Below, in pieces: positions 1-32,909 of a stretch of 32,909 bases of DNA. Location: positions 81,576 to 114,484 of the IMG/VR virus record IMGVR_UViG_3300035104_000006; one strand, 5' to 3'. Both the position numbers and the translations under genes were made by a program. Each line of letters begins with the position of its first letter. The stretch's first letter is position 1. This DNA comes from a virus. The notes below the pieces were generated by a model. That model made no database searches, was not told where the DNA came from, and was given only the letters and a program-made list of their open reading frames with translations.

Positions 1-2
1 TC

Positions 3-203
3 CATGCTGAAATTTGGGAAAAGGCGGATGCTGTTTTCTTTTTCAAAGGACGGTTAAGATTCCATAAGATAAATGGTGAACGAGGTGCTACCGCCAACGC
101 ACCAAGCTGTTTAGTGGCTTACGGACAGAATAATGTAGAAGCAATTAGGCAAAGCGAATTATCTGGAAAACTTATTATTCTCAATAACAAAGAGGGTTTA
201 TGA
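3..203 (+). CDS. C-terminal part of a phage DNA N6-adenine methyltransferase (Dam-like, PF05869 type), 5' end outside window
   Basis: Frame 3 is open from the window edge: HAEIWEKADAVFFFKGRLRFHKINGERGATANAPSCLVAYGQNN...EGL*. The 'F.KGRL.F' and 'APSCLVAYG' motifs are typical of phage Dam-like MTases. TGA at 201-203 overlaps the next ATG. Confidence 0.75.
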   Translation, partial: HAEIWEKADAVFFFKGRLRFHKINGERGATANAPSCLVAYGQNNVEAIRQSELSGKLIILNNKEGL

Positions 204-469
204 AAAACATAGAAGAGTTATTGAATAAGCGAGTGCGTCTAAGTTCTGACATCTACCATATAACCAGTGCTCAACATGAAATTGAAAAAATCTATTCTGA
301 CGATTTGAATGATTTTTATTCAAAACTTGTATCAGTAAGAGCGGCGAAACAAATTGAATTTTACAATATTTGCGATGAGATAATTTCTTTGCAAAATTCA
401 TGCTTGCATGATTATGAAAACAATGTTGGCTGTCTTGTTTGTAAGTATTGTAAGAAGACGATATATTAA
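200..469 (+). CDS. hypothetical protein (89 aa, C-terminal Cys/His cluster)
   Basis: ATGA coupling with the upstream gene and GAGG RBS; C-terminus CLH...CLVCKYC suggests Zn binding. Confidence 0.6.
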   Translation: MKNIEELLNKRVRLSSDIYHITSAQHEIEKIYSDDLNDFYSKLVSVRAAKQIEFYNICDEIISLQNSCLHDYENNVGCLVCKYCKKTIY

Positions 470-479
470 GGAGAAATAT

Positions 480-674
480 ATGAATGGCACAGAACAATAT
501 TTGGTGCGTCTAAAATATTTTGATCCGAATGATAATTACTGGAAACATGAAGAAATCCATGTAGGTGGATACAAAAATAAGAACTCACACAAACGAGCAG
601 GGCTTGATGCATGTAGAGAAATTATACGTAAGGGTTTTAAAAACCCAGAAATTATCGGCGTTAGATATTGCTAG
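480..674 (+). CDS. hypothetical protein (64 aa)
   Basis: AAGGAG RBS before ATG at 480, preferred over the track start at 408. Confidence 0.6.
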   Translation: MNGTEQYLVRLKYFDPNDNYWKHEEIHVGGYKNKNSHKRAGLDACREIIRKGFKNPEIIGVRYC

Positions 675-693
675 AGCTAGAAAGGATAGAGGG

Positions 694-873
694 ATGAAAG
701 GCATAAACGAGTTTAAAGTAGATGAATTAAAGCACTGGGATACAATTACAATGACAGATGATGGATGGAAATCAGCAAGACCGATAGGACTCGGCGGGAT
801 AAGACGTAGGCTTGCTAAGGCGTGGAAAGTCTTTACAGGCAAAGCTGATGTTCTGGTTTGGCACAACCAATAG
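694..873 (+). CDS. hypothetical protein (59 aa)
   Basis: ATG within repeat copy 1; MKGINEFKVDEL...WKVFTGKADVLVWHNQ. Confidence 0.65.
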   Translation: MKGINEFKVDELKHWDTITMTDDGWKSARPIGLGGIRRRLAKAWKVFTGKADVLVWHNQ

Positions 874-892
874 CCGTGGAAAGGATAGATGG

Positions 893-1102
893 ATGGCGCA
901 CACAGTTGAAAGTATTAGTCTTAGGGGATTGAGAAAAGCGCACCTTTGGCAGCTTGTGGCATACATACACACAAGAGACCTGGACAGATGGTACTACGGA
1001 CCGAAAGACCAGTTTGAAAGACGCCACGTTGATTTGCTGAAGCTAGCGGACAGGCTTGAAGAAATAGCGAACGACAACGACGCAAGGCTACCGAAAGGAT
1101 AG
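893..1102 (+). CDS. hypothetical protein (69 aa)
   Basis: ATG within repeat copy 2; its stop lies inside repeat copy 3. Confidence 0.65.
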   Translation: MAHTVESISLRGLRKAHLWQLVAYIHTRDLDRWYYGPKDQFERRHVDLLKLADRLEEIANDNDARLPKG

Positions 1103-1106
1103 AGGG

Positions 1107-1184
1107 ATGGATGAATTAAATTACGGAAGCACAGACGCAATGCACTGGGCATAACAATTAGTTAAGACAGCAAAGGAGACTTAG
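1107..1184 (+). pseudogene. truncated small-gene remnant
   Basis: ATG within repeat copy 3 reads MDELNYGSTDAMHWA*QLVKTAKET*, with an in-frame TAA at 1152-1154. Confidence 0.4.
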
Positions 1185-1187
1185 AAT

Positions 1188-1688
1188 ATGACTTACCTTG
1201 AACACATGGTTGCAAATTTCGAAGTCTCCGCCAGGTGTGCCGTGTTATGCGTGATGCATCTCCTGCACGGGATAGCCCCGTGTCGGTGGACTAGTCACGA
1301 ATATTGGGGCGTAAGACTTGGAGTAGGAATAATGAATGATCTAACTGAAAGATTCCGCGCAGAGCACGATAACCTCAGCCTAGCCGGTGAGGCAGCGTAT
1401 GAGATAGAGCGATTAACTGAAGAAATAGAAAATTGGAAATCTTTGGCGAAACAAATAAACACAGACTGGATTCCTGCAAATAAGAAGTTAACTGATAGAA
1501 TAGAAGAACTTGAGTCTACACTGAGTGAGTATGCAAATAAAGCTAACGAGGATTTTAACGCAGGTATGCAAGTAGCAGCTCAACGCTGTGCTGAGATAGC
1601 AAATGAGTATTGCCGTGATTCCGAAGGATATCATTCTGGTTGTGATACTGAAGATAAAATAATTGAAGAATTTGGACTGGAGGAATAA
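1188..1688 (+). CDS. hypothetical protein, probably two small phage genes fused in frame (second start at 1332)
   Basis: AAGGAG RBS at the first ATG; internal GGAGTAGGA followed by ATG at 1332 begins MNDLTERFR...EAAYEIERL with a coiled-coil region. Confidence 0.6.
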   Translation: MTYLEHMVANFEVSARCAVLCVMHLLHGIAPCRWTSHEYWGVRLGVGIMNDLTERFRAEHDNLSLAGEAAYEIERLTEEIENWKSLAKQINTDWIPANKKLTDRIEELESTLSEYANKANEDFNAGMQVAAQRCAEIANEYCRDSEGYHSGCDTEDKIIEEFGLEE

Positions 1689-1760
1689 ATGGATAAACAA
1701 GATGATTGGAAGCTAGACAAATTAGAAATAGAATTTAACAATATCAAAAAAGGAGAGTAA
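1689..1760 (+). pseudogene. 23-codon ORF or gene remnant (MDKQDDWKLDKLEIEFNNIKKGE)
   Basis: GGAGG RBS and ATG right after the upstream stop; ends in the RBS of the ThyX-like gene. Confidence 0.35.
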
Positions 1761-1763
1761 TTC

Positions 1764-2327
1764 TTGAAAATAAAACTACTTCGTGAATCAGGTTATGAAG
1801 AAGCGTTATTAGGACTGTCATTAAATAAAAACCAGCCGATAGAGAATATGCCTAAAGTGCTTGACCGTCTCAGCCAGTACGATTCCGGTCATAATAAAGC
1901 ATTGGAGCAAATATTTCTATGGCTGGACATCACTGCTCCTCGTTATTGGTGGAGCGAGTTTGATACCTATCGTACTGGAGTTTCTAAACAATCTGAATCT
2001 ACCATGTATACTATTACGAAAAGAAATCTTACGAAAGATGATTTTGAAAACAGGGATGTAATTCCAGCCGTTCTGGGTGAACTTAACACACTAATAGACG
2101 AGTACAACTCTGAAAGTTCTGAATACAACAAAGACGAGATATTTTTTTCTATTAAAAGAAAACTTCCCGAAGGATTCCTGCAAAGGAGGGTAGTTTCTAT
2201 AAACTACAAATCATTGCGTAATATTATTATTCAACGTAACAAGCACAGACTACCGGAATGGGAAAAATTCATAAACTTTATTTACGAATCCGTAACTCAT
2301 AAAGAATTTCTTCCTAAGAAAGGATAA
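1764..2327 (+). CDS. ThyX-like (flavin-dependent thymidylate synthase fold) protein, short divergent phage form
   Basis: GH.K.LE, 'ITAPRYWWSEFDTYR', 'SEST', 'LPEGFLQRR', 'NYKSLRNII.QR..HRLPEW'; TTG start after AAGGAG. Confidence 0.7.
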   Translation: MKIKLLRESGYEEALLGLSLNKNQPIENMPKVLDRLSQYDSGHNKALEQIFLWLDITAPRYWWSEFDTYRTGVSKQSESTMYTITKRNLTKDDFENRDVIPAVLGELNTLIDEYNSESSEYNKDEIFFSIKRKLPEGFLQRRVVSINYKSLRNIIIQRNKHRLPEWEKFINFIYESVTHKEFLPKKG

Positions 2328-2329
2328 AC

Positions 2330-2506
2330 ATGCTTTATTACATATTTGCATTTCAAATAATTAACTTCCTATTCATTATAAAAGTTCTATCGGAAACTGA
2401 GCACAAAGCTATTCATAAAATATTTTTCCTATGGGTGTATGTATCAGCAGGAACTCTTGATACCATTATTCCAGTAGTTACTGGCTTTATTGGTAGTAAT
2501 TGGTGA
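2330..2506 (+). CDS. small predicted membrane protein (58 aa)
   Basis: Manually translated MLYYIFAFQIINFLFIIKVL...IFFLWVYVSAGTLDTIIPVVTGFIGSNW*. AAGGA RBS, two hydrophobic segments, fills the intergenic gap. Confidence 0.5.
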   Translation: MLYYIFAFQIINFLFIIKVLSETEHKAIHKIFFLWVYVSAGTLDTIIPVVTGFIGSNW

Positions 2507-3356
2507 AGCTATGACAGGGCGTGTGGCGGATAAAAAATCAATAGTCGATCAACAGGTCATCTTCGTGCTTAATCAGCCTGACAAGAAAAAGGAGGGATTA
2601 ATTTCAGGCATTTTTAAGCGGGCGGAGGTACTATTCCTATGCCAGAAACCCCATCCAAATCTCTCTTCCATATCTGATAGAGAGTTACACTACTGGAAGG
2701 AGCTTTTAAGGCGAAACTTGTCCAGAAACTCCTCCATACCAACAGTAGCATCCTTCGGAAGCCTGTCTACTAGAGTATTAACAGGAAAAAATAACGAAGC
2801 TAAATATGCCGGACTGCGAATAAGTCCGATCTTTGAAACTGATGGAAGAGACATTCTAGTAATACCAGACAATATTTCAACAAACACGGAACTTAAAGAA
2901 ATTTTCTTTTTTGAAAATGAAAAGGGTCAAGTAACAATAACCAAAGAGCACTATCTCGACTTAATCTCTCAAGAAGGGTTGAGCGACCTATGTAAATCAG
3001 ATTCCTATCTAATTTATAAAAATGCTAGATATATATTTAACCAATCTTCGTTATATTATCAGGCATATCAAAGGCAACTTAGTCATTTAAAAGGAGTACG
3101 TGGCGGTAGGAAATATATCTGCGCTTCTTGTAAAAAGTCCTTCGTTAAAAAGAATACTCAGCTTGATCATAAAGAGCCAGTTATTGAAATAGGAAAGTCT
3201 AGCTCTGACTATACATGGTACGAGCTAGTATCACGAGTATTCTGTGATATTGATAATCTCGAAGTTCTTTGCAAGAATTGTCATAACAAGAAATCGGCAA
3301 AAGAGGCAGAAGAACGAGCGAAAATTAGACGAGAAAGGAAGAAAAACAATGAGTAA
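2490..3356 (+). CDS. fusion of a degenerate uracil-DNA-glycosylase-like N-terminal domain and a C-terminal HNH endonuclease (start may be ATG 2511)
   Basis: C-terminus CASC...QLDHKEPV...NLEVLCKNCHNKK is a Zn-binding HNH. The N-terminal spacing (C..P.P, EL..W..LL, V.SFG..S.RVLTG, KYAG, LVIP) resembles the family-4 UDG fold. Confidence 0.65.
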   Translation: MVVIGEAMTGRVADKKSIVDQQVIFVLNQPDKKKEGLISGIFKRAEVLFLCQKPHPNLSSISDRELHYWKELLRRNLSRNSSIPTVASFGSLSTRVLTGKNNEAKYAGLRISPIFETDGRDILVIPDNISTNTELKEIFFFENEKGQVTITKEHYLDLISQEGLSDLCKSDSYLIYKNARYIFNQSSLYYQAYQRQLSHLKGVRGGRKYICASCKKSFVKKNTQLDHKEPVIEIGKSSSDYTWYELVSRVFCDIDNLEVLCKNCHNKKSAKEAEERAKIRRERKKNNE

Positions 3357-5307
3357 TAGTTACGTATTCGACATTGAAGGGAACGGATTATCTCCCACTA
3401 AAATCTGGTGCTTGTCATACTGCAAGGCAGGTACAGACAACATAATCAATTTAACAAACTATGGCGATATGAAAAATTTTCTTCTTCAAGACAACATATC
3501 GTTAATTGCACATAATTGTGTAAGTTTCGACATCCCTATTCTTGAAAGAATATTGGGAATAAAAATACCTGCCAGAATAGTAGACACCCTTGGTCTATCC
3601 TGGTATTTGTCACCTAAACGAGTTAAACACGGGCTCGAAAGTTATGGAGAAGAATACGGTGTTCCTAAGCCAGTTGTAAAAGAAGAAGAATGGCTAGGTT
3701 TAAGTAAAGGAGAACTGGACAGAATTGACTATCTTAAAAGTAATTCTCCTGACTCAGAAGAATTGTCGATTCTGGAGAAGAAAAAGAAAGACCACCTTTC
3801 ACTAATGATTCATCGTTGCAGCGAAGACGTGAAAATAAACTCCAGGCTTTATTCTGATCAAATGAAAAAGCTAGGAATGCTTTATGACGACATGGACGGA
3901 ATTAACAGACTTATCAACTATATTTATTTCAAACTCTCCTGTGCTAGAGAGCAGGAAGAAGTTAAATGGAAACTAGATCTTGATAAGGTAAATTCCGGTC
4001 TTGAGGAACTGGAAAGTATTAAGCAAGAAAAGGTTGAAGCTTTACGTCTCGCCATGCCTAAACAAGCATTGTACAAAGAGAAGAAAAGACCGAAAATTTA
4101 CACAAAGAAAGATGGAAGTAAAAGCAAAAAAGCACTTGAGTGGGAGGCATTCTGTGAAGAGAATGGATTTGATAAAGAAAAACCTTCTCACAAGTTCGTT
4201 TATGACTACGAAATCGGAAATCCAGGATCAAGTACTCAAGTGAAGAGTTGGCTATATAGCCTCGGATGGAAACCAGAAACATTCTCATTCGTTCGTGATA
4301 AAGAATCATTCAATACCCGAAAAATCCCACAAGTCAATATCCCTAACGGCGGAGGAATTTGCCCTAGTATAAAGAAACTGTATGATAAAGAGCCTAATCT
4401 TGAACTGTTAGAAGGACTATCCGTAATCTCACATCGCATATCAATCTTAAAAGGCTTTCTCAAGGCAGTTGATGATAACGGATATGTATATGCTGGAATT
4501 AGCGGACTAACCAACACAATGAGGTTTAAACATTCAATATGTGTTAATCTACCTGGAGTTGATAAACCATATGGTGAGTTAATCCGTGGTTGCCTAATCG
4601 CACCGGAAGGATACGAACTATGTGGTTCAGACCTATGTAGCTTAGAGGACAGAACTAAACAACATTTCATGTGGGAGTATGATCCTGAGTATGTAAAAGA
4701 AATGATAAAACCCGGATTCGATCCACACCTTGACTTAGCATTAGCTGCTAATGCACTAACACCAGAGCAAATAGAAAATCATAAATCCGGTAATGAAGAT
4801 CACAGTAAAGTAAGAAAAGTATATAAATCTGCAAACTACGCATGTGTATATGGAGCAGGTGCAACCACAGTTGCTCGTTCTGCCGGAATTACTAAGAATG
4901 AAGCAACTAAACTTATAGACGCCTATTGGAAAAGAAACTGGTCTGTTAAGAAAATTGCCGAGAATACTAAAGATAAAGTTCTCTGGGATGGAAGTCGTTG
5001 GCTATACAATCCAATCAGCCATCTTTGGTATTCGTTACGATCTGAGAAGGATAAATTCTCCACACTTAATCAGGGAACTGGTACATACTGTTTCGACATG
5101 TGGGTGAGAATTGTTCGTGAAAAATTTGGTAGGAAAATAGTCGGACAATTTCACGATGAAATTATAACATTAACCAGTACTAACGACAGAGAATCTTGCA
5201 AGAACGATCTTGAACAAGCAATTAGTATGGTGAATCAGGAATTAAAACTTAATCGAGAATTAGAAATAGATGTGCAATTCGGAGATAGTTATGCCGATAT
5301 TCACTAA
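3349..5307 (+). CDS. family A DNA polymerase with 3'-5' exonuclease (T7-like)
   Basis: ExoI FDIE, ExoII HN...FD, ExoIII RC.EDV, motif A GSDLCSLEDR, motif B RKVYKSANYACVYG, motif C FHDE. Start at ATG 3349 after AGGA. Confidence 0.95.
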   Translation: MSNSYVFDIEGNGLSPTKIWCLSYCKAGTDNIINLTNYGDMKNFLLQDNISLIAHNCVSFDIPILERILGIKIPARIVDTLGLSWYLSPKRVKHGLESYGEEYGVPKPVVKEEEWLGLSKGELDRIDYLKSNSPDSEELSILEKKKKDHLSLMIHRCSEDVKINSRLYSDQMKKLGMLYDDMDGINRLINYIYFKLSCAREQEEVKWKLDLDKVNSGLEELESIKQEKVEALRLAMPKQALYKEKKRPKIYTKKDGSKSKKALEWEAFCEENGFDKEKPSHKFVYDYEIGNPGSSTQVKSWLYSLGWKPETFSFVRDKESFNTRKIPQVNIPNGGGICPSIKKLYDKEPNLELLEGLSVISHRISILKGFLKAVDDNGYVYAGISGLTNTMRFKHSICVNLPGVDKPYGELIRGCLIAPEGYELCGSDLCSLEDRTKQHFMWEYDPEYVKEMIKPGFDPHLDLALAANALTPEQIENHKSGNEDHSKVRKVYKSANYACVYGAGATTVARSAGITKNEATKLIDAYWKRNWSVKKIAENTKDKVLWDGSRWLYNPISHLWYSLRSEKDKFSTLNQGTGTYCFDMWVRIVREKFGRKIVGQFHDEIITLTSTNDRESCKNDLEQAISMVNQELKLNRELEIDVQFGDSYADIH

Positions 5308-5336
5308 TAGGCAGTATTGTAATTAGAAATTTTCAC

Positions 5337-5365
5337 TTGACCGTTCGACTTAAATACGCTATTAT
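5337..5365 (+). promoter_or_regulatory. sigma70-type promoter
   Basis: TTGACC (5337-5342), 17-bp spacer, TATTAT (5360-5365), in the gap before the dNMP kinase. Confidence 0.65.
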
Positions 5366-5383
5366 AAAGGATAAATCATTATT

Positions 5384-6043
5384 ATGTTAATAGGAATACT
5401 CGGAAATGCAGGAGCAGGAAAATCAACTGCTGCAAAACTGTTATCTGAACAAACAGGGGCGAAAGTAGTTAGTTTTGCATATAGGTTACGTAAAGAGTTA
5501 AAAGAAACATTTTCAGATTCCAATGTTAATTTTTTCAGTGGTAATAAGAACAAGAAAATTTGTCTTAATTATTCTGACGATATCAACTCCGAACTGAAAA
5601 AACTTCTTAGACCATATTTATCCAATAATGGACAATACTGGAATTTGACATTAAGAAAATTATTGCAAATATATGGCACTGATTTCCGGCGAGAACAGAA
5701 AAAGAACTATTGGATTGAAAAACTATTCTTATCCTTAAATCCTAAAAAATCCTATATAATAGATGATGTACGATTCCATAACGAAGCAGCTATGATTCAA
5801 ATTCTTGGTGGATTCATCATCAAAATAGAAAGTCCTGAAAACAATCGTGACAACCACGCTTCAGAATCACATATTTCATCAATACCATATAATATCCGCT
5901 ATGTTCAACCAAATAAAAACGACATTTCCCGTCTATCCTCAGACATGAAATTCATACATAATTGTTTAAAAGGAGTAGATGACCATTATGACGCCGGAGA
6001 AAGAACTAGCACTATACCTAGCAAAAAGCGGGTTTCCGAATAA
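5384..6043 (+). CDS. deoxynucleoside monophosphate kinase
   Basis: GILGNAGAGKST P-loop, SFA..L, R.LLQ.YGTDF.R, W, IIDDVRF.NEA, H.SE. Confidence 0.9.
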   Translation: MLIGILGNAGAGKSTAAKLLSEQTGAKVVSFAYRLRKELKETFSDSNVNFFSGNKNKKICLNYSDDINSELKKLLRPYLSNNGQYWNLTLRKLLQIYGTDFRREQKKNYWIEKLFLSLNPKKSYIIDDVRFHNEAAMIQILGGFIIKIESPENNRDNHASESHISSIPYNIRYVQPNKNDISRLSSDMKFIHNCLKGVDDHYDAGERTSTIPSKKRVSE

Positions 6044-6350
6044 GGATTTGCCGCTAATCCTTCGATATTGTCCACAACTTATTCATCATTTCTCTTTAGA
6101 AGAGATTACAGCAGTAGGGTTGGCGAACATGAAAATGTTTGAGAGACAGCGATATGCCATTCCTATGCGACCGTTTGTATACGAGGCTGCAAAGCGTGAA
6201 TGTCATCCTGGATCGGTATATCAGTATGTAGAGGACAGTACAGCGATATGTGCTAACGACACATTAGAGCTTTCATTTGCAGAATTATTCTGTTCCCTGA
6301 GAGACAAGCTATCTAAAGATGATGATATTATTGTTAAGAAAGGAGTGTGA
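5979..6350 (+). CDS. hypothetical protein (123 aa)
   Basis: AAGGAG RBS; tight coupling to the next gene. Confidence 0.65.
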   Translation: MTIMTPEKELALYLAKSGFPNKDLPLILRYCPQLIHHFSLEEITAVGLANMKMFERQRYAIPMRPFVYEAAKRECHPGSVYQYVEDSTAICANDTLELSFAELFCSLRDKLSKDDDIIVKKGV

Positions 6351-6353
6351 TAT

Positions 6354-7568
6354 ATGGAACCCACTGCACTCCAGGATTATTTAAAATTCACTGAGAAAAC
6401 AGCTAGCCCGGAATCGTATCATGTCTGGGCTTTTCTAAGCATGGTTGGAACTATTCTCGGTAAGAAAGCATGGGTTAAGTTTGGATATTTCAATATATAT
6501 CCAAATCTATATGTCGTCCTCGCATCACCACCCGGTATCGGTAAGAAGTCAACGGCAATTGATATAAGCAATGCCATCATTCGTGACGCATATCCTGACC
6601 CGAAAACACGTCCGTCATTCTCTAACGACAATCAAACCTCTCAAGCACTTATTGGAGAAATGGAAAAGTCTGTTCGTGTCTGGCACACTGAGAATGATAC
6701 GTTATATCGTCATTCCTCACTAACCGTCATTGCAGATGAGCTTGTGTCGCTTCTTTCTCAAGGTGCACCGATGGTAGACTTTCTCACTACAATCTACAGC
6801 AAAGATAAGGAGTTCGAGTATCGAACGAAGAATAAAGGAAATAACACGATAATCAATCCATGCTTGAACATTCTTGCCGGATGCACTACAGATACATTTA
6901 ATAGTAAAGTCATGAAGGATGCCACGGCAGGCGGACTACTCTCACGCTGTGATGTTATCTACGACAACAAAACTCGTTCAAGCAGTATGTTCGATACTCT
7001 TAGCCCGGAGCAAGAAAAAGCTAGAGAAAGAGTTATAGAACGAATGTGGGAGCTCGGGGATATTTTCGGAGAGTTTACATTCACAGAAGATGCAAAGGAG
7101 TTATTTAAGGAATTTGAAAAGAAAGAGGAATTGGCACTGAAACAAAATACAATGAATGCAGAATTCCGTAGCAGAAAGCCGACTAAGACAATCAAGGTCG
7201 CCATGCTTCTTGCAGCATCAGAACTTACTAAGATTATCGACAAACGTACAATGGAAATTGCCATAGAGATAATGAATCGTGTTGAATATAATATGAAATT
7301 TATCTACATGAGTTCCGGCACTCATAAGAATGCACAGATTCATTTTAAGATAATGTCCGCATTGGGTATGTTGGGTGAGTCAATATCCTATGGTCAAATT
7401 CTTGAACATTTCATGGGTGATGCAGATGAAGAGGAGATTGAAAAAGCAGTGAATGTACTTGCAAAGACAGGATTTATTAAGTTGTACCAGGCAATCAATG
7501 TAGCGGGTAATAGTGAAATGATGATTGGACTAACTAAGAAAGGAAAAATTCAATGCCAGAGTCAATAG
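6354..7568 (+). CDS. DUF3987/YfjI-like P-loop ATPase (putative replicative helicase)
   Basis: YPNLYVVLASPPGIGKKSTA (Walker A), VIADEL (Walker B), PCLNILAGCTT, GGLLSR (Arg finger). Confidence 0.75.
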   Translation: MEPTALQDYLKFTEKTASPESYHVWAFLSMVGTILGKKAWVKFGYFNIYPNLYVVLASPPGIGKKSTAIDISNAIIRDAYPDPKTRPSFSNDNQTSQALIGEMEKSVRVWHTENDTLYRHSSLTVIADELVSLLSQGAPMVDFLTTIYSKDKEFEYRTKNKGNNTIINPCLNILAGCTTDTFNSKVMKDATAGGLLSRCDVIYDNKTRSSSMFDTLSPEQEKARERVIERMWELGDIFGEFTFTEDAKELFKEFEKKEELALKQNTMNAEFRSRKPTKTIKVAMLLAASELTKIIDKRTMEIAIEIMNRVEYNMKFIYMSSGTHKNAQIHFKIMSALGMLGESISYGQILEHFMGDADEEEIEKAVNVLAKTGFIKLYQAINVAGNSEMMIGLTKKGKIQCQSQ

Positions 7569-7642
7569 TTGGAAAAATGCTAGTTGCTTGTGAGTATAGT
7601 GGCATAGTAAGAAACGAATTTATTAAAAAGGAGTTAAGGTAA
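7553..7642 (+). pseudogene. N-terminal remnant of a phage DNA cytosine methyltransferase-like gene
   Basis: MPESIVGKMLVACEYSGIVRNEFIKKELR*. 'LVACEYSG.VR..F' is the characteristic start of a common phage MTase family. The ORF stops after 29 codons, overlapping the dUTPase ATG (TAATG). Confidence 0.6.
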
Positions 7643-8082
7643 TGTCAGAATCAGTGATTAAAGTGAAGTATCTTGACCCTCGTGCAAAAATGCCAGTTAA
7701 AGGAACGGCATTCTCAGCCTGTTGGGATATTCATGCAATAGAAGATGTACTTATCCGACCATACTCTATAGAAAAGGTGCGAACAGGACTGGCAATGGAA
7801 ATACCTACAGGCTATCGTTTAGCAATATATCCACGTTCAGGGCTGGCAAGTATCGGTATCGGACTAGCTAATTCAGTCGGAGTCATAGACAGTGATTATC
7901 GAGGAGAAATTAAACTACCTATGATTTGCAGTAATAATACTGGACATCGAATTAAATCCGGTGAACGAATCGCACAGTGTGCATTGGAAAAACTAGAGGA
8001 TTATAGATTTGTAGAAAGTAAGGACAATCTTTCAGAAACAGAACGAGGAACTGGTGGATTCGGTAGCACTGGTAATAACTAA
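7642..8082 (+). CDS. dut: dUTPase (trimeric type)
   Basis: ACWDI, PRSGLA, GVIDSDYRGEI, GERIAQ, RGTGGFGSTG (five conserved motifs). Confidence 0.95.
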   Translation: MSESVIKVKYLDPRAKMPVKGTAFSACWDIHAIEDVLIRPYSIEKVRTGLAMEIPTGYRLAIYPRSGLASIGIGLANSVGVIDSDYRGEIKLPMICSNNTGHRIKSGERIAQCALEKLEDYRFVESKDNLSETERGTGGFGSTGNN

Positions 8083-8097
8083 ACAAGGAGAGTTATT

Positions 8098-9975
8098 TTG
8101 GACGTTTATCAACAATTTATTGCAACTAGAACATACACTCGTTGGCTAGAAGAAGAGAATCGTCGTGAAACTTTTCAAGAAGCAATTGATCGTTACGTAG
8201 ATTTCTTTTCAGAAAGAATACCGGATGAATATATCGGAGAGTTTCACGAAGCTAGTAAGTTAATATCCAGTCTTGATGTAATGCCTAGTATGCGATGCCT
8301 ATGGACTGCTGGAGAAGCTCTAGCTAGAGAAAACATTGCAGGCTATAATTGCAGTTATCTTGTAATTAACAACTATCGTGCTTTTGCAGAGATGCTTTAT
8401 ATACTAATGAACGGCACTGGAGTTGGGTTTTCTACTGAACGACAGGAGATAAATAAACTTCCTATTATACCAAACTCCTTGAAAGAATCAGACAAATATA
8501 ATATAGTATTCTCTGATTCTAAACGTGGCTGGGCTGAAGGGTACTTATCTCTTCTGAAGTCGCTCTACCAAGGATTTATTCCAGCAAGTATTGACTATTC
8601 ACGAATCCGTCCTGAAGGGGCGAGATTGAAAACCTTCGGTGGTCGTGCGTCCGGACCACGCCCATTGAAAGAACTCGTCACATTTACAATAAACATGTTC
8701 AAAAATGCACAGGGGAGAAAGCTATCTTCTCTGGAATGTTACGATCTCGGATGTTTCATCGCTAATTGTGTGGTAGTTGGTGGAGTTAGACGGTCAGCGA
8801 CAATAAACCTATCAAACCTGTCTGATGATAAAATGCGTCATGCAAAAGATGGACATTTTTATCTTGAACATCCGTATCGTGCGCTATCGAACAATTCCGT
8901 AGCATATACGGAAAAACCAAATTCAGTAATCTTCATGGATGAATGGTTGTCTCTTGTACGTGGCTGTTCTGGCGAACGAGGGATAGTCAATCGAGAAGCG
9001 TTTGATAAAAAATGTACAGCTATCGGTCGTGAAGTAGTAGAAGGAATGGGAGTGAACCCCTGCGGCGAGATAATTCTTCGTCCAAACCAGTTCTGCAATC
9101 TATCCGAAGTAGTTATAAAAGAGCATGACAATTTCGACACTCTCCTCCCGAAAGTAGAGGCAGCTACTATATTCGGAATACTACAATCCACACTTACTAA
9201 ATTTAATTTCATAAGAAAGGAGTGGATTGATAATACTGAAGAGGAAAGATTACTAGGAGTAAGTCTTACTGGAATTTGTGATAATAATCAACTCGGCCCT
9301 GGTGATTATAGAGCGTTACGAGACTATGCGTGGAGGGTTGCAGAAAAATGGGCGGATAGATTATCAATAAACTGCCCTAAAGCAATTACCTGCGTTAAGC
9401 CGTCCGGTACGGTCAGTCAGCTTGTAAATTCAGCTAGCGGTATTCATCCGAGATATTCAAAATACTACATTCGCCGTGTTCGTGTAAATGCAACTGATCC
9501 TATTGCAAACTATTTGATCGACAAAGGTGTTACATGGAATCCTGAAGTAGGGCAGTTATTGGAAAATCATACTACGAAAGTATTCGACTTTCCAATTGCC
9601 AGTCCTGAAGGATGTGTGACGAGAAATGATATGTCGTCTATTGATCAACTTGAGCATTGGCGGGAGCTAGCCGACAATTGGTGCGATCATAATCCATCAG
9701 CTACTATATATGTCAAGGATGATGAATGGGTAGAAGTAGGAGCATGGGTTTATCGAAACTGGGAATATATCGGTGGGCTAAGCTTCCTTCCCTATGCTTC
9801 TGGCAATTACCCACTTGCACCGTATGAAGAGATAAGTTATGATGAATATGAACGGCTAAAACGAGAATTTCCAAAGGATATCGACTTCGAGAGGGATTTG
9901 CCTAATTTTGAAAAATCAGATGAAACAGAAGGGGCGAGAGAGTTCGCCTGTATAGGAGGAGTATGTGAGATCTAA
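8098..9975 (+). CDS. nrdJ: class II (adenosylcobalamin-dependent) ribonucleotide reductase, monomeric RTPR type
   Basis: MPSMR, YNCS, GTGVGFS, VVGGVRRSA, NPCGEI, QFCNLSEV, TCVKPSGTVS, HNPSAT, C-terminal CxGGxC. No beta subunit nearby; TTG start after AAGGAG. Confidence 0.92.
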   Translation: MDVYQQFIATRTYTRWLEEENRRETFQEAIDRYVDFFSERIPDEYIGEFHEASKLISSLDVMPSMRCLWTAGEALARENIAGYNCSYLVINNYRAFAEMLYILMNGTGVGFSTERQEINKLPIIPNSLKESDKYNIVFSDSKRGWAEGYLSLLKSLYQGFIPASIDYSRIRPEGARLKTFGGRASGPRPLKELVTFTINMFKNAQGRKLSSLECYDLGCFIANCVVVGGVRRSATINLSNLSDDKMRHAKDGHFYLEHPYRALSNNSVAYTEKPNSVIFMDEWLSLVRGCSGERGIVNREAFDKKCTAIGREVVEGMGVNPCGEIILRPNQFCNLSEVVIKEHDNFDTLLPKVEAATIFGILQSTLTKFNFIRKEWIDNTEEERLLGVSLTGICDNNQLGPGDYRALRDYAWRVAEKWADRLSINCPKAITCVKPSGTVSQLVNSASGIHPRYSKYYIRRVRVNATDPIANYLIDKGVTWNPEVGQLLENHTTKVFDFPIASPEGCVTRNDMSSIDQLEHWRELADNWCDHNPSATIYVKDDEWVEVGAWVYRNWEYIGGLSFLPYASGNYPLAPYEEISYDEYERLKREFPKDIDFERDLPNFEKSDETEGAREFACIGGVCEI

Positions 9976-10201
9976 TAAAACTACAACGACATCGGCTAAT
10001 AAACCTGTATCCGAAAATAAAAAAGAAAATAGTAAGGTCGATCCTGATAAAATTGCAGAGGATATCGTGTCAATGATTTCTTCGGTACTTAATCAGAGAA
10101 ACGGTATCGGAGAGGTTTGGCGACTACTACATAATAACAGGAAAAATGAAATTAAATCAAAATGGAAACATGAGATAGTAGAGATACTTAAGAATAAGTA
10201 G
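9965..10201 (+). CDS. hypothetical protein (78 aa)
   Basis: Overlaps the RNR stop after GGAG; last gene before the terminator. Confidence 0.55.
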   Translation: MRSNKTTTTSANKPVSENKKENSKVDPDKIAEDIVSMISSVLNQRNGIGEVWRLLHNNRKNEIKSKWKHEIVEILKNK

Positions 10202-10211
10202 ATAGATACAG

Positions 10212-10253
10212 AAAAGCCCTGACGAGAGATTATTTTCTTGCCAGGGCTTTTTT
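10212..10253. terminator. bidirectional rho-independent terminator between the converging arms
   Basis: AAAAGCCCTG...CAGGGCTTTTTT inverted repeat flanked by A and T tracts. Confidence 0.85.
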
Positions 10254-10261
10254 ATTATTAT

Positions 10262-10546
10262 TTATTTCTTTTCTTTCTTTACAATCTGCACAGCAGTTTC
10301 AATGGCATAGTTGATAACACTATCTTTTATCTCATCATCGAAACCGTCAAGTTCCATTTTCACCATCTTATAAGCCGTCTCTCGTTTATCCTCACTCTTC
10401 ATATCATATCCATCCAGCTTCTTTACAATATCAATAGCTTTATCAAGAACCATACTTCCTATTTCAGTAGCAAGTTCGTCAACAGCAGGTTTGATCTTTT
10501 TGAATATCGAACTAAACAAACTTCCAATCCAACTAAAAATACCCAT
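10262..10546 (-). CDS. lysis-cassette protein, holin-like (LL-H-type resemblance)
   Basis: N-terminal amphipathic/hydrophobic MGIFSWIGSLFSSIF, 'KRE.AY..V...AIETAV', basic C-terminus; located downstream of the endolysin. Confidence 0.45.
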   Translation of the reverse strand: MGIFSWIGSLFSSIFKKIKPAVDELATEIGSMVLDKAIDIVKKLDGYDMKSEDKRETAYKMVKMELDGFDDEIKDSVINYAIETAVQIVKKEKK

Positions 10547-10551
10547 GACAA

Positions 10552-10653
10552 TTATCTCCTTTTTCTTTTCTTTTTAGTAAATAAGTTTTTAATTTTCTGG
10601 AATAGCCACCTATCCCAATCGATTTTCCATTTCTTTTTGTACATAAATTTCAT
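10552..10653 (-). CDS. 33-aa highly cationic Trp-rich peptide (not in the ORF track)
   Basis: MKFMYKKKWKIDWDRWLFQKIKNLFTKKKRKRR*. ATGA overlap with the upstream gene's stop; its 3' end contains the AAGGAG RBS of the next gene. Confidence 0.55.
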   Translation of the reverse strand: MKFMYKKKWKIDWDRWLFQKIKNLFTKKKRKRR

Positions 10654-11072
10654 ACGTACATTCTCCCAAACACTCTAACTGCCTTATACCACATATATGC
10701 CCTTGCTTGCAATACCTTTTTGATTAAAAATAGTAAATACTTATTACCCTGTTTTTCTTTAATAATTCTATCAATCTCCTTTAACATAAGTTTGTAAAAT
10801 AACTCATCTGCATGTTTACGATATTTTTTGTCAACTATACCTAGACTAATCAGTCGGTATATCGCATCATGTACAGCACTAGGTAAATGTGTTTCTTCAG
10901 TGTCTAGTGTCGGTCCAGACGCTCCATTCCATAAATAACCTTCGTCAAGCAGTAATTCTCCATTACTTGATAGATGGATATTTCTGTAAGATACGTCAAT
11001 TCCTTTTATGTCCGTAAATACTTTAATCGGACTGTCAAGACGGTACTTATAATCACTTTTTGTAAATTTCAT
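10650..11072 (-). CDS. DUF1353-like protein
   Basis: GY.W.GASGP, S.VHDA.Y, RK.AD..F, Y.AVR.FG. Confidence 0.7.
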   Translation of the reverse strand: MKFTKSDYKYRLDSPIKVFTDIKGIDVSYRNIHLSSNGELLLDEGYLWNGASGPTLDTEETHLPSAVHDAIYRLISLGIVDKKYRKHADELFYKLMLKEIDRIIKEKQGNKYLLFLIKKVLQARAYMWYKAVRVFGRMYV

Positions 11073-11081
11073 GTCTGCTCC

Positions 11082-11447
11082 TTAATCATAAAGCCACATT
11101 ACATTATCCGGTTTCGTTTTATCCACATCGCAATGTACGAAATCGCTGCCTATACCTATACGGTTTATTCCACAAGATAGTAATGCTTCAATTAACAGTA
11201 ATCTGTAATAACTTGTCTCGCAAGAAATATCTACAGCTATACCTTTAGTATGTGCGGAATTATCAACCCCACCGACTAATCTGTTATATTCCTTACACCG
11301 ATATCCACTAGTGATAATCATTGGTATGTCAGTAATATCCCTAACTCGTTGTAATTTATTTACGAAAGCTACATCCATGTAACTCTCTCCGCACCCGCAA
11401 TTACAGGCAAATTCTGACCAACTGAAATTTTTTGTTATATCTCCCAT
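11082..11447 (-). CDS. endolysin, peptidase M15 family (Zn peptidase)
   Basis: NFS..EFAC.CGCG, ITSGYRC..YN..VGG..NSAH..G.AVDI, GIG..FVHCD. Confidence 0.88.
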   Translation of the reverse strand: MGDITKNFSWSEFACNCGCGESYMDVAFVNKLQRVRDITDIPMIITSGYRCKEYNRLVGGVDNSAHTKGIAVDISCETSYYRLLLIEALLSCGINRIGIGSDFVHCDVDKTKPDNVMWLYD

Positions 11448-11450
11448 AAA

Positions 11451-11915
11451 TTACTCCTTTGGAAATCTAGCCTTAACTGCAAGGCATGATGATTTATAGT
11501 TATCTATCTGCACCTGGTCTCCCTTTGCTACTGCGTCTAAGTATTCTTCCATAGGGGGATAAAAGAATTTTCTGATGTAATAATAATTATCTAGTTTCCA
11601 CTGAATTACATCTACAGTACCATTAAAATAAGAATCTATCTTAAAATTAACCGCTTCATCCGTGTCATCTCTATTAAAAGTTAATTTACCTCTAAAGGCG
11701 CTTTGTCTGCGTAACCCTATTATTTCATTGGTAATTAACGTAGGCATCCCGTTTAACATATAATAGTCACTTTTATGTTTATCTATTGGAATCTGCAATA
11801 CAGAGCCGTTACAGGCTTTTCTCATAGGTTCTATTATACAATCATATAAATCTTCTGCTGATATCGTAGTTGCATGGACTATATCTGTGTTTGTGTATAT
11901 TAAGTATTTAATCAT
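11451..11915 (-). CDS. tail-associated / fibre assembly-like protein
   Basis: Follows the tail tip gene; C-terminal 'R...YPP.EEYLDA..KGD..Q...Y...CLAVK..FPK' is common in phage tail-associated proteins. Confidence 0.55.
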   Translation of the reverse strand: MIKYLIYTNTDIVHATTISAEDLYDCIIEPMRKACNGSVLQIPIDKHKSDYYMLNGMPTLITNEIIGLRRQSAFRGKLTFNRDDTDEAVNFKIDSYFNGTVDVIQWKLDNYYYIRKFFYPPMEEYLDAVAKGDQVQIDNYKSSCLAVKARFPKE

Positions 11916-11917
11916 AT

Positions 11918-14900
11918 TTAATTCCTTACACCAGTTATTGTTAGATTACCTGTATAACGAAGAGTTAGACAAGTAAACGTCTTAGCAGCCCTTACGGAGA
12001 ACGTTACTGAGGTATTTTTAGGTATAGTATACGTAACACCTCCAGCTTTAGCGTCTTCTCCTATAGGAGACCAGCCATAATCAAATATCTTATTATCTGC
12101 TCCAGCCCAAATACCAAAAATCTGAGAGTGATTAGTAAACTCATCAGTACACCCATCTAAAGCTTCAACCCCAGACCTACCCATAAAAGCCACTAGTACT
12201 TTGTAAGATCTATAAGAATCTGTGTTACTTATAGATATACTGCCTAGACAACTTGTATTAGTGTAAGTTATAGTGTCCCCAAAAGAAAGCTGTGCTACTG
12301 CCTCTGCATCTATGTCTTCCTTATACAATGCACTTATCTGATCTGCTTCTATGGTTTTGGCTAGTACAGTACCAGTGGCTACCATGCCTCCGTTCATATA
12401 TGTAGTAGTACCATCTCTCCAGCCTTCTACGATATTAGCTGTTCCTCCTAGAGTAATGCTATTAGCAGTTATATCACCCTCCTTGTCTATCTGCCAAGTA
12501 GCCCCTCCATCGGAAGATTGTATGATATTCCCTATCTGTGCATTCTGCACAGCAGCATCGCCAATCTTAGCAGTGCCGATAACCATATTAGCTCTACTGT
12601 CCCAGCCTAATTCATATCCTGTTCCGTAGTTAATAGCTATCTGATAATCCTCATTGGCTTCTTGCAGGGCTTGGAATACTGATATGTCGTTAGTGTATTG
12701 ATAAGATGAAGGAGAGGTATTGTCCCAATATATGTATGACGCGCTAGTTGTGCCTGAGGGGATAACATACTCTACTCCTTTATACCAAAGACTATGTTCA
12801 TTCCAAGATATATTAGGATCGGAATTGCTCCAACTATCTCCTTCCAAAATAGGTACGTTATATAAATCACTAAACTCCTCTGCAAATCCAGTAACATCCG
12901 TGGCTTTAATAACGCTATCCATGACGAAGGCCACTTCCTCTGAATAAGTAAGGCCTTCCTCCCCGAATAAATCAAAAGCAGCAACTCTTACGTACCAAGT
13001 ACCGTCGTCTAGGCTGGATATATAGGAAGAATTTGTATTCTTACCCACACGAGTGTAGATATTATCCTCAGAAGGAGTAAATCCAGATACCCCATCTATG
13101 AATATAACATATCCATCCAAATCTGGCTCTTTAACTGCATTCCAGAATATCTCTACAGAACTAAAGTCTTCCTCTACACTAACTCCAGTAACTTGCCCTG
13201 TTTGGGGATTTGACGGGGTTATAAATCTCTCAAATCCTAAATTACCATCAATATCTTTAGCTGCTACACCTACGGTAAAAGTCCTGTTTAGTCCGTCTTT
13301 TATGTTAAGGTCATAGGTGTAGTTAAAGTAGGGTATTTTAGTGGTGTGGGAGGATAGTACTGCTGAGGTATCAGCATCGTAGATGGTTAATATATAACCA
13401 TCCAACCAATCAGCGCTTACCCAATCGTATCTTGAGAAATCTTGAGAGAAAGCAGAGTTAAAATTCTCCCCTGTAGGTCCGTCCCAGATTATAATACAAT
13501 TCTGTTCATTAAAACTAATTCCATCAGGAGAGTTCTCTACCCGTAGATTCTTAACTCCTTCCTGCATCTCTGGAGTGTAGATATCCAACACACTTTCAAC
13601 AAAATATAATCTATTAACACTGGTACTTAGAGTTTCTGTTATATCTTTATGATTTATCGTTTGGAAATATATATTAAATCCTCTAGTGGTTTTATTAGTC
13701 TCAAACTCACAGAATCTACTAAAGTAATCCCCTACCTCTACCCATTCACCGTAGTTTCCCTCATTATCTATCGGCTGGTAAGATATATGGACTCCTTTAT
13801 AAGTGTACTCTGAAGGAATATCCCAAGTAGCATATATCTTCCTTATTTTATTATTACTAGTCCCAAGATATAAATTATCAGTAACTCTAAGGTTACTTAT
13901 ATGTGGAAAAGGATTAGGCCTGGTTATATCTGATCCCTCAGTATCTGGAGTGACTTCATCGGTCTCGGTAAATACCTCCTTCTTATACTCTATAGCCTCT
14001 ACTGTGTGGATAAAGTCCTCGTCTTGTTCTATAGAGGATATCCTAAATGTCCTAGCATGATCGAAAGTAGAGCTACTTATGACGTAAGGGTCTTTAGGGG
14101 AGATAGTAGTAAGAGTTGTCTCTAAATCCATCCTAGTGAAGCCATTCCACGGGCCGAGGGCTAGTAATCTAACAACCTGAAGATTACCTTGTAAGTCCCT
14201 AACACCCACCCACACTGTGTCTATGGAAGGATTAACTACTGTGGAGTTACCTGTGAAATTATCTATCTCTGTTTGTGTGAAGCCGAATAATTTAAAAACA
14301 GAGTCTTCTATAAAATGATTAACATATACACTATAGCCGTCTATAGAATCTATCCTACCGCCATATCCCCATTCAGGTATATTATGCTGGAAGGATATAA
14401 CATCGCCAATCTCACAATCCAAAGCGTCTACGTCTACTTTAAAGTTAATAACCCTCTGAATATGTTTATTATTATTTAAGACGAACTTCCCAAATCGCCA
14501 AGCTTGGGACAAAGATGTAGTTCCGAAAGCATCAATGGATAATGGTGCTTTGCTGTTATTTATATCCTTATCTAATATACTTATAGTCGTACTCTCATAA
14601 TCATTATCCTGATCTAAGAAAGTAACTTCTACTTCCGTAGCTCTATCCTCCCAAGGCATGTAGGATATACTAAAACTGCCTTTTATTATATTACCCTCTG
14701 AGAATAACTGGGTAAAATCTGTGTTACGATAGGTTGTGCATCTAACTTTGCTTCCAGTGTAATATAGAGCTGCGCGAAAGTTATTTGCTACTTTAGACGC
14801 AGAATCCCAGATGTTTTCGTCAGTATCGAATATGCCGTTGAATTGAAACAACGGCTCTGTGCCTCCACCTAATGCTGGAACTTGTTGATCGTTGTTATTT

Positions 14901-16564
14901 GCCCAAGTAATAAAGTCATTAAGATCTATATTATCCGGATGGATGCCATCATATCTAACAACATTAAGGTAGTTATCTAAAACAGGCTGAGTTAATATGT
15001 CATAGCACACCCAAGCTGGGTTGTTGTTGTATTCTACATTCCAAGAAGAGCCGTTATATACTCTAATAAGCCTACCTTTTATAGTAGCCCCTACGTCTAT
15101 ACGCCCGCTATATTTAGAATTAGCTACTCCTTGTATACCTAACAATGCTGTTCTAGGGTATGTAAACGCGCTGTTGGTTGGGTACTTAACTGCTGACCAA
15201 GAGGCTGCGGATTGAGTTCTATCCATAGCTTCCCAATCATCAAGCCTTTCTACGTAGATAGAATAAGTAGAATTTTCGTCTAATCTGCGGAAAGTTACAT
15301 CATGTCCAATGAAGTCTTTAGGGTTTTTATCTCTACTTATATAGTAAGTATTAGAAACTGAGTTTTCTGTTGCATAAGCTGTTTTTGTAGTAACTGGATA
15401 CCAATCTATATTAGGATTTCCTGTTTCTACTATTTTTTGTTCCCTAAGTATTTCTTTTTCAGAACCTGTTAATAATTCAGGATTATATACATTTGAATAA
15501 GGATAGAGAATAAAAGTATCTTGTAATAGTCTATATCCACGTTTTGCTCCTGATATGCAAGGTAAAGTTTCTGCCAGTACTATCCCGGAAGAAGAGAAAT
15601 GTTCTGATTGCAATGTTGAATAGTATGATCTGGCAATATAAGTTTTTCCTGAAGTATTATTTACAAGCCTAATAGAAAATTCACCTGCTCTTGCATATAC
15701 ATCTCCATCATTTTGTGTATAATAAGCACCATTTGGAAAAGTAATGCTTATAGAAACTTCCATAGAACTTGGAGTTATATCATATCTATACTCTCCAGCA
15801 CTTGCACTTAATTGATAATTAAGATTTTCTTCTAAGATTGATTCCTTAAATCCTTGCATTACTGTCTGATTAATATGACCAACTCTAGTATCTGTTATTA
15901 TCCCATCATCAACTAAAGCTGATTGGCCATTTACTTCTATATTACTAATACTATGAATAGGCCCTCGTCCATAGCTAATAAGCATATTCAGTAGTGGGTC
16001 TTCACGATCTAAGTTTCGGTAAGCATTAATAATATTACCGGCTAATGATCTAACTGTTCCGTATATATAAGGTATTGGTAATCCTTGTTGCTGAGTTGTA
16101 GTTGGATCCCAGGAGTAATTATTTGACTGCTTGTTTTTAAAAGATGGGGCTGAAGGAGCCATTACCATATTAAGAGCAAGTGATGCACCTGTCATTAACA
16201 GGAATTTTCCAAAAGCTGCCCAACCAGATGCACTTACCGCAGAAGAGACAAGTGCTGTACTTCCTATAGCTGCCCACCCACTAGCTACAGCACTTGCTAT
16301 GTAAGCAATAGCAGCACCTATTCCATGTATATATCCAACTACAATAAGTTCATCACCATCTTGTAGTTTATAAAATGCATAATCATCAATATTGTCTATA
16401 GGCTGCCCGTTAAGGACAATCCTACACTCAATATCTTCAGGTACAACTTCTTCTACAATCCTACCGATAGTAACGCCTGCGTAATTATTCTGTCCAATCC
16501 AAACAGAACTTCTATCGAACGGATTAGTTACAATTTTTAATGTTGAATTATTATTATTATTCAT
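11918..16564 (-). CDS. tail tip / central tail fibre protein (lambda J-like, with fused N-terminal gpI-like region and FN3-like domains)
   Basis: QQGLPIPYIYG, YPRTALLGI, NNPAWVCYDILT, FNG.FD, F.EGNII.GSF, EIGDVI, FN3-like WYVRVAAFD. Likely start is MNNNNNSTL at 16564. Confidence 0.88.
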   Translation of the reverse strand: MNNNNNSTLKIVTNPFDRSSVWIGQNNYAGVTIGRIVEEVVPEDIECRIVLNGQPIDNIDDYAFYKLQDGDELIVVGYIHGIGAAIAYIASAVASGWAAIGSTALVSSAVSASGWAAFGKFLLMTGASLALNMVMAPSAPSFKNKQSNNYSWDPTTTQQQGLPIPYIYGTVRSLAGNIINAYRNLDREDPLLNMLISYGRGPIHSISNIEVNGQSALVDDGIITDTRVGHINQTVMQGFKESILEENLNYQLSASAGEYRYDITPSSMEVSISITFPNGAYYTQNDGDVYARAGEFSIRLVNNTSGKTYIARSYYSTLQSEHFSSSGIVLAETLPCISGAKRGYRLLQDTFILYPYSNVYNPELLTGSEKEILREQKIVETGNPNIDWYPVTTKTAYATENSVSNTYYISRDKNPKDFIGHDVTFRRLDENSTYSIYVERLDDWEAMDRTQSAASWSAVKYPTNSAFTYPRTALLGIQGVANSKYSGRIDVGATIKGRLIRVYNGSSWNVEYNNNPAWVCYDILTQPVLDNYLNVVRYDGIHPDNIDLNDFITWANNNDQQVPALGGGTEPLFQFNGIFDTDENIWDSASKVANNFRAALYYTGSKVRCTTYRNTDFTQLFSEGNIIKGSFSISYMPWEDRATEVEVTFLDQDNDYESTTISILDKDINNSKAPLSIDAFGTTSLSQAWRFGKFVLNNNKHIQRVINFKVDVDALDCEIGDVISFQHNIPEWGYGGRIDSIDGYSVYVNHFIEDSVFKLFGFTQTEIDNFTGNSTVVNPSIDTVWVGVRDLQGNLQVVRLLALGPWNGFTRMDLETTLTTISPKDPYVISSSTFDHARTFRISSIEQDEDFIHTVEAIEYKKEVFTETDEVTPDTEGSDITRPNPFPHISNLRVTDNLYLGTSNNKIRKIYATWDIPSEYTYKGVHISYQPIDNEGNYGEWVEVGDYFSRFCEFETNKTTRGFNIYFQTINHKDITETLSTSVNRLYFVESVLDIYTPEMQEGVKNLRVENSPDGISFNEQNCIIIWDGPTGENFNSAFSQDFSRYDWVSADWLDGYILTIYDADTSAVLSSHTTKIPYFNYTYDLNIKDGLNRTFTVGVAAKDIDGNLGFERFITPSNPQTGQVTGVSVEEDFSSVEIFWNAVKEPDLDGYVIFIDGVSGFTPSEDNIYTRVGKNTNSSYISSLDDGTWYVRVAAFDLFGEEGLTYSEEVAFVMDSVIKATDVTGFAEEFSDLYNVPILEGDSWSNSDPNISWNEHSLWYKGVEYVIPSGTTSASYIYWDNTSPSSYQYTNDISVFQALQEANEDYQIAINYGTGYELGWDSRANMVIGTAKIGDAAVQNAQIGNIIQSSDGGATWQIDKEGDITANSITLGGTANIVEGWRDGTTTYMNGGMVATGTVLAKTIEADQISALYKEDIDAEAVAQLSFGDTITYTNTSCLGSISISNTDSYRSYKVLVAFMGRSGVEALDGCTDEFTNHSQIFGIWAGADNKIFDYGWSPIGEDAKAGGVTYTIPKNTSVTFSVRAAKTFTCLTLRYTGNLTITGVRN

Positions 16565-16946
16565 ACTTATAAAATCCTTCAAGTTTGGCTTTCCAGACAG
16601 GAGAATCAAATCTTACTATATTAACACCAATGCCCTCACGAGTATGTATCATTCTACAATGATCAATAATCACACCGACATGAGTTACTAATTTTGAATT
16701 AGCACGAAAAGTTACTAGACACCCTGGTTCTGGATTATCAATTCTTTTATAAAAACTCTTGCATCTGTCAAGTTCTTCACTTATACCTTCATAATCCTTA
16801 AAAGTCATTTTATTCACATCAGGGAGCACAATACCTGCTCTACGATAAATCTCATAAACAAGGCCGAAACAATCATAATATTTAGGACCTTTGCAATTAG
16901 TTTTAAACGGCTTACCTATTAAATCAATATACAACTCTGAATCCAT
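16557..16946 (-). CDS. NlpC/P60 tail tip assembly protein (lambda K-like)
   Basis: LIGKPF, YDCFGLV..IY, HVGV, MIH; located between the L-like and J-like genes. Confidence 0.85.
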   Translation of the reverse strand: MDSELYIDLIGKPFKTNCKGPKYYDCFGLVYEIYRRAGIVLPDVNKMTFKDYEGISEELDRCKSFYKRIDNPEPGCLVTFRANSKLVTHVGVIIDHCRMIHTREGIGVNIVRFDSPVWKAKLEGFYKYE

Positions 16947-17541
16947 CGGGGTTAAGTCCATAGAATCCTCCAAATCTAGCGTCATTTCCTTTATTAACAC
17001 ATTCTGCGTAAGTTTTGTTACAGGTTATATCACTTCCTGTGTAGCCACATTCTATTGATTTAAACTCCCATGCACATGCTGTAGCTAAGTAACGATCAGG
17101 TGGAAATTTTCTTCTAAGAGGACTAGGAGCACCGAGACTCAGACTAACCCAATTCTCGTTAGCACTGGCTGACAATACTGTAAAACTCATAGTAAGGTCT
17201 GCGTAATCCTCGCTAAGATTTCCGGTATTAACTACATATAGTTTCACATCGGAATTTACAAGCCCGCCAGTAGTTTCAAGATATGGCATTAGTACTTTTG
17301 AAACATTAGATACGGAAATACTAATAGTTGGAACTTTACCAGAATCATCACTTTTAATCGGATCAATTTTATAAGGAAATGCCTCATAAACACTACCGTT
17401 AAAAGTTACATTTTCTCCATTATCTGTGTATCTAATAACTGTACTACTGTCGCTGATAGAAATATCGAGCAGGGTAATCCAAGGATCAACCTGCTCTATC
17501 ATATTTTTAGCTTCTTGCAACTCATTACTAAGGTTTTTCAT
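16924..17541 (-). CDS. minor tail protein (lambda L-like)
   Basis: F.G..Y.AFP, P...ISVSNV, C-terminal C.W.FKS.ECGY.G....C.KT...C...N..RFGGF (Fe-S Cys pattern). Confidence 0.85.
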   Translation of the reverse strand: MKNLSNELQEAKNMIEQVDPWITLLDISISDSSTVIRYTDNGENVTFNGSVYEAFPYKIDPIKSDDSGKVPTISISVSNVSKVLMPYLETTGGLVNSDVKLYVVNTGNLSEDYADLTMSFTVLSASANENWVSLSLGAPSPLRRKFPPDRYLATACAWEFKSIECGYTGSDITCNKTYAECVNKGNDARFGGFYGLNPDGFRVVY

Positions 17542-17549
17542 AATTATTA

Positions 17550-17882
17550 TTAAACCTCTGTTAGTGTAAACGTATCAAAAGCAAACTGTCCTGGATATTT
17601 TTCAATCCAAGATAACGGCTCTTCAAACACAACATATCTAGTAATTCCAGTCTTATCTACCCACGAAAATGAAGTAACGCAATTAACACTGTCAAACAAG
17701 TTAATAAGTTCACTAGCATCAGTTGAACTGAGAAGATCATAAGTAAGCTCCCATTTTTTACGAGCACGAGTTGATCGCAATCTTCTGATAACATGATTAC
17801 TCTCCGTGTCGTTTTTAATGTAATTATCAACCGTTATTACTTTTTCAGTAACAGGTCGTCTTGAAAGATTCGGAAAATTCAT
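17550..17882 (-). CDS. distal tail protein (lambda M-like)
   Basis: Directly downstream of the TMP; R..W.L.Y..L, F.W, V.F motifs. Confidence 0.7.
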   Translation of the reverse strand: MNFPNLSRRPVTEKVITVDNYIKNDTESNHVIRRLRSTRARKKWELTYDLLSSTDASELINLFDSVNCVTSFSWVDKTGITRYVVFEEPLSWIEKYPGQFAFDTFTLTEV

Positions 17883-17891
17883 AATGTTGAT

Positions 17892-20678
17892 CTATGCCTT
17901 TCCTAATGATTTGTAGAGTAGACCACCGTTGTGGTAATCTTCAAGAACAACGTCGATTATCATTTTCTTTCCGTCAAACTTAGGTTGTTTTTGGTCAGCC
18001 TTAACTTGACTTGAACTATTATTCACTATATTCATAGTAACATTCACGGATGGTTGAGTAAAGCTATCTTTGTTTGATAGTATTCGTTCTGGCCCTTTCT
18101 CTGCGAAAGAATAGGACTGACCAGAGGATAAACCTACCCCGACTACTGGTTCTGATATAACACCACCTGAGAAGAATGAATTTGCAATATCTCCTGTACC
18201 AGCCATAATTGCACTCGACCCAGATATAGCATTACTAGCTCCACCACTAAACAAGGAAAGCGCACCTTTACCAAGTATGGATAACCAAGAGCCAGAAGTG
18301 TCCTGGTCTTGAGTTTTTACAATATTCATCAAAAACTCATTGAAGTATGCTTCAGTCATTTTTGCCATTAAGGATCGGAACGTATCAAGCACAGTCTTAG
18401 CCATTTCATCGAACAAATCACCTACTGTTCTTATATTACCTTCCCACAAGTCGTCCCAAATACTGCTCATATTATCGGCAAGTGCTTTAGTATCATCTGC
18501 CATTACCTTATAAGCATCACGACCGTCTTTTATTATTTTTTCATAATATCCTTGCCAAGACTCTTCACCGAGATTTTCTTGTACAGGAAAAATATCACCA
18601 ACATTTTCAGAGAATACAGGAGGATCAATTGTAATATCTGTCCAGGGTGATTTGAATGGTGTGGAAAACTTTTTCTCTAAATCATCAATAATATCTCCAG
18701 CAACCATTAACATTGTTCTTAATTGTTCGTCTATAAAACCAGAGAAACCAAAACCTTCTTTTTTATTAACTTCTTCAATTTTATTTTTTATAATATCTAT
18801 ATTTTTACTAGCAGTATCGGCAAGTTTTTCAAATCTAGCTTTTTCTGCACCTTCTGCTTCTTTAGCTTTACTAGACCACTTTTCTTGCTCTTCATTATAT
18901 AATTTAAGCTGCTCACCTAGCCTTGATAATGCTGCTTCAGAATTATTAAATTTTTTATCTAATAAATACCATCCAGCAAGAAAAGCACTTATAGCTAATG
19001 TACCACCAAGGATTTTCTTACTTAGATCGAGAAATTTTGAGGCTATATTTCCAATTACTGTTCCTGCTTGTAATTTGGCAAAATCAAGCATGTAAAAATA
19101 AAACTGTCCCATACTAACTGCTACATTAGTAACAGGACTTACTGCAAACTTAAAAAGTCCGAAAATATTACTGAAGAGAATCTTAGCACCTTTAAGGTAT
19201 GCGAAGTATTTAACAGTAGTTAGAATAATATCTTTATAAGGTGCGAGTGCTTCTTTAGCCTGTCTGAAAGAATCAACTGCAACTGCGCCAAAATTTCTAA
19301 CAGCTTTTATTAAATCATTAGTTCTAACCCAAGCTGTATAGAAAATTTCATATACAGTTCTAAATTCATCTGAATTTATATCACTAAGTGCTTTATAAAT
19401 TCTCTGAAGACCACCAACCCACTTATCCCACAATCCTGTGGTTTTAAGAGCCTTCATACTAATGGTAGAGAGCCGTTCAATAATCATACTGAATTGCTTA
19501 CCTATTCTGGCATTTGCAAATTCTATAGCAGTAGCATAATCCTTACCAAACTCTTCAAGAACCTTATTCCATTTTTCTTGAGAAGATAATGTTAATTTAT
19601 CAATTCCGTATATCGCATCACGGAGCTCAGGTATTTTATCGAGGTATCGTCCAAACTGATCAGTAACTCGCTTCTGTCCATTAAAGATAGACTGAATTTC
19701 TTGTCTGATCTGCTTCGCACTAGAATCAGTCGTACTTGCAATTTGCTCTATGGCAGTAAGAGTGGCAAGGAATGGTCTTACTTGTGTCTCTTCAAGCACT
19801 ACACCAAACTGTGCAAGCTCCTTTACACCATTACCTATTGACTCTGTAGAAAGTCCAAATTCTGGTGCAAGCCAAGTTACTCGCTCCATAGTTCCGGCAA
19901 GTGCTTTTATGTTCTGATTAAACGCATCTGCAAAACTTCCTGAATCACGAAGAGTAGCAAGCATACCAGAAACTTCACCAAGTGCCTGTCTATAATCATC
20001 TAGTTTAGAAACACCGCTAGAAAAAACATTAGTAAGTTCAGTAATAGCTATTTGTATAGTATTTATAGCTCGATACACAATGGCAAAACCGACACCTACT
20101 TTTATGAATCGCTCATACCAACTATCAGAGGCTCTAGTATTTTTATCAATAGACCGAGTAAGCAATGAAACTTGCTTAGTGTAATCTGAAGTTTTCTTTA
20201 TACTTTTATTTCTTTGCGCGTCTATCTTTTTGTTCATTTCAAGAGCTTGACCATGAAGCTTATTAAGCCTCTCTTGATCCCTAGCTACTTGTGTAGCAAT
20301 AGAAGAATCATATCGTTTATTCATCTCCAATGCTTGTCCGTGTAATTTATTTATAGATTCAGACGGGGAAACAGAGCTTGTTGCTTTATTAACAGTATCT
20401 CTAGCAGAATCTTGATATGTTTTTTGAATTCTTGTGAGTGTTTTATACGCACCAGAGAGGTCATTAACTCCTTTCAACATACCTTTAATGGTAGAATCAG
20501 ACTCCTTAAACCACTTAATAGCCTGTTTCTCCATATCGGCTTGTTCAGCACGAGATCTCTTACTTCTCTTTATAGAATCATCGAAATTATTAAGACTAGT
20601 AATAGCCTTATCGAGAATCTTTACCGACCGATCCCCTCCAAGAACATCTACGCCAAAACTTACTTTACCTGCATTCAT
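17892..20678 (-). CDS. tail tape measure protein
   Basis: 928 aa, helical and Ala/Lys-rich with hydrophobic segments; C-terminal GGVI.EP...AEKGPE; position after the chaperones. Confidence 0.88.
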   Translation of the reverse strand: MNAGKVSFGVDVLGGDRSVKILDKAITSLNNFDDSIKRSKRSRAEQADMEKQAIKWFKESDSTIKGMLKGVNDLSGAYKTLTRIQKTYQDSARDTVNKATSSVSPSESINKLHGQALEMNKRYDSSIATQVARDQERLNKLHGQALEMNKKIDAQRNKSIKKTSDYTKQVSLLTRSIDKNTRASDSWYERFIKVGVGFAIVYRAINTIQIAITELTNVFSSGVSKLDDYRQALGEVSGMLATLRDSGSFADAFNQNIKALAGTMERVTWLAPEFGLSTESIGNGVKELAQFGVVLEETQVRPFLATLTAIEQIASTTDSSAKQIRQEIQSIFNGQKRVTDQFGRYLDKIPELRDAIYGIDKLTLSSQEKWNKVLEEFGKDYATAIEFANARIGKQFSMIIERLSTISMKALKTTGLWDKWVGGLQRIYKALSDINSDEFRTVYEIFYTAWVRTNDLIKAVRNFGAVAVDSFRQAKEALAPYKDIILTTVKYFAYLKGAKILFSNIFGLFKFAVSPVTNVAVSMGQFYFYMLDFAKLQAGTVIGNIASKFLDLSKKILGGTLAISAFLAGWYLLDKKFNNSEAALSRLGEQLKLYNEEQEKWSSKAKEAEGAEKARFEKLADTASKNIDIIKNKIEEVNKKEGFGFSGFIDEQLRTMLMVAGDIIDDLEKKFSTPFKSPWTDITIDPPVFSENVGDIFPVQENLGEESWQGYYEKIIKDGRDAYKVMADDTKALADNMSSIWDDLWEGNIRTVGDLFDEMAKTVLDTFRSLMAKMTEAYFNEFLMNIVKTQDQDTSGSWLSILGKGALSLFSGGASNAISGSSAIMAGTGDIANSFFSGGVISEPVVGVGLSSGQSYSFAEKGPERILSNKDSFTQPSVNVTMNIVNNSSSQVKADQKQPKFDGKKMIIDVVLEDYHNGGLLYKSLGKA

Positions 20679-20686
20679 TATTATTA

Positions 20687-20953
20687 TTATCTCCTTCCTC
20701 TATTTCTAAGCTCTGCCCAACCGGAATTGTCTGTTTCCACTATTTTTCTATACGGATTCATATAACTGTCAAGTTGCTTGTTAAGTCGTTTTTGATCCTT
20801 CTTATCCATGTGAACCGTATTCACCTGTTGAGCAATAAAAAAGCTCTTAGACGTCCTCTGCCTAAGAGCTTCATTATAAAGAATTTCCAGCTTAGTTCGA
20901 GTATAAGAAGCCAGGCTTTCAAAGGTGTAACTGGGAAATTCACTTACAATCAC
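20687..20953 (-). CDS. tail assembly chaperone T-like ORF (probably expressed as a frameshift extension)
   Basis: Lies between the G-like gene and the TMP; its frame is open back into the 3' end of the upstream gene. Confidence 0.6.
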   Translation of the reverse strand: MIVSEFPSYTFESLASYTRTKLEILYNEALRQRTSKSFFIAQQVNTVHMDKKDQKRLNKQLDSYMNPYRKIVETDNSGWAELRNRGRR

Positions 20954-20994
20954 ACCGATAACCCATAGCCTCCTATCATCTTCTGGAAGAACGT

Positions 20995-21264
20995 CTACCC
21001 GAACAAACGTTCTGTTAAGAAATCCATTACGCCCCTAAGCTCGATAAGACCGATTCCTGTTAGCGACTCCACGTCAGCATCAAGCAGATTCGCTACAGTT
21101 GCCCGAATTTCTTTAGTAGTTGGCTCTTCCACTTTTCCTAGTTCAGCAAGTTTATCCATTTGAGCATCGTTAATTTCTTGAACCTTAGTTTTAAAACCGT
21201 TACTCAGTTCAATATCAACAGCCTTGCTTGAGAGAAATTCTTTTCCGTTAAATACGTTAGCCAT
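20995..21264 (-). CDS. tail assembly chaperone G-like
   Basis: 89 aa, immediately after the major tail gene, GAGG RBS. Confidence 0.7.
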   Translation of the reverse strand: MANVFNGKEFLSSKAVDIELSNGFKTKVQEINDAQMDKLAELGKVEEPTTKEIRATVANLLDADVESLTGIGLIELRGVMDFLTERLFG

Positions 21265-21283
21265 GATTACCTCTTTTAGTTAA

Positions 21284-21829
21284 TTATGCAGTTTGAGTTT
21301 CGTCGCCGAACCAGTAGGATACTACTTTATCACTTACAGTAGCACCACCCCAATTTGCGCTTACTGTTGTCGGGAAGCATTTGAATGTTGCAGTTGCCAC
21401 ACGCTGATTACTTGAATCGTAAGACAATTCAATATTAGGAACCGGTGCTGCAAGAGGAAAATGAATAGTATCTGCTGCGTCTGTGGATGGAGAGCCATCA
21501 ACATATTTAATAACAAGCAAACTTTTCCCGTTAGCTTTTAGGCTAGTTCCAGTGTTATTCTCTCCTGCAAATCCAACCTTTGTTCCAAAAGTATCCTGGA
21601 AAAGAATCTTAGAAAGTAGTGAATAACTAACTTCTGCAAACGGACATTCTACTTCTACAGTAGTTCCAGTTAGAATAGTGTCTTCAGGTGCATCACCGAA
21701 CTGATCAGAGTTAAGATCAACTGAAGAATCGGAAATACGTACAGTTACTCCACCGAGAGTTTTACCAAGATCTTCTTCCGATCCTGAATCTCCCCATTTA
21801 ATTTGTGCCGGGCCAAGTTCAAGTGCCAT
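21284..21829 (-). CDS. major tail (tube) protein
   Basis: LELGPA.I.WG...DLG.T.GGV.V, DQFG..P.D, ELSY...QR...TF; synteny. Confidence 0.85.
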   Translation of the reverse strand: MALELGPAQIKWGDSGSEEDLGKTLGGVTVRISDSSVDLNSDQFGDAPEDTILTGTTVEVECPFAEVSYSLLSKILFQDTFGTKVGFAGENNTGTSLKANGKSLLVIKYVDGSPSTDAADTIHFPLAAPVPNIELSYDSSNQRVATATFKCFPTTVSANWGGATVSDKVVSYWFGDETQTA

Positions 21830-21834
21830 GATAT

Positions 21835-22212
21835 TTAATCTCCTTCATAATAAGTTGCGAATGAGCATGTGAATATAAATAAATCATGCTCTGTTGTTGT
21901 AACAAACCCTGGGTATTTCATTGGAGTTGTATTGAACAAATATTTACCATTACCTAGAGTCAAGCCTTTATTGTAAACTAGCATATCCCATACAGAATGT
22001 ATAGTATCATTTGCAGTGTCGTAATCTACTTCTTGAACAGTTATTTGTATTTGCGAAGTGTGCAGACTACTTTCATTTTCATCACCACCGAATTCGTACA
22101 TAAGTATGCCGATTTCGTTACCTACAGGAAAGACTCCCTGGAATAAGTAATCGCCGACAACCCAGGAAGAATTGTTTTCCAGGTGTAGTAAAATTTCCCT
22201 GACAATATTCAT
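21835..22212 (-). CDS. tail terminator / tail completion protein
   Basis: 125 aa before the tail tube gene; QI.V...DY..A, F...F pattern. Confidence 0.6.
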   Translation of the reverse strand: MNIVREILLHLENNSSWVVGDYLFQGVFPVGNEIGILMYEFGGDENESSLHTSQIQITVQEVDYDTANDTIHSVWDMLVYNKGLTLGNGKYLFNTTPMKYPGFVTTTEHDLFIFTCSFATYYEGD

Positions 22213-22799
22213 TATGCCTTCCTTCTTCTGGTTACGGTGGTGTCAAAAAGTTGTTTAATCCTAGTCTGAGTCTTACCTCTAAATGCAGTTGCCTTTGAAG
22301 AGACGTAATGAGCACCGGACTGACCAGTAGGGTCACTAAACCCACCCTTCCATTCGTGCATTAATGCTGCTACAGGATTACTATAGACAACTGACACATT
22401 CCCTCTAAGACTTGTACCTTTCATAGTACCAGAAACTCGTCTTGTCGATGTTACTTGTCTTGAACGAAGAGAAGATGTTGGGTTTCTTTGTACAGAAATT
22501 CCAGTGTTTTTCACGCCGCCATCTCCAGCAAATAAGTCATCATTCACAGGATAAAGCAACGCTTCTATGTTCGGATATTTATCACCAAGCTCTTCTGTGG
22601 TGATTACAAGTTCATTACCGACATAGGCTGCACCGGAACGGCGAAGAGCACCTGTACGAATAGGTGGTCTAGGATAATCTTCAATAGTCGATCTGAGAAA
22701 TTCCTCAGCAATTATATATGGCGTAGTTTCAATAACACCCTTCATTTGCTCAAGAGCGTTAATTATGCCAATTACTGATTCAGACCTATTTCTAGCCAT
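22212..22799 (-). CDS. neck / tail completion protein (HK97 gp10-like)
   Basis: P.RTGALRRS, Y..P.A..MHE, GAHY motifs. Confidence 0.65.
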   Translation of the reverse strand: MARNRSESVIGIINALEQMKGVIETTPYIIAEEFLRSTIEDYPRPPIRTGALRRSGAAYVGNELVITTEELGDKYPNIEALLYPVNDDLFAGDGGVKNTGISVQRNPTSSLRSRQVTSTRRVSGTMKGTSLRGNVSVVYSNPVAALMHEWKGGFSDPTGQSGAHYVSSKATAFRGKTQTRIKQLFDTTVTRRRKA

Positions 22800-23091
22800 A
22801 GACTAGCTCCCAATGATGAAACTCACCAAGATGCTTAGCACGATACCTTTTAGTAATAACGTACCAGTCACCATTAACTTGTATTTCCATACCCTCGATA
22901 AAATCAATATCGGAATTATTCGTAAATACCGTACCCTTACCGACTATATTCAGACTACCATCCTTCTGGTCATACCTAGTCTCTTCGTCACTCATGCCTG
23001 TGAATGAAAGTGGAGACTCAGTGTTTATTATTTTTCCAAACCTGTCAGTAGTAGTTTGTTTTATATAAAATGTCTCCACGTCCGGTATCAT
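22792..23091 (-). CDS. head closure (stopper) protein
   Basis: 99 aa, beta-rich, D.FG motif near the N-terminus; synteny. Confidence 0.55.
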   Translation of the reverse strand: MIPDVETFYIKQTTTDRFGKIINTESPLSFTGMSDEETRYDQKDGSLNIVGKGTVFTNNSDIDFIEGMEIQVNGDWYVITKRYRAKHLGEFHHWELVYG

Positions 23092-23093
23092 TA

Positions 23094-23414
23094 TTATATT
23101 CCATCCTCACTAAATCTAGGATCAGGATAATCGAATCCATCATCAATAACCGATCCTGCCTGAGTAATCCCTTTGTTTGTATAAAAATTTATTTCATTCT
23201 GAAGATTAGAAAGGTCTCGCCATTCTTCGTACTTACCGATAGTAAGGCGGGTCACTCCGGCATATTTACGCTTTACCATTCTAAGCACTTCAGCACAAAC
23301 CAAGTTAATATTATCATCAGAAATCTTATCAATAGCGTATTGAACAGCTTCGTCAGACAGTATTGCTGAAGATATTTGTGTTTCAAGTCTTACATTACCT
23401 ATTGTAACTGCCAT
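23094..23414 (-). CDS. head-tail adaptor protein
   Basis: VRL......LSDE...Y pattern; first gene after the MCP. Confidence 0.6.
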   Translation of the reverse strand: MAVTIGNVRLETQISSAILSDEAVQYAIDKISDDNINLVCAEVLRMVKRKYAGVTRLTIGKYEEWRDLSNLQNEINFYTNKGITQAGSVIDDGFDYPDPRFSEDGI

Positions 23415-23444
23415 GATATTTCACCGCCTTATTATTATTAAATT

Positions 23445-23470
23445 GGGAGGCTCGAATTAACGAACCTCCC
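23445..23470 (-). terminator. stem-loop after the major capsid gene (weak terminator or stability hairpin)
   Basis: Minus strand GGGAGGTTCG-TTAATT-CGAGCCTCCC, a 10-bp stem with one G:U pair, followed by AT-rich sequence without a clean U-run. Confidence 0.65.
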
Positions 23471-23480
23471 GTTATTCATT

Positions 23481-24410
23481 CTAGGTAAGCGGAGCTGCTA
23501 CAAAAGTACCCATATCGGAAGCTACTTGCTTCATGTCATGATAATGATGAACTTCTACACGCTGTGCCATTTCACGATCGAGATCAAACTGGCGAACTCC
23601 GTAGCCGTTCTGACCATAACCGTTCCAAGAGAAGTTGTAGCCAGCAGAAGGCTCTTCAAGTGACGGTGAAGACGGAGTGTACAGAAGCAAAAAGCTATCT
23701 CCTGCGATGTATTTCTGGTCGGCAGTAGCACCGTATGCAGCTGCATCATACACAGCGTTCATAACAATAATCTCATCAACTTCCAGAGCCTCGGCTACGA
23801 GCTGCTGATTCAGATTACCACCACGAGTGTACTTAATCTGCTCTTTCAACTGATCGTGTCGTTTCAGAACATCATATACCTTCTCACTCATAACTGCTTT
23901 ATTTGCAGTGAAACCACCTGTAGCAACACGCATTGCTCGCTTCCAAGTATCTACATCCTCAAGTGGTACTGAAGTAGCTGCATCCCATTTAGTGATGGGA
24001 TTAGAAGCATCAGTCCACACACCAGTAGTCATAAACCGTGTTGCGAAATCTACTTCGTCATAAATAGCAATTTTACCAGTTACACGACGAGTTGCAGATT
24101 TGAGAGGATTAAGAGGATTCGGATCATTCTCAATCTGCTCATTAGCAACATCTTCGTGATAGGAAATATCGATACAAGAATAGCTATCGAAGCTACGTGC
24201 ATGTGTTCCGCCTTCAGACTCAGTACCGGGCTTACGAACAGCAGCTTCATTCTTCAGCCAGTAAGACTTGTCATAAGTCGGATACTGACTAGACTGAAGA
24301 TTTACAGGACAAATCGGGAAAATCTTACCTGCCTTAAAGTTATTAGGGTCTTGAATATACTTAACACCGACATTAGTCAGCGTTTCTGAATATGATTCTT
24401 GAAGTGCCAT
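23481..24410 (-). CDS. major capsid protein
   Basis: 309 aa after protease and decoration genes; LTN....Y, IFP..PV, R.PGT, W......P..D, PSAGY.F; strong AAGGAG RBS. Confidence 0.88.
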   Translation of the reverse strand: MALQESYSETLTNVGVKYIQDPNNFKAGKIFPICPVNLQSSQYPTYDKSYWLKNEAAVRKPGTESEGGTHARSFDSYSCIDISYHEDVANEQIENDPNPLNPLKSATRRVTGKIAIYDEVDFATRFMTTGVWTDASNPITKWDAATSVPLEDVDTWKRAMRVATGGFTANKAVMSEKVYDVLKRHDQLKEQIKYTRGGNLNQQLVAEALEVDEIIVMNAVYDAAAYGATADQKYIAGDSFLLLYTPSSPSLEEPSAGYNFSWNGYGQNGYGVRQFDLDREMAQRVEVHHYHDMKQVASDMGTFVAAPLT

Positions 24411-24437
24411 AGTTGTTTCTCCTTATTTTAAATATAA

Positions 24438-24785
24438 TTACTTAATCACCATCCGGCGAAGCTCGCCAGAATCGCCACCTTCGAGCATAATTCCACATAC
24501 AAGATGGTCTGTACCATTAACAGCATCAGTGTCTTCAGTATGTGCAATAGCATCACCTGAAGCATCTGCAATCACAAGATCACCTGCTGACAGTGATGCT
24601 CCGAGTTTTACAAGACCAGTTCCAGCAGTTTGTACCTGACCTGTAGTCTCCCCATCAGCATCATCATACACAATACCTATAGCACGATTAGTGGCTGAAA
24701 ATGCACCAGCACCGTCTACCAGATTTCCACGTACCGCAGTTGACGGTACAGTCATTGTAATAAGAGTTTTACCTTGATCTGCCAT
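24438..24785 (-). CDS. capsid decoration / cement protein
   Basis: 115 aa, Gly/Ala-rich, AIGI, V...G...V..G..L.AGD.V..DA.G.A; located between scaffold and MCP. Confidence 0.7.
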   Translation of the reverse strand: MADQGKTLITMTVPSTAVRGNLVDGAGAFSATNRAIGIVYDDADGETTGQVQTAGTGLVKLGASLSAGDLVIADASGDAIAHTEDTDAVNGTDHLVCGIMLEGGDSGELRRMVIK

Positions 24786-24800
24786 AATTCTTTCTCCTTA

Positions 24801-26102
24801 TTATTTCTTGAAAAGTTCAGGGAATTCTGCAACTACTTTATCAGTTGCTTCGTCGATATCACATTTGTCACGAGACATGATGAATTTAGTTGCATCATCT
24901 ACAGAGTTAATTTCCGGCTCATCTACATGCTCAGTGCTCGCACCTTCAGTGGGAGTGGTATATTCAGCAAGCGCACTGTCAACCTGTTCTTGTTTTGCAA
25001 CAAGAATTTCGGCTACTTTACTTGCTACACCCTCATCTATTTCACACATTGCTGAAATGAAACTATCATCAACCTTAGCTGCTGAAAACATTTCTTTCAC
25101 TTTCTCTTCATGCTTCTCAGCTGCGATTTTTGCTTCCAATTCTTCTTTCTCAGCCTTAGCCAATTCTGCTGATTCAACAAGAGCGCTGATTTTAGAATTA
25201 GCTTCCTCAAGTTGTGCTTTCATTGCTTCAAGTTCTTGTGCATAATTTTCATCCGCCATTTGCTTCTCCTTTTTGTAATTTCCGAGTTTACTAGCATAGG
25301 CTATTGCATCATTTATATTACCTACACTGTCGATTAGTTTAAGTTCTCTCGCTTCCTCTGCGAGAAATGTCTCTGCTGTTGCCAATTTATCAAGAACGTA
25401 CTGTACGTCAAGATTGCGATTGTTGGCTATATCGTTTACAAACATGGTGTATAACTTATCAACTTTGCTTTGTATATATTCCTTTGATTCGTCAGTGAGT
25501 GGTTCTGATGAGTTACCGAAGGCTTTATACTTACCAGCGTAGATATAAGTTGTTTTAAGACCGGCTTCTTCTTCAGCTTTAGACCAGTCTTGATGTTGGA
25601 CTATAACTCCAATGCTACCGATATTAGCTGTGTCGTAGCCGACAATGTAATCTGCTGCACTGCCTATCCACATTGCAGCACTTGCCATTAGTCCGTTTGC
25701 ATATGCTACGACCGGTTTATCTGCCGATTTAATAAAATCTGCAAGTTCCTTTGTTCCGTCAACTGTTCCACCTGGACTGTCTATGTCTAGTACAATACCA
25801 GAAATGTCAGGATTGTCCAGTGTAGTTTGTATGTCATTCTGAATATCAATAGTTGTTCTAGCACCTGATATTGCTTCAAGTCCATATGCTCGTTTTTTAA
25901 TAGTGCCGACTATTGGAATTACTGCAATGTCCGAAATTACTTGAAGAGAATCAGACTCTGCTTCACTACCTTTGTCATTCGCTATTGCAACATTCTTTCC
26001 TGAAATATGGTCTGCTACAACTTGCTTTAGAGTTTCAAGTCTAGCAGGTTCCATAGCCCAAGGAGTTGAATCAAGAAATTTAGTTATCGCTCTGTCTTTC
26101 AT
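24801..26102 (-). CDS. S49-family prohead protease with C-terminal scaffolding domain
   Basis: LDIDSPGG.V.G, MASAA.WIGS, GSIGV, AGKYK. Acidic coiled-coil C-terminus; start at ATG 26102 after AAGGAG. Confidence 0.9.
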   Translation of the reverse strand: MKDRAITKFLDSTPWAMEPARLETLKQVVADHISGKNVAIANDKGSEAESDSLQVISDIAVIPIVGTIKKRAYGLEAISGARTTIDIQNDIQTTLDNPDISGIVLDIDSPGGTVDGTKELADFIKSADKPVVAYANGLMASAAMWIGSAADYIVGYDTANIGSIGVIVQHQDWSKAEEEAGLKTTYIYAGKYKAFGNSSEPLTDESKEYIQSKVDKLYTMFVNDIANNRNLDVQYVLDKLATAETFLAEEARELKLIDSVGNINDAIAYASKLGNYKKEKQMADENYAQELEAMKAQLEEANSKISALVESAELAKAEKEELEAKIAAEKHEEKVKEMFSAAKVDDSFISAMCEIDEGVASKVAEILVAKQEQVDSALAEYTTPTEGASTEHVDEPEINSVDDATKFIMSRDKCDIDEATDKVVAEFPELFKK

Positions 26103-27420
26103 TCTCTTTCTCCTTATCATTTGTAGTTACTATGTCATCTTCGTCTATTATATTATCTTTCGATGATGGATTGTTGTCGTTACTTCTTGCAGTTTCCGGC
26201 TCTCTGGGTGGGAGGGCGATTTTGTTTCTAATAAACTCTTCTAGTCTGTCATCAGGAGTTATCAAGTTAAACTTAAGCACTCGTGCCAAGAATGCACCAA
26301 GGTCTTCAGTGTCGATCTGTTCAATACCTACAGGAATAAGTTTCGGCTGTTTCTCTAATCTATTAAATTTCTGCAAACACTTCGTACCAATAAATTGAGT
26401 GTTTACTACTTCAGCCAACATGTCTGCGAAACCTTGAACGGCTATATAAAACAATGCGGACTGTTCCTTCGCTAGTGCGAAAGAGCCAGACTCATTAGTA
26501 ACACCGAGTACTAGGAATTGGCTTAGCATACTTAGTGCAATATTGTTTCCATAACGATTTATTACGTCATTAAGATCGAACTGTCTTTGACCTGGTGAAC
26601 CGGCGAGATGGAACTCCCAACCTGACGGAAGAACCAGTCCTTCTTGAGAGTTACGCTTTATGTTTCGTACAGTAGTATATGCCCAAGTACCAATGGCGTT
26701 CAGATTTCCTTTTTCATCAGTTAATTCGATGTCTTCCGGTGCTTTCAGGACGGGAAGTCCCGTCAAGTCTCGCTCAACACCAATAGCTTCAATCTGTTCA
26801 ATATTCGATTTATAATACCAATCTCGATAGGCATTACGGAATAGTGATTTCCCTTCAGGATTATTACTTGTCGAAGTGGTCTTGAAGTGCAGGCATTTAT
26901 GAAGTGGAATATAAACCTGACCTGTAGGATCGTGCTTATTATAAGACTGCTGTCTTACATAAGTAAGATTACCCTCCCTGTCATATAACCACTCATCAAG
27001 AGTGGTTTGAGGGCGGTAATACATTTTATTCCACACTACATCACCGTCTTCATCCTCCTTTAGAGTAACTTCTATTACTGAATAACCGAAAATGAACTGA
27101 GTTAGTATATCTTCAAGTTGTGCTTTCCAATTTACATTCTCTAGCGACTTTTTCAGTATCCCTTTCTCATCGTTAATCGCCTTCCAATCCGCAGACTGGA
27201 AAATTTTAGTGAGAGAAAGAAGAATAGCACCGCAAATCGGATCACTAAGACTCATTTTATAAAACTCTCGTTTATATCTTCCACCTGATAAACGAGATTC
27301 TATTTCATTTTCAGATTCCTGATGGAATTTACCTTTTATTGAGACAAGCCCGGCAGGTGACTTAGGCTCAGAAGCCCTATTACCTTCAGGTACACTTTCT
27401 TTTCTACTAAATATCGCCAT
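26080..27420 (-). CDS. portal protein (DUF935 / Mu gp29-like)
   Basis: FGYSV.E, RPQ.TL..W, NPEG.SL.R.AY..WY.K, EAIG.ERDL.GLP, GSFALA. Confidence 0.88.
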   Translation of the reverse strand: MAIFSRKESVPEGNRASEPKSPAGLVSIKGKFHQESENEIESRLSGGRYKREFYKMSLSDPICGAILLSLTKIFQSADWKAINDEKGILKKSLENVNWKAQLEDILTQFIFGYSVIEVTLKEDEDGDVVWNKMYYRPQTTLDEWLYDREGNLTYVRQQSYNKHDPTGQVYIPLHKCLHFKTTSTSNNPEGKSLFRNAYRDWYYKSNIEQIEAIGVERDLTGLPVLKAPEDIELTDEKGNLNAIGTWAYTTVRNIKRNSQEGLVLPSGWEFHLAGSPGQRQFDLNDVINRYGNNIALSMLSQFLVLGVTNESGSFALAKEQSALFYIAVQGFADMLAEVVNTQFIGTKCLQKFNRLEKQPKLIPVGIEQIDTEDLGAFLARVLKFNLITPDDRLEEFIRNKIALPPREPETARSNDNNPSSKDNIIDEDDIVTTNDKEKENERQSDN

Positions 27421-27435
27421 ACTATTTTTCTCCTG

Positions 27436-28854
27436 TTATATCTTTGCAAAAGCAGATTCGCTTGCTAACTTTTCGTTCATCAACGTAAATGCCATAGTAT
27501 CACAAGGATTGTCTGCTGTCACCCCTAGGTTGAAATGCCTGTATGTAGAAACCATTAACGAATCACTAAAGTCAGGAGAAAACTTTAGGCGAGATTTAAG
27601 TTTTGGTTTGTCTACAACTTGTATTGGCTGCTTGTCTTCTAAGAAATAGATTTCCGGTAATTCCTGGACGTATCTTTCGTGATAAGGGAGATATAGCTCA
27701 TCGAAATTGTCCGACAATTCTTTATAAAGTTCTGCACGAAGATTTTTATACGCCTCTGGATTATTTGCTCTGGCATTACTTACTACTTTATACACCTTAA
27801 ATGGCTTTTTTGCTCTCTTAAAAAGGTCGTATAAGATAATACCAAGACCGGTATAGTCTATATAAAGTTCCTTCGCTTTCATAGTTTTCATTCTTGCTAT
27901 TACTTTAGGGATTAGCGATGGTCCGTCTGTGTGACTAATTCGTTCTGGTGGAAATATGTAAGCTCCTTTACGAAAAGTAAGGATGGAGTTATCATTTCTT
28001 CCGGCAGACGGGTCGAGACCGGCTACCATTATCCCTTCATGATCTTCAGGATTACTATCTCTCCAACGATTATTTGCCTCTTCGATTTGGTCATAATTTG
28101 CAACTACTTGACCACCTCCACGAGGGAATTCACCTAAGCATTTTGTCCTAAACCAGTCCGACTCTTCTCCATGAATTGTCTTCATTCTTTCAATATATGT
28201 AGGGTCATTGAAAGGAGATCGTTCAGATGATAATGTAACTTGCGCCCATTGACTTTTATTTTTATGAAAACAGTCGTAGAAATAACCATTTGCACGAGTG
28301 GGGTTGCCGACAAGAAGGCAGTAGACGTTCTTCTGAAGCATTGAACCTTCTACGCCTGAATATACCTGATCTGGCACTGCACTTGCCTCATCGACCAGAA
28401 AGAAAAGTGAAGGAGCATGAAAACCTGCAAGCACATCACCTAACTTATCATTACTATCCTTCGGTATAGTTCGACCGACTATAAACCAATCCTTGTATCC
28501 TTCTATATAGATCTTCCCTTTAATTATCTTAATAGACTTTTTAATAAAATCTATTTTTATCCTTCTTACCCAACTTTCTATTTCAGAGAATAAAAGGTCT
28601 TCAAGCTGATGGCCTGTAGGTGCAGTACAGACTACTTTGGCTTCTGGGCGAGTGGTAAAGAACCACAATGCTTTGGTTGCTGCTAGGGCTGTCTTACCGC
28701 ATCCAGTTCCTGACTTAGCAGCTACGAATCTATTATTTACAAACTCATCAGCTACTTTCTTTTGATCCTCAGAAATTGACATTCCAAGCACTTCTTTCGC
28801 CCAAAGCTCGAAATTATCCTGATATCGGTTCATGTATTCTATTACTTCACTCAT
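27436..28854 (-). CDS. terL: terminase large subunit
   Basis: KSGTGCGKT (Walker A), TAPT..Q, GFHA...F.VDEAS (Walker B), GNPTR..GYFY, LGEFP, RNase H-like GLDP...D, SPD..D. Confidence 0.93.
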   Translation of the reverse strand: MSEVIEYMNRYQDNFELWAKEVLGMSISEDQKKVADEFVNNRFVAAKSGTGCGKTALAATKALWFFTTRPEAKVVCTAPTGHQLEDLLFSEIESWVRRIKIDFIKKSIKIIKGKIYIEGYKDWFIVGRTIPKDSNDKLGDVLAGFHAPSLFFLVDEASAVPDQVYSGVEGSMLQKNVYCLLVGNPTRANGYFYDCFHKNKSQWAQVTLSSERSPFNDPTYIERMKTIHGEESDWFRTKCLGEFPRGGGQVVANYDQIEEANNRWRDSNPEDHEGIMVAGLDPSAGRNDNSILTFRKGAYIFPPERISHTDGPSLIPKVIARMKTMKAKELYIDYTGLGIILYDLFKRAKKPFKVYKVVSNARANNPEAYKNLRAELYKELSDNFDELYLPYHERYVQELPEIYFLEDKQPIQVVDKPKLKSRLKFSPDFSDSLMVSTYRHFNLGVTADNPCDTMAFTLMNEKLASESAFAKI

Positions 28855-28933
28855 AATTACCCGCCATTTAAGAATGATACTATTACCGAGTTGTTTCTCG
28901 GATGTTTTCTACTCAGCATGATTTAACACTCTT

Positions 28934-29131
28934 TTAAATATTTCTAGTTATACTGGTCTGCCATTCAAAAGAGCCGTCATTGTCTATATTAAACCATACT
29001 ATTCCGAAATCTACAATACCTGAACATTGTTCGAGGCCGAATTTAGTATTCGGTGTTTGTAGTGCAGGCAGAAGGTGCGGTGCCACACCGGGGATACTGC
29101 CGTTGAAGTTTACTCTGCGTATGATAGCCAT
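28934..29131 (-). pseudogene. 65-codon ORF spanning the GC junction; probable chimera of two gene fragments
   Basis: GAGGGG RBS and ATG. The first ~22 codons are GC-rich (MAIIRRVNFNGSIPGVAPHLLP) and the remainder is AT-rich. Confidence 0.45.
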
Positions 29132-29179
29132 ATATTACCCCTCACGAAAGTGTGTAAAACTTATCCACTTTTTTGATTG

Positions 29180-29776
29180 CTACACCTCAAACACCGGCAA
29201 TTCACCCAGCAATTCATCCACCGTAGGCGTTGCCCTGGTGCCGCTCTTTACATCGGCCAGAATGTTCCGTGCAGCTTCCCATACGTCCACGTTCCACGCC
29301 CACACTGCGGCGCAGAATTGATAGTGAGTATAGGCGGTATCGTCTGCGTAGTTTTTGCAGCTATGCACGTCTCGGAATGCTGTGCCGTTGGCTTTGTTGT
29401 AGGCATCCACCTCTTCCTGTATCAGCTCAGTGACCAGCTGTTCGTACTCCCACAGCTTGTTGCTGTTGCTCAAATCAATCTGTTGCGTGAAGCTGTCGGG
29501 CAAGCCTTCGCTCACAATTCCGGACTCAACGTAGTTAGCCACCGCGCTGTAAAAACCTTCTGCGATCCCGGCAACGTTGCAAAGTTCAAGGCGGTCAAGC
29601 TGTGCCTGGGTAGGGGTAACTTCGATAAATTTAAGCCCTTCGTGGTGCCACCACCGATTAACAAAGCTTTCCCACCATTTAGGGCTGTTGGTGTATGAAC
29701 GCTTGAGTTTGCCGTATGCGCGATACTCTGCAATCTTGGGGCAAATGTGCCACTTGTCATCCTGATAAAAAACCAT
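29180..29776 (-). CDS. hypothetical tail-fibre-associated protein (198 aa)
   Basis: Start directly abuts the HNH stop (TAA-ATG). C-terminal 'W...VW......LADV..G.R..PT..ELL.ELP' is common in genes next to tail fibres. Confidence 0.65.
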   Translation of the reverse strand: MVFYQDDKWHICPKIAEYRAYGKLKRSYTNSPKWWESFVNRWWHHEGLKFIEVTPTQAQLDRLELCNVAGIAEGFYSAVANYVESGIVSEGLPDSFTQQIDLSNSNKLWEYEQLVTELIQEEVDAYNKANGTAFRDVHSCKNYADDTAYTHYQFCAAVWAWNVDVWEAARNILADVKSGTRATPTVDELLGELPVFEV

Positions 29777-30520
29777 TTATGTCTCCATACTTAGGTGTAC
29801 TTGATTATCTGCGAAGCGTAGATAGTCTTCTGCGTTGAAATCTGTGTAAGAATGTGTTTGGTGAAACAATCTATGGCAGTCGACACATAGCGTGACACCG
29901 TTATCAATGCTTACACGCTCCTTTGGGGTTGAGTGGTACGGGTTTAAGTGATGCGCTTCCAGCCTTTTACAGCTACTACCGCAAGCTTGACAGGCGTACT
30001 CGTCTCTTTCGTACACCGCAGCCCTCCATTCTCGATAGTCCTTTCTCGCCATCTCCGCATATCTTTTTCCGCTAACGCCACCCTTCCAGTTGGGATGGTT
30101 CTCACCCCTTCCAACAAACTGTTCAGCTTTCGTCTTGAATGTCTCTTTTCTCAAGCACCCACACGACCTCTTGCGGCCCCCTGTGAGTGTCCAGTTAACC
30201 ACCTCTTGCCTCACGCCACAGTCGCACTCAACCAGAGACATGTTGACGCCTGCCGCCCCCAATACCGTGAGCCTGCCGTACCTAGCCCCCGGCTTTAAGG
30301 TTTTCCTTCTTGGTATGTTTAGGCACTTGGAACATAAGCCGGTGAAGGTAGTTTGTGAAAGCTTGCTGAAGGGTACATGCCTTTCCTTCTCGCAAATCGG
30401 ACACGAAAACCGCACCAGGTAGTTACTGCCGGGCAGTAGCTCTGAAACTGGCTTTTCCCTACCACTCCTTGCATTGTATGCCACATCTGATGTTATGCGG
30501 TCGTAAAGATTATTTCGCAT
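29777..30520 (-). CDS. HNH (homing-type) endonuclease with N-terminal Zn-ribbon DNA-binding modules
   Basis: CPIC...CSKC; YGRLTV...CDCG...SCGC; GENHPNWKGG; V.ERD.Y.CQ.CG...LEAHH...NGVTLC..CH..FH; GAGG RBS. Confidence 0.9.
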   Translation of the reverse strand: MRNNLYDRITSDVAYNARSGREKPVSELLPGSNYLVRFSCPICEKERHVPFSKLSQTTFTGLCSKCLNIPRRKTLKPGARYGRLTVLGAAGVNMSLVECDCGVRQEVVNWTLTGGRKRSCGCLRKETFKTKAEQFVGRGENHPNWKGGVSGKRYAEMARKDYREWRAAVYERDEYACQACGSSCKRLEAHHLNPYHSTPKERVSIDNGVTLCVDCHRLFHQTHSYTDFNAEDYLRFADNQVHLSMET

Positions 30521-30533
30521 CGCGCCCTCAATT

Positions 30534-30607
30534 TATTGGCATTCGCATTGTCGGCATCATTCGTGTTGAAGTCAGCGACACCGTTGTTCCCACGGTTGAC
30601 ACGCCTT
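30534..30607 (-). repeat. DGR template repeat (TR), 3'-truncated
   Basis: 74-bp ungapped match to 31085-31158 with 12 mismatches, 10 of them at TR adenines on the minus strand. Contains 8 AAY codons in the VR frame and lies just downstream of avd. Confidence 0.93.
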
Positions 30608-30629
30608 TTGCAGCAATATCCCTATTTGG

Positions 30630-30971
30630 TTACGCTCGTGCGCTCTGCCGGATATAACCGGAAAGCAACTTGTTAATCTCACGGATTCGCTCATCGATGA
30701 TCTGGAAGAACCCTTTGCTGATATACCGGCGCTCGCGTGATAGCTTCATCAGAACCTTCAGGGCCTGCAGGTGCCCATCCGCTTCTTGCAAATACGTCTT
30801 GCGCTTGCTCTTCACCGAGTTGCCGAGATAGATGTATTTGATTACATCGAAAAACGCCTCTTTGATACGTGCAGCGAGGGCGTACTTCTCAGCTTTCGGG
30901 TAATTAACCAGGCGCGGGTATACCTGATACAAAAGTTCTTCCGCTTTTTGCTTTACGATAAGTTCCTGCAT
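30630..30971 (-). CDS. avd: DGR accessory variability determinant (Avd, four-helix bundle)
   Basis: 113 aa, basic; L....K..E...Y, YPK.EKYAL..RI, K..YL.EAD..L..LK..., YIS, EI.KLL.G.I; sits between VR and TR. Confidence 0.9.
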   Translation of the reverse strand: MQELIVKQKAEELLYQVYPRLVNYPKAEKYALAARIKEAFFDVIKYIYLGNSVKSKRKTYLQEADGHLQALKVLMKLSRERRYISKGFFQIIDERIREINKLLSGYIRQSARA

Positions 30972-30980
30972 AACAATCCT

Positions 30981-31046
30981 GTTAGGTTAAGGGCTTTCGC
31001 CTTCGCTCCAGCCCGTGAGAATGTAGGGTTAAGGTACGTCACAGGC
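30981..31046 (-). promoter_or_regulatory. inverted-repeat region downstream of the VR (candidate DGR target-recognition hairpin)
   Basis: Minus strand GCCTGTGA...TCACGGGC begins immediately after the target stop; an overlapping GGGCT...AGCCC stem follows. Confidence 0.5.
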
Positions 31047-32711
31047 TTACGCCTGGACAACTTCAAGACAGGGGCGGAAGCCGATATTGGCATTCGCATA
31101 GTCGGCGGTATACGGGCCGAAGTCAGCGACACCGAGGTTCCCACGGAGGACACGCCTTGTCGTGTCGGAACCCTGCTCTTGGCACCAACAAGCAGTTCCA
31201 TCGCCTGCATCGGTGTAAAACACCTGCAATTCGGCGTTTGTATATGTCGCCCAGTTGTCGCCATCCTGCGGCCCGCCGTGGCGTGTGGTTTCGCTACCGC
31301 CTTCCATGCCGATTGTTGCATCTGTGCATGTTGGCACTGCTGTATGCACGCGATACAACAAGTCGTTCCATTCGGATCCGCCACCAGCGTCATCAGCGCA
31401 CGATTGGTTGTTATACGCTTCGGCTGCCGGGTCGGTTGCGGAGCCGGTTAAGAGCCGCACTTTGTACGTTGTCGTTCCATATATTACCTGTGCATTCTGT
31501 GTTGCCGTTGTGCCTGTGCTTGCGCTGGCCGTGCCGTTGTCGCCCGTACCGTACACTGCTCCGGCGAGATAGATATCATCCCATGACAAGTTGTTGCGGA
31601 TGGTCTCCTTGGCGATGAACAGTACTTTCGCCACGCCGTCTTTGTTGCAATCAGCTGCGGGGCCAACATAAAATTTCAGCCAGCCCGCATCGTTATTGAA
31701 CGCTGTTCCCGCGCTCAGACCGATGTCACTTGCGAGGGTTGGCCCGTCTGTCAGGCTTGCAGAGGAGACTAGCCCCATGTATCCGGTGTCGGTTGTCGAA
31801 TCGTAATTACCAGCCGCAACCATCGCGTCGTAATCGTCACCTGGACCCCAATCGAAGAAACTGGCGGCTGTGGTATAAGTCGCGGTAGCTTTTGTTGAAT
31901 CACCATAAGTAGTGCCAGTATGTATTACTTCTAGTCTATATTCCGTACTAGTAGCAACTGTCCCCGAGGGTAAATCAATACTTGTAAGATTGGTAGTATC
32001 ATTCACGCTCGACCATATCAGGGTTTCATCGCTTGTGCGGTACAGATACCAGCTTGAGCTTTCGTGTGTGTCTGTGCCGTTGATGCACTCAAAAGCGTCA
32101 GTAGTGAAGGTCGGTGTTTCGCCCACATCGGTTGAGCCGTTCGTGGGGTTGGTAATGGTAGGCTGGTCAATGTAAATATCCGCCGTGGTGAATGAAATGG
32201 TCGGTGTCCAGTCTGACCATGTACCGTCATCGTCCTGATACATGCCCCTAACGAAATACTCAGTTACGGTGCTGAGGCTCGAGCTTGGAGTGTATTCACT
32301 GACTGCGCCCAGGGTTGTGTCTGCAACGGTAGTTGCGAAGTCGCTTACAGTGCTGACCTGCACCCTCAATGCCTGCTGCGGTTTCCCGTACAGGCTGTAA
32401 TAAGGGCTGAAAGTAATTGTAGGAGTTAGCAGGACTCCTGTTGCTCCGTCTAGTGGGGAGATTATCTCTGGGGTGAGTATAGCTGCAATATCTGAAGTTA
32501 CAGCTATACGTTCCCATGTATCAACAGCAACGCAGAAGTAAACACAGCCAGATTCAACAGCATAATCACCCTTGCGCCCTGATGCTGTAGCAGATGCAGG
32601 TACATCTACAAGGCGTCCATAATTCTTCTTATCCTCCGTAGCCATCGTACCCAGCATACCATTGGTTGGTACATGCTCAGGCTTGCGGCCTACTTTAACT
32701 ACGCTGCTCAT
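31047..32711 (-). CDS. DGR target protein: putative receptor-binding virion protein with two FN3/Ig-like repeats and a C-terminal CLec-like variable domain
   Basis: C-terminus RRVLRG...NIGFRPCLEV carries the VR. Two ~100-aa repeats (P.I..P..G.T.V...PT...Y......FTTA/YTTA). N-terminal fibre-type motifs VPTNGMLGTMA and PASATASG..G...Y.CVA..TW.R. Confidence 0.85.
   Translation of the reverse strand: MSSVVKVGRKPEHVPTNGMLGTMATEDKKNYGRLVDVPASATASGRKGDYAVESGCVYFCVAVDTWERIAVTSDIAAILTPEIISPLDGATGVLLTPTITFSPYYSLYGKPQQALRVQVSTVSDFATTVADTTLGAVSEYTPSSSLSTVTEYFVRGMYQDDDGTWSDWTPTISFTTADIYIDQPTITNPTNGSTDVGETPTFTTDAFECINGTDTHESSSWYLYRTSDETLIWSSVNDTTNLTSIDLPSGTVATSTEYRLEVIHTGTTYGDSTKATATYTTAASFFDWGPGDDYDAMVAAGNYDSTTDTGYMGLVSSASLTDGPTLASDIGLSAGTAFNNDAGWLKFYVGPAADCNKDGVAKVLFIAKETIRNNLSWDDIYLAGAVYGTGDNGTASASTGTTATQNAQVIYGTTTYKVRLLTGSATDPAAEAYNNQSCADDAGGGSEWNDLLYRVHTAVPTCTDATIGMEGGSETTRHGGPQDGDNWATYTNAELQVFYTDAGDGTACWCQEQGSDTTRRVLRGNLGVADFGPYTADYANANIGFRPCLEVVQA
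31085..31158 (-). repeat. DGR variable repeat (VR)
   Basis: Matches the TR with A-to-N substitutions (AAC>CTC twice, AAC>GGC, ACG>CCG, AAT>TAT twice); followed by the GC-rich GGCTTCCGCCCC IMH-type segment. Confidence 0.93.
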
Positions 32712-32909
32712 TTACGCACCTCCTATTACGCCGAAGCGTTGCGGGGGAGTTACTTGTATTTGGTTGCCTTCTCCGTCATCTGTCATGTAGGGAGCGGTTG
32801 AGTAGACGGATTCGTACTTGTCGTTAAGGGCGGTGTCGTTGAAGATAGTGGAGTAAAGAGTATCTGCTGTACCCTTGCCTGTGAACGGTGCTTCCGCTAA
32901 TACCTCTAC
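32712..32909 (-). CDS. C-terminal part of a hypothetical protein (5' end outside window)
   Basis: Frame is open from the window edge: ...APFTGKGTADTLYSTIF...PPQRFGVIGGA*. Its stop abuts the target gene ATG, and GGAGG within its end serves as RBS. Confidence 0.65.
   Translation of the reverse strand, partial: VEVLAEAPFTGKGTADTLYSTIFNDTALNDKYESVYSTAPYMTDDGEGNQIQVTPPQRFGVIGGA

Follow-up and report, generated by a model that had tools for sequence, protein, structure and literature searches.

Our analysis indicates that the locus described here is a dead DGR that was killed by a gene of the homing-endonuclease type. In the window, the 32,909-nt stretch of viral DNA that was analyzed, a segment carrying an HNH endonuclease gene has replaced the reverse transcriptase (RT) gene together with the TR-RT spacer and the 3′ end of TR, and with them the DGR has lost its engine. 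The cassette is very probably switched off, and by the features that define a DGR it is a remnant rather than a working element.

The gene order proposed in the preliminary description of this DNA, which ran on the minus strand from the target gene with its VR through a hairpin, avd and TR to the HNH gene and a 198-aa gene, was recovered in full and at the same positions. The features, with coordinates in the window, are as follows:

31047..32711, minus strand: DGR target gene of tail-fibre or virion-protein type (554 aa; ORF with matches to PHROG virion and tail families)
31085..31158, minus strand: VR, within the last ~40 codons of the target gene, 84% identical to TR
31064..31084, minus strand: GC-rich IMH-like element containing GGCTTCCGCCCCTGT, directly 3′ of VR
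31038..31058, minus strand: short hairpin, CAGGC-GTAA-GCCTG, overlapping the target stop codon
30630..30971, minus strand: avd, accessory variability determinant, 113 aa (Pfam bAvd, E=6.6e-18; phrog_3206, "Avd protein of DGR", E=5.7e-23)
30534..30607, minus strand: TR remnant, 74 nt, truncated at its 3′ end, without the IMH*-like GC-rich element and without the ~140-nt TR-RT spacer
29825..30533, minus strand: inserted segment carrying the HNH gene, 709 nt, from pairwise alignments with the related locus L001
29777..30520, minus strand: HNH endonuclease ORF, 247 aa (Pfam HNH, E=2.2e-6, and HNH_2; many PHROG HNH families)
29180..29776, minus strand: 198-aa gene (p198), an ORF conserved to the right of the slot among relatives
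28934..29131, minus strand: 65-aa fusion ORF at the right end of a GC-rich imported module, with its junction at ~29066-29071

The replacement of the RT gene is best seen by comparison with L001, an allele that still carries it. The window is 99.2% identical to L001 over positions 31069-30547 (4 differences in 523 nt) and 100% identical over positions 29809-29613, and between these flanks L001 has the full 3′ end of TR, a 140-nt spacer and a 355-aa RT ORF with a YADD motif (RVT_1, E=9.5e-23). The HNH gene thus occupies the RT slot, as had been proposed from gene order. In the window, 709 nt with the HNH gene stand in place of 1179 nt in L001, and the lost sequence comprises the 3′ end of TR, the whole spacer, and RT codons 1 to ~340. 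The end of the RT gene has been kept: the last 15 codons of the HNH ORF (29777-29824) correspond to residues 341-355 of the L001 RT, and the HNH reading frame continues into this leftover tail and ends at the RT stop codon. The 15-residue tail is native to the RT, because it is also present in the RT of L066, a second RT-bearing allele with near-identical flanks, and because the alignment to the 44%-identical RT of L063 reaches residue 354 of 355. The GC content of the inserted segment (0.50) is similar to that of its flanks. The metagenomes that yielded L001 and the window belong to one IMG numbering series.

No RT was found elsewhere on the record. The preliminary description, which saw no RT in the window, had recommended profile searches of the entire contig; scanning all 114,484 nt of the record with RVT_1 detected none, and a tblastn search of the record with the L001 RT matched only its last 15 residues. 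An RT is absent also from the 12-kb extension of the record in L082.

TR itself is present, as had been reported earlier, but that report has to be amended with respect to its 3′ end. The GC-rich GGCTTCCGCCCCTGT element is found 3′ of VR and in the TRs of L001 and L066, and comparison with these three sequences revealed no counterpart after the TR of the window. What is left of TR still differs from VR in the manner of a DGR. There are about 12-13 TR/VR mismatches in total, 10-11 of them at TR adenines, and the specificity for adenine is pronounced (11 of 24 TR adenines mismatched versus 2 of 51 non-adenine positions; Fisher p=2.6e-5). The two non-adenine mismatches were considered as possible decay after inactivation, and this was rejected since the RT-bearing alleles L001 and L066 have 3 and 1, respectively. 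The consensus VR is the same in three assemblies; these possibly derive from one population, so that the identity is weak evidence of a freeze and leans against ongoing variation.

The target gene has the properties expected of a DGR target. The last 255 aa make up a C-type-lectin/FGE-like domain of the DGR type, for which the AlphaFold model (residues 300-554) has a pLDDT of 93.5. The best structural matches of the domain model were TvpA (2y3c; Z 7.3, rmsd 4.7 Å, 160 aligned residues), Mtd (1yu0-1yu4; Z ~6) and TaqVP (5vf4; Z 5.7), and FGE-family proteins and classical lectins were also among the matches. The Z values are middling and the set of matches is coherent; in the model, VR is placed inside a lectin-type ligand-binding domain at the C-terminus of the target. 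The hairpin that follows consists of a 5-bp stem and a 4-nt loop with an unexceptional folding energy (z=-1.4). It is conserved in L001 and L066, both of which bear a DGR, and is missing in the DGR-less L002 and L065. An Rfam scan of positions 28500-32909 gave no RNA family, and in particular no intron around the HNH gene, while a scan for promoters and terminators performed no better than chance.

The HNH gene is intact and begins with an ATG 13 nt past the end of the TR match, preceded by its own ribosome-binding site; its position, length and family matches agree with the earlier identification. The protein consists of N-terminal Cys-rich zinc-ribbon-like modules and a C-terminal HNH domain with a predicted beta-beta-alpha-metal fold, and an alignment of 12 HNH sequences shows no variation at H190, H191, N207 or the CxxC pairs. 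A Foldseek search with the whole protein returned matches to the C-terminal domain only and none over the N-terminal modules. The same C-terminal fold with its zinc site (approximately residues 155-225) is found in the HNH protein of GVE2 (5h0m; Foldseek probability 1.0, TM-score on target 0.66), and the fold is also shared with the T5 nicking endonuclease SciA (9qgx; Foldseek probability 1.0, TM-score on target 0.51). The sequence similarity is marginal (E=0.008) and, unlike these proteins, the window protein has an additional 150-residue N-terminal region with two Cys-rich modules. Other phages carry homologs of the window HNH in unrelated contexts, and SPO1-like Bacillus phages, Staphylococcus myoviruses and Vibrio phages have homologs with ~30% identity. 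The DGR of the jumbo-phage-like loci L079 and L074, which looks active, contains a distant homolog. In L080, an otherwise identical phage, the HNH gene has a 1-nt frameshift, which indicates that the gene is not under strong selection everywhere.

A comparison of RT and HNH occupancy at homologous loci, as had been suggested earlier, showed that both occupants exist among the relatives. The slot contains the HNH gene in the window, L080 and L081, an RT gene in L001 and L066, and is empty in L002 and L065, so that the HNH gene is polymorphic for presence and absence at one slot among close relatives. A different HNH gene is found in L088, where the 146-aa slot ORF belongs to the HNH endonucleases by PHROGs (phrog_374, E=5e-43) and matches no Pfam family, and a related one is found in L071. 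In each of the 13 avd relatives in IMG/VR (58-100% identity), TR is followed by an RT, and an HNH gene is seen in none of them. The architecture is not a single occurrence, an outcome that the preliminary description had allowed for, as it recurs in L071. This locus, which belongs to an AT-rich lineage, has a 65%-identical HNH gene, a p198 homolog, a frameshifted and truncated avd, and no TR.

What the alleles show directly is that the replacement took place, where it begins and ends, that it is recent and that several assemblies carry it. The ancestral cassette had the order target(VR)-avd-TR-spacer-RT-p198, as in L001, L066 and the 13 other avd relatives, and a 709-nt segment with a free-standing HNH endonuclease gene has taken the place of 1179 nt. 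In the BPP-1 DGR, the spacer belongs to the RNA that primes cDNA synthesis. With the RT, the spacer and the TR 3′ element all replaced, mutagenic retrohoming lacks three of its requirements, VR is very probably frozen in its last written state, and avd and the TR stub persist as recent relics. That avd is intact had been singled out as notable under such a replacement, and recency accounts for it: the window Avd protein is 100% identical to that of L001, and the DNA differs by two synonymous bases. The avd of the older HNH locus L071, by comparison, has decayed. L071 is what would be expected of a later stage in the decay of an HNH-bearing cassette, and together with the window and L001 it gives the order of decay, in which the RT and the TR end are lost first, followed by avd and the rest of TR.

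The region to the right of the HNH gene bears on whether the assembly can be trusted. The p198 ORF abuts the HNH stop codon as TAAATG. Its product matches no Pfam or PHROG family, and a weak Atlas lead points to a tail-fibre assembly protein (Caudo_TAP_N, DUF4376; score 0.82-0.87). Homologs of p198 directly follow RT, HNH or target genes in both DGR-bearing and DGR-less relatives, and one homolog, P0022, for which a look-up gave no contig, is 94% identical. The local gene order continues from HNH and p198 through the 65-aa fusion ORF to TerL and portal. The N-terminus of the fusion ORF derives from an L001-type internal virion protein and its C-terminus from a phosphoesterase-like gene, which in a relative is located ahead of TerL; L080/L082 and L081 have this junction too.

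The HNH segment, or even the entire GC-rich terminus, might have been joined to the record by the assembler. In favor of such an artefact, GC content jumps from 0.38 to 0.51 at ~29070, inside the fusion ORF, the module is 3.8 kb away from the end of the contig, and the last 290 nt of the record duplicate an internal segment. The exact TR-HNH junction string was not found among the searchable IMG/VR records. However, the TR-HNH, HNH-p198 and module-TerL junctions are all present in the 53.9-kb JGI contig Ga0376516_00145 (99.98% identical), where the module is internal, and in the independent Logan contig SRR11802875_2388 (100% identical). Because the junctions recur in three assemblies, we do not regard the locus as a misassembly, and a chimeric join of the GC-rich last 3.8 kb, at first judged fairly probable, was rejected. 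Both flanks of the HNH segment are moreover collinear with L001, and an artefact would require two exact chimeric joins with 709 nt between them and an in-frame ORF as their product, which makes it extremely unlikely. The possibility that the 114-kb record consists of two genomes head to tail was likewise rejected, because its halves have only six short matches in common and are therefore not two copies of one genome. The record contains a repeated tail-gene block and is estimated to be 87% complete.

Of the three readings offered in the preliminary description, replacement of the RT by the HNH gene with freezing of the DGR is supported by the RT-bearing alleles L001 and L066, by the RT tail in the HNH frame, and by the deletion of the TR end and spacer along with the RT. 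The locus might instead be a non-autonomous DGR in which the target, avd and TR are still in use and the RT comes in trans from the host, a co-infecting phage or a further DGR of the phage. The intact avd and the adenine pattern of TR and VR would fit with this, as would the circulation of L001, with its identical Avd, in samples of the same IMG numbering series, and the incompleteness of the record leaves some room for an RT. Against it, neither the 114-kb record nor the 12-kb extension has an RVT_1 or other RT homolog, the TR has neither its GC-rich 3′ element nor any of the spacer, the state of avd is accounted for by recency, and the older HNH locus L071 has lost both avd function and TR. 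We consider an RT in trans improbable. Still more remote is an RT-free system in which the HNH enzyme cuts near VR or TR and drives TR-to-VR gene conversion or some other diversification. It has in its favor, by position only, that an active-looking nuclease adjoins TR and an intact avd, and that the distant homolog in L079/L074 also lies in an active-looking DGR. Plain conversion, however, should erase the TR/VR differences, of which 13 persist, 11 at adenines, and the homology left for it is short (74 nt at 84% identity) and has lost its 3′ anchor. Furthermore, VR is the same across three assemblies, HNH is frameshifted in one of them, and L071 has an HNH gene yet no TR.

In terms of its origin, the chances that the HNH gene is a homing-type selfish element are about even. 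When phages co-infect a cell, such an element would cut alleles of the tail-fibre/p198 slot that are empty or have an RT, and would spread by being copied in via the flanking homology, carrying a few flanking bases along. Relative to L001, the 13 nt that lead up to the left junction contain 3 differences and the 15 nt that follow the right junction contain another 3, against a background of 4 in 523 nt on the left and 0 in 197 nt on the right, or about 0.5% divergence at a distance from the junctions. Five of these variants match the L066 allele, a comparison that covers six sites only. The clustering of variants at the junctions suggests that the HNH cassette was transferred from one DGR allele to another. 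Relatives in which the slot is empty or has a different HNH gene, and the unrelated locations of the HNH homologs, also speak for mobility. One old replacement with later recombination in the flanks fits almost as well. It is also conceivable, with a small probability, that the enzyme is a packaging-associated nuclease of the HK97 gp74 or GVE2 type that was recruited beside the terminase, with the RT loss as collateral. This is consistent with the gene order up to TerL and portal, with GVE2 HNH as the best solved-structure match of the HNH domain, and with a homolog (P0012) located between small and large terminase genes. The TerL relative L068, however, has a p198-family gene, the phosphoesterase-like gene and TerL with no HNH gene, the phage with the frameshifted HNH gene is otherwise identical, and the window protein is twice the size of gp74-type proteins and carries the N-terminal zinc-ribbon modules. 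L071 is seen only to the start of its p198 homolog, and other homologs are in non-packaging contexts. A packaging role would leave the replacement of the RT itself unaffected.

A more specific form of the homing reading, which we regard as possible but rather doubtful, is that this HNH lineage preys on DGR cassettes, cutting the TR-spacer-RT region in co-infection and replacing the RT with itself. It is prompted by the recurrence in the diverged DGR lineage L071, by the distant homolog inside the jumbo-phage-like DGR, and by the mosaic tracts at the junctions. If true, tail-fibre hypermutation would be switched off in the recipient phage, and co-circulating RT-on and HNH-off alleles would constitute a natural polymorphism of phage evolvability.

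The window locus reveals no new diversification mechanism. Its value lies in a clean natural pair of alleles with flanks that are 99-100% identical, one with an RT and the other with an endonuclease gene instead. This pair represents one concrete route by which phage hypermutation may be switched off, and it could be used to study how valuable a DGR is to phages in the wild. Surveys of DGRs begin from the RT, and cassettes without one are therefore invisible to them; a literature search that combined DGRs with HNH or homing endonucleases turned up no account of HNH genes inside DGRs. The interval that separates the tail-fibre gene from its downstream partner appears to be a landing site for selfish nucleases.

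The window cassette resembles the DGRs of BPP-1 and related phages in several respects. VR is at the extreme C-terminus of a lectin/FGE-like target domain and is followed by a GC-rich IMH-like element and a hairpin, and further downstream come avd and a TR whose differences are adenine-specific. The BPP-1 DGR has the order mtd-avd-TR-brt, and the two cassettes agree in order up to TR. In contrast to the BPP-1 type, the window cassette has no RT, TR 3′ element or TR-RT spacer, and an HNH gene is found at the RT position. Free-standing homing endonucleases are known from large lytic phages, such as the Seg and Mob families of T4, and include HNH enzymes such as I-HmuI of SPO1-like phages. The window HNH gene is similar to these in being a stand-alone gene with its own ribosome-binding site and start codon, in the presence/absence and replacement polymorphism of its near-identical alleles, in the foreign-looking bases clustered by both junctions, and in the occupation of the same slot by unrelated HNH genes in relatives. 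Classical homing endonuclease genes are located between genes or within introns, and the neighbouring genes stay functional. The window HNH gene differs from them in that its insertion took out a gene along with part of a non-coding template, and thus destroyed a domesticated retroelement.

The 114,484-nt record is classed as linear and is 87% complete by estimate, and the window forms its final 32.9 kb. The DGR cassette and the genes that follow it consist of the following features:

32711-31047, minus strand: target ORF, 554 aa
31158-31085, minus strand: VR, close to where the 554-aa target ORF ends (3')
30971-30630, minus strand: avd, 113 aa (Pfam bAvd, E=6.6e-18; PHROG 'Avd protein of DGR', E=5.7e-23)
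30607-30534, minus strand: TR, a 74-nt direct repeat with 84% identity to the VR
30520-29777, minus strand: HNH endonuclease ORF, 247 aa (Pfam HNH, E=2.2e-6; many PHROG HNH families)
29776-29180, minus strand: p198 ORF, 198 aa, no family match
Downstream of p198, minus strand: large terminase (TerL) and portal genes

Mismatches between the TR and the VR were found at 11 of the 24 TR adenines and at 2 of the 51 other positions (75 alignable columns; Fisher p=2.6e-5). The HNH start codon lies 13 nt past the end of the TR, the HNH stop codon abuts the start codon of p198, and a short hairpin overlaps the stop codon of the target. The layout given in the preliminary description is thus confirmed in every particular.

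Use of the p198 protein as a search anchor led to IMG/VR contig 3300035547_000012 (L001), in which the order is target, avd, TR, a 355-aa ORF and p198, and the avd protein is 100% identical to that of the window. The 355-aa ORF is a reverse transcriptase (RT; RVT_1 E=9.5e-23, with a YADD motif). In the DNA alignment of the two alleles, the left flank starts where the VR region ends, stops 13 nt short of the window TR end, and has 4 differences in 523 positions. The right flank, which begins 15 nt past the right junction, has none in 197 nt. The intervening DNA of L001 amounts to 1179 nt: a GC-rich TR continuation that matches the sequence following the VR, then ~140 nt of spacer and the first 340 or so RT codons. 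At the same place, the window has 709 unrelated nt with the HNH gene. In the window HNH frame, the final 15 residues match residues 341-355 of the L001 RT exactly. The same tail is found in the RT of L066, another RT-bearing relative, and the alignment with the 44%-identical RT of L063 reaches residue 354 of 355; the tail is therefore native to the RT, and the HNH allele descends from an RT allele. The window TR stops just short of the GGCTTCCGCCCCTGT element, which follows the window's own VR and also forms the 3' end of the TRs in L001 and L066. These comparisons show a replacement event in which the RT, the spacer and the TR 3' element were removed, the HNH gene was brought in, and the tail of the RT was left in frame. 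The earlier proposal that the HNH gene stands in place of the RT is thus borne out by the L001 alignment and by the RT-derived tail of the HNH.

When homologous loci were collected with avd and p198 as anchors, as the preliminary description had advised, an RT was found directly 3' of the TR in all 13 IMG/VR loci with avd relatives of 58-100% identity, and an HNH gene in none of the 13. Several of these loci then carry a p198 homolog, and the metagenome contig L066 has the order avd-TR-RT-p198. In two other relatives, L002 and L065, the target is followed directly by p198; avd, the TR and the RT are absent, neither the IMH-like element nor the hairpin is conserved, and the complete 57-kb genome with terminal repeats that is the source of L002 contains no RT. 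The VR-like segments of these targets (L002 7764-7858 and L065 1405-1491) differ from the L066 or window TRs at 12-20 adenines and at 2-7 positions elsewhere. Since the differences are mostly at adenines, the sequences suggest that these targets have lost a DGR, by what looks like outright deletion. A different 146-aa HNH (2737-3177; phrog_374 E=5e-43) lies between the target homolog and p198 in L088, a relative without DGR parts, and endonuclease genes in general use the target-p198 slot as a landing site. The closest homolog of the window HNH (65% identity) was found on L071, a 989-nt ENA contig of 34% GC, where a p198 homolog (47-53% identity) lies on one side of it and what is left of avd on the other; there is no TR. 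This avd relic carries a 1-nt frameshift and is without its last ten or so codons. In this second lineage, which is well diverged, a related HNH thus fills the same slot, and the DGR relics have decayed further. More distant HNH homologs are found in unrelated phage contexts.

A 33-37%-identical HNH homolog is also located ~560 nt from a DGR TR, on the opposite strand, in one lineage represented by L079 (222-6976; on a 254-kb contig) and L074 (1095-4379). The L079 DGR has a 419-aa RT, a TR at 5340-5444 and two large targets. The two VRs of the L079/L074 DGR have 12 and 14 mismatches to the TR, at adenines only, and by its sequence the L079 DGR looks active. A short ORF of degenerate VR-like repeats adjoins the HNH homolog.

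A chimeric contig was suspected first (there is a GC jump, a fusion ORF and a contig end nearby) and was rejected on the strength of the same junctions in two further contigs. The GC content is 0.38 over the first 110.6 kb of the record versus 0.51 over the last 3.8 kb. The jump lies near window position 29070, within a 65-aa fusion ORF (28934-29131) with its join near 29066-29071. The N-terminus of this ORF matches an internal virion protein of the L001 type, and its C-terminal ~46 residues match a phosphoesterase-like protein that is full length (243 aa) just upstream of TerL in L068, a TerL relative. The exact p198 protein was found on two additional contigs: JGI 3300035042 Ga0376516_00145 (53.9 kb; 99.98% identity to the window over 9.7 kb), where the locus is internal to the contig, and Logan SRR11802875_2388 (27.5 kb; 100% identity over 8.6 kb). 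All junctions, including the join in the 65-aa ORF, recur in the three assemblies, and the VR sequence is identical in them. The module is therefore a genuine import into an AT-rich phage, a DGR-bearing tail-fibre module acquired by illegitimate recombination. A p198-family gene lies two genes upstream of TerL in L068, so the module sits where it would be expected in this phage group. The window and the JGI contig differ only by a single substitution, which lies in a structural gene, and by an additional G within the HNH gene. This G, in a run of five G (window about 30182; JGI contig region L080, 5256-6000), splits the HNH into ORFs of 132 aa and 125 aa, and reflects either an HNH gene that is starting to decay in one population or a homopolymer error.

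An assembly artefact, contradicted by the three assemblies, has a probability close to nil. The stated absence of an RT holds for the whole 114-kb record and the 12-kb extension past its end on the JGI contig: the RVT_1 profile search of the record found nothing, the sole tblastn match of the L001 RT on the record was the 15-residue remnant, and no RT was found in the extension. Further TR or VR copies were not found on the record. With no RT there and with parts of the template missing, an RT acting in trans is highly improbable. RNA downstream of the TR is reportedly required in BPP-1 for the priming of cDNA synthesis, so a borrowed RT would probably not rescue the truncated TR. It is exceedingly improbable that the locus is an RT-free conversion system, since adenine differences persist and L071 also contradicts it. 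A role in packaging is suggested for the HNH by its closeness to TerL and by a structural match, but is very unlikely given the relative L068 without the HNH, the frameshifted variant and the protein size; even such a role would leave the RT replacement unaltered.

With the RT, the spacer and the TR 3' element swapped for the HNH gene, the target would no longer be diversified, and we are highly confident that the DGR has lost this ability. We also hold with high confidence that avd, which has two synonymous base differences from that of L001, is still intact only through the recency of the replacement, or of the last exchange with an RT-bearing allele. The HNH gene may be a homing-type element that moves between alleles of the slot; from the sequence comparisons, the chances of this are about even. 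Homing is suggested by the presence, absence and replacement polymorphism of the slot, and by the clustering of differences to L001 at the junctions, with three of them within the 13 nt before the left junction and three within the 15 nt after the right one, against background counts of 4 per 523 nt and none in 197 nt, respectively. The L066 allele is matched at five of these six variants, as from co-conversion: a donor with L066-like flanks would have left short tracts beside the junctions. Twelve homologs show no change at the catalytic histidines, the asparagine or the zinc cysteines, and the C-terminal domain shares its HNH fold with the GVE2 and T5 SciA nucleases; both observations also argue for homing. 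A further argument is the GC content of the HNH gene, which equals that of its flanks (0.50 in the window and 0.34 in L071) and indicates residence in each lineage for some time. Alternatively, the replacement may have happened once, long ago, with the flanks recombining afterwards with alleles that bear an RT; this reading agrees with the data nearly as well.

The fold of the C-terminal 255 residues of the target was predicted with high confidence (pLDDT 93.5). The solved structures closest to it are those of three DGR variable proteins, TvpA (2y3c; Z 7.3, rmsd 4.7 A, 160 aligned residues), Mtd (1yu0-1yu4; Z about 6) and TaqVP (5vf4; Z 5.7), plus those of the FGE family. The scores are middling but the set of matches is coherent, and the model indicates the lectin-type fold that is usual for phage DGR targets. 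Proteins of 304-952 aa carry this domain (window 31047-31811, target residues 300-554) joined to N-terminal parts that are unrelated (60 matches), the expected pattern for a receptor-binding module shuffled among tail proteins.

Elsewhere on the record, a second tail module without a DGR (L083; record 53472-58371) has genes for 924 aa, 139 aa, a 382-aa target-like and a 167-aa p198-like protein. The last 290 nt of the record (window 32620-32909) are 97% identical to record positions 55085-55374, and L082, a region of the JGI contig, joins record positions 65572-56760 (4 mismatches) straight to the DGR module and TerL. This discrepancy may reflect an 11-kb repeat, two structural variants, or a 114-kb record that merges two genomes. 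A second DNA polymerase at record 33326-34870 (phrog_17 E=2.3e-88), beside the family A polymerase in the window, bears on whether the record represents one genome. The gene for the family A polymerase is immediately preceded by a second HNH-containing ORF (window 2490-3356; 288 aa, HNH motif C-terminal), which was unrelated to the 247-aa HNH by BLAST.

Near-identical RT and HNH alleles are a useful natural experiment, and DGR surveys anchored on the RT would miss such loci. In our literature search, no paper was found to describe the replacement of a DGR RT by an endonuclease gene. An HNH lineage that specifically targets DGRs is a possibility. Up to the TR, the cassette is like the textbook phage DGR of the BPP-1 type. 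However, the two defining features of a working DGR are an RT and a complete TR, and since the window cassette has neither, it is classed as a DGR remnant. The HNH passed the in silico tests for an intact catalytic motif and for presence/absence polymorphism among close relatives, and by these it appears to behave like the homing endonuclease genes that are free-standing in large lytic phages. The locus is built from two known kinds of element and is not a new kind of system.
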